Positions 1 through 46,097 are shown, counted from the first letter of the stretch. The stretch is DNA of 46,097 bases from Fidelibacterota bacterium (GCA_046861655.1 JBHIAI010000005.1:1-46097); one strand, 5' to 3'. The notes: generated from the sequence alone by a model not told the origin. Numbers and translations: made by a program.

Positions 1-471
1 GGAGAGGAAGCCAAGGAGGTTTCATTCTCCGGTTGGCTTGCGGGGGACTCCGTTCGGTTCGGCTACGGCTTCTCGGACGAAGGATTCTGGAAAGTCCGCA
101 TCGACTACCTGGTTACGGGTGACAGACTCCATGATTACATGGGTCATTTTTCCCGTATCGAACGGCTCCTGACCCAGCGGTACGGACCTCCAGTACGGAC
201 CACACAGAACGACATGGGTACGGACCGGGAGTATCTCTTTTCAGACTTTCCCAGGCTGTCCAGGGCCTATTTTCGATCCTCTTGGGAAGCTGGAGAGGTG
301 AGAATAGAATTGATGCTCGAAGCCGTCGTGGATCAGCCTGATGAAGAATTGCCCGTTTTCGATGATCTGGTTCCCCTTCTGAGACTCTACTATTACCACC
401 CCGGATTCTACGGGGAGGCAACTCTCGAACCGTCAGAGGTCTCAGAAGAATCTCTCCTTGATGCCTATTAG
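1..471 (+). CDS. hypothetical protein, 5'-truncated by window edge
   Basis: Frame of ORF 139..471 stays open back to base 1 (GEEAKEVSFSGWLAGDSVRF...); stop overlaps next ORF. Confidence 0.7.
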   Translation, partial: GEEAKEVSFSGWLAGDSVRFGYGFSDEGFWKVRIDYLVTGDRLHDYMGHFSRIERLLTQRYGPPVRTTQNDMGTDREYLFSDFPRLSRAYFRSSWEAGEVRIELMLEAVVDQPDEELPVFDDLVPLLRLYYYHPGFYGEATLEPSEVSEESLLDAY

Positions 472-1588
472 AGGAGCTTTCCGCCGGAAAGCAGTACTGA
501 TCTCCGGCAGCCTCTTCGTCCTGTCCGCCCCCTTCCGTTTCTCAACGTGCTACCGGCCTCCCCCCATGGTGCGATTCTACGACTATTCTATTCCCCAGAA
601 AGATGTTCTTCCCCAGTGTCAGCAGGCCCTCGAGGCCCTGGGATACGAGGTGGAGACCTACGATCTCCTGGACTTCCATCTGATCACGAAATTAAGAACG
701 ATCAGGAGCGGTCTAGGAAAAGCCCGCTATGTGGTGTTCGTGAAGGTGGAGGATAGGATCGCTGTCTACGTGTACGCAGAATCCAGGGTATTCAGACGGG
801 GAACAGAACTGGGGCTCCGGGCGGGAGAACTCACCGTACTGGAGCCAAAACGACTAAGGCTGGGCTTCCAGAGGAGGGTCTTCGAACCCATCACCGGAGC
901 TCTTGCCGGCAAAGGATTCCGACCGTGGTCCTCCGTGGACGACAATGAGCGCGATGACAGGGAGATCCGGGCTTATGAGGAACAGCGGTTGATCCGTCAT
1001 GAGGCAGAATTGATCCGGCAGGAGAAGTCCGTCCGGCTCCGGGAAAAAGAAACCCGGGAAGCCTACGCTTCGGGAAGAAGGGAGTCCAGATGGGAAGCCG
1101 TTGAGGAAGCGGAACAATTCATAGCCTTTGTGGACGATTCCCTGTCTCTCAGGACAGATACATCCCTAGTGACGGGTTGGTCCCTGGTGGCCATCAGCCG
1201 GCAAGTGGTTCGCGAGGATGATCGACTGAGAGCCGCGTTCCGGGAATTGCTGGGGACCTACCCTGACTACTCCGGCTCCGGCAGAATCCAGTGGATCATC
1301 GGCCCCGAGGGAAGGGTGACGAATGTCATGTGGGACCTGGAAACATCTTCCGGTGTTCCAGATGATGAACTGAGCCACGCCATCGATATACATACACGTA
1401 CACTCTTCTTTCCTGCCCGGGAGTCCAGGTGGGGCTACGCCGTCGTGCGGAGGGAATTCCGTTTTCGGGGCCACTACCACAATCTGGATGTTCATTTCGC
1501 CCGCCCCCGATTGGAAGACATCCTTGAACAGTACCCCGCGGTAGAAGCAGAAACCGTGGTGGATACCTTCTTTGAAAAATCCCATTGA
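458..1588 (+). CDS. hypothetical exported protein with central coiled coil and possible TonB-C/AgmX-like C-terminal domain
   Basis: 376-aa ORF; hydrophobic N-terminus ending in Cys; charged helical middle; GRIQWIIGPEGRVTNV resembles TonB C-terminal strand pattern. Confidence 0.6.
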   Translation: MMPIRGAFRRKAVLISGSLFVLSAPFRFSTCYRPPPMVRFYDYSIPQKDVLPQCQQALEALGYEVETYDLLDFHLITKLRTIRSGLGKARYVVFVKVEDRIAVYVYAESRVFRRGTELGLRAGELTVLEPKRLRLGFQRRVFEPITGALAGKGFRPWSSVDDNERDDREIRAYEEQRLIRHEAELIRQEKSVRLREKETREAYASGRRESRWEAVEEAEQFIAFVDDSLSLRTDTSLVTGWSLVAISRQVVREDDRLRAAFRELLGTYPDYSGSGRIQWIIGPEGRVTNVMWDLETSSGVPDDELSHAIDIHTRTLFFPARESRWGYAVVRREFRFRGHYHNLDVHFARPRLEDILEQYPAVEAETVVDTFFEKSH

Positions 1589-1773
1589 TCTTATCCGCAT
1601 GGGTTCATAACCTTTCAGTCCGTTTGGCTGGAACGCCATTGTCGCTCAATTCATTTCAGGAAATGATAGAAAGACCTAAATTAGGCACACTTCCGGAAGC
1701 CTGGACAGGTATTCAATCTTCGTTGAACCCGGTTGGCTTCATAAGGCAAAAAGGAGGGTGAGCGGGAGGTTTC

Positions 1774-2112
1774 ATGGCCATCGATCTCGGAAATACTGAC
1801 AGCAGAAAGTCCTACCTGAAGGACAAACTAGACGATTTGTTGGAAGGCATCCATGAATCATACACATCCGTGCTGATGGATGAACTGATCGCGCGACTGG
1901 AAAGAACGGTGAACGACTTCAACGACGAAGTCAAGGAATTGATGGAACTCCTGAAGGCGAGAAGCGATAAGAAGGAACATATTCTGGAGAAACTCAAGTC
2001 TGGTAAAGTGGGTGAGACAACGGAGACGGAACAGGAACAGGAACCTGAGCGGGAAATGAGCGTCTGGGAACGAAAACTTGAAGCCATGGACAAACCAAAA
2101 AGGGAAACCTGA
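1774..2112 (+). CDS. hypothetical coiled-coil protein
   Basis: 112-aa ORF, GGAGG SD just upstream, heptad-like charged helices. Confidence 0.8.
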   Translation: MAIDLGNTDSRKSYLKDKLDDLLEGIHESYTSVLMDELIARLERTVNDFNDEVKELMELLKARSDKKEHILEKLKSGKVGETTETEQEQEPEREMSVWERKLEAMDKPKRET

Positions 2113-2606
2113 TGGAAACCAGAGACAAAATCCTGATCCTGATCGTCGTTGCCTGGGTTGCGGCTGCGGTCTATTTCAAGGCGACCACGGACCGCATGTT
2201 TCAACGAATGGATGTCATGAATAACGAGCAGCTGGAACACGTGGAACAGGTGAACAAGGAGTTCCGGGAAGATCTGAGAACTTTGAATCTACAGTTCATC
2301 GGCCGCGGTAAACATCTCAGGAAAGCCCAAAAAGATATCGTGGCCAACACTCAACTCATCCATGAAGTCACCGATTCTCTCGGGCAGCACATAGAAACCG
2401 TCCAGCTGAACCTGGACGACTACATCCGGTCGGCCGAGGGCAGGTTCAGGGACTTAGAAGACGATATTGAAGCACAGGAGGATCGATTCAACTCCTACAA
2501 GCGACTGACCAGTCGGCAGTTAGGAGACATGGACCAGCGTCTCACCACAGCGGAAAAAGATATCGCCGATCTGGACCAGCGCATTCCCAAGAAGGAAAAA
2601 GACTGA
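2112..2606 (+). CDS. membrane-anchored coiled-coil hypothetical protein
   Basis: TGATG coupling with previous ORF; N-terminal TM helix ILILIVVAWVAAAVYF followed by long coiled coil. Confidence 0.8.
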   Translation: METRDKILILIVVAWVAAAVYFKATTDRMFQRMDVMNNEQLEHVEQVNKEFREDLRTLNLQFIGRGKHLRKAQKDIVANTQLIHEVTDSLGQHIETVQLNLDDYIRSAEGRFRDLEDDIEAQEDRFNSYKRLTSRQLGDMDQRLTTAEKDIADLDQRIPKKEKD

Positions 2607-2634
2607 TCCTTTCCATCAGCTTGTCTGTGTATAC

Positions 2635-2660
2635 CAGGGGGGATTCTTCTGAATCTCCTG
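2635..2660 (+). terminator. hairpin after the 1774-2606 gene pair
   Basis: caggggggattc-ttct-gaatctcctg inverted repeat 30 nt after stop; weak U tail. Confidence 0.4.
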
Positions 2661-2720
2661 TCTGAATCCACACCCCGTTACAAGGACTGAGTATCCATGG
2701 CGGGTTGCGAATCTGGCAGA

Positions 2721-2806
2721 TAGAATAATAGGGGTAGACTTCTTAATGACCTCGGAGCACTAGGAAAATCTACCCCTACCTCGCGGGAGAGGCTCTAATT
2801 AGCCTC
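2721..2806 (-). ncRNA. candidate small RNA with two hairpins (family not recognised)
   Basis: Downstream of TTGACA-N17-TATTTT; hairpin GAGGCU-aauuag-AGCCUC (2806-2789), long hairpin 2778-2729 with G-U pairs on this strand, then UUAUUCU. Confidence 0.55.
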
Positions 2807-2812
2807 AGATCA

Positions 2813-2841
2813 AAAATACGCCTTTAATCTTTCCTTGTCAA
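2813..2841 (-). promoter_or_regulatory. sigma70-type promoter
   Basis: TTGACA (2841-2836), 17-nt spacer, TATTTT (2818-2813). Confidence 0.65.
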
Positions 2842-2974
2842 GTCCTAATCTGGTTTCTCAAGTGTTTCCCGTAAATCCTTGTCTTCCTATCCAGTTTATC
2901 TTAAAGGAAAAGCGAGATTGCATTAAGTAATGCATTAGCATGTCTAAAGTAAAGCAGAAAGAATCTTTGATCGG

Positions 2975-4243
2975 TCAATCCTCTATGACGATATCCAGTC
3001 GGGGGGAGAAGCCAGCCAGTTTTCCCAGTTGATTCCCAAGCTTGTCGAGGCGTATCAGGTGTTGTTGCACGAGATCATAAATCACAATACCCGGGTGGCT
3101 GGAGCCCGGGTTCACCTTGATTTTCCAGGGAGTGTACTCTGAGGGTATGTCCACTGGGTCTGCCTTCCAGACCCCCTGCCAGTGGGTCATTGTCCATACT
3201 CTCGTGGTCCGCATCTGACCGTCGTAGGCTAAGAGCCATACCTGTTGCGATCCCCTGTGTATGTCCAGATCGATAATGGGAAACGGGTCCAGATAACGAT
3301 TGACATTCCCCTGGGAATCGATTCCCACCAGGCCCGAATCTGTGGCTATCCAGGCCACATCCGGTTCCACCATGGTTATGACATCCCGGGGTCTTCCCCC
3401 AACAGAGAAACCTTTCGCTTCGTCCAGGTCCTCTGAGCTGATCCTGATCACGTAATGGGAATCCGCCATGGTCACCCATACTCCGTTTCCTGACGGCTCC
3501 ACATCCACCTTGCTGTCGCGGGGCAGCGTGGCGTCCAGGGGTATCTCCTCCAGCGTTCCGGTGTCCACATTCAGTCGAATCAGGTGAGAGGAGCCTATGG
3601 GAACGGTCCAGACATCTCCGGTCCGGCCATTGACGGCCATGTCCGATGGGAACGACCCCAGCTCATAGGAAACGACCTCTTCCCCTTCCAGACTCAGTTT
3701 CGTGATCCTCCCTGGATAATAGGATGCCACCCACAGAAAGGTTCCCGTGGGATCCAGATCCAAAGCCACTGGGGAATCCACGTAGTCATCCCTGAGAAGA
3801 TGAGCTCCATCATAGGTAACAGCGCTCAGTGATCCCCGGAAAAAATCGGCCACCCAGTAGTTGAACGGACCGGGAATGATGGAGTCGGCAGGGGATAGGT
3901 CACTCTCAAATGTCTCAGTCAGAGCCGAAATCTGGTAGGTGAAAGCCGTATCGTAGTGGGAGACGGTGTCCCGGAAGAACAGGGACGGTCGACGGACCGT
4001 GGCCAAAGGCCAAGGTTCAGACTGTCCGGGGATTCGCCTCCACACCCTGTATCCCGTGATGCTGTTGTTTTTCATATCCGGCCAGGAAACGAACACGGTT
4101 TTCTCATCAGACGATAGGGAGGGAGCCTCTGGTGTTCCCTCTGTCTCCGGATTCAGCGGATCCAGGGGGTTGTGGCGGACCCTGTCGGAGCACTGGGACA
4201 GTACAAGGGCACCGGCAACAGCGATAATCCCTGCTGTTCTCAT
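2975..4243 (-). CDS. lipoprotein with FN3-like domain and beta-propeller (NHL/YncE-like) region
   Basis: Start reassigned to ATG 4243 (ATGA overlap with upstream stop); signal ending LSQC; NPLDP motif; GYRVWRR...YTYQISA FN3 pattern; repeated P-x-D-x-x-V-D blades. Confidence 0.75.
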   Translation of the reverse strand: MRTAGIIAVAGALVLSQCSDRVRHNPLDPLNPETEGTPEAPSLSSDEKTVFVSWPDMKNNSITGYRVWRRIPGQSEPWPLATVRRPSLFFRDTVSHYDTAFTYQISALTETFESDLSPADSIIPGPFNYWVADFFRGSLSAVTYDGAHLLRDDYVDSPVALDLDPTGTFLWVASYYPGRITKLSLEGEEVVSYELGSFPSDMAVNGRTGDVWTVPIGSSHLIRLNVDTGTLEEIPLDATLPRDSKVDVEPSGNGVWVTMADSHYVIRISSEDLDEAKGFSVGGRPRDVITMVEPDVAWIATDSGLVGIDSQGNVNRYLDPFPIIDLDIHRGSQQVWLLAYDGQMRTTRVWTMTHWQGVWKADPVDIPSEYTPWKIKVNPGSSHPGIVIYDLVQQHLIRLDKLGNQLGKLAGFSPRLDIVIED

Positions 4244-4623
4244 AAGGTGAGTGAGGAGAAAACCGAGAAAACGGTGACGGTGAAGCACAGTTCAAACACG
4301 GCCAGGGTGATCCCGGCCCGCCGGTCATAGTCCTGGGCTTGATTGAAATAACGGTTCATCTGGGAAGGATTCCCCGCGTGGAGGTACCGCTCGTAGGCGG
4401 CATCGGCCCGGGACATGTACTGGTGGGCAAGGACCACTGCTCCCAGTGCAGCCGCTGCCGATACCAGACTGACCACGGTGAGTACCTGTTTTCTTGTAGA
4501 GTCTTTTTCCACCGGCGTTGGCTGGGGCGCCGGGAATGGCCCTGTCGGGTCCCGGCTGAGCTGTCCCTGAATCTGGGACACGGCAATCAGTGTCACCATG
4601 GCTGTGTGTATCACGATTCTCAT
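4240..4623 (-). CDS. small exported/membrane hypothetical protein
   Basis: Start ATG 4623 overlaps upstream stop (ATGA); signal peptide plus two hydrophobic helices flanking ADAAYERY motif. Confidence 0.7.
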   Translation of the reverse strand: MRIVIHTAMVTLIAVSQIQGQLSRDPTGPFPAPQPTPVEKDSTRKQVLTVVSLVSAAAALGAVVLAHQYMSRADAAYERYLHAGNPSQMNRYFNQAQDYDRRAGITLAVFELCFTVTVFSVFSSLTL

Positions 4624-5852
4624 GGATCTTTCCTTCCATCGTACGCCGGACCGAAAGCGTACAGCCATTTTCTGTCGTCGGCAATCAGTACCAGACCTTC
4701 ATGGAGAATGGGAGGCGTGATGATTCGTCCCTCCACCCGTGTCCGCCAGAGTTCCCGGCCCGAATCCCTGGACAGCACGAGGATCTCCCCCCGGGTCGTG
4801 ACAGCAACCACGTGGCTATCGGAAACGGCCACCTCCAGGTTGATCAGCTGGCCGGCGTCAAATGTCCATTCCACCCGGCCGTCTTCTATGGCCAATCGAT
4901 ACACCTTCCCCCCAGAGGAGGGGACGTACAGGGACGAAGAATCGCACGATACCGAACTGTAGAGGGGATCCCCCTGGTCCCCCCATATCCAGAGAGGCGT
5001 TCCCTCCCTCAGGTTAATGGCATGGACAGTTCCGGCCAGGGTGGTGACAAAAACCCGGTCTCCGCACACCACGGGATGGGAGTAGAGTCTTTCCGGTCGG
5101 AGATTCCGTTTCCAGACCACGACGCCGGACTCAATCTGTCGAGACGTGACGACTCCGTCTCGACCGCTGACGATTACGAAACCGGAATCCAGGGCGGGTG
5201 AGGGGACTATCGGGGTCCGTTCTGTCCACTTCCAGATTATGCTCCCGTCGGAGGCACCCAGGCAGAAGAGTCCGTTCCGGCCCGTCACAAACAGGCGTTC
5301 CATCACCACCGCCGGCGCTCCCGTGGCCGGGACAATCCGCTCCTTCCACAGGGTTTTTCCCTCAAGGAGGTCGTAGGCATGAAGGGATGTACGTTCTGGA
5401 GTCAGGGAAAGGTACAGGGTGGATCCAGAAAGAGTCAGGCCCAGGACGGACCCGTCACTGAATTTCTTCCTGCCCAGGCGCGATCCATCCCGTGCAGAAA
5501 GGGCTATCACCTCGCCGTTCAGGAGAGGGACCAGAACAGTTTCTCCCCGGAAAACGGGGGATTCTGCCACACCGGCCATGAACTGTCTCCTCCATAGCTC
5601 AGTCAGAGGAACGTTCACGTGGACCCCCTCCAGATGACCCGTTCGCGCAAAATCGGAGTGCGATGTTATCCAGTGGGAACTGGACGTCATTTCCGGACCC
5701 ATGGCAAGACGACCTGAGCAGGAAATGAGAAAGCCCGTGGCCCCAACCATGGTCGCCGTCCTGGAGATCGCAACCATCCGATCACGGGCAATCCTGGGCC
5801 ACTTCCGTGGCGTGTGTGCTGTATGAGATGTTCTTGCGATCAGTAATTCCAT
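4620..5852 (-). CDS. PQQ-like beta-propeller lipoprotein (BamB-like)
   Basis: Repeated 'A.d..dG...W' blades (ALSARDG, AYDLLEGKTLW, AINLREGTPLW); lipobox-like LISC; true start uncertain. Confidence 0.8.
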   Translation of the reverse strand: MELLIARTSHTAHTPRKWPRIARDRMVAISRTATMVGATGFLISCSGRLAMGPEMTSSSHWITSHSDFARTGHLEGVHVNVPLTELWRRQFMAGVAESPVFRGETVLVPLLNGEVIALSARDGSRLGRKKFSDGSVLGLTLSGSTLYLSLTPERTSLHAYDLLEGKTLWKERIVPATGAPAVVMERLFVTGRNGLFCLGASDGSIIWKWTERTPIVPSPALDSGFVIVSGRDGVVTSRQIESGVVVWKRNLRPERLYSHPVVCGDRVFVTTLAGTVHAINLREGTPLWIWGDQGDPLYSSVSCDSSSLYVPSSGGKVYRLAIEDGRVEWTFDAGQLINLEVAVSDSHVVAVTTRGEILVLSRDSGRELWRTRVEGRIITPPILHEGLVLIADDRKWLYAFGPAYDGRKDP

Positions 5853-8653
5853 CCAAAGAAGAACTGGACGAACAGGCCCTGCGAAAGTGTTTTGAAGTCG
5901 GTGGTCTTACCCACATCGAGCCGGAGAACGATAACGCCCAGGAGGTTTCCCCGAAGGCCCACACCGAAACTGCCCAACATGCTCTCTGGCTTCCTGTCCC
6001 ACGCGTTTCCCATGTCGAGAAAAACTGCTCCCTGGATGGGGGAAATGCCAAGATCGAATGAGGAAAACCTAAGGACCAATTGCCTGGCAAACGGAAATCG
6101 GAACTCGTTGTTGATCAAGACAAAATTCTGTCCAGCCACTTCGTTCCGTCCGAAACCTCTCAATCCCCAGCTCCCGCCAATGTAGAAACGGAAAACGTGG
6201 CGGCCCCGGTTCAACCAGGTCATAAGGCGAAGCGCGTACTGGGTGCTTAAGGAGGTCCGGAAGTATCTCCGGAAGTCCGCCAGAATACCGGAGTAGTAAA
6301 TAGAGGAACGTGAGAAATCTATGGTCTGGCCCAGGGTCACACGGAAACTGGACCCATCCACCGGACCGACGGGTCCCCAGATGGAATTATCAGTCACGTA
6401 AGACAGGGAATTGCTTACCAGAAAGGCTCTGAAAACGGATTCACCGAGAAACGCGTTCCGTTCGGTCTTCCAGAGATTGGAGGTTACCTCCACACGGCGA
6501 AAAGAACTCAAGGGATAGCTCAGGGCGATCTGTCCCCCGTACCTGCGTTCGAAGAAAAAACCATCGGTGAAGGTGTAATAGTCGTTGGCAAAGTGAAACA
6601 GTCCGTAGGCCATGTTAATCCGGCGCGACAGGTCGACACGAGTGACGGCCAGATTCAACCTTTTCAAGAATTCCGACGACGTTTCTGCCGTGTTGAACAG
6701 GAGGAAATGATAGTAATCGTTTCCCAGGAGGTCAGAGACCGTTATCTGGGCACCTCCCAGAAAACCGAAAACCGGATCATACGCCATGGCCGTCTGGGCG
6801 ATATCAAGGGAGTATTCTTTCCGGTAGGGAACGCTCTTCTTCCCGGAGCGGCCGGTCAACGATGAGCGGAACCAGCTGGGTCTTTCCGCGACAACAGGAC
6901 TGGAAACCGGGGGGTGTTCATCCATGAGATCGCGTACGTTCTCCAGGAGATGGACCTGGAATTGGTAATCCTCGAAGGCCGTGAACAGGATGTCGTTCCC
7001 GTCCGCACCCGACCATCGGGGATGGAAAGCGCCTGCCAAAAAATGGGTCAGAGGAATCGGGCCCTCCGTACGGTCACTCGAACCGGGGGCAATTCCCCGG
7101 TGAATCCAGAGATTGTGGGTCCCGTCGCGGTCGGACGAGAATACCAGACGGTAGGGTTTTCGAGGAGACCAGGAAGGGGATAGATCATTGAACCGTCCTG
7201 AAGTGACAGGAAGGATGTCCCCGGAGGTTAGATCCAGCATGAACAGATTGAAATAGCCTTCCACCCCGAAAACTCCCCGGTCCGAACTAAAAATCACTTT
7301 CTGTCCGTCAGGAAAGAAAGAAGGATGACGGTCTGCGTAGAAATCATCGGTCAACCTGGTCAACTTTCCCTTTTCCACTGTGAGAAGATACAGATCCTGA
7401 TTCCCTTTCCAGTTAAGTCCTGAGAACACCACCCGTTTACCGTCTGGGGACCAGGCGGGGGAGGAAATGGAGACAATTCTGGAATCCTTGAAACGGTACA
7501 CTACTTCCCGGTCAGGCAGGCTGAAGAAGTTCAGGACGTCTGCGGCCCCGGCCTTCGAGGAAAACACCATGATTCCCGAATCGCTGACGTCCAGAAGCGA
7601 TTGGAGAAAATGGAGGGATTCGAACTCCGCCGTCCTCTCACCCCGAACAAGTATCTCGGGCTCAGAATCGGTGGTGGGATCCACATTCATCATGTAAATG
7701 TCCGAGTATCCCGTCCGGTTGGTCATGAAAACCACCTTCTCCTGTCCCTCCTGACCGTAGTAGACAGGCGATGCGTTCACCCCTTTCCTCGTTAGCTTAC
7801 GGGTGGTCATCCGGGCCATATCCCTGTCCTGGAGCAACGGGTATGTGTCCTTCTTGTAGGAATACTTCCACTCCTTCACAAGGTCCTTGAAGTCCTCTTG
7901 AAGTACTTCTTCCATTACTGTATAGAAGTTGCTGTCTTTCCAGACGGATTCCATGATTAGAAGAATCGCATCGTGGCCGTAGGTTTGGTCAATGAATCTC
8001 AAGAAGGCCTGGCCTTCCTTGTAGAGGAGGAAGCCGGAGGCGGCCAGGTCGAGGCGATCCAGGGGGACCAGGTACTCATTCACCAGGGCATCACGGATGA
8101 CCATTTCGGCTTTGCTGTCCCAGCCGGCGGACCAGAATTCCGCCAGACCTTCGGTGAACCAGAGAGGAGGGGACCGGTAGGTGAGGACGTTATGGATTCT
8201 GAGAACCTGTCCTATTTTGTGGTGCATGAACACGTGGACCAGTTCATGGCGGATCACCTGCCTGAATTGGGCGGTAGACCCCTGGTAGGGGATCACCACC
8301 CGTCCCTTCACGAATTCAAAGAATCCTCCTACGCCCTCTGGGATGAGATAGGGGGTGGTATTCGTCTGTTGAAAGTGCAGATGGGAGCTGTAAAAAATGA
8401 GGGGGACTTTCTCCCCCAGGGTGAAGTTGAACTTCTTTTCCAGGTCCAGGAAGCTCTCCTCGGCGAAATAGGCCCCTGTGGCGGCCAGTTCTTCCTCCTC
8501 CGGATAGTAGTAGATTTCGAAATGGGGTGTGGAAAGTACTTTCCAGTGGAACGGGTGGTACTGGATCTTATTCCGCCCGAAGTACAACTGCCCCAGGACC
8601 GGCTCCAGGCTCAGCAAAGCCAGGAGAAGGATCATCCTTGTGAGCAGCTTCAT
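5840..8653 (-). CDS. Omp85/BamA-family outer membrane protein with N-terminal zinc metallopeptidase-like and PD40 (TolB-like) domains
   Basis: Signal peptide; HELVH + WFTEGLAE zincin motif; SPAWSPDG/PSFFPDG PD40 repeats; LRGF motif and C-terminal barrel ending FFFGWNY. Confidence 0.88.
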   Translation of the reverse strand: MKLLTRMILLLALLSLEPVLGQLYFGRNKIQYHPFHWKVLSTPHFEIYYYPEEEELAATGAYFAEESFLDLEKKFNFTLGEKVPLIFYSSHLHFQQTNTTPYLIPEGVGGFFEFVKGRVVIPYQGSTAQFRQVIRHELVHVFMHHKIGQVLRIHNVLTYRSPPLWFTEGLAEFWSAGWDSKAEMVIRDALVNEYLVPLDRLDLAASGFLLYKEGQAFLRFIDQTYGHDAILLIMESVWKDSNFYTVMEEVLQEDFKDLVKEWKYSYKKDTYPLLQDRDMARMTTRKLTRKGVNASPVYYGQEGQEKVVFMTNRTGYSDIYMMNVDPTTDSEPEILVRGERTAEFESLHFLQSLLDVSDSGIMVFSSKAGAADVLNFFSLPDREVVYRFKDSRIVSISSPAWSPDGKRVVFSGLNWKGNQDLYLLTVEKGKLTRLTDDFYADRHPSFFPDGQKVIFSSDRGVFGVEGYFNLFMLDLTSGDILPVTSGRFNDLSPSWSPRKPYRLVFSSDRDGTHNLWIHRGIAPGSSDRTEGPIPLTHFLAGAFHPRWSGADGNDILFTAFEDYQFQVHLLENVRDLMDEHPPVSSPVVAERPSWFRSSLTGRSGKKSVPYRKEYSLDIAQTAMAYDPVFGFLGGAQITVSDLLGNDYYHFLLFNTAETSSEFLKRLNLAVTRVDLSRRINMAYGLFHFANDYYTFTDGFFFERRYGGQIALSYPLSSFRRVEVTSNLWKTERNAFLGESVFRAFLVSNSLSYVTDNSIWGPVGPVDGSSFRVTLGQTIDFSRSSIYYSGILADFRRYFRTSLSTQYALRLMTWLNRGRHVFRFYIGGSWGLRGFGRNEVAGQNFVLINNEFRFPFARQLVLRFSSFDLGISPIQGAVFLDMGNAWDRKPESMLGSFGVGLRGNLLGVIVLRLDVGKTTDFKTLSQGLFVQFFFGWNY

Positions 8654-8658
8654 GATGA

Positions 8659-8687
8659 AAAATAGCTAAGACCCCCTGAGGTGTCAA
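8659..8687 (-). promoter_or_regulatory. sigma70-type promoter of the Omp85 operon (probably leaderless)
   Basis: TTGACA (8687-8682)-N17-TATTTT (8664-8659), 5 nt before ATG 8653. Confidence 0.6.
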
Positions 8688-8710
8688 TGGATAGTGTTGG
8701 GGCATAGTGC

Positions 8711-8739
8711 TTGATCGAAACTCAACCTGCGTCTATATT
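8711..8739 (+). promoter_or_regulatory. sigma70-type promoter of nuclease gene
   Basis: TTGATC-N17-TATATT, divergent from the Omp85 promoter. Confidence 0.5.
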
Positions 8740-8775
8740 CCCTTAACGTACGCATCAGGGTATTCCCTCCCTCCT

Positions 8776-9696
8776 ATGGGTGACTTTAAGAACGAATTCA
8801 GCTGGTCCTTTTCCCGCCACCGCTCCTTCAATCTATGCAAGCGCCTGTATTTCTTCACGTACTACGGCTTCTGGGGCGGATGGGAAAAGGACGCGGAGGA
8901 GTCCACAAGAACGCTGTACCGTCTTAAGAAGATGACCACACTGCCCATGCTCATAGGGAGCTTGGTCCATGAGATCATTAACAGGGTCCTCGACGGGTTG
9001 AAGAAGGGCAAGGAGATGCCGGTGGAGAATGCCCAGAGGGATCTGATCGGGCTTTTCAAACGGAAATGGAGGGAATCGAAACAGGGGGAATGGATGGACG
9101 ACCCAAAATGGAAGGCAAACCTGTTTGAACATTACTATGATGAGGAGTTGACCGAAGATCATCTGCTCCAGGCCAGAGAGACCATGATGGACAGTATTCG
9201 GGGCTTCTATGATTCCGATTCCTACCATTTCATCAAAACCCTTTCCCCCCGGGAATGGCTCACCAAAGAGGAGATTGACTCCTTCGACTTCGAGGGTACG
9301 AACGTATGGGTAAAGCTCGATTTTGCGGCCAGACATGGAGAAAAGATCTACATTTACGACTGGAAAACGGGTCGGGAGGTGACCGAAGACGAAACCCAGC
9401 TGGCTGTCTATGGACTCTATGCCATGAATCGGTGGGCCATCGAACTGAACAATCTGCGTCTTTTTGACATATACCTGAAGAAACAGCTACCCGTGAAGAT
9501 GAAGCTCAGCCGGAAAATCGTCAGGGGGGCCCGTGAGGCTATCGCCCACAGTATCCGGGAAATGAAGGCGCTCCTGGATGACGAACTCGAGAACCGGGCG
9601 AACATAGAGAACTTCCCGATGACCGATGAAAAGTCCCTCTGCAGACGTTGCGCATTCAAAGGGATTTGTTATCCAGACTCATGGAGAGATATTTGA
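8776..9696 (+). CDS. PD-(D/E)XK RecB/Cas4-like nuclease with 4-Cys Fe-S motif
   Basis: WSFSR..LCKR, KLDF..IYDWKTG, QLAVY, C-terminal CRRCAFKGIC; start moved to ATG 8776 because a promoter lies within 8707-8740. Confidence 0.85.
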   Translation: MGDFKNEFSWSFSRHRSFNLCKRLYFFTYYGFWGGWEKDAEESTRTLYRLKKMTTLPMLIGSLVHEIINRVLDGLKKGKEMPVENAQRDLIGLFKRKWRESKQGEWMDDPKWKANLFEHYYDEELTEDHLLQARETMMDSIRGFYDSDSYHFIKTLSPREWLTKEEIDSFDFEGTNVWVKLDFAARHGEKIYIYDWKTGREVTEDETQLAVYGLYAMNRWAIELNNLRLFDIYLKKQLPVKMKLSRKIVRGAREAIAHSIREMKALLDDELENRANIENFPMTDEKSLCRRCAFKGICYPDSWRDI

Positions 9697-9825
9697 TTGG
9701 GCCCTGGGCGTCCGGTGCTGGGGGGGAAGTCAAGGTCCGGAAGCTCATCGGTCCAGATCGGGCCTGGACCCCCGATCCGAGTATAGCGGTGCTGTTCTTC
9801 CCATCAGGTATGAAAGGAGGTCCAT

Positions 9826-10113
9826 ATGGCATCAACCTACTTCATGCTGGGCAGCTATTCGGCCCAGGCCGTTCAGGACATTTCGCCCAAACGGACGGTG
9901 GAAGCCAATGATCTGATCGCAAGGAATGGAGGGAGCGTCAAGAGCGTTCATGCTCTTCTTGGGGGCCTGGATCTTGTCATCGTGGCGGAGTTCCCCGGAA
10001 CCGAAGAGGCCATGAAAGCCTCTCTTGCCCTGACAAGGACCACTGGAATATCGTTTTCTACGTATCCCTCTGTGGACGTGGAAACGTTTGACCGGCTAGC
10101 CTCCGAGGTGTAG
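9826..10113 (+). CDS. GYD domain-containing protein
   Basis: AGGAGG SD; 95 aa with GG-x-VK..ALLGGLDLVIVAEFP pattern typical of the GYD family. Confidence 0.8.
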   Translation: MASTYFMLGSYSAQAVQDISPKRTVEANDLIARNGGSVKSVHALLGGLDLVIVAEFPGTEEAMKASLALTRTTGISFSTYPSVDVETFDRLASEV

Positions 10114-10389
10114 GCAGGAAGGAGCAAAAAAAAGGCGGTCTGAACGGAGCCCTCAGGGGACCTCTTACGCGGTCAGATTCCGGTCCACGGAAAGGGAGGG
10201 GGGGGACCCCGCGGCGGGTTTGGCTTCTTCTCCCTGTACATCAACCGACAATTGGTGGAGATCGCCATCGGACATTTTCCGTATCTCAATCTGCATTCTT
10301 TGTCGTCTCCATGACAGCCAGGCGTAAGACATTCGCGTAACTTATGCCTACATCATAGAGGTGCAAAGAAAGCGAAGGAGAAAACAACG

Positions 10390-10728
10390 ATGGTCGTTGA
10401 AAAAGATTTTGTCGACTTTGAGAAGGATGTGATCGAAGCCAGCCACAAGAGTCCCGTTCTCGTGGACTTTTGGGCCCCCTGGTGCGGTCCCTGCAGGATT
10501 CTGGGTCCCACTCTGAAAAAGGTGGCGGAAGAAGCCGGGGACGAGTGGACGCTACTCAAGGTAAACACGGACCATCAGCCAGACCTGAGTGTCCGGTTCA
10601 ACATCCGGGGAATCCCCACGGTTAAGCTCTTCGTAAACGGGGTGGATATCGGGGGGTTCGTTGGGGCATTACCTGAACAGCCGGTAAGAGAGTTGCTCGG
10701 CGAGAATCTTCCCGCCACCGTAGACTGA
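10390..10728 (+). CDS. trxA: thioredoxin
   Basis: DFWAPWCGPC active site, IRGIPT; AAGGAG SD. Confidence 0.95.
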   Translation: MVVEKDFVDFEKDVIEASHKSPVLVDFWAPWCGPCRILGPTLKKVAEEAGDEWTLLKVNTDHQPDLSVRFNIRGIPTVKLFVNGVDIGGFVGALPEQPVRELLGENLPATVD

Positions 10729-10754
10729 CCTACCTGTCACGGTGATCTCAGAGA

Positions 10755-10785
10755 AGAGGCCCCGAGAATCTGGGGCTTTTTTCTT
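10755..10785 (+). terminator. rho-independent terminator after trxA
   Basis: aggcccc-gagaatct-ggggctt followed by T run. Confidence 0.75.
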
Positions 10786-10826
10786 GGTTTTTGTCGCCTT
10801 TCCCGGATGTCAAAAAAGCGCCGGTC

Positions 10827-13058
10827 CTAGCTTATCTTTCCTCTCCGTGGATTCCACGCTTCTAACACCACCCGGTTTTCCCTTACTCCCTTCAGGAAAA
10901 ACTCCCGGTCATGCTCATCCTGAATCCTTTCGGCCCGGGCGGTGATTTCATGGTGGGCCAGTTCCAGGAATCTCCGGGCCGCAAGCTCGTTTCCGAAGGC
11001 AGAATGAAGCAGATACAGATTCCAGTTCACGGTGATGATTTCCCCCTCCCCCGGCTCTTCGAATCTGAGGATCTTGTCCAGACGTTCCATTTTTCGTCTT
11101 GCCGACTCTCTCCTGTCTGACTTCAGCTCTGAAAGAGCCCACCACGAAAGGGTCCACAGCTGTCCTTTGTCATCCTGTAACTCTTCCCAGATAGCACTCG
11201 CACCCTCAAAATGTTGTGAGGACTGGTCGAAACGATCCAGGTGAAAGCTGGCCTGCCCCATCATTTGAAGAGCTATGGCGGCGCCCCGGCTGTCTTTCAC
11301 CTCCTGCTTTATGCCCAAAGCCTTTTCATAAAAAGCGAATGACTTGTCGTACTCCCCTTTGACGTAGTAGGTATTGGCAATATGACTGAGACAGTAGGCC
11401 ACGGAACTTTTTTTCTCCTGCTCCCGGCGGATTTCAAGAGCCCGCTCATGGGCGGAGATGGACCGGTCGAATTCACCTCGCAGCAGGTAGGTATGTCCCA
11501 GGTTGTTCAGGGAAACGGCGATGCCTTCCAGATCGCCCAGCTGCTGCCGGATTGAGAGTGCCTGGCCGTAGCTGTCAAGAGCATTCTTGAATTCGCCCCT
11601 TCCGGCATAGATGATACCCATGTTGTTTAGGGAATTGGCCACCTGTCTGAGGTCGCCTACCTTCCGGTGAAGGTTCACCGCCTGGCGGAAGTGGTCCAGG
11701 GCCTTGTCGGTCTCGCCCTTTTCACGCAACACTTCCCCAATCTTGACCAGGGACGTGCCCAATCCCCATTTGTCCCCCAGTTTTTCGCACTGAAGCAAAC
11801 ACCCCTGGTATACGGACATGGCTGAGTCGAATTGACCTTCCTCAAAGTAGGTCAAGCCCAGATCGATCCTCGCTTTGGGAAGATGGGGATCCAGTTCAAT
11901 GGCTTTCCTAAGGAGTCTTCTGGCTTTCTTCACATCTTCCGGTCCCTGGCGACCTTTGTAGATATACTTACCTCTCAGGTACAGTTCATACACCTCAGCG
12001 TGTTCTGTTGACGGTTTGCCCATGTTTCTTCGAGTTGACACTCCCAGTTCGCTTAGGATACTTTCGGCCAGAGTCCCTGTGATCATGCTGGCCCGGCCCA
12101 CAGGTTCGCTCCACTTCTTGGCAAGAAGACTTTGGCCTGTCTCCGCCTCAATCAGCTGGGTTCTTAGATCGAAGACGTCGTCCATTCGGTGAATGGTGCT
12201 CACCAGAAGATAGGTCACCCCGAGACGCCGGGCGATTTCGTCAAGAGACAAGTCGGTGTCCACAAACCTGACGATTTCATTCAGGGGAGCCACACGGATC
12301 ATTCCCGCGCTGGCCACCTCGATGATGAGGTCCTCGGTGATGCCTCGAGCCCAGAATTCGTCCTCTTTACCTCCTAGATTTTCAAAGCGAAGGACTCCCA
12401 GAGACGGCACGGTTTCTTCCTCGGGATAGAACAGGTATGCCGCGGCCCCCAGAATCACCAGAGCGGGGAGAATCCAGAGAAGCCTTGAAGTGGAACCTCT
12501 TTGAAGTTTCGCCGATACATCCGAGAGTCTGGTCTGGGGGAGGCCATGAGAGACGATGCAAAACACCTTCACTTCCTGTTTTACCCCTTTGAGCTTGGGC
12601 CTCCCCACGTATTTGGTGGCAAATTCTGGACTCCCGGAGATGTCCCGGTGGATCTTGTCGGAGATGGCAATGCCCCCGGGCGCGGCGAAGGGCTCGATCC
12701 GGGAAGCGATGTTCACGTCATCTCCGAACACGTCTGTGTCCTTCACCAGGATGTCACCCTGGTGGACGCCGATACGGAGTCTCAGGCCCTCTATCTCTTT
12801 GACAGCCTCCTGAATGGCTATGGCGCAACTCACTGCCTGCTTGGAACTGGGAAAACTCAGCAGCAGGCCGTCCCCCATCTCTTTCAGCCATCTCCCGTTG
12901 TATTGATGGACGATGGGCTGAAGAACCTCCCTCTGTCTGTCAATGAGGGCCAGGGCCTCTTCTTCGTTTTCCGCGGAAATGGCCGTGAATCCTGCGATAT
13001 CGGTAAACATGATGGCCGCCAGCCGGCGAACCGTTCCCGTTTGATCTAGGTGTTCCAT
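10827..13058 (-). CDS. class III adenylate cyclase with TM helix, TolB-N-like domain and TPR repeats
   Basis: FTDIAGFT, KEMGDG, DVFGDDVNIASR (metal Asp residues, ATP-specifying K/D, N/R); TM LLWILPALVILGAAAYLF; SLNNLG-type TPRs. Confidence 0.92.
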   Translation of the reverse strand: MEHLDQTGTVRRLAAIMFTDIAGFTAISAENEEEALALIDRQREVLQPIVHQYNGRWLKEMGDGLLLSFPSSKQAVSCAIAIQEAVKEIEGLRLRIGVHQGDILVKDTDVFGDDVNIASRIEPFAAPGGIAISDKIHRDISGSPEFATKYVGRPKLKGVKQEVKVFCIVSHGLPQTRLSDVSAKLQRGSTSRLLWILPALVILGAAAYLFYPEEETVPSLGVLRFENLGGKEDEFWARGITEDLIIEVASAGMIRVAPLNEIVRFVDTDLSLDEIARRLGVTYLLVSTIHRMDDVFDLRTQLIEAETGQSLLAKKWSEPVGRASMITGTLAESILSELGVSTRRNMGKPSTEHAEVYELYLRGKYIYKGRQGPEDVKKARRLLRKAIELDPHLPKARIDLGLTYFEEGQFDSAMSVYQGCLLQCEKLGDKWGLGTSLVKIGEVLREKGETDKALDHFRQAVNLHRKVGDLRQVANSLNNMGIIYAGRGEFKNALDSYGQALSIRQQLGDLEGIAVSLNNLGHTYLLRGEFDRSISAHERALEIRREQEKKSSVAYCLSHIANTYYVKGEYDKSFAFYEKALGIKQEVKDSRGAAIALQMMGQASFHLDRFDQSSQHFEGASAIWEELQDDKGQLWTLSWWALSELKSDRRESARRKMERLDKILRFEEPGEGEIITVNWNLYLLHSAFGNELAARRFLELAHHEITARAERIQDEHDREFFLKGVRENRVVLEAWNPRRGKIS

Positions 13059-13288
13059 AACCCCTTGTCATATGTCAATGACCCGAAGCACATTATGTTT
13101 CCCCGGCAAGTGTCGTCTTCCGGACATTCCTTCCATTTCTGGCCGCCGACCACCGTTTCCGAATTTAACCCTCGATGAGCTGGAATGAACGGCCATTATG
13201 ATACACTGGAACTATCCTTCCCGGTTTTGTAGATTCCCACCCGGTCCAATCATGTCAAGGGAAGGACTTCATTCAATAGGAGGTGACC

Positions 13289-14203
13289 ATGAGAGTAATC
13301 TACCGCGGAGATTTGGACGGGGTGGTATGTGCCGCCATCCTGATCGATGTGGGTCTTTGCGACGAACTCGTTCAAACTCATCCCAAGGACATGCAAGACG
13401 GAAAGGTTGATGTAACCACCGAAGACATTATCTGCAACCTGCCTTATCACCCCAATTGTTACATGTGGTTTGACCACCACTCCAGTGAGGTGGTTCGAAC
13501 CGATCTACCGGCGGATTTTAGGGGCCTGGTGGATGTGGCTCCCAGCGCAGCCGGCCTGGTGTACAGGTACTTTCTCCCTGAACATCCCAAATTGATAAGA
13601 TACGAGGACCTGGTTCGTGAAACTGACCGGGTGGACAGTGCGAATCTGACCCTTGAACAGGTAAAAAACCCTGCAGGGACGGTACTTTTGGGCTTCCTTC
13701 TGGACCCGCGAACGTCTTTGGGTCTCACCCACGACTTCACGATCAGCAATTATCGGTGGGTGTCCCAGATCCCGGAACTTCTGACCAAGCACACGGTGGA
13801 TGAGATCTTGGACATGTCCGATACCCGGGAAAGAATCGACGTCTACCATAAGATGCAGGAGAAATCCGAAGACTTCTACACGGCCCATTCCAGTCTGGAT
13901 AACAACGTGATCGTCACCGATGTCCGGGGAGAGAAAATTCCCCCGGCAAACCGGTTTATCGTCTACACCCTCCCTGGGATGGATGCAGGCAATATATCCG
14001 TTCGCATCGCCGACGGAAAGAAAGGGGAGTTTGACACCATATCGGTGGCCCATTCCATTTTTGTGAGGACCTCCCCGGTGGACTGCGGTGAGTTGTGCAA
14101 GCGGTACGGCGGAGGAGGCCACAGAGGGGCCGCCACCTGTCAACCCCCCCTGGAAGAGAGCGACAGAGTATTCCGGGAGATTATCGAGGCCTGCAAGGAG
14201 TAG
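13289..14203 (+). CDS. DHH-family phosphoesterase (nanoRNase/exopolyphosphatase-like)
   Basis: DLDG, FDHH and YGGGGH motifs; AGGAGGT SD before ATG 13289. Confidence 0.88.
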   Translation: MRVIYRGDLDGVVCAAILIDVGLCDELVQTHPKDMQDGKVDVTTEDIICNLPYHPNCYMWFDHHSSEVVRTDLPADFRGLVDVAPSAAGLVYRYFLPEHPKLIRYEDLVRETDRVDSANLTLEQVKNPAGTVLLGFLLDPRTSLGLTHDFTISNYRWVSQIPELLTKHTVDEILDMSDTRERIDVYHKMQEKSEDFYTAHSSLDNNVIVTDVRGEKIPPANRFIVYTLPGMDAGNISVRIADGKKGEFDTISVAHSIFVRTSPVDCGELCKRYGGGGHRGAATCQPPLEESDRVFREIIEACKE

Positions 14204-14228
14204 TCACCCCGTCTGGCGGCGAATCCCG

Positions 14229-14257
14229 TTGAATGTTGGCGGGACCTTACCTAATTT
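14229..14257 (+). promoter_or_regulatory. promoter of tRNA-Arg
   Basis: TTGAAT-N17-TAATTT 14 nt upstream of the tRNA. Confidence 0.5.
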
Positions 14258-14271
14258 CAGGCGACTTTCTA

Positions 14272-14348
14272 GCCCCCGTAGCTCAGCAGGATAGAGCACA
14301 GGTTTCCTAAACCTGGGGTCACAGGTTCGAATCCTGTCGGGGGTACCA
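14272..14348 (+). tRNA. tRNA-Arg(CCT)
   Basis: Cloverleaf; anticodon arm caggt-ttCCTaa-acctg; GGTTCGAATCC T loop; encoded CCA. Confidence 0.97.
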
Positions 14349-14355
14349 GCCTGTT

Positions 14356-15096
14356 TTGGAATCGTGTCAACTCTGTTGGAGGACTGGAAGGATTGCGCTA
14401 AAACCGACACGGAGAATCACTCGACGGGAACTCAAGCGGGATCCTCTGCTGGAGACCATCTATTCCCTGCAAAAACTGTACGAACGCAACCGCAGGGTGG
14501 TCAGGGTGGTGGTCCTGGGAGGTGCCGCAGTGGGGATGATCGTTCTCATCCTCTCGGGCTGGCGGTCATCCCTCAGACAATCCGCCGAAGAGCTTTTCTC
14601 CCGGGGAATATCCCGGTACAACACAGGGGAAACTGGGGCCGCCAGGGATGATTTCGAAACCCTCATGGATGAGTACGATGGCACCCGGTCCGGTCAGGAC
14701 GCTTTATACTATCTGGGAAAGATCTACCTCGATTCAGGTGACAGTTCTGAGGCGGAAAACTCCTTCCGGCAGTACTTGAAGAAAGGAAAAAGTGTGTTCC
14801 TCAGGGCCGCATCCCTCGAAAGCCTCGGGAATCTGGCCCGGTCGAAAGGGGCGTACGAAGAGGCGGCCAGACTGTTCGCCAGGGCGTCTTCTCTTCCCAC
14901 GTTTCCCTTCAACCAGCAGCAGAACAAGATCCATGCGGCCGAGTGCTGGCTGAAGGCGGGCGACCGGGAAAAGGCCCGGATCTTACTGCTGGAGCTGGAA
15001 TCGGCTGAGAATGTCCACAGGATTATCCAGGATCAGGTCGACGAGTTGTTTGCCCACCTTACTCTGGCGGCATCCCAGTCCTCATCCACCCGTTGA
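14356..15096 (+). CDS. membrane-anchored TPR protein (YfgM-like)
   Basis: Basic N-terminus (RRITRRELKRDP), TM helix, TPRs (ALYYLGKIY); start codon uncertain. Confidence 0.8.
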   Translation: MESCQLCWRTGRIALKPTRRITRRELKRDPLLETIYSLQKLYERNRRVVRVVVLGGAAVGMIVLILSGWRSSLRQSAEELFSRGISRYNTGETGAARDDFETLMDEYDGTRSGQDALYYLGKIYLDSGDSSEAENSFRQYLKKGKSVFLRAASLESLGNLARSKGAYEEAARLFARASSLPTFPFNQQQNKIHAAECWLKAGDREKARILLLELESAENVHRIIQDQVDELFAHLTLAASQSSSTR

Positions 15097-15381
15097 GGCT
15101 TGCGTTCATCTGACGTGGCCTGTCTAGGCCCGGTGGCATTGCGCGGCCAGCCATCCGCTGTTAGCCATCGGTAAACCCCCGGAATCTTGCATCCACCCTC
15201 GGTTCTCTCTCCGAAGGGGAATACCGCCTCACCACAAGGTCCCCGCAGGTCCTCTATCCGAGTCCAAGAGAAGACCCACTCTCCTTTCCGGACGGGACGA
15301 CAGGTTCACGCGGCAGGTATCAAGGGAGAGGCTCCCTATCTGCGACTTCCGCGGCTCTTCAGTTTCTGACGGGATTTTATC

Positions 15382-15410
15382 TTGCCAAAAAAGAGTCAGA
15401 CCGGTAAATT
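15382..15410 (+). promoter_or_regulatory. promoter of rimP-nusA-infB operon
   Basis: TTGCCA-N17-TAAATT. Confidence 0.6.
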
Positions 15411-15421
15411 CTGGTCGTGTT

Positions 15422-15446
15422 AGGTGGGTCGTGGGCCCACTTTTTT
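15422..15446 (+). promoter_or_regulatory. rimP leader terminator-like hairpin (attenuator)
   Basis: aggtgggtc-gtg-ggcccactt followed by T run between promoter and rimP; GTGGG/CCCAC hairpins are widely seen at this position. Confidence 0.7.
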
Positions 15447-15464
15447 GTAGATGCGTTTTTTGAA

Positions 15465-15914
15465 ATGAGAACAGGAGTCATGGAACTTGAAGACATTCTC
15501 CGGGAAATTGCCGGAGAATCCTATCTCATCCTCGTTGATCATGCGGTCGGTGGGACGGACACGTCCCCCAAAGTCAAGGTGGTGGTCGATACCGAACGGG
15601 GGGTGACGGTGGGCGAACTCACAGAGATGGCCCGGAGGCTCAAGCGGTCCCGGGAGATGAACGTCAAGTTCCCCCGGGGATTCCGGCTTGAGGTAACGTC
15701 GCCCGGTCTGGAGTATCCTCTAACCCAGGATTACCAGTTCAGACGTCACCTGAACAGACGGGTTCGCATTCTCCATGATGATCCTCTCCTTCCCAGTCCC
15801 CTGGAAGGAGTCATCAAGGGGGTGGAGGACGAGGATGTGATAGTGGAGACCTCCCAGGGTCTATTGAGGGTAGGCCTGGGAATGATCTCCAAAGGAAAAC
15901 TGATTCTTACGTGA
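15465..15914 (+). CDS. rimP: ribosome maturation factor RimP
   Basis: LEVTSPGLEYPL motif, position before nusA; start at ATG 15465 or 15480. Confidence 0.9.
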   Translation: MRTGVMELEDILREIAGESYLILVDHAVGGTDTSPKVKVVVDTERGVTVGELTEMARRLKRSREMNVKFPRGFRLEVTSPGLEYPLTQDYQFRRHLNRRVRILHDDPLLPSPLEGVIKGVEDEDVIVETSQGLLRVGLGMISKGKLILT

Positions 15915-15930
15915 TCACAAGGAGCGTCTA

Positions 15931-17277
15931 TTGAATAACCAAGAGCTTGTTCAATGTTTTTCGGACATTGCTAAGGAGAAGAACGTGGATCGTACCGAAA
16001 TCGGTACGATTCTGGAGGAGTTGTTTCTCACCCTGATTGAGAAACAGTACGGAGAAGCCTCCAATTGCAGTGTCATCGTGAACATTGACAGGGGTGAAAT
16101 CGAAATCTATCAGGAAAAAACCATCGTGGACGAGGTAGATGATCCCGCCCTGGAGATTGAGTTGGACAAGGCCAGGGCTGTTGAGCCTGACCTGGAGGTA
16201 GGGGACACCTTCATTGACGTGGTGAATCCTTCTGAATTCGGACGCCGCCTCATCACCACAGCCCGGCAATTCCTGTCCCAAAGAATCCGCGATGTGGAGA
16301 AAAAGTACATCTTTGAGGACTATTTCGGACGGGTCGGGGAAATCATCATCGGGGACGTACGGCAGGTACACCGGGACAATCTGTACGTTCACATCGATCA
16401 GTCTGAGCTCAGGTTGCCCCGGGACGAGCAGATTGAAACGGAGCGGTACCGGCGGGGGGATACCCTCCGGGCGATCATCAAATCGGTGGAAATGACTCCA
16501 AAGGGACCCGACATCATTATTTCCAGAAGCGATAATCAATTCCTGGCAAAGCTGTTTGAAATGGAAGTTCCCGAGATTGAGGATGGTATCATTGAGATAC
16601 TCTCCATAGCGAGGGCTCCGGGACAGCGCTCCAAGATTATCGTCCGTTCCACGGACAAACGCATTGATGCTGTGGGAGCGTGTGTGGGCATGAGAGGGTC
16701 CAGGATTCAGGCCATTGTTCGGGAACTCCACGGGGAGCGAATCGACGTCATCAACCATACCTCGCGATCGGAAGTTCTCATTTCCCGGGCTCTTTCTCCC
16801 GCCAAGCCCATGAACCTCTACATTGATGATGACAGGAGGTACTGCGTGGCTGTTTTTGACGATGAGGACATGGACTCGGCGGTAGGGAAAAGCTACCTGA
16901 ACGTCCGGCTGGCGGCCGAAGTTTCCGGCTACACCATCGACGCCGTAGGAGCCTCCGAATACGGCGAAGTCAAGAAGGAGGAAGAGCTCGTTTATCTGGA
17001 TCAGATTGACACCTTGACTCCCCGGATGGTATCCCTGTTGAGTGAGGGAGACATCGATACGACCACTGACTTCAAGGAGGCATCCCGGGAGGATCTTCTC
17101 CAGATCAAGGGAATGGGAGAGAAAACCCTGGAAACCATCACATCGCGAATCGATACTTTTCTGGAATCGGTAAGATCAGCCCGGGAAATAGAGTCCGCGG
17201 AAGGCGACGGAGAGGCCGGTCTGGATGAAGATAGCCCCGTTCCTGCAGAAACGAAAAAGGTGCCGGAAGAAGCGTAA
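15931..17277 (+). CDS. nusA: transcription termination/antitermination factor NusA
   Basis: FGRR, S1 and KH domains (GACVGMRGSRIQ), C-terminal HhH; TTG start with AAGGAG SD. Confidence 0.97.
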   Translation: MNNQELVQCFSDIAKEKNVDRTEIGTILEELFLTLIEKQYGEASNCSVIVNIDRGEIEIYQEKTIVDEVDDPALEIELDKARAVEPDLEVGDTFIDVVNPSEFGRRLITTARQFLSQRIRDVEKKYIFEDYFGRVGEIIIGDVRQVHRDNLYVHIDQSELRLPRDEQIETERYRRGDTLRAIIKSVEMTPKGPDIIISRSDNQFLAKLFEMEVPEIEDGIIEILSIARAPGQRSKIIVRSTDKRIDAVGACVGMRGSRIQAIVRELHGERIDVINHTSRSEVLISRALSPAKPMNLYIDDDRRYCVAVFDDEDMDSAVGKSYLNVRLAAEVSGYTIDAVGASEYGEVKKEEELVYLDQIDTLTPRMVSLLSEGDIDTTTDFKEASREDLLQIKGMGEKTLETITSRIDTFLESVRSAREIESAEGDGEAGLDEDSPVPAETKKVPEEA

Positions 17278-17298
17278 CATGGAGCTAAACGCGAACTC

Positions 17299-19764
17299 GT
17301 GAACGCAGTGACCGCAAAGAAACACCGTATCGTTCATATTGCCAAGGAGCTCAATGTCTCCCACCGGGACATCATGGATCTTCTCGAAAAGAACGGGATA
17401 GAGGTCCACAGTCACATGAGTCCCGTGGATGAGCAGACCTACCAGCTTATCGTGGACGAGTTTGACAAAGACAGGCAGACCGTGGAGCGGTACAGGAAGG
17501 AGCAAATCCGCAAAGAAATCCGGTCCCGGAAGCTGGAGGAAAGTCTGCAGACACCTCGAACCCTCGAGATCATGATGCCCGACGAACAACGGAGACTGGA
17601 AGAGGAAGAACAGAAAGCCAGGGAGGAAGAAAAACAGGCACGAGAGGCCCAGGAGAAGCTCGAGGCGCAAACGGAGCAAGAGGAGGCAGCACCGGAGGTT
17701 GGGGCCGAGGTTCTGGGGGCAGGCAGGGGTGACGAAGATGAGAAAGTTCCGGCAGAGACGGAAGGGCAGAAGAAGCCCAAGAAGTTGAAACTCCGCAAGA
17801 TTGATCTGTCGGAGATCGAATCCCAGATCACTTCCCGTCGGGCAAAACCGGGAAGGAAAAAACCGGAGGAAGAAGAGGAGAAGCCCGAAAAGGTTTCCGT
17901 GGATACCACGATCAAGAAAACTCTGGCCGCCATCGATACCAAGCACAAACGGAAGAGATACAAGAGAGCCCGACCGGAGGAAACGGAGGAAACTGAAGAA
18001 GACATTGAAAAGGTTAAGGTCAGGGAATTCATGTCTGTTCAGGAGCTCGCAGGGGTTCTCGACGTGGAGCCATCGGATATCATAACGAAATGTCTTGGTC
18101 TGGGTATGCCTGCCACCATGAATCAGCGACTCGACATGGATACCATTACCCTCCTTGTGGAGGATGCCGGTTTCCGGGTGGACAGGGTGGAAGAGACGGC
18201 AGACGACCTGTTTTCCCTGGAGGATGGGGACGAGGATGTCGAGAAAACGGTTCCCAGGGCGCCTGTGGTAACCATCATGGGTCACGTGGATCACGGAAAG
18301 ACCTCTCTTCTGGACTACATCCGTAACACAAACGTGGTGGCCGGGGAGGCTGGCGCTATCACCCAGCAAATCGGTGCATACGAAGTCGAACTGGACGGCG
18401 GACGGCGTGTTACCTTCCTTGATACGCCCGGCCACGAAGCGTTCACCAGCATGCGGGCCCGGGGTGCCCAGGTCACCGATGTGGTGATCCTCATTGTGGC
18501 CGCAGATGACGGAGTTAAGCCTCAGACGCTGGAGGCGATTGATCATGCCAAAGCCGCCGGCGTCCCCATCGTAGTGGCCATCAACAAAATCGATAAGAAA
18601 AGTGCCAATCCAGACCGGGTGAAGAAGGACCTCTCTGAACACGGTATCCTGGTGGAAGAATGGGGGGGGAATTACCAGTCCATCGAGATTTCCGCCAAAA
18701 CGGGTCACGGAGTGAACGAGCTCCTGGAACTTCTGGCCCTGGAAACCGAAGTGCTGGAGCTCAAAGCCAATCCCGACACAGAGGCCAAGGGGACCGTGAT
18801 TGAATCGAGATTGGACAGGGGGCACGGTGCCATAGGGACCGTCTTGATTCAGAAGGGAACCGTCCGCGCGGGCGATGCCTTTGTGTGCGGAAACAGCAGT
18901 GGCAAAGTGCGGGCACTCCTGAATGAACGAAACGTACGCATTGAATCTGCGGGACCGTCTCAGCCGGTTCAGATATTGGGATTCCAGGTCCCGCCCCAGG
19001 CTGGAGACAGGTTTGCCGTGGTGGCAGGCGAGCGCCAGGCGAAACAGCTGGCGGGCGAAAGGGAACGAGTCCGCAGGGAAATCGATCGCCAGAGGATCCG
19101 GGCGAAAACCCTGGACCGGATCTCCGAGGAGATCCGTGAAGGTGTGCTGAAAACCCTGGCCCTGGTGGTGAAGGCAGATGCCGACGGTTCCATAGAAGCC
19201 CTGGTGGATGCCCTGAGAGAGATGCCCGGCGAAGAATTGAAGATAGACGTCGTCCGAAAAGGGGTGGGAAATATTTCTGAATCCGATATCCTTCTGGCCT
19301 CCGCGTCGGGCGCAATCGTAATAGGTTTCAATGTGGGAATTCATCCCAACGCCAAACTTCTTGCCAAGCACAACCAGGTGGATATCCGCGTCTATGACGT
19401 CATCTACGATGCCATTGAGGAAATCAAACGGGCTCTAGAGGGACTTCTCGAGCCGGAGGTGATCGAATCCGTTCTGGGAAGAGCCGAGGTAAAGGAAGTA
19501 TTCAGAATATCCCGGATTGGCCCCGTGGCGGGATGCGTAGTCACAGACGGGATTATCTCTCTCAACGACCGTGCCCGGGTGATGGACAACGGCGAAATGA
19601 TCTACGAAGGAAGCGTTACTTCCCTTAAGCATTTTCAGGAAGACGTAAAATCCATCGAAGAGGGGAAGGAATGCGGAATCGGCATTGAGGGAATGAAGAA
19701 TTTTCAGGTTGGTCACGTCATTGAAGCCTTCAAGGTCGACGAGGTGAAACGAACGCTGGATTAG
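17299..19764 (+). CDS. infB: translation initiation factor IF-2
   Basis: [20 protein letters not shown] GTPase motifs. Confidence 0.98.
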
Positions 19765-19782
19765 AGACCCTGTTGGATTAGG

Positions 19783-20064
19783 ATGGCCGTTGGTGTCCTA
19801 AGGATTGAGCTCAGACTCCTCAGTCCTCGCTCCCTAAAAGAAAAACGGGCAATACTCAGACCTGTGAAGGAATACCTCCGGAGAAAAAAGAACGTGTCAG
19901 TTGCAGAGACTGGGAGTCACGACGCCTGGCAGAGTTCAGTTCTCGAAATCGCCATGGTCAGTAACGATCGTTCTTCGCTGCACGGCGAACTCAGCGGTCT
20001 TGTAAGTCGTCTGGAGGCTCGCTTTCCCGTTTCCATCACGTCGCAGGACCTTGAGATCCTGTGA
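19783..20064 (+). CDS. DUF503 (YlxP-like) protein
   Basis: SLKEKR..NVSVAE motif, located between infB and rbfA. Confidence 0.9.
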   Translation: MAVGVLRIELRLLSPRSLKEKRAILRPVKEYLRRKKNVSVAETGSHDAWQSSVLEIAMVSNDRSSLHGELSGLVSRLEARFPVSITSQDLEIL

Positions 20065-20429
20065 GGGTAAGACCCTACAGCCGAGCCCAACGATACGGTC
20101 ATGAACTCCAAAAGATCCTGGGCGAGATTATCCTCAAAGAGGTGGACACGTCCCGGGTGGGGCTTGCGACCGTGACGGGAGTCAAAGTTTCCAACGATCT
20201 TCGCCTGGCCCGGGTGTATGTGAGCGTCCTGGACCGGAAGGGCTCCCAGGAGGACGTGGAGCGATTCTTTACTCGGCGGGCGAAATTCATCAGACGGATG
20301 GTCGGTGCGCAGGTGACGTCCAAATCGGTTCCGGAACTCAGGTTTCACTATGACAGTTCGTTTGAAGAGGCGGAGAAAGTGAACCGGCTTCTCACCCGGA
20401 TTCAGCGGCCAGAATCGGAATCAAAATGA
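20061..20429 (+). CDS. rbfA: ribosome-binding factor A
   Basis: VTGVKVSNDLRLARVYVS, VPELRFHYD; synteny. Confidence 0.95.
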   Translation: MRVRPYSRAQRYGHELQKILGEIILKEVDTSRVGLATVTGVKVSNDLRLARVYVSVLDRKGSQEDVERFFTRRAKFIRRMVGAQVTSKSVPELRFHYDSSFEEAEKVNRLLTRIQRPESESK

Positions 20430-21082
20430 TCCTGGCTATCCAAAAGCCACGAGGCTGGACGTCCTTCGATGTGGTGGAGAAAGTCAGGTCTGTCACAGGC
20501 GAAAAGAAGGTGGGTCATGCAGGCACCCTCGATCCTTTCGCCGAAGGTCTCCTGGTAGTGGGTGTGGGTCGAGAGTCAACTCAACGGCTCTCTCACATAG
20601 CCCAGCAGGAAAAGGAATACCGGGCCCGGATCAGGCTGGGGATTTCAACGGACACTCTTGATACGGAGGGAAACGTGGTCACGCGAAAACCAGTACCTCC
20701 CCTGACCAGATCCAGAATCGAAAAGGTGTTCAAATCGTTCACGGGAACCATTCAGCAGGTTCCCCCCATGTATTCTGCCAAGAAGGTAGGAGGCACACGC
20801 CTGTATGAACTGGCCCGGGAGAACAAGGAAATCCCCCGGCGACCCGCTACGGTAACCATCAAGGAATTAACACTCGAAGATTTCACCCAGAAGACCATCC
20901 GGTTTTCCGTCGTTTGCTCGAAAGGGACCTACATCCGGCAGCTGGGGGCGGATGTGGCCCAGGCCCTGGGCACGGTGGGGTATCTTGAGGCCCTCACAAG
21001 GATCCGGATCGGGAATATCACGCTCAAGGAGTGTCATTCCTTGCAAGACCTGGAACAGCAATGGTTGTCTATCGCCGAATAG
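20426..21082 (+). CDS. truB: tRNA pseudouridine(55) synthase
   Basis: KVGHAGTLDP, QVPPMYSA, CSKGTYIR. Confidence 0.96.
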   Translation: MILAIQKPRGWTSFDVVEKVRSVTGEKKVGHAGTLDPFAEGLLVVGVGRESTQRLSHIAQQEKEYRARIRLGISTDTLDTEGNVVTRKPVPPLTRSRIEKVFKSFTGTIQQVPPMYSAKKVGGTRLYELARENKEIPRRPATVTIKELTLEDFTQKTIRFSVVCSKGTYIRQLGADVAQALGTVGYLEALTRIRIGNITLKECHSLQDLEQQWLSIAE

Positions 21083-21987
21083 AAGATGTTGTGCCGGTAG
21101 CCAACACAGTGCTTACCATCGGTTCCTATGACGGCCTTCACCGGGGGCACCAAGAAGTGATCCGAAGAGTGCTCACAAAAGGCCGAAAGGGCAACAGGAA
21201 ATCCGTTGTCGTCACTTTTGATCCCCATCCCAAGCAGATCCTGGGATCGGAAGAAGACCGGTTCGACGTAATCATGGACGTCGAAAGGAAACTCCGGTTT
21301 CTTGAGGATATGGGCGTGGACATCTCCCTGATCATTCCCTTTGACCTCGATTTTTCCCGGACGTCTGCTACGGACTTCCTGGATACCATCATCATTCCCA
21401 GTTTCGACCCTTTTGAAATCATCATCGGTCACGATCACCGCTTCGGCCATGATCGCGAAGGAGATAGCGAATTGCTGCGCAAATACGAACAAGACGGCCG
21501 TTTTCGGGTGGAGGTGGTCCATGGTGTTAAAGGTAACGACCGGGTGATCAGCAGCCGCTACATCCGGGATCTGATTCGACGGGGACAAGTCCGCGAGGCG
21601 TCCCGGGAACTCGGGTGGGTGTACGGCTTCAACGCCACGGTAGTCCGGGGCGCAGGACGGGGTCGGGCCCTCACTTTTCCCACGGCCAACTTTGTCCCCA
21701 AAAACCCGGCTCAACTCCTCCCAAGAACGGGGGTCTACTGCGCCCGGGGTATCGTGCAAGAACATAGATACGACGGCATGGCCAACATCGGATACCGGCC
21801 CACTTTCGATGAAGCTGACTTCGTTATGGAGATTCACCTTTTTGACGGAAACGTGGAAGACTTGTACGGGGAAACCATTGAGGTGGAGTTTGTGGAGAGA
21901 ATCCGCGATGAAAAGAAATTCCGTTCCACTGACCGATTGGTGGAGCAGTTGAAAAAGGACAGGGAAACCTGTCTCGGACAATTGTGA
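21061..21987 (+). CDS. ribF: bifunctional riboflavin kinase/FAD synthetase
   Basis: GSYDGLHRGH, FPTAN, NIGYRPTF; ATG 21061. Confidence 0.95.
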   Translation: MVVYRRIEDVVPVANTVLTIGSYDGLHRGHQEVIRRVLTKGRKGNRKSVVVTFDPHPKQILGSEEDRFDVIMDVERKLRFLEDMGVDISLIIPFDLDFSRTSATDFLDTIIIPSFDPFEIIIGHDHRFGHDREGDSELLRKYEQDGRFRVEVVHGVKGNDRVISSRYIRDLIRRGQVREASRELGWVYGFNATVVRGAGRGRALTFPTANFVPKNPAQLLPRTGVYCARGIVQEHRYDGMANIGYRPTFDEADFVMEIHLFDGNVEDLYGETIEVEFVERIRDEKKFRSTDRLVEQLKKDRETCLGQL

Positions 21988-22002
21988 GAAATAGGAGGAA
22001 TC

Positions 22003-22272
22003 ATGACACTCACGCAAGAGCAGAAAAAGGAACTGGTCAAGACCTACGGAAAGGATGACAAGGACAGCGGCTCACCTGAGGTTCAAATCTCCTTGTTGAC
22101 AACCCGGATCAGGGGACTGACCGAACATTCGAAGCGCCATCCCAAGGATCGTCATTCCAGACATGGATTGATCAAACTCGTGAGCAAACGTCGCAAGATG
22201 CTGAAGCACCTCAAAAGGAGGGACCTTGAGAGGTATCAGAAAGTGGTCAACGATCTGGGAATACGACACTAG
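22003..22272 (+). CDS. rpsO: 30S ribosomal protein S15
   Basis: DSGSPEVQI..HPKD.HSR.GL; AGGAGG SD. Confidence 0.97.
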   Translation: MTLTQEQKKELVKTYGKDDKDSGSPEVQISLLTTRIRGLTEHSKRHPKDRHSRHGLIKLVSKRRKMLKHLKRRDLERYQKVVNDLGIRH

Positions 22273-22436
22273 TCTGAATCATCCCAAGAATAACACAGAA
22301 GAGTCAGAGGATCGACTGAGATACAGTACTGTTGATTGAATTGAGAATGGATTCCTGGAATACTGTCTGCGACCGACCGGATACGGCTTCTCTGCGATCT
22401 GTCTGGTTCAAAGTGACTAAGCTATAGAAAGAAGAG

Positions 22437-24644
22437 ATGATGAACATAAGAAAACATTCTGTGGAGTTAGCCGGCCGTACCCTGACCCTTGAGTCGGGGG
22501 TGATGGCCAAACAGTCGGCCGGGTCGGTCCTGGTCACTTACGGAGATACCGTCGTCCTGGTCGCCGTGAATGCAGATCCCGATCCTCGAGAGGGTATCGA
22601 TTTCTTACCTCTTTCGGTGGAATACAGGGAAAGAGCTTACGCTGGCGGTAAGATTCCAGGAGGATTCTTCAAACGGGAAGGGAGGCCCAGTGAAAAGGAG
22701 ATTCTTGCCTCCCGCCTGACAGACCGGGCGATTCGTCCCCTGTTTCCGAAGGAATTCCGGTGTGACACCCAGGTGATGATCAATCTACTGTCCACCGACC
22801 AGGAGAATCCCGCCGATGTTCTCGGTACCATCGGCGCGTCATCGGCTCTCATGCAATCGAATATCCCCTGGAGCGGCCCACTGGCCTCGGTGAGGGTGGG
22901 ATTCGCGAACGGAAAGGCTCTTTTGAATCCTCGATACTCGGAACTGGAATCGAGTGAACTGGACCTCGTGGTTACGGGGAACGAAGAATCTGTGGTCATG
23001 CTGGAAGGAGACGCCAGGGAGACACCGGAAGATCACCTCTTAACAGCAATCCAGGTGGCCCATGAAGCCATCAAGGATCTCATCACCCTGCAGAAGGAAT
23101 TCCTTTCCGGACGGGAGGTAGTAAAGCGGGAAGTTCAAAAACAAGAGGCGAACCCCGACCTCCTGGCGGAGGTGAATAAGAGAATAGATAGCGTTATCGA
23201 TGAGCTGATCTCCATTCCGGAGAAGGTGAGGCGAAGTTCGGCTATCCGTTCTTTCACCCAGGAAGTCATTGCCGATCTGGAGGAACCCTTTCCTGACAGC
23301 CAAGGAATCGTCAAGAGCCTCATCGATGCCAGGATTGAGAAGAGAATCAGGGAGAAGATTCTGTCCGACGGCACCCGGGTAGATGGGAGGAGTCCCACCG
23401 ATATCCGTCCCATTGTCATCCGGCTGGGTCTGCTTCCCAGAACCCATGGAAGCGCTCTGTTTACCCGGGGAGAAACTCAGAGTCTAACCACCGTAACCCT
23501 GGGATCCCGGTCCGATGAACAGTTCATCGATGACATCAACGGAGAGTTCAAGAAAAAATACATGCTTCACTACAATTTTCCCCCCTTCAGTGTGGGAGAG
23601 GTCCGGCGGTACCTCGGACTCAGCAGGAGGGAGGTGGGACATGGAAACCTGGCTGAGCGGGCCCTGAAGAATGCCATGCCTCCCTTCGAAGATTTCCCCT
23701 ATACTGTCCGGGTGGTGTCCGATATCCTGGAATCCAACGGGTCTTCTTCCATGGCCACTGTGTGTGCCGGCTCACTGGCCCTTATGGACGCCGGTGTCCC
23801 TATCAGGGCGGCGGTGGCAGGAGTTTCCATCGGCCTGGTGAAAAACGACGACAAGTCCGTTCTCCTGTCGGACATCATGGGCCTGGAGGATCACTACGGC
23901 GACATGGACTTCAAAGTGGCTGGAACCCGGAAGGGAATCACGTCCGTTCAACTGGACTTGAAGATAGGGGGTCTCTCTTTTGACCTGATCGAAAAGGCCC
24001 TTCAGCAGGCCCGGGAAGATCGCCTCCATATTCTCGAAATCATGGATCAACACATCGAGAAACCCCGGGAATCCTTGTCTCCCCTGGCTCCCAAGATCCT
24101 GCGCCTCAGCATTCCTGCAGACAAGATCGGAGACCTCATCGGACCGGGAGGAAGAACCATCCGCTCCGTCATCAGCGAATGTGAATGTGAGGTGGACGTG
24201 GATGATGACGGCATTGTGATCATCTCTTCTCCGTCCCTTGAGAACTGCGAGAAGGCCAGGAAAATGGTGGAAGCCATTACCACCGAACCCGAGGTGGGGA
24301 TGGTGTTCGAGGGAACGGTGATGCGAATCACCAACTTCGGTGCCTTTGTGGAACTGGTCCCCGGAAAGGAGGGCCTTCTGCACATCAGCGAAATCGCCCA
24401 CGAACGGACGGAAAGAGTGGAAGACGCTGTCAGTCTCGGGGACGTGGTAAAGGTAAAAGTGATTAAGGTGGACGAATACGGACGGTTCGATCTGAGCGTG
24501 AAAGCTCTTCTGGAGCGGCCCAAGGGCATGCCGGCGAGTCCTGACCGCGGAGGAGCCCGGCCGGACAGAAGGCGTCATCGGCCTCGACACGGTCCAAGAA
24601 GAAGTTCGAGTGGAAGGACGGGTCAGGGAAATCAGAGTCGATGA
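22437..24644 (+). CDS. pnp: polyribonucleotide nucleotidyltransferase
   Basis: Two RNase PH domains (RREVGHG, ESNGSSSMA, GDMDFKVAG), KH and S1. Confidence 0.98.
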   Translation: MMNIRKHSVELAGRTLTLESGVMAKQSAGSVLVTYGDTVVLVAVNADPDPREGIDFLPLSVEYRERAYAGGKIPGGFFKREGRPSEKEILASRLTDRAIRPLFPKEFRCDTQVMINLLSTDQENPADVLGTIGASSALMQSNIPWSGPLASVRVGFANGKALLNPRYSELESSELDLVVTGNEESVVMLEGDARETPEDHLLTAIQVAHEAIKDLITLQKEFLSGREVVKREVQKQEANPDLLAEVNKRIDSVIDELISIPEKVRRSSAIRSFTQEVIADLEEPFPDSQGIVKSLIDARIEKRIREKILSDGTRVDGRSPTDIRPIVIRLGLLPRTHGSALFTRGETQSLTTVTLGSRSDEQFIDDINGEFKKKYMLHYNFPPFSVGEVRRYLGLSRREVGHGNLAERALKNAMPPFEDFPYTVRVVSDILESNGSSSMATVCAGSLALMDAGVPIRAAVAGVSIGLVKNDDKSVLLSDIMGLEDHYGDMDFKVAGTRKGITSVQLDLKIGGLSFDLIEKALQQAREDRLHILEIMDQHIEKPRESLSPLAPKILRLSIPADKIGDLIGPGGRTIRSVISECECEVDVDDDGIVIISSPSLENCEKARKMVEAITTEPEVGMVFEGTVMRITNFGAFVELVPGKEGLLHISEIAHERTERVEDAVSLGDVVKVKVIKVDEYGRFDLSVKALLERPKGMPASPDRGGARPDRRRHRPRHGPRRSSSGRTGQGNQSR

Positions 24645-25756
24645 TCGTCGGCGTACCCAGAGAGATTAAGCCCCAGGAGTCCCGGGTGGCCCTCACTCCC
24701 CATGGGGCCCTGGAACTCAAGGTCGAAGGACATGAAGTGCTGGTGGAAACGGGGGCGGGGGATGAGAGCGGCTTTCCCGATGAGGTCTACACTTTGCAGG
24801 GAGCGGTAATCTGCGATTCCCTGAAGGAGATTTATGACCGGTCGGACCTTGTGGTCAAGGTAAAGGAGCCCCAGCCCGAGGAAATCGCCCTCCTGAGGGA
24901 GGACGTCATCATGTTCACCTACTTCCACTTTGCCGCCGATGAGAATCTCGCCCGGAATTTCCTGGCCACCGGGGCCACGGGTCTGGCCTACGAGACCCTG
25001 GAACTGCCCAACGGCACTCTACCGCTTCTAACGCCCATGAGCGAAGTTGCGGGCCGCATGGCCGTTCAGGAAGGAGCCAAGTATCTCGAAACCCGGCAAG
25101 GGGGAAAGGGAATCCTCCTCGGGGGTGTTCCGGGTGTGGAGCCCGCCACCGTGTTGATTCTCGGGGGCGGGGTCGTGGGCGCCAACGCCGCGAAGATCGC
25201 GTCGGGTCTGGGAGCGAGAGTCTACGTCCTGGATACCCACATGGAACGTCTGAGATACCTGGACGACACTATGCCTCAAAATGTGGTGACCCTGTACAGC
25301 AACCGGCACAACATTCTCACCCTTCTTCCCAGAACCGATCTCCTGATCGGGGCGGTCCTGATCGTGGGATCCAGAGCCCCTAAGCTGGTCACGCGGGATA
25401 TGCTGTCCTTTATGACTAAGGGAACCGTAATCGTGGATGTGTCCGTAGATCAAGGGGGGTGCGTGGAAACCACGCGACCCACCAGTCACGAAAATCCCAT
25501 CTATGAAGTGGAAGGAGTCATCCACTACTGCGTGGCCAACATGCCTGGAGCGGTTCCCTTCACGTCAACCGTTGCCCTTACCAATTCAACCCTTCCCTAC
25601 ATCCTGTCTATCGCCAAGAACGGTCTGGCCAGGGCGGCGAGAAAGGATCCGGATATCTATTCCGCCATCAATACCATTGGGGGACAGGTGACCCACAAAG
25701 GGGTGGCATCCGCTTTTGATCTGGACTATCGATCTCCCCAGGAAGTTCTAAAGTAG
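24641..25756 (+). CDS. ald: alanine dehydrogenase
   Basis: GVPREIK..ESRVALTP, PMSEVAGR, HYCVANMPGAVP. Confidence 0.97.
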   Translation: MIVGVPREIKPQESRVALTPHGALELKVEGHEVLVETGAGDESGFPDEVYTLQGAVICDSLKEIYDRSDLVVKVKEPQPEEIALLREDVIMFTYFHFAADENLARNFLATGATGLAYETLELPNGTLPLLTPMSEVAGRMAVQEGAKYLETRQGGKGILLGGVPGVEPATVLILGGGVVGANAAKIASGLGARVYVLDTHMERLRYLDDTMPQNVVTLYSNRHNILTLLPRTDLLIGAVLIVGSRAPKLVTRDMLSFMTKGTVIVDVSVDQGGCVETTRPTSHENPIYEVEGVIHYCVANMPGAVPFTSTVALTNSTLPYILSIAKNGLARAARKDPDIYSAINTIGGQVTHKGVASAFDLDYRSPQEVLK

Positions 25757-25828
25757 ACATTCCGCAGACCCACTTAATCCTTGTGATATGGCAGGTTTAT
25801 TCCTAATATCAAGTAAAGCTTTAAGTCT

Positions 25829-26197
25829 ATGTCGGCGGAAGATGCAAACATAAGAAAGCTTTACTACTCCATCGGCGAGGTGAGTGAGCGGACCGGTTTG
25901 AAGCAGTATGTGTTGCGGTACTGGGAGACGGAGTTTCCCACTTTGCGACCCCAGAAGAACAGGGCGGGAAACCGGATCTACCGGGAAAAAGATATTGACA
26001 TGATTCTGAAGATCAAGGATTTGTTGTACAATCAAAAATACACCATTGAAGGGGCTCGTCGCCGGTTAAAAGTGGCGGCATCGGTTTCTTCGGATGAGAA
26101 GGAATCGGATGACGAGGGGAAGTACGAAGGACTTCTAAAGAACGTCAAGGCGGAGCTGGAGGATATTCTGAAGATTCTTTCCCGGAGACGGGGATAG
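25829..26197 (+). CDS. MerR-family transcriptional regulator
   Basis: YYSIGEV..YVLRYWETEF, YTIEGA; usual position upstream of tRNA-Pro; TTGTGA-N17-TAATAT upstream. Confidence 0.92.
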   Translation: MSAEDANIRKLYYSIGEVSERTGLKQYVLRYWETEFPTLRPQKNRAGNRIYREKDIDMILKIKDLLYNQKYTIEGARRRLKVAASVSSDEKESDDEGKYEGLLKNVKAELEDILKILSRRRG

Positions 26198-26247
26198 GGA
26201 TTGATAATTGAATATTGATAACAGAGCCGCAGATGACACAGAGGATG

Positions 26248-26376
26248 CATGACTCGCCGTCATGATAAGCCTGTCGAAGCATGAGTCGTAATTCGTAACT
26301 CGTAATGCGTAGCTTCATAATCGTCACCGGTTCCTGGTCCCTGGCTGATGGTTGAAGCTGACAACTGACAGCTTCA
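26248..26376. repeat. cluster of short intergenic repeats (REP-like unit, heptamer tandem, palindrome)
   Basis: gtcatgataagcctgtcgaagcatga (26259-26284); tcgtaat-tcgtaac-tcgtaat-gcgtagc (26286-26313); tgaagctg-N8-cagcttca (26353-26376). Confidence 0.6.
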
Positions 26377-26407
26377 TTCGTTGCGAAGTGCTAACTGTCT
26401 TACAAAT

Positions 26408-26482
26408 CGGAGCGTGGCGCAGTCCGGTCAGCGCACCTGAATGGGGTTCAGGGGGTCGGGAGTTCGAATCTCCCCGCTCCGA
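26408..26482 (+). tRNA. tRNA-Pro(GGG)
   Basis: Acceptor cggagcg/cgctccg; anticodon arm cctga-atGGGgt-tcagg; GTTCGAATC; CCA not encoded. Confidence 0.95.
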
Positions 26483-26490
26483 CACGATCC

Positions 26491-26599
26491 AAAGATACTT
26501 GACGGGGTAAGGACTGAGTTTGACGAGCGCATCCCGATGTCCATCGGGAGGATCGGGAGTTCGAATCCCGCCGCTCCGACTGGAAATTTAAGTATCTTT
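26491..26599 (+). pseudogene. degenerate tRNA-Pro copy / att-like scar flanked by inverted repeats
   Basis: 26553-26580 matches tRNA 3' end 26456-26483 at 26/28; anticodon arm replaced by tcccgatg-tc-catcggga; flanks aaagatactt (26491-26500) and aagtatcttt (26590-26599). Confidence 0.7.
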
Positions 26600-26685
26600 T
26601 CGTCGATCCACCGACGGGAAAACCGCCTCCACCGCTGGATCCGCCCGATCCACCGTTTTTCTTCTCTTTTCCCCGTTTTGGCCTA

Positions 26686-26721
26686 TTTTTGCCATTTTCT
26701 TGCAACTTTCTTGCAACTTTT
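26686..26721. repeat. 11-bp direct repeats, integrase arm-site-like
   Basis: tttcttgcaac x2 (26696-26717) preceded by degenerate ttttgccat. Confidence 0.5.
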
Positions 26722-26738
26722 TCGGCGGTCCTATCCCT

Positions 26739-27521
26739 TCAGTAATTCCTGGTTTTCATCGGATATTCTGAGTGTGCTTGTGGACCGAACTGTCCCAATT
26801 GTTTTGAAGACGTACACTTTCGTCGTTGTTTGGCCAACCACTCCCAAAGCTCGGGATCGGCGTAGGCCTTCTTCCAGGCATCGGCGTGACCTGCCTCCGG
26901 ATACACCGTAAACCGGACATTCCCGCCCGCCTCCTCTAACGCATGGACCATTTCCTGGGACTTTTCCAAGTCCACGGTCCTGTCCTTCGCTCCATGGAAG
27001 ACCCACGTGGCAACGTCGCGCATGACGTGGGCCTTGAATGGGTCGCCTCCCCCACAGATGGGGACGGCAGCGGCGAATCTATCAGGATGGGAAGTGACGA
27101 GGTTCCACGTGCCATAACCTCCCATGCTGAGGCCGGTCACGTAGACCCGGTCCGGGTCAACGCGGTGCTGCTCCATAACCTCATCCAGGACCGCCGTGAG
27201 CATGTCCACGTCCCACCACCGGTCGGCCGGACACTGAGGGGTGACCACGACGAAAGGGAAGTCGTGCCCTTCAGAAATCATCCGGGCCGGGCCGTGGATT
27301 TTCACCCGGTCGAGATTGTCCCCGCGCTCTCCAATGCCATGCAGGAAGAGCAGAAGGGCAAACTCCCGTCTTTCGTCTTCGTAGCCGGGGGGGAGATAGA
27401 GAAGATACTGGACCTCCACCGTCTTCTGAATGGTTGTCCGGAGACGATGTGCGGTCTGACGGCCTCCTTTTTCCACCCCCGGTGAAAACCCAGACACCAG
27501 GACCGAGAGTCCCATCCCCAA
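26739..27521 (-). CDS. alpha/beta-hydrolase (carboxylesterase/phospholipase or peptidase-like)
   Basis: FLHGIGERG, GLSMGG nucleophile elbow, HGAKD and GH triad; start uncertain. Confidence 0.9.
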   Translation of the reverse strand: MGMGLSVLVSGFSPGVEKGGRQTAHRLRTTIQKTVEVQYLLYLPPGYEDERREFALLLFLHGIGERGDNLDRVKIHGPARMISEGHDFPFVVVTPQCPADRWWDVDMLTAVLDEVMEQHRVDPDRVYVTGLSMGGYGTWNLVTSHPDRFAAAVPICGGGDPFKAHVMRDVATWVFHGAKDRTVDLEKSQEMVHALEEAGGNVRFTVYPEAGHADAWKKAYADPELWEWLAKQRRKCTSSKQLGQFGPQAHSEYPMKTRNY

Positions 27522-27552
27522 CGTTAAACCGGCGATTCGGACGGTAGTTCCC

Positions 27553-29055
27553 TCAGGTCGTCTTCTGCACCACCTGCTGGTAGGACACGTTCAAAACCTT
27601 GGCGATCTTGGTTTTGTTGTGCTGGTAGGTGGTGAGCAGGAAAGAAAAAAGATCCTCCTCGAACTTCCTGTTTGCTTCCCGCCAGGTCAGGGGAACCAGG
27701 GACTCCACATACTGCTCGAAATAAGTGCTATCCACCACGACGGATTTCCTGGCCTCACCCCGCTTCAGGCCCAGTTTCTTCTGGTACAGGAAGTAGGTGC
27801 GGGTGTCGATGTCCAGGTGTCTGCACATCTGGGGGGCGTTTTTCGACCGTTCGAGGTGTAGATTCAAGAGGCTCTTCCGGAAGATATTCCGGATTTCCTT
27901 CATGGTTTTGTCTTTGGCAAACCGGAATACTTCCTTCTGAATATCGGGGCGGGGGAGAGGTTGATTTCTCTCCAGAAACGTCACGTACGACGTCAGGAGC
28001 TTCTCCCTGTACCCCAGAATGGGGAGCCCCATCCGGACTTCCTGGAGCAGCTCCTCGTATCCCAGGGAATAGAAGTGGTCGGCCAGGGCCAGTTCTCCAA
28101 GGTTTTGATGACACAGCCCCAGTTTGTAGTAGTCCTCAAAGGCCATGTCCCTGATTTCATACCGGGTGGTAAGCTGCAGCGATTGACTGTGGTACTTGAT
28201 GGACTCCCTGTAGTCACGATTCTCAAACTCCAGATAGCCAAGGTTCTGGAGGGCCAGACTCATATCGTACGCGGGAAGATCCTCCATCAAAAGGTCCTGG
28301 AACAGATTCCTGGCTTCTTCAATCCTGCCCATGTTGATGAGCAGCCACCCCTTGTCATTGGTGGCGGCAAACTCGTGCTTCGTGAGATTGTGTCTGGTGG
28401 CTAGGTCCATGGCTTCCTCAATGTATTCCATCGCCTTCCCGAATTCCTTCTGGTCGATATTGATCGAACCCATGTGCCTCACCACAGCTCCCAGACGGAC
28501 ATAGTTTTCTGTCTCCTGGTAGTGTCTCCTGCACTTCTCAAGCACCGATAAAGCTGACTCGGGAGACGAGTATTTCTGAGACAGTCCCTTGAGGGTGGTG
28601 ATCCGCCACTTGAGATTATCATGCGTGGCCATCTGTGAGGCCGCGTCGAGAACGGCCAGCGACTCTCTTATGTATCCAAGCTTCCTTAGAAGATTTGAAA
28701 GACTTAAGAAAACATACGCCTTTGAGTCATCCGATAACTCCTCATCAAGGGCCTTGTTGAAAGCCGTTATGGCCTTCCGGTAATTCCCGTTGAACGCATG
28801 AACACCTGCCAGACAGGCCCAGGCAATGCCCCTTTGGTCCGGAGACTTCAATTCGGGAATATGCGCAAGATCATCCAGAGCCCCCTCGGGCGAGACCAGG
28901 TTGAGACCGTAAACCTCCTCAGTCTTCTCCAGGTACTCGTCCGTCTCAATCCTGCCGATCAACTCTTCCTCGGTAGGTACTTCCTTCACCGCAGGAAAGA
29001 GGTTTCTCACGTCGCGAGGAATCACATTCTCAGATCGAATCTGCTGTGATTCCAT
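27553..29055 (-). CDS. TPR-repeat protein with two C-terminal Fis-like HTH modules (putative ligand-sensing regulator)
   Basis: TPRs (WACLAGVHAFNG, ALQNLGYLEF, YYKLGLCH); TMKEIRNIFRKSLL..NAPQMCRHLDIDTRTYF and TWREANRKFEEDLF..NKTKIAKVLNVSYQQV resemble HTH_8; GGAGG SD; no signal or TM. Confidence 0.8.
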   Translation of the reverse strand: MESQQIRSENVIPRDVRNLFPAVKEVPTEEELIGRIETDEYLEKTEEVYGLNLVSPEGALDDLAHIPELKSPDQRGIAWACLAGVHAFNGNYRKAITAFNKALDEELSDDSKAYVFLSLSNLLRKLGYIRESLAVLDAASQMATHDNLKWRITTLKGLSQKYSSPESALSVLEKCRRHYQETENYVRLGAVVRHMGSINIDQKEFGKAMEYIEEAMDLATRHNLTKHEFAATNDKGWLLINMGRIEEARNLFQDLLMEDLPAYDMSLALQNLGYLEFENRDYRESIKYHSQSLQLTTRYEIRDMAFEDYYKLGLCHQNLGELALADHFYSLGYEELLQEVRMGLPILGYREKLLTSYVTFLERNQPLPRPDIQKEVFRFAKDKTMKEIRNIFRKSLLNLHLERSKNAPQMCRHLDIDTRTYFLYQKKLGLKRGEARKSVVVDSTYFEQYVESLVPLTWREANRKFEEDLFSFLLTTYQHNKTKIAKVLNVSYQQVVQKTT

Positions 29056-29356
29056 TACGGTTTCCTCCAGAATTTCACAGGTCTATTCCGTACAATAATT
29101 TCCGAAACGACGTTCTTCATAAACAAGTGCTCATTTCCCGACGAATAACCTCCAGTATCAAACATCTCTTCTGTGAATATCGGGAAGAAGAATATAATCA
29201 TCAAGAATAAATACTCAGCCGTCACCGGTGGTAATCTCCCTTGTAGAACAAAGAAGGTTTTCGTTCATGTGCGCGCACGGAACGTAAGGGTCTACCGGAC
29301 GGTCTAGAACTCCGGCCCGGTGATCCCGGGAAAGGCTTTCAGCGACTTTATCAGGG

Positions 29357-29398
29357 GGTAGTAAGAGTCCCGGTGCTGACCCGGGAACTCAGACTACC
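29357..29398. other. stable hairpin downstream of the peptide gene
   Basis: ggtagt/actacc, gag/ctc and tcccgg/ccggga nested stems. Confidence 0.5.
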
Positions 29399-29445
29399 AC
29401 TTCTCGCTGCTGCCGGACATGGTGGAAGGGTTGTGTTTTATCAGA

Positions 29446-29595
29446 CTACTCGTTCTCATTGGTCCCTGATTCGTTCTCGTTGGTCCCAGATAGGATCCCT
29501 TGAGATGGATCGCTGGAAAGTGGAATCGCGACATCGGTGCATCCAAGAGTCCCGAACAGGAACAGCCCCAAGGTAAGGATGATTCTACCTTTCAT
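29446..29595 (-). CDS. 49-aa exported (lipo)peptide with tandem C-terminal SGTNENE repeat
   Basis: AAGGAGG SD 5 nt before ATG; MKGR + hydrophobic core + TLGC; 21-bp repeat whose 3 differences are all synonymous. Confidence 0.85.
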   Translation of the reverse strand: MKGRIILTLGLFLFGTLGCTDVAIPLSSDPSQGILSGTNENESGTNENE

Positions 29596-29889
29596 GATAC
29601 CCTCCTTTTTTGTTTTGGGATACCAAAAGTTATCTGGAATCGATAAGATAATCAAGAACATAGAACATGAAATCACATACGATAGTATATCTGAACTAAG
29701 AAAAATTCTTAATTTAATCGTCTATTGTACAATTCCCCTGGAATGGCTCGTCTCCGGCTCCGTCGGCCGAAGGCCGGTCAGATTGGCAATCAAACAGAGG
29801 GAAAGAGGGTTGGGTTAGGAAGAGGGCGTCGTCCGTGAGCTACCAGGCCCGGAGGGCCGAGCGGTTGCACACGGGAGGAATCGGTGGCC

Positions 29890-30894
29890 CTACGGTTTTA
29901 CCTTTACGACCCGGTCGAAGATTTCCGCCGGCACCATCCGTCCTCGAATCAAGGGGTACATTTCCCGGGTCATCTCCTCCCACAGCTTGCGTTCGCCGGG
30001 GTCAAGGTCATGGACCTGCAGGCCGTGTTGTTTCATGACGTCCACCGCTTTACGGGCCTCGGAGATCAGATCACCGGCCCTTTTTTCGCCCTGGTGGATC
30101 CCGTTCAGGATCACCTGGCGTCTATCCTCTGGGATGGACGCCCAAACGTTCCCGTTCATCACCAGACCCACGGTTACGGGAATCCACCTCAGGTTCAGCA
30201 TATGGGGGGCCAGGGCAAACCACTGGTACCCGAGCACCACCAGGGGCAGACCGGAGACCGCATCGATCATGCGGGTCTGAAGGGCGGGGAGGACATCGGT
30301 AAAGGCCAGGGGAACGGGGTGAAACCCGGCTTTTCTCCACAATTCCACCGAATGATAGTTGCCCGCCCATGAAAAGATTTTCATCTTTCTCAGATCGTCC
30401 GGTGTGGCGACCCGGTCCCGTGAGAAAAGATACACCCATCCGATATTCAGCCAGCTCAAGAGTTTGATCCCGTTGTCCTCCAGCTCCCCCGCAACGACGG
30501 GAAATAGGTCACTCTGAATAGCGGCCAGCTGCTGGAAGGATTCCACCATCAAAGGAACGTAGAAAACCTTCATGGATGGACTGAGTTCGCCCAATCCTTC
30601 CACGGAAATCACAGCGGCATGGATCTGGCCGATCTGCATTTTCCGGATCATATCCCGTTCGTCTCCGGCCACGCCCCCGGGATAGATCCGAAGCGTCAAT
30701 TCTCCTGCGGTCTGCCGTTCCCATTCCTGCCCCATTTCCATGAGGAGTTCGTGCCAGGAGGACCCCTGGGGGGCCAGGGTGGCCAACTTGATCACCTGAC
30801 CGTGAAGTCCCGCCGCCAGAAAGGCGGCCAGACACAAACCAGGAGCGGCATACCCTTTTCTTCTGAACCGGAGCACGCCCCCAAATATAGGCAC
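29890..30894 (-). CDS. dctP: TRAP transporter substrate-binding protein (DctP, TatP-like)
   Basis: IKLATLAPQGSSW, YPGGVAGDERDMIRKM, PDDLRKMK, LQTRMID. Confidence 0.9.
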   Translation of the reverse strand: MPIFGGVLRFRRKGYAAPGLCLAAFLAAGLHGQVIKLATLAPQGSSWHELLMEMGQEWERQTAGELTLRIYPGGVAGDERDMIRKMQIGQIHAAVISVEGLGELSPSMKVFYVPLMVESFQQLAAIQSDLFPVVAGELEDNGIKLLSWLNIGWVYLFSRDRVATPDDLRKMKIFSWAGNYHSVELWRKAGFHPVPLAFTDVLPALQTRMIDAVSGLPLVVLGYQWFALAPHMLNLRWIPVTVGLVMNGNVWASIPEDRRQVILNGIHQGEKRAGDLISEARKAVDVMKQHGLQVHDLDPGERKLWEEMTREMYPLIRGRMVPAEIFDRVVKVKP

Positions 30895-30947
30895 AATCCC
30901 CTTAGATTTCGGGTGTTCATGATGGTGCTAGGCCCTATACTTCCGGT

Positions 30948-32024
30948 GTGAGAGAGGTACTGGGGTACCCGTGGTTGGCTTATCTTGGCCTGATCCTTGC
31001 ATCGGTGTCCGTGACCACCTCTGAATCCCAGAAGATCCGCAATGACGAGATCACGATTGCCCTGGGTGGGGATGTCATGCTGGGACGACTGATAAATCAG
31101 ACCATGTATCACCAGGGTCCTGGGTACATCTGGGGTGATTTGATCTCCATTCTGGAAGGCGCTGACTTCACCTTTGTCAATCTGGAGTGTGTGATCGCCC
31201 GCAGCCTGGAACCGTTCATTCCCGAACGGGTGTTCTATTTCCGGGCCGATCCCGTCCATGCCAGGACCCTGTCCCTGGCCGGTGTCGACGGGGTAAGTCT
31301 GGCCAACAATCATGCCCTCGACTTCCGGGGTGACGGTCTTCTGGAAACGATGGATCATCTCGACCGCCTGGGCATCGTCCATGCAGGTGCAGCAGAAAAC
31401 AGGAGCAAGGCTTCAGCACCCGCGGTGGTGGAAATCAAGGGCATCAGGATTGCCATCGTGGCCTTCGCCGATCATTTCCGGGAGTACGGAGCCACTGAAC
31501 AGTCACCCGGGATCAACCTTATCGACGTTTCCCTGGATGCAGAAACCCTGGGGCGGTTAGAGAGGGTCATCGGCAGAGCCAGGGGTGAGGCTGACCTGGT
31601 TATTTTTTCCATTCACTGGGGCCCCAACATGCGGCAGGAGCCCACCCGTGAATTCATCCATTTTGCCCGGGCCGTGATGGACCTGGGTGCAGACATTTTC
31701 CATGGACACAGTGCCCACGTTTTCCAGGGAATTGAGGTGTATGGTGGTAAGGTCATTCTCTACGATTCTGGGGACCTTATCGATGACTACGCTGTAGACC
31801 CCGTCTTGAGAAATGATCGGCAGATCCTGTTCCGTTTGTCTGTATCCTCCGCTGGACTGAAAGGGTTGGAATTAATCCCCATCGTGATCCAGAACATGCA
31901 GGTTAACCGGGCGACCGGGGACGATTTCGAGGCCATCCGCAGGCGAATCGAGTTCCTCTCCAGACCCTTCGGCACACGAATTGTTCCCAAAGGGGATCGA
32001 TTATGGATTCCTCTTCAGGAATGA
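30948..32024 (+). CDS. CapA/PGA_cap family metallophosphoesterase
   Basis: GDVMLGR, NLE, LANNHALD, SIHWG, GHSAHV. Confidence 0.92.
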   Translation: MREVLGYPWLAYLGLILASVSVTTSESQKIRNDEITIALGGDVMLGRLINQTMYHQGPGYIWGDLISILEGADFTFVNLECVIARSLEPFIPERVFYFRADPVHARTLSLAGVDGVSLANNHALDFRGDGLLETMDHLDRLGIVHAGAAENRSKASAPAVVEIKGIRIAIVAFADHFREYGATEQSPGINLIDVSLDAETLGRLERVIGRARGEADLVIFSIHWGPNMRQEPTREFIHFARAVMDLGADIFHGHSAHVFQGIEVYGGKVILYDSGDLIDDYAVDPVLRNDRQILFRLSVSSAGLKGLELIPIVIQNMQVNRATGDDFEAIRRRIEFLSRPFGTRIVPKGDRLWIPLQE

Positions 32025-32152
32025 GGCTGTGTCGGGGAGGATCTACTGTCACACCCACATGGTGGCGGTAGAAAAGCCGGGGATATTATCTTCGGGATAG
32101 CTAAACTCTCCTGGAAGTAACAGAAGGGGGGTGTCGAGAAAAGGAGGCGGAC

Positions 32153-32668
32153 ATGGATATCGTTGCATGGGTGAACCTGATTCATATTCTTACGGCGGTG
32201 TTCTGGGCAGGGGGTGTCATAATGCTAGCCTGGTTTATCAACCCCGCCGCGATGGCGTCAGGTCCGCAAGGGCAGGGATTCATGAGGGAATTGACCCAGG
32301 GAACCCGGATGGTCCTGTTCCTGACACTTTCTTCCTATCTGGCCATTCTGTCAGGCTTTTATCTGTACTGGGTGTTTTCCGGGGGATTGGATCCTGAATG
32401 GTTTTCCTCGGGAAAGGGAATCGCAGAGACGATCGGTGGTGTGGCCGCTGTGGGGGCCTTCCTTGAGGGCCAATTGGTTGCCCGACCTGCGACCCGGCGC
32501 ATGGGTGCCCTCGGAAGCGAAATCCAGGCAGGGGGAGGGACACCCAACGAAGAACAACTGAACAGAATGATGGGTCTTCAGGCAAGGATCACCCGGGGAG
32601 TCAGGTGGACAGCCATCCTGCTCATCATCGCCCTGGTGGGCATGGCTTTTGGGAGGCGCCTGTTCTGA
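32153..32668 (+). CDS. four-TM membrane protein of unknown function
   Basis: AAGGAGG SD; IHIL..VFWAGG first helix; four hydrophobic segments. Confidence 0.8.
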   Translation: MDIVAWVNLIHILTAVFWAGGVIMLAWFINPAAMASGPQGQGFMRELTQGTRMVLFLTLSSYLAILSGFYLYWVFSGGLDPEWFSSGKGIAETIGGVAAVGAFLEGQLVARPATRRMGALGSEIQAGGGTPNEEQLNRMMGLQARITRGVRWTAILLIIALVGMAFGRRLF

Positions 32669-32683
32669 GAATACAGTAACATT

Positions 32684-32712
32684 TTGACAAATTGGTCGTG
32701 GGTTCATAGATT
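32684..32712 (+). promoter_or_regulatory. sigma70-type promoter
   Basis: TTGACA-N17-TAGATT upstream of 32736. Confidence 0.65.
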
Positions 32713-32735
32713 TACACCACAGGGAGGGTTAGAAA

Positions 32736-33356
32736 ATGAAAGAAAAATCCGGTATGTGGTTCGCTTTTCTCGGCATAGGTCTTGTGTTACTCCTTCCGAT
32801 TCACGGAGACCTCCTGGGGCAGGGCGCCGTCAGCGTGAACAAGATTGTGATCGCTAAAGACGTCTCGGACCGTACGCCCGTTGAGCCAGGAACCGAGTTT
32901 ACTTCGGACGTAGGCGAACTGTACTGCTTCACCGCGGTCAACAATCCCGGTGATCCTGTCACTATCACCCATGTCTGGAGCCACGAAGGTGAGGTGAGAT
33001 CCCGGGTGGATATGACCATAGGGACGTCCCCCAATTGGCGGGCGTGGAGCGTCAAGACCATTTCTCCCGAATGGACCGGGTCCTGGACAGTCTCCGTGGT
33101 GGACGCGGCAGGGTCAGAGATTGCCAGCACCGATTTTGCTGTAACGGGGATGGAGATGGCGCCAGAGGCTCCTGAGGCGGAAGAGGTAGAGATGCCCCAG
33201 CCCGAGGCCCCGGAAATGGAAGAAGCCCCCGCTCCTCCGGAGGAGCCCGTGATGCCTGAGCCTGAAGCGGTCGAAGAAGAGGAAATGGCCCCTGAAGAAG
33301 AAGCTGTCCCAGCTCCGGAAGCCGAAGCGGAACCCGATACAGCGGCCGGGGAGTAA
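32736..33356 (+). CDS. DUF2914-like exported protein with acidic Pro/Glu tail
   Basis: Signal peptide; LYCFT..ITHVW..WRAWS.K..GSWTVSVVD; low-complexity E/P/A/M tail. Confidence 0.82.
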   Translation: MKEKSGMWFAFLGIGLVLLLPIHGDLLGQGAVSVNKIVIAKDVSDRTPVEPGTEFTSDVGELYCFTAVNNPGDPVTITHVWSHEGEVRSRVDMTIGTSPNWRAWSVKTISPEWTGSWTVSVVDAAGSEIASTDFAVTGMEMAPEAPEAEEVEMPQPEAPEMEEAPAPPEEPVMPEPEAVEEEEMAPEEEAVPAPEAEAEPDTAAGE

Positions 33357-33635
33357 TACATAACTTTAAACAACCGGGACCTCAACCGGACATCCACTGC
33401 CGGTCTGAGGGTTTGTGCACCGGTGCGGCAGCTCAATAGCCTGTGTTTCTCTATCCGTTCTCTTTTCAGGAAAAGCCCCCGGATTTCCCTTCCTGGATGA
33501 CCTGAACGGGAAGATCCTGTAGGATAGACACCGACAGCCTCTTGCAAGGGGCTCCTACCGCAATTTCAGGTTTCATCTGACAATACCTGAGCGCTGAACT
33601 CCGTACGTTACATCGTAAGAAAAGGAAATAGACGC

Positions 33636-34268
33636 ATGATTCGAGTTCTCATCGCGGACGACCATGCTATCGTACGGAGGGGTCTGAGGGAGCTTCTGGG
33701 GGAAACCTCGGATATCCAGGCAACCGCAGAAGCCACGAACGGACACGAAGTCCTGGAGAAGGTCCGCGAAGATGATTTTGATGTTCTTCTTCTGGATATC
33801 AGCATGCCGGGGAAGAACGGCATCGACGTTTTGAAAGACTTGAGAGCAGAAAAACAGGCGTTGCCCGTGTTAATCCTGAGCATGTATCCTGAGGAACAGT
33901 ATGCGGTCCGGGCGCTCAAGGCCGGGGCGTCAGGCTACCTCGCCAAGGACGTTGCCCCCGAGTCTCTCATCGATGCCATCCGGAAAGTACATTCAGGAGG
34001 CCGGTACATCACTTCCACGCTCGCCGAGAGACTGGTCTTGGAGCTGTCCACACAGAACAGGAAGGATCTACACCTCAGGTTGTCAGATCGGGAATACGAA
34101 GTGATGCGCGGGATCGCGTCAGGAAAGACCGTTTCGGAAATCGCCACGGACCTGTCCCTGAGCACCAAAACAGTGAGTACCTACCGGGACCGGACCCTGA
34201 AAAAAATGGGCATGAAGACGAATGCCCAGCTTACCCACTACGCCATCAGCCGGGGACTCGTGGGATAA
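33636..34268 (+). CDS. NarL/UvrY-family response regulator (REC + LuxR HTH)
   Basis: ADDHAIVR, LLDISMPG, LSDREYEV, LSTKTVSTYR. Confidence 0.95.
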   Translation: MIRVLIADDHAIVRRGLRELLGETSDIQATAEATNGHEVLEKVREDDFDVLLLDISMPGKNGIDVLKDLRAEKQALPVLILSMYPEEQYAVRALKAGASGYLAKDVAPESLIDAIRKVHSGGRYITSTLAERLVLELSTQNRKDLHLRLSDREYEVMRGIASGKTVSEIATDLSLSTKTVSTYRDRTLKKMGMKTNAQLTHYAISRGLVG

Positions 34269-34346
34269 TCTTACCCGGGTGTAGGCCGTTTCCAGAGTCA
34301 CCTGGAACCCGGTCTGCGGCCACATCCACCTTCTTTCACAATCGAG

Positions 34347-34375
34347 TTGACAGAAAACGGGGGGCATGCTATATT
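34347..34375 (+). promoter_or_regulatory. sigma70-type promoter of the TonB receptor cluster
   Basis: TTGACA-N17-TATATT with TG extension. Confidence 0.75.
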
Positions 34376-34418
34376 GAAAAACCGAGGGCCATGTGACTCT
34401 AAGCAAGGAGGGGACGTT

Positions 34419-37280
34419 ATGGGACACCGTCTCAAATTCCTGGTGTTCGTTCTCGTTTTGGTCGTGGGAACTACGGGTGTTATGGCCGGAACCACCGGCA
34501 AGATCCAGGGAACTGTGAAGGATGAACAAACCGGGGACGCCCTGGTGGGCGTGAACGTGGTTCTTCAGGGAACCCAGCGGGGGGCGGCCACGGACTGGGA
34601 AGGATACTTCTTCGTTTCCAACATCCCACCTGGCACCTATACCGTCGTGTTCTCCATGATCGGTTACCGGGTCACGGAGGTCCACGACGTAAAGGTATGG
34701 ATAGACCGGACCACCGACGTACACGTTCAACTGGAAGAAACCGCCCTGGAAATGGAAGCCGTGGTGGTACAGGCTGAACGCCCCATCGTGCAGCCCGGTG
34801 TGACCAATAAAACCATTTCGCTCACCTCTGAAGAGATTGAAACTATGCCCATCCGGGAATCCCAGGACGTTCTCAAGCTGCAGGCAGGGGTAACCCAGGT
34901 GGAAGGATCGTTCAACAAAGTTGCCGGCTTCGAGGCCAGGGGGATTGACCAGACTCACGTCCGCGGCGGAAGGAGCGGAGAGATCGCGTACATGGTGGAT
35001 GGCATGTATGTGGAGGACGCTGTGTATGCCGGAATGGGGACGTTTGTTAACCGGGCAGCTATTGAAGAGATGAAGGTGGAAGTGGGGGGATTCAACGCGG
35101 AATACGGCGAGGCTCAGGCTGCGGTGGTGAATATCGTAACTAAGGAAGGCAGAAGTGCGTTCCACGGCTCCCTGGAAGCCAGTGGCAGCGGGTGGGCAGA
35201 TATTGACGGGACCGGGATGGGATTCAAGCCTTTGTCCACGTCCGATGCCCTGAGGGACTTTCACGATGTCCTCGCATCCTTTGGAGGTCCCGTTCCCTTC
35301 GTATCTGGATTGTCATTCTTCTTTTCGGGAGAACAGAAATTCAACCGTTACACTACCCTTAAGTTTGACGATATCACGTACGATTCCACCCTGATTACCG
35401 ATCCGAACGATCCCAACTTCGGCAAAACCGTTGGCGATACTACGTATGTTTTCGCCTACGGAAAAGAGCGCCAGGCCCATCCCTATGATACCTATGCCGG
35501 CTGGAAGGCATTGGGCTTTGACAGTAAGTGGGATTATTCGATCAAGTTGACCTACCGGCCTTTCGGGGGAGTCAAGATCAATCTGCTCCACCGAACCGCC
35601 CAGCGCCAGTTCCGGAACTATGAGAACGCCTGGCGATTCGCTGAAAATGTCCGCCACATTACCACCGATCTGACCTCACAGCAGGGACTCACCTGGAGCC
35701 ACAACGTGAGCCCAACCACTTACTATACCGTTAACTTCAATCGCTTCTGGAAGGACCGGTATTACCGGACGCCTGGTCTCCACGGGGATGAGTTTGGACC
35801 TGGACTTAACCCAAGTGACTACAACCACGACCCGGAGGGTCTGGGAGCCCCGGACGATCCCGATGAGCTGTGGCACTGGACTCCAGATCAGCCAGACCAT
35901 CCCAGCCCCCGTTCTCTGAGCGGGTTCTATCAACCCCTCCAGACGGTGGGATACGATTCCACCCGGGGCGTCTACGTCTATACCGGGGGACTGATGCGCT
36001 ACTGGCACCGGGATTTCCAGCAATCCTACGGCGTGAAGGCAGACCTGACCAGCCAGGCCAGCAGGCGCCACGAAATCAAGACTGGATTTGAAATCCGTCG
36101 GTACGATATCTACTTCCGGGAGATACAGCTTCCTTACCTGGAAAGCCCTTACGCCGACAACTACTTTGAGCATCCTCAGGAGGGGTCCGCGTACCTCCAG
36201 GACGGTATCAATCTGGACCGGGTCATCATCAACATCGGAGGGCGGTTCGACTACTCCGACTCGCGGGGAGCCCTGTGGACGAACCCCAAGGACCCCACTT
36301 CGAAGGTGGTTCGGGGAAGGAAAAAATGGCAGGTGAGCCCCCGGTTGGGATTCGGCTACAGCATCACCGACAAGACAGCCTTTCACTTCAATTACGGCCA
36401 CTTCTTTCAGGTGCCGTCCTACCGGGATCTCTACGTGGGTGCCGCTACCCGGGACTTAAGTACACCTCTGCCTCTCATCGGAAATCCCCATATGAAGGCC
36501 GAACGGACTACTCAGTATGAGTTTGGAATCAAACAACAGGTGGGGAGAACATGGGGCGTTGACGTCACCGCATGGACGAAGGCCATTACGGGCCTGTCCG
36601 GGACGGTCAATATCATCGGGTTTGATCCCGACAGCCTGGGCCTGTACAGCTACTACAACTTTGACAACTACGACCACGGAACCTCCCGGGGAATTGATGT
36701 AACGGTGGAGAAACGCTTCAGCCATGCCTTCATGGGGAAACTCAACTACACCTATTCTGTGGCCAAGGCAAACCGTTACTATTCCTGGACGGGATACTGG
36801 AACCAGGAAACGGAGGAAACCGAGCCCAAACGGGAACTTCTCATGCCCTACGATCAGCCCCACGTATTGGACGCCTGGCTGTACGTGGAGCTTCCCGGCC
36901 GGTTTGGACCCCAACTCATGGGAACTCATCCCTTTGAGCTCTGGTCGTTCAGTTTCATATTCTCCTATCAGAGCGGATATCCTTACACCCCTGTCACCGG
37001 TTCCAGGCTCACGGGGGAACCCATGTCTGCCCGGTCGCCGGCCCGGATGCGTGTGGATGCGGATATTCAGCGGGCTTTCTGGGTCTGGGGCATGAAACTG
37101 GGAATCTTTGCCCGGATACTGAACCTGTTCGATCGTCTCAACCCTCTGACGGTGTACTCGTCCACCGGCAGTCCCACTGAACCTGATCCGGTGGCGACTG
37201 GATACAGTACCCGGTTCGATCGACCCGATTTCTTCGATATCCGACGGCAGATCGATTTGGGCTTCAGGCTGCAGTTCTGA
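34419..37280 (+). CDS. TonB-dependent receptor with N-terminal carboxypeptidase-regulatory-like domain
   Basis: ATG 34419 with AAGGAG SD; GTTGKIQGTVKD; plug HVRGGRSGE..GGFNAEYG; SPRLG; C-terminal F. Confidence 0.93.
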   Translation: MGHRLKFLVFVLVLVVGTTGVMAGTTGKIQGTVKDEQTGDALVGVNVVLQGTQRGAATDWEGYFFVSNIPPGTYTVVFSMIGYRVTEVHDVKVWIDRTTDVHVQLEETALEMEAVVVQAERPIVQPGVTNKTISLTSEEIETMPIRESQDVLKLQAGVTQVEGSFNKVAGFEARGIDQTHVRGGRSGEIAYMVDGMYVEDAVYAGMGTFVNRAAIEEMKVEVGGFNAEYGEAQAAVVNIVTKEGRSAFHGSLEASGSGWADIDGTGMGFKPLSTSDALRDFHDVLASFGGPVPFVSGLSFFFSGEQKFNRYTTLKFDDITYDSTLITDPNDPNFGKTVGDTTYVFAYGKERQAHPYDTYAGWKALGFDSKWDYSIKLTYRPFGGVKINLLHRTAQRQFRNYENAWRFAENVRHITTDLTSQQGLTWSHNVSPTTYYTVNFNRFWKDRYYRTPGLHGDEFGPGLNPSDYNHDPEGLGAPDDPDELWHWTPDQPDHPSPRSLSGFYQPLQTVGYDSTRGVYVYTGGLMRYWHRDFQQSYGVKADLTSQASRRHEIKTGFEIRRYDIYFREIQLPYLESPYADNYFEHPQEGSAYLQDGINLDRVIINIGGRFDYSDSRGALWTNPKDPTSKVVRGRKKWQVSPRLGFGYSITDKTAFHFNYGHFFQVPSYRDLYVGAATRDLSTPLPLIGNPHMKAERTTQYEFGIKQQVGRTWGVDVTAWTKAITGLSGTVNIIGFDPDSLGLYSYYNFDNYDHGTSRGIDVTVEKRFSHAFMGKLNYTYSVAKANRYYSWTGYWNQETEETEPKRELLMPYDQPHVLDAWLYVELPGRFGPQLMGTHPFELWSFSFIFSYQSGYPYTPVTGSRLTGEPMSARSPARMRVDADIQRAFWVWGMKLGIFARILNLFDRLNPLTVYSSTGSPTEPDPVATGYSTRFDRPDFFDIRRQIDLGFRLQF

Positions 37281-37326
37281 TGGACCCCTCCACCCCCTCG
37301 GGGTACCACGAAAGGAGGTTTTCCCG

Positions 37327-40300
37327 GTGAAGATTATTCCCTCTCGATGGTCCTGGATCGCCGTTGTGGTCCTCGCGGGACCTGCCGTTGTTGTGTCAGC
37401 CAGCCGTGAAGAGAAAATGAAACAGCGGATTCGCCGTTTGCAGAAGGCGGCCAAATCCACGGACTACGCGGTGGGCCTCATCGATGCGGGGAAACTTCAG
37501 CACGGCCTGGATAACAGCGGAAACCTGGCCAGCATCTGGGGTTGGAATTCTGAACTCTACCTGGCCCTGCCGGGAGCCTGGTACAAAGGATACGGCTACA
37601 TTCCCGACCTGTCCATGATGATCGGCGTTCCCGAAGGCCCCTGGACCCCCAGGTACCTGGATACGGCTTCGAACGACACGCTGAGCTTCGGTCCCAGCGT
37701 CACAGAAGAGAATGTGGGCGGAGACTGGGGTCCCGCTGCGGGCCACCTTGGCAAGTACCATTCGGGAAACATCACTATCGATGAGATATCGGCAAGAGGA
37801 TCACCCCCGCCGTTCCCCGTTATGGCCACCAGTACCGACCCCGAGACCTGGCCCGAATCGGGATGGCCCGGAGAGTGGGCGGTGGACGCGGGACCCGATG
37901 GCATCGCAAGGACACAAGACGATTCGGTCCTGACCGGTCAATTCACCGGCGACAAGGAACTGTTTTTCGCGATGAACGATTTCGACTTAAACGACAGGGG
38001 CCTTAAATACGCAGAAGCTGATGATCAGACTACCCAGGGCCATTCTCTCGGTATCGAAATGCTCATTCAGGCCATCGGATACGGTCGCTCCTTTGCGGAA
38101 GACTTCATTTTCTTTCCCATGAAAATCGTGTACACCGGTGAGGATACCCTCAGGGGAGTGTACCTCGGGTTCTACATTGACGTGGATGCGCCCGAATACA
38201 GCGAAGGGGGAACCATCAATCATCGTGAAGACTGGATGGCGTTCCTCCGGGAGGAGTACGATGCCGATCTCGATACAACTTACCGTTATAATATGGGATA
38301 CATTTACGATCAGGAATCTGCCCCCTACTCCGGATCGGGTCCTATCGCCTATACGAGCATAAAATTGCTCGAGACGCCCCTGGCCACGGAAGAGATCGAC
38401 CTGGATGGAGACGGTGAAATCGATATTGAGGAAGGGGAACAGCTCGGTATCACAGACTGGCACTGGTTCCGGTGGGAAAACCGACCCGGGGTCATAAAAA
38501 GCGACTGGCAGGAATGGGAACAATACAAGCTCTTGAGCGGGGGAAGCCGGGCGAGCCTGTGGGACCATAAGAAGAACGGCTGGGGCGATTTCAAAGTCAG
38601 CCAGGGAGACCTCTTCATGAAAGACACCCTCTCTGACGGCCGGATCTTCGAATTGACCAGCCAGCACATTGCCGAGGACGCCTGGTTCCACCCGGATGAA
38701 GACGGAAAACTGAATCCCCATTTCGACGACTACACGATCATGCAGAGGGAGAATTGGAATGATCTGGATTGCGTCTTCATCATGAGCAGCGGACCGTTTA
38801 CCCTTTCCCCCGGGGACAGCACAACATTTTCCTTCGGCCTCATTATGGGGGACGACCTCGAAGACCTGAAACTGAACGCCCGGGCGGCCCAAATCATGTA
38901 CAATCTCAACTACCTGGGGGCGAATCCTCCCAGAGCCCCTGAAGTCACAGCCGTTCCAGGTGATGAGAAAGTGACCCTCTACTGGGACGACGCTTCGGAA
39001 ACCTCCGAAGATATTCTCACCCGGTACCCCGACTTTGAAGGTTACAAGATTTACAGGACCACGGTCCATCCCGCCAACAACCAGTGGGGTACCATCATCA
39101 CCGATGGGCAGGGCAATGAGGTGGGCTTTGAACCTCTGGCCCAGTTTGACGTGGTAGACGGTATCAGCGGCCTCGACCCCGTTTATCCTTATCTCAACCG
39201 GGGAAATGAGAGCGGTCTCGTCCATTCCTGGACCGATACGGACGTTCACAACGGTGTAACTTACTGGTACAGCGTCACAGCCTACGACAGGGGAATAAGC
39301 GCGGAAAACGATTCCTCTTTCAATCCCGACGACTGGGCAGATCTGAATTATCTCGAAAACGCCAAGGGCAATAACCCGGATGCCGTGCCCAATCTGGTAG
39401 AAGTGGTTCCCGGCCGTAAGCCCCTGGGGTACGAACCTCCCGAACTGTCCAGACTCCATCCGGATCCCGACTCTCTCGGGAAAGGTTCCATCGACGTACT
39501 GCTTTTGAACCCGGATGAAGCGGAAGAGACTCACACCTACACCCTTGCCTTCGATGACACCACGTTGACCGATACACTCCTGTATTCCGTTTGGGATGAG
39601 GACGGAAACGTCCTTGTGAACAAGAGTGGGAGAACGGGAGGAGACGACGGCGGTAAGGTGTTCAACGGTGTTCGCCTGATCATAGATGAGTATGAGACCG
39701 TGGAGTACCTGGAGAGTACGTGGATGCGGGTGGTGGGGGACACCAGCAATATGACCTTCGGTCCCCTTGCGGCCGCTGACTCAAAACAGCCCTGGGACTA
39801 CGTCATTGAATTCAAAGGAAATCCTGGAGATACGGCCCTGAGCTTTGCCCTCTACAATGCAACGCGGGACCCGGACACGGCCGTCCTGGATACTACCTTG
39901 GATATTTCCGGTGATGAAGGAGAGAAGACCTTCGTATTTGAGGAAGACGTGGAGGGGGTGACGATCCCCACCTGGTCCTATACCATATCCTGGGAAACCC
40001 AGTCCATTCCCATCGACACGGCCATCATAGGGACCGATACGACAGTCCACTATCAGGAGATTCCTCCGTGGCCCCCTTCGGCTGGAGATAAACTGTGGAT
40101 ACGGACCAAGAAACTCTTCACCTCTGAAGATTCGTACACGTTTACCGTTGAGGGTTCAGCCACGAAGGAAACGGTGGGGGAGGACGAACTCAAAGAGGTA
40201 CGCGTGGTTCCCAACCCGTACATCGTTACTGCAGAATGGGAGCTGAACGCGAACAGAAGAAAAATCGCCTTCACCAACCTGCCCCCGACGTGCACGATCT

Positions 40301-40482
40301 ATATCTACACGCTGACGGGGGACCTGGTCAGGAAAATCAGCCGGAGATCGTCAACCACGGGATGGGAGTACTGGAACCTTCTGAACGAGAGTAACCAGAT
40401 GGTAGCCTACGGTCTGTACGTGTACGTGGTAGAGATTCCCGGAGGGACCAAGACCGCAGGCAAGTTCGTCGTCATACGGTGA
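37327..40482 (+). CDS. large secreted protein with FN3-like domain and T9SS/FlgD-like C-terminal domain
   Basis: Signal peptide; DFEGYKIYR, YWYSVTAYD; DxDxDG motifs; VVPNPY..IYTLTGDLVR..GLYVY..GKFVVIR. Confidence 0.85.
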   Translation: MKIIPSRWSWIAVVVLAGPAVVVSASREEKMKQRIRRLQKAAKSTDYAVGLIDAGKLQHGLDNSGNLASIWGWNSELYLALPGAWYKGYGYIPDLSMMIGVPEGPWTPRYLDTASNDTLSFGPSVTEENVGGDWGPAAGHLGKYHSGNITIDEISARGSPPPFPVMATSTDPETWPESGWPGEWAVDAGPDGIARTQDDSVLTGQFTGDKELFFAMNDFDLNDRGLKYAEADDQTTQGHSLGIEMLIQAIGYGRSFAEDFIFFPMKIVYTGEDTLRGVYLGFYIDVDAPEYSEGGTINHREDWMAFLREEYDADLDTTYRYNMGYIYDQESAPYSGSGPIAYTSIKLLETPLATEEIDLDGDGEIDIEEGEQLGITDWHWFRWENRPGVIKSDWQEWEQYKLLSGGSRASLWDHKKNGWGDFKVSQGDLFMKDTLSDGRIFELTSQHIAEDAWFHPDEDGKLNPHFDDYTIMQRENWNDLDCVFIMSSGPFTLSPGDSTTFSFGLIMGDDLEDLKLNARAAQIMYNLNYLGANPPRAPEVTAVPGDEKVTLYWDDASETSEDILTRYPDFEGYKIYRTTVHPANNQWGTIITDGQGNEVGFEPLAQFDVVDGISGLDPVYPYLNRGNESGLVHSWTDTDVHNGVTYWYSVTAYDRGISAENDSSFNPDDWADLNYLENAKGNNPDAVPNLVEVVPGRKPLGYEPPELSRLHPDPDSLGKGSIDVLLLNPDEAEETHTYTLAFDDTTLTDTLLYSVWDEDGNVLVNKSGRTGGDDGGKVFNGVRLIIDEYETVEYLESTWMRVVGDTSNMTFGPLAAADSKQPWDYVIEFKGNPGDTALSFALYNATRDPDTAVLDTTLDISGDEGEKTFVFEEDVEGVTIPTWSYTISWETQSIPIDTAIIGTDTTVHYQEIPPWPPSAGDKLWIRTKKLFTSEDSYTFTVEGSATKETVGEDELKEVRVVPNPYIVTAEWELNANRRKIAFTNLPPTCTIYIYTLTGDLVRKISRRSSTTGWEYWNLLNESNQMVAYGLYVYVVEIPGGTKTAGKFVVIR

Positions 40483-40492
40483 GATAGAACCT

Positions 40493-41344
40493 ATGATCAA
40501 CTCAAACCGACCCTATCGCCGGATACTGCTTGTGGCGGCAGTGTCCATCTTTGTCTTTCATTGCGAAAAAGAAGAGGACGTTTTGGGCCCCGGTAAGGAA
40601 GGCCTTAGACCCACTCATGCGGTGGTTACCATGGATAAGGATCTGATCCTTTCGTCTGGGCGCGATTCGTCCCTGTGGCAGGTTCAGCTTGTTCGGGAGA
40701 TAGGCCTGGATACGGAGGTGTTCAGGTCCGTCTACACCGTGAATATGCTCACCGACCGACACGGATACTTTCTCTCCGAGGGAAAGAAACGGAGTGAAAT
40801 CACGTTCGACACCGACGCGGACGGGAAGGCGAGCGTCACCTTTTATGGCTCCCGGGAGGCAGGTGTTTCCACTACCTTCGTATGGGGAGAGGGTTTCGGC
40901 CTGGATACCGTGACGGTTGCGGTGGTATCCGGGTACCCGCACTACCTCCGTCTCATCTTTCGGGATCCGGACAGCGGAATAGGGATGGACACCGATACTC
41001 TGAGGTCCGGCCGGCGTCTTTCCCGTCCGGACAGCACCGGAATCGAGATTACCGTACTGGACAGAGAGCAGGAACCGCTGGAGGGCGTCACGGTGAACCT
41101 GTCCAACGGAAGTCCTCCCGTGGGGTCCGGAGCCTTTGGGTACTTCGGCTCCCTGGGGACCCCGGATGAGGAATCCTCACTGGGTCTGGTCGTGACCAAC
41201 GCTTCCGGTACGGGTACGGATGTGTACTATTCAGACGTGGCTCCTGCCATCGGTTCCCAGGATCTGTCCATCATAGCCACGGTGGAACCGGCCCGGTTTG
41301 GCAGCATTTCCCTGTCGAAAACCATTACCATCATTCCTCCGTAA
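40493..41344 (+). CDS. lipoprotein with Ig-like (Big/invasin-like) domains
   Basis: Signal ending VFHC; TDADGKA and TNASGTG turns; VLDREQEPLEGVTVNL. Confidence 0.7.
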   Translation: MINSNRPYRRILLVAAVSIFVFHCEKEEDVLGPGKEGLRPTHAVVTMDKDLILSSGRDSSLWQVQLVREIGLDTEVFRSVYTVNMLTDRHGYFLSEGKKRSEITFDTDADGKASVTFYGSREAGVSTTFVWGEGFGLDTVTVAVVSGYPHYLRLIFRDPDSGIGMDTDTLRSGRRLSRPDSTGIEITVLDREQEPLEGVTVNLSNGSPPVGSGAFGYFGSLGTPDEESSLGLVVTNASGTGTDVYYSDVAPAIGSQDLSIIATVEPARFGSISLSKTITIIPP

Positions 41345-41466
41345 CCGTAATCGTTTGCCTTGAACTTCCTGAAGAAAACCACAGACGACACGGAGGAAGA
41401 ACCTTGACTATGAATAGTTGGGTAAGCGTGGTTGACGGGTAAACGGGAGCAAAGGAGATCTGGAGA

Positions 41467-42477
41467 ATGAAACGATTCGTCATCATTCTGTCCATTATGG
41501 CTCTGACTGGAGAGGGAAGGGCGCAGGGTTTCAGCAAGGTGGGAACGTCCGTGGCCCAGTTTTTGAAGTTTCCCGTTGACGCCCGGACCGCGGCTCTGGG
41601 AGGGACCCATTCCGGGATCTACGGCGACGTGGCATCCCTCCACTGGAATCCGGCGGGAATCGCCGCCGTGGACAGGGTATCCGTCGCTTTTTCCCATCTG
41701 GACCTTTACGTGGGAATCAAGCACTCCTTCGTAGGGGTGGTGGCGAAGGTGGGGAGAAACAACGCCGTGGGGGTGAGTGCCATCATCCTGGATTCAGGAG
41801 AAATCGAACAGACCACCATTGCCAGGCCGGAGGGGACAGGCTCCCTGTTTCGGGTGAGAAACTATGCGATCGGCTTGAGCTATGCCCGCTACGTTACTGA
41901 GTGGGTGATGTTGGGAACCACGGTAAAGTACATCCAGGAAAACCTGTGGAACGAAACAGCGGGCGGCGTGGCCGTTGACATAGGGTCGGTGCTGGAAACG
42001 GGCATTCTCGGCATGAAACTGGGGATGAATATCTCCAATTTTGGCACAGATCTGAGGCTAGAGGGTGATGATCTAAAGTTCACCTATGACACGGACAAGT
42101 TCACCATCGCCAGGGGGGCCGAACTCAAGACGGAAAGTTGGCCTCTGCCATGGAGATTTCAGGCTGGAGTGGCCGTCGACCTGGTGGGGGGATCCAGTCG
42201 GCTTGTCCAGAGCAAGGTTCACCGCCTCACCTTTCTTGGCCAGTACGACGAAGTGAACGATGCTGGATCAAGGGGGAATTTCGGTATCGAGTACCAGTGG
42301 AATAACCTCCTGTCCGGCCGTATCGGACAGTACAATGATCACGACACCGCCCGGTTCTCCTACGGACTGGGGGCTTCGTTCCGTTTGGCGGGACGGCGGT
42401 TTGACTTGGATTACGCCCTGGTGGACTTCGGTAGGCTCGATTTCGTCCACCACACCACCCTGGGTATCGCATTTTAG
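41467..42477 (+). CDS. PorV/PorQ-family outer membrane protein
   Basis: KVGTSVAQFLK..AR..ALGG, WNPAG, C-terminal DYA..H..TLGIAF. Confidence 0.88.
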   Translation: MKRFVIILSIMALTGEGRAQGFSKVGTSVAQFLKFPVDARTAALGGTHSGIYGDVASLHWNPAGIAAVDRVSVAFSHLDLYVGIKHSFVGVVAKVGRNNAVGVSAIILDSGEIEQTTIARPEGTGSLFRVRNYAIGLSYARYVTEWVMLGTTVKYIQENLWNETAGGVAVDIGSVLETGILGMKLGMNISNFGTDLRLEGDDLKFTYDTDKFTIARGAELKTESWPLPWRFQAGVAVDLVGGSSRLVQSKVHRLTFLGQYDEVNDAGSRGNFGIEYQWNNLLSGRIGQYNDHDTARFSYGLGASFRLAGRRFDLDYALVDFGRLDFVHHTTLGIAF

Positions 42478-42549
42478 GTGAAAGGGGTATTCCACGTTTT
42501 TCTTAGGCTATTGGCCTGATTGGACCTATATTTGTCTGAAATTAGATAA

Positions 42550-42651
42550 CCCCCCATTGTAAGAGAACGGCAAGTATACCACTCAAGTTAGTCAATCCCA
42601 GCTTCATATCGGTTTGTGCAGGTGTATCGGAGTTTTCTCTGCGATGGGGGT
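42550..42651 (+). promoter_or_regulatory. structured 5' leader of the cold-shock gene
   Basis: cccccattgtaagagaac pairs with gttttctctgcgatggggg (18 bp incl. G-U, one bulge); inner tatacc/ggtgta stem. Confidence 0.6.
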
Positions 42652-42690
42652 GCTGAGCAGGAGTAACAAGGAATAGAAAGGAAAGCCATC

Positions 42691-42906
42691 ATGGCAGAAC
42701 GGGAATCTGGCGTTGTGAAATGGTTCAATCCGAGAAAAGGCTACGGCTTCATACAACGGGAAAACGGGGGAGACGTATTCGTTCACTACTCATCCATCAG
42801 AGGAGACGGTTGGCGTACGCTCGAGGAAGGTGAAAAAGTCGAATTCGTGGTCAGCACTACCGATAAGGGTCTCCAGGCCTCTGACGTCACGATTATCCGG
42901 GAGTAA
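42691..42906 (+). CDS. cold-shock protein (CspA family)
   Basis: GVVKWFN..KGYGFI, DVFVHYS. Confidence 0.97.
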
Positions 42907-42929
42907 GAGGAACTCACCGCCTATCTCCT

Positions 42930-43220
42930 ATGCATCGACGAGACTTCCTGAAGACAGCCGTCGTTGCGGTGGCCGTTCCTTTGATTCCCCTCGGATTCGT
43001 AAGACCGCGTCCCCGTCGCGATCCCTCAGAACCCTCCGCTCCACGTGAAATCTTTCTGTCCCTTCAGGGAGATCCTTTCCGCAAGAGTTGTGACGGCCTC
43101 CATTCCTACGACCATGTTCCAGTAACGACCATGTGGGAGGATATGGTTCACTACCGGATGCCTCCCCCGTGGCGCGATCGGATGGTACTCGGACTGAATG
43201 CCGAGACCGGAGGTTTGTGA
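42930..43220 (+). CDS. small protein with twin-arginine-like signal
   Basis: MHRRDFLK + hydrophobic stretch; stop overlaps tldD GTG (GTGA). Confidence 0.55.
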   Translation: MHRRDFLKTAVVAVAVPLIPLGFVRPRPRRDPSEPSAPREIFLSLQGDPFRKSCDGLHSYDHVPVTTMWEDMVHYRMPPPWRDRMVLGLNAETGGL

Positions 43221-44707
43221 AGGACCTTCTCGATATTGCCCTGAACTCCGCCAGCCGGGGAGGGGTAACCTACGCCGACGTCCGTATATCCCGACACCGC
43301 AACCAAAGCATTTCCACCCGGGAGGACAGGATCGAGAGTGTGTCCAACCGCGAAAGCTATGGAGTGGGAGTGCGGGTCCTGAGAGATGGAACCTGGGGAT
43401 TCGCGGCCAGCCACCGGGTAACACCGGAAAGTATCGCTCAGGTGACCAACCGGGCTTTGGCTATTGCCAGGGCCAACCGTACCCGCCAGAGTCAACCCGT
43501 TGAGCTTGCTCCGGCCGGGAGCTATCAGGATCAGTGGGAAAGTCCCATCCAAACCGACCCCTTTGACGTCCCGGTCCAGGACAAGATCAATCTGCTTCTG
43601 ACCGTCAACGAGGAGGCACTGAAGGTGAAGGGAGCCCGCTTCTGCAGGTCCTTCATGTTATTATTGAACGAAGATAAACATTTTGCCTCTACGGAAGGGA
43701 CATACGTAAATCAGAATGTATACCGGGTTTGGCCTTCCTTCACGGTTACCGCGGTGGACTCCGAATCGGGTGAGTTCGAAACCCGGACGGCCGACGTTCT
43801 TCCCATGGGCAGGGGTTACGAATACGTGGAGGAAAGCGACCTGGTTTCCCTGGCTCCGGAAATGGCCGAGGAAGCGGTGCGGAAACTGACAGCAAGATCG
43901 GTAGAGCCGGGTAAGAAAGACCTGATTCTTCATCCCAGTCACCTTTGGCTGACCATCCACGAGTCGGTGGGCCATCCCACCGAACTGGACCGGGCTCTGG
44001 GATACGAGGCCAACTACGCGGGGACCAGCTTTCTCACTCCCGATAAGATGGGAAGACTTCAGTTTGGATCGGAAATCGTGAATTTCAAGGCGGACAAGAC
44101 CATTCCGGGCGGCCTGGCCACAGTGGGATATGACGATGACGGGGTAAGGACCACAGAGTGGTACCTGGTGGAGAACGGCGTCTTCGTGGATTATCAGACC
44201 ATTCGGGAACAGGTCCTGTGGCCTGAGTACCGCCGGGCCCGTCGGGAAGCCGGTCTTCCCGAGGTAGACCGGTCCTACGGGTGCTGTTATGCGGACAGCT
44301 GGAGTTCGATCCCTTTTCAGCGGATGCCCAACATTCACCTGGAACCCGGTAAGAAACCGCTGAGCCTGGACGATCTGATTGCCGACACGGAAGACGGGAT
44401 CTACATCGTGGGGGATGCCAGCTATTCCATCGACCAGCAGCGGTACAACTTTCAATTCAGCGGTCAGTCCTTCTACGAGATCAAGCATGGCAAGATAACG
44501 GCCATGTTGAGGGATGTGGCCTACCAGGCGAATACAGAGGAATTCTGGAACTCGTGTGATGCCATTTGCGATGAAAGATTCTGGGAAATGGGAGGATCTT
44601 ACTACGATGGCAAGGGTCAGCCCGGTCAGATCAACGCTGTAAGTCACGGCTGTTCCCCGGCCCGATTCCGGCGTGTGAATGTCCTGAATACACGAAAGCG
44701 GGTATGA
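43217..44707 (+). CDS. tldD: TldD-family metalloprotease subunit
   Basis: YADVRI, GTWGFA, HESVGHPTE (HExxxH), QRMPN, C-terminal SHG; likely GTG start 43217. Confidence 0.92.
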   Translation: MKDLLDIALNSASRGGVTYADVRISRHRNQSISTREDRIESVSNRESYGVGVRVLRDGTWGFAASHRVTPESIAQVTNRALAIARANRTRQSQPVELAPAGSYQDQWESPIQTDPFDVPVQDKINLLLTVNEEALKVKGARFCRSFMLLLNEDKHFASTEGTYVNQNVYRVWPSFTVTAVDSESGEFETRTADVLPMGRGYEYVEESDLVSLAPEMAEEAVRKLTARSVEPGKKDLILHPSHLWLTIHESVGHPTELDRALGYEANYAGTSFLTPDKMGRLQFGSEIVNFKADKTIPGGLATVGYDDDGVRTTEWYLVENGVFVDYQTIREQVLWPEYRRARREAGLPEVDRSYGCCYADSWSSIPFQRMPNIHLEPGKKPLSLDDLIADTEDGIYIVGDASYSIDQQRYNFQFSGQSFYEIKHGKITAMLRDVAYQANTEEFWNSCDAICDERFWEMGGSYYDGKGQPGQINAVSHGCSPARFRRVNVLNTRKRV

Positions 44708-46017
44708 TTCTTACCGAGCGCGAATCGAAGGAGGTGGGAGAGAGGATCCTTGCCCTCTCGTCCTCAGACGAAGTCAGAGTTAACCTCTACGGCGGAAGGT
44801 CAGGCAACACCCGTTTCGCTCTCAATTCGATCACCACCAGTGGGGAGGAGGACACCCTTTCGGTACAGGTCACGTCCTACTTTGGGAGCCGTCATGCCAC
44901 CTCTAGCGGCACGGAGATCGACGACGAGTCCTTGAAAAGAATCGTTGAGTCGGCCGAAACGGCCGCCCGGTTCTCGCCGGAAGATCCTGAGTACGTTCCG
45001 GAACTGGGTCCCCAGGATTACCTGGACATCGACACCTTTTTCGCCACCACCGCCCGGGCTACGCCCCGTCTTCGAATACGAGGTGCAGAATCCGCGATCG
45101 AACCGTCGCTGAGGGAAAACCTTGAGAGTGCCGGGTTTTTTGAGCACGGGTATGCCTTCTCGGCCGTGATGAACAATCGCGGTCTTTTTGCCTACGCCCG
45201 GACCACGAACGCCTCGTTCAGCGTGACCGTTCGCACTCCCGATGGGACCGGGTCGGGCTGGGCCTCTGACGGTTCCCGGAATGTGAGAAAAGTGGATTAC
45301 CGGGACACCAGCCGAAGGGCTATTCAGAAGGCCGCAGCCTCGAGGGATCCCAAAACGCTGGAACCGGGGTCCTATCCGGTGATTCTGGAACCCCAGGCGG
45401 TGGCCGACTTCATCCGGTTCGCGGGATTTTCCATGAACGCAAGGTACGCCGATGAGGGACGGAGCTTTTTCTCCAAGCCAGGAGGAGGAAACAAGATCGG
45501 CGAGAAGGTGGCAGGAGAGAATATCACTCTTATGAGCGATCCTACCCACCCGGAACTTCTGGGCAGACCATTCTGGTCAGACGGACTCCCTGCCAGGAAG
45601 CACGTCTGGATCGAGAACGGAATCCTGAAACAGCTATTCTATGACCGGTACTGGGCCCGTGAAAAGGGAAAGGAACCCACAGGGTTTCCATCTAACATGG
45701 CGTTGAAGGGAGAGGACGGAACGCTGGAAGACCTTATCAGGGACACGGACCGGGCTGTCCTGGTGACCCGATTTTGGTACATCCGTTTTGTGGATCCTCA
45801 GACCATTCTTCTGACGGGACTCACCCGGGACGGTACGTTCTGGGTGGAGAACGGTGAGATTCAATACGCCATCAAGAATTTCCGGTTTAACGAAAGTCCC
45901 GTGGCAATGTTGAACCATGTTACCGGAATGACCCGGCCCGAAAGGGCAGGGGGAATGCTGGTTCCCGCCATCCGGGCCTCCCAATTCACGTTCTCCAGCC
46001 TGTCGGAAGCGGTCTGA
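44704..46017 (+). CDS. pmbA: TldE/PmbA-family subunit
   Basis: TRFALN, LEPGSYPVILEP, TGLTRDG, NFRFNES; lacks HExxxH; coupled to tldD. Confidence 0.88.
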   Translation: MILTERESKEVGERILALSSSDEVRVNLYGGRSGNTRFALNSITTSGEEDTLSVQVTSYFGSRHATSSGTEIDDESLKRIVESAETAARFSPEDPEYVPELGPQDYLDIDTFFATTARATPRLRIRGAESAIEPSLRENLESAGFFEHGYAFSAVMNNRGLFAYARTTNASFSVTVRTPDGTGSGWASDGSRNVRKVDYRDTSRRAIQKAAASRDPKTLEPGSYPVILEPQAVADFIRFAGFSMNARYADEGRSFFSKPGGGNKIGEKVAGENITLMSDPTHPELLGRPFWSDGLPARKHVWIENGILKQLFYDRYWAREKGKEPTGFPSNMALKGEDGTLEDLIRDTDRAVLVTRFWYIRFVDPQTILLTGLTRDGTFWVENGEIQYAIKNFRFNESPVAMLNHVTGMTRPERAGGMLVPAIRASQFTFSSLSEAV

Positions 46018-46060
46018 CACCCGTTGTCGACCCATCCCGCCGGGGCGGGACCCCGTGACC

Positions 46061-46097
46061 ATGCTCAGGACCGTACGGAAACTGTACGATTGGGTCC
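46061..46097 (+). CDS. start of probable YqaA/DedA-family membrane protein (truncated by window edge)
   Basis: MLRTVRKLYDWV resembles the RxLYDW N-terminus of YqaA-like proteins; only 12 codons visible. Confidence 0.45.
   Translation, partial: MLRTVRKLYDWV

Follow-up and report, generated by a model that had tools for sequence, protein, structure and literature searches.

The analysed window, a stretch of 46,097 nt from a member of the Fidelibacterota (Marinimicrobia), carries three co-oriented parts on its minus strand: a gene for a precursor predicted to be exported, then a leaderless micro-ORF, then a gene for a TPR-HTH regulator, here called the receptor. From the sequence and its comparison with relatives, we think that these probably form an RRNPP-like peptide signalling module in a diderm host (named homologues place the organism in this phylum, of the FCB group, and the assembly is 92.8 % complete), in which the micro-peptide would be a competing ligand inside the cytoplasm. 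The pair of receptor and exported ORF is real and conserved. As this pairing is conserved, is kept in three arrangements and is accompanied by a conserved receptor groove, the C-terminal heptapeptide of the precursor, SGTNENE, is a well-founded candidate ligand of the receptor.

The precursor (29446..29595, minus strand) is a lipoprotein-type protein of 49 aa, composed of a signal peptide (residues 1-18), Cys19, a PLSS tether and two SGTNENE heptads. Its Shine-Dalgarno (SD) sequence AAGGAGG (29601..29607, minus strand) lies 5 nt before the ATG. The N-terminus is basic, followed by hydrophobic residues 5-18 and Cys19. The tandem heptads (29449..29490, minus strand; 29470-29490 and 29449-29469) represent a 21-nt direct repeat with 90 % identical DNA. 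The strong SD, the signal/lipoprotein-like N-terminus and the duplicated C-terminal heptapeptide had all been reported in the sequence-only reading and were recovered here. The signal is predicted to be of the Sec/SPII (lipoprotein) type; the lipobox TLGC is non-canonical at positions -3/-2 against what we take to be the consensus.

The same reading placed the TPR gene directly downstream of the 49-aa ORF, co-oriented and all in AT-rich intergenic DNA. The two are indeed co-oriented, but they are separated by 390 nt, and this gap contains a conserved 8-codon ORF, the micro-ORF, and no other gene. AT-rich is only the stretch of 145 nt upstream of the 49-aa ORF (31 % GC); the ORF itself has 51 % and the gap 47-48 %, in a genome of 55.6 % GC. 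A low-threshold call of tRNA-SeC at 29305-29394 was rejected, as the region had no Rfam match up to E 5. The AT-rich DNA upstream holds a candidate promoter/operator (29652..29715, minus strand), in which a conserved box (AAATTAAGAATT...) is accompanied by a -35-like element, TTCTTGA. This box pair is present twice in the genome, before both short precursors, from which the pattern was itself derived. A palindromic AT-rich motif, which reached 61.7 against 26-32 in three crude shuffles, a difference confounded by kinship and by the -35 element, provides a lead to a candidate operator.

The receptor (27553..29055, minus strand) was correctly described as a 500-aa soluble TPR protein: TPR_12 was found at E 3e-14, the Pfam families matched being generic TPR, and no part of the chain is membrane-spanning (the highest hydropathy over 19 residues is 0.62). 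It has 79 homologues with 38-81 % identity. The AlphaFold model (63 sequences, pLDDT 90) displays four short N-terminal helices, seven TPR helix pairs with a capping helix at residues about 72-364, and two C-terminal HTH modules. The first Fis-type module (residues about 385-427; 27775..27903, minus strand) was located by structural alignment of the predicted model and the second (residues about 458-499; 27559..27684, minus strand) by family profile matches. Model residues 372-500 align with the NtrC4 DNA-binding domain 4fth with Z 6.3 and rmsd 2.2 over 60 aligned residues, which, with Z under 8, is a moderate structural match only; NtrX and Fis were the next matches. For the second module, the family profile gave matches to NtrC and, with E 9e-4, to 1g2h, the DNA-binding domain of TyrR. 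Among the family members, HTH_8 was found in 30/91 and HTH_50 in 27/91 at E<=0.05. Considering these three lines of matches, the two C-terminal Fis-like HTHs proposed earlier hold at the family level, but not at the Pfam cut-off in the window's own protein, where HTH_8 scored 15 bits against the required 22. Foldseek with the C-terminal domain returned nothing at E<=0.001, and no HTH family matched the N-terminus.

With a broad profile we recovered the receptor family in 91 of 401 sampled genomes of the phylum, often several per genome, with at most three candidates scored in each. The window's genome has three paralogues. Relatives were absent from viral contigs (291 candidates checked), and look-alike TPR/HTH_8 clusters in the Atlas were most frequent in Acidobacteriota. 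We assembled loci from several searches, the broad profile contributing 30 automatic loci and 40 regions of its 171 matches; this gave 128 near-full-length receptors after partial ones were dropped and 112 in the tree after 16 near-identical ones were collapsed. The midpoint-rooted FastTree phylogeny separated three groups of 53, 25 and 34 receptors (support 1.0, 1.0 and 0.74).

In clade I, to which the window's receptor belongs, an exported motif-ending ORF was found near 33 of the 53 receptors (32 by regular expression and one separately). For eighteen of the 53, the contig breaks off less than 3.4 kb away on the upstream side or 250 nt on the downstream side, in the stretch that holds the partner in relatives. 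Two, L017 and L048, are clear orphans, with no partner in flanks of 3.7 kb or more to either side. Where present, the partner is found immediately upstream, further upstream at 3.3-4.2 kb past an inserted gene, or downstream in convergent orientation. The check whether homologues keep an adjacent exported small ORF was thus positive at 33 of 35 assessable clade I loci, across three gene arrangements. Two clade I partners were readable only in part. In clade II, all 25 receptors lack a precursor of this kind; most are followed by a co-oriented secreted protein, with a dockerin-like C-terminal domain in all four scanned. In clade III, a lipoprotein of 160-380 aa precedes 19 of 34 receptors, its tail being acidic and Gly-rich on visual inspection, and 15 show no precursor. 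The receptor family can therefore work without a precursor, as the precursor-less members of clades II and III indicate. The earlier picture of the pair stands for clade I, but it overlooked the micro-ORF, the long-lipoprotein forms and the partnerless distant clade of 25.

The clade I partners exist as lipoprotein-type minis (49-105 aa with 1-10 heptads), as Cys-less proteins of 52-54 aa and as lipoproteins of 166-195 aa. Between Cys and tail these forms have little or nothing in common, and the heptad ends at the stop codon in every one of them. The terminal motif is SG-x-x-[EQSD]-[NRH]-[GDES] in 1-10 copies, a single one in the 52-aa and long forms. S-G was invariant in 28/28 aligned tails; of 30 heptads, 20 have Glu at position 5, 24 have Asn at position 6, and 23 are distinct, a diversity that looks pherotype-like. 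The tails of the convergent subclade include SGTSERG, SGTSEHG and SGGSDRG. Of the 25 short precursors aligned, 18 retain the cysteine and the other seven (52-54 aa) have none. The 13 long lipoproteins compared, from clades I and III, are mutually homologous and had no Pfam, NCBIfam or usable Atlas match. The short precursors appear to be reduced forms of this lipoprotein of about 175 aa, which bears the same tail. The simplest reading is that the tailed folded lipoprotein is older and that the minis arose by loss of the folded part, a direction inferred under midpoint rooting.

In the window's genome, the three paralogue precursors carry three different tails, SGTNENE, SGTDQNS and SGFNEN. Of its 163 ORFs of 30-300 aa with a signal and an SD, three end in the motif, each directly upstream of one receptor paralogue. 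The motif was derived from these and related loci, so the real test is its absence from the other 160 ORFs. The precursor profile matched 16 of 401 genomes, 14 of them with a receptor; one of the two receptor-less matches sits on a contig that ends 3 kb past the precursor and the other is an unrelated 362-aa ORF at threshold.

To characterise the groove, we took positions 2, 5, 6, 9, 12 and 13 of the repeat register as presumably lining it. With the TPR register of the model, the clade I groove residues are Arg124 (100 %), Arg193 (98 %), Asp234 (98 %), Trp237 (100 %), Gln270 (98 %), Asn271 (100 %) and Glu307 (100 %). Mean conservation in clade I was 0.72 for the groove versus 0.57 for other non-structural positions, the sequences being kin and not independent. 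Clades II and III have other residues at these positions, and clade II shows the same excess of groove conservation with no known precursor. In the model, the pattern fits one polar ligand class per clade. The covariation of tail and receptor suggested earlier was not seen: at eight loci of the convergent subclade (three Asn-type and five Arg/His-type partners), none of 473 columns tracks the switch from Asn to Arg/His, while other 3-versus-5 splits averaged 1.7. A predicted complex of receptor residues 10-372 with the last 30 residues of the precursor scored 0.06 against a mark of 0.32 and, having no folded controls, carries no weight either way.

In the mechanism that we favour, the precursor would be exported by Sec and lipidated at Cys19, and an envelope protease would free the C-terminal heptad SGTNENE, the repeats giving more copies per precursor. 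The heptad could re-enter the same or neighbouring cells via a general peptide transporter and would bind in the concave TPR groove at the seven residues listed above. Binding may switch the tandem Fis-type HTHs and with them transcription, perhaps from the precursor's own promoter. The product of the micro-ORF, SGSSEKW after removal of Met, might compete for the groove and set the threshold. The weak links are release and import, and the lipid anchor hinders release. Of the quorum-sensing-like module proposed at the outset, the genomic pairing (33/35) and the conserved terminal heptad stood, but the term quorum sensing itself is still conjectural. A bolder version, namely that the locus is an independently evolved form of cell-to-cell signalling in Gram-negative marine bacteria, where the receptor would read the ratio of an exported multi-copy signal derived from a lipoprotein tail to its leaderless variant and so tell the neighbours' signal from the cell's own output, is possible, yet we regard it as doubtful.

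Clustering of the neighbours (67 loci, 404 ORFs) recovered no protease or transporter conserved beside the pair in all arrangements. Neither the Opp/Dpp-type binding protein (PF00496) nor PTR2 was found in the window's assembly; PF00496 is present in 20 of 30 receptor-bearing genomes, sister species included, and missing in 10. Genes for OPT and CstA transporters are present in the genome. Downstream of 16 of the 45 receptors considered in clade I there is a lone receiver gene, which recalls Rap/NprR-Spo0F; the window's receptor is not one of them. A Rap-like phosphatase role was considered and rejected, because no residue cleanly separates the 16 receiver-followed receptors from the 29 others; likewise, the occurrence of the receiver gene is not mirrored by a conserved Gln of the Rap type.

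The main rival of the signalling module is a cell-autonomous sensor of export or the envelope, which would need neither the crossing of the outer membrane nor a dedicated importer. Here the receptor would read unexported precursor or a tail clipped in the cell's periplasm as a measure of the state of the Sec/lipoprotein pathway or of the envelope, the micro-peptide would serve as a cytoplasmic reference and no neighbour would be addressed. Such a role would suit an older partner that is apparently a folded lipoprotein of about 175 aa common to clades I and III, as well as the Cys anchor of 18/25 short precursors and the envelope protein with HExxH and a TolB-like propeller that neighbours 16 loci. 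However, this last gene is on another contig in the window's genome, Cys was lost in seven precursors, and up to 10 tandem copies together with 23 distinct heptads out of 30 better fit amplification and pherotypes. We find the sensor unlikely.

The micro-ORF, absent from the sequence-only reading, was found by aligning the gaps between precursors and receptors. In the window it encodes MSGSSEKW-stop (29394..29420, minus strand), begins 25 nt past the precursor stop, is leaderless and has no SD. A stem-loop starting at its stop codon (29357..29398, minus strand) may mark the transcript end; it is an inverted repeat whose sequence is not conserved, and the fold of 29290-29445 was weak (z -1.8, with 9/200 shuffles equally good). 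We identified the micro-ORF at 14 of 36 precursor loci, in 17 copies, with two copies at three loci. All 14 have a mini-precursor that lies upstream of the receptor in the same orientation; in 13 of them the heptads are in tandem, and the remaining one is truncated by the contig end. It was missing from the other 22, i.e. the convergent, 52-aa and long forms plus L007, and no conserved micro-ORF was seen beside the 25 clade II or 22 clade III receptors inspected.

The 8 codons of the window's copy compare with 8-11 in relatives. Across 13 distinct copies, differences numbered 89, 94 and 340 at codon positions 1, 2 and 3, and the 24-nt core was 74 % identical against 33-37 % in the flanks. By its substitution pattern the micro-ORF is under coding-type (purifying) conservation. 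In the genome, two of 8695 short ATG ORFs fit the micro-ORF pattern, both after precursors. The DNA pattern matched in 9 of 401 genomes (reversed control 0), with 10 of 11 matches after a precursor; the eleventh (G248) lacks a start and was taken as chance. The micro-peptide is rich in Ser, Gly, Glu and Lys. It shares with the exported heptad S-G and an acidic residue at position 5, but ends in Lys/Arg-Trp, not in Asn-Gly/Asp/Glu.

The micro-ORF might also encode no ligand, being instead an attenuator-like translated leader, a frameshift or readthrough extension, or a decaying spare repeat, in which case the module would be a two-gene pair. The hairpin that begins at its stop codon would fit this, as would the 5 of 17 copies, the window's included, that have no SD and the 9 of 17 that are open back to the precursor stop. 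On the other hand, 12 of 17 copies have their own SD, three loci have two copies, third-position changes dominate, and the peptide is similar to the tails listed above for the convergent subclade. The copies are spread over all three frames with respect to the precursor (7/6/4), which disfavours programmed frameshifting, and a conserved frameshift product was rejected on this ground. Moreover, at loci where the precursor lies far upstream, the gene that comes next is convergent, so there is nothing to attenuate. A micro-ORF that supplies no ligand is in our view improbable.

Multi-core RiPP precursors consist of a leader and repeated cores. The small ORF looks alike in this respect and Asn-Gly ends are common, so it could be a RiPP-type precursor, or else a low-complexity surface lipoprotein, merely regulated by the TPR-HTH protein. 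Against this, the scan of recurring neighbours (67 loci, 404 ORFs) gave no recurrent modifying enzyme near the pair, the leader has the features of a Sec/lipoprotein signal, one terminal copy is enough in the long forms and in those of 52 aa, and one would hardly expect a structural repeat to finish exactly at the stop in every arrangement; we give this explanation very little credence. That the genes are neighbours by chance, through descent from a single ancestor and without any functional connection, is hardly believable, even though all loci are kin and orphans exist: the link persists through inversion and insertion, the tail is kept where the folded domain was lost, and precursors are essentially confined to receptor-bearing genomes.

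Returning to the signalling module, the RRNPP signature given in the accessible part of PMC10075063 comprises an exported propeptide of 10-100 aa and a TPR receptor of 250-500 aa in adjacent genes, and a Sec/SPII signal passes it only at the 'relaxed' level. In the window, the propeptide of 49 aa and the receptor of 500 aa with TPRs lie 390 nt apart; the propeptides of some relatives, with 105-195 aa, are above the 10-100 aa range. In the available text of PMC9765709, the HTH or three-helix bundle of RRNPPA proteins is N-terminal, a search of 13,513 complete genomes reported their genes in Firmicutes, and propeptides often contain several copies of the peptide in AimR, NprR, Rap and PlcR systems; the duplication of Phr is a subject of PMC5199041, as far as its accessible part goes. 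The HTHs of the window's receptor are C-terminal. Judged by the accessible parts of all three sources (PMC10075063, PMC9765709, PMC5199041), our module resembles NprR-NprX, PlcR-PapR, Rap-Phr and AimR-AimP in having a TPR protein of at most 500 aa beside a propeptide, here predicted to be exported, whose C-terminal 5-8 residues are patterned yet variable, and it shares multi-copy propeptides and orphan receptors with RRNPPA systems. Unlike RRNPPA of Bacillota, it has a diderm FCB-group host, a C-terminal tandem HTH of Fis/NtrC type and a precursor that is mostly a lipoprotein related to a folded one of about 175 aa.

In the structure search with the receptor, LGN and consensus TPRs came ahead of Rap and NprR, which ranked 30-49 (TM 0.36-0.44 by query); in the sequence search, engineered TPRs, kinesin light chain and OGT all scored better than Rap. 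The 25 best Pfam families for 63 members included none that is RRNPP-specific. The module would work like RRNPP systems, of which it may be a member, the homology seen being that of generic TPRs. Each C-terminal module resembles the fold of NtrC/TyrR/Fis DNA-binding domains, but unlike in those proteins two modules per chain are fused to TPRs, with no AAA+ or receiver domain.

Unlike cCF10, which derives from a lipoprotein signal peptide, the exported heptad here comes from a lipoprotein C-terminus, and the second peptide is leaderless. PrgX with cCF10/iCF10 (Enterococcus faecalis pCF10) may serve as a model for heptad versus micro-peptide, as two heptapeptides of opposite effect bind one receptor domain there (PMC5552905, accessible part). 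Differently from that system, both peptides and the receptor are in one locus here, and both peptides are polar, not hydrophobic. An 8-codon ORF for a mature peptide beside a cytoplasmic TPR-like regulator is also reminiscent of RopB-SIP/LCP; in the available part of PMC10518010, LCPs are encoded by ultrasmall ORFs of 8-10 aa beside the receptor and are hydrophobic (aliphatic/aromatic). In contrast to LCPs, which are hydrophobic, secreted and the sole signal, the micro-peptide is polar/charged and stands beside an exported paralogous signal. No Rgg or RopB model was among the matches listed for the receptor.

Genetically encoded signals with cytoplasmic TPR peptide receptors are described for Bacillota in the accessible parts of PMC10075063 and PMC9765709. 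In the literature searched, which was mostly open and without supplements, we found no description of such a system in Gram-negatives or Fidelibacterota, and the locus would represent a diderm variant of peptide-TPR signalling with an overlooked third gene, undescribed in that literature. If it works in a diderm marine phylum, peptide signalling would cross the Gram divide, and the question is how the peptide passes two membranes. The family forms an apparent series from tailed folded lipoprotein to mini-precursor, multi-copy precursor and leaderless micro-gene. Three paralogous pairs per genome could provide a built-in specificity matrix, and one soluble protein and two 7-mers allow a direct test. 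In public runs, DNA contigs of one hydrothermal-vent study span the micro-ORF and the precursor and show no structural differences.

When the precursor, an exported small ORF ending in an SG-type heptad, lies far upstream of the receptor, an exported protein of about 930 aa with an HExxH motif and a TolB-like propeller is encoded between the two. It was found at the receptor locus L006 (L006:924-3719) and 15 other loci, and the genome of the window carries its homologue on a contig (G000 C167) other than that of the receptor. We consider this protein a candidate processing peptidase. Among the clade I receptors, the group that includes the window copy, 16 of 45 cases have a single-domain receiver of about 125-147 aa directly 3′ of the receptor gene (L009:4126-4506 and 15 others). 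In the subgroup with 52-aa precursors, there is an additional divergent hybrid histidine kinase upstream.

The TPR groove of the clade II receptors is conserved, yet unlike the groove of the other clades, and these receptors may therefore have a ligand of another kind. Most of the 25 receptors of this clade, all of them lacking a precursor, are followed by a gene for a secreted protein of 350-1700 aa, with stop and start often overlapping at the junction (example loci L122:6260-7708, L102:6641-7735, L104:6292-7533 and L077:3036-4103). A dockerin-like domain was present at the C-terminal end of all four secreted neighbours scanned.

Regarding the surroundings of the window receptor, an exported alpha/beta hydrolase (26739-27521, reverse strand; Peptidase_S9 match, E 9e-17) is encoded 32 nt downstream in the same orientation, and the neighbour comparison over the receptor loci showed no recurrence of this hydrolase beside other receptors. 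A tRNA-Pro (26408-26483) is followed by a degenerate tRNA-like stretch (26501-26582) repeating its 3′ end, an arrangement as at an integration site. In one related contig, the tRNA 3′ end is joined almost directly to the 3′ end of the receptor.

With other TPR proteins, at 10827-12203 (reverse strand) of the window and on contig G000 C87 of the same genome, the family profile aligns in its TPR part alone, and these proteins do not enter the receptor count. In the ESM Atlas, TPR proteins of 470-580 aa form several clusters (scores 0.93-0.96) that are commonest in Acidobacteriota and may represent a family parallel to the receptors. HTH_8 occurs in 80-97 % of the members in some of these clusters.

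In one family (L097-L100 and L121), two receptor paralogues are arranged back to back with about 1.2 kb between them; a single lipoprotein of about 175 aa is encoded in this interval, upstream of one paralogue, and the second has no partner of its own. At L032 / L164 the receptor is split into two frames and the convergent precursor is still intact, ending in SGGSEHG.
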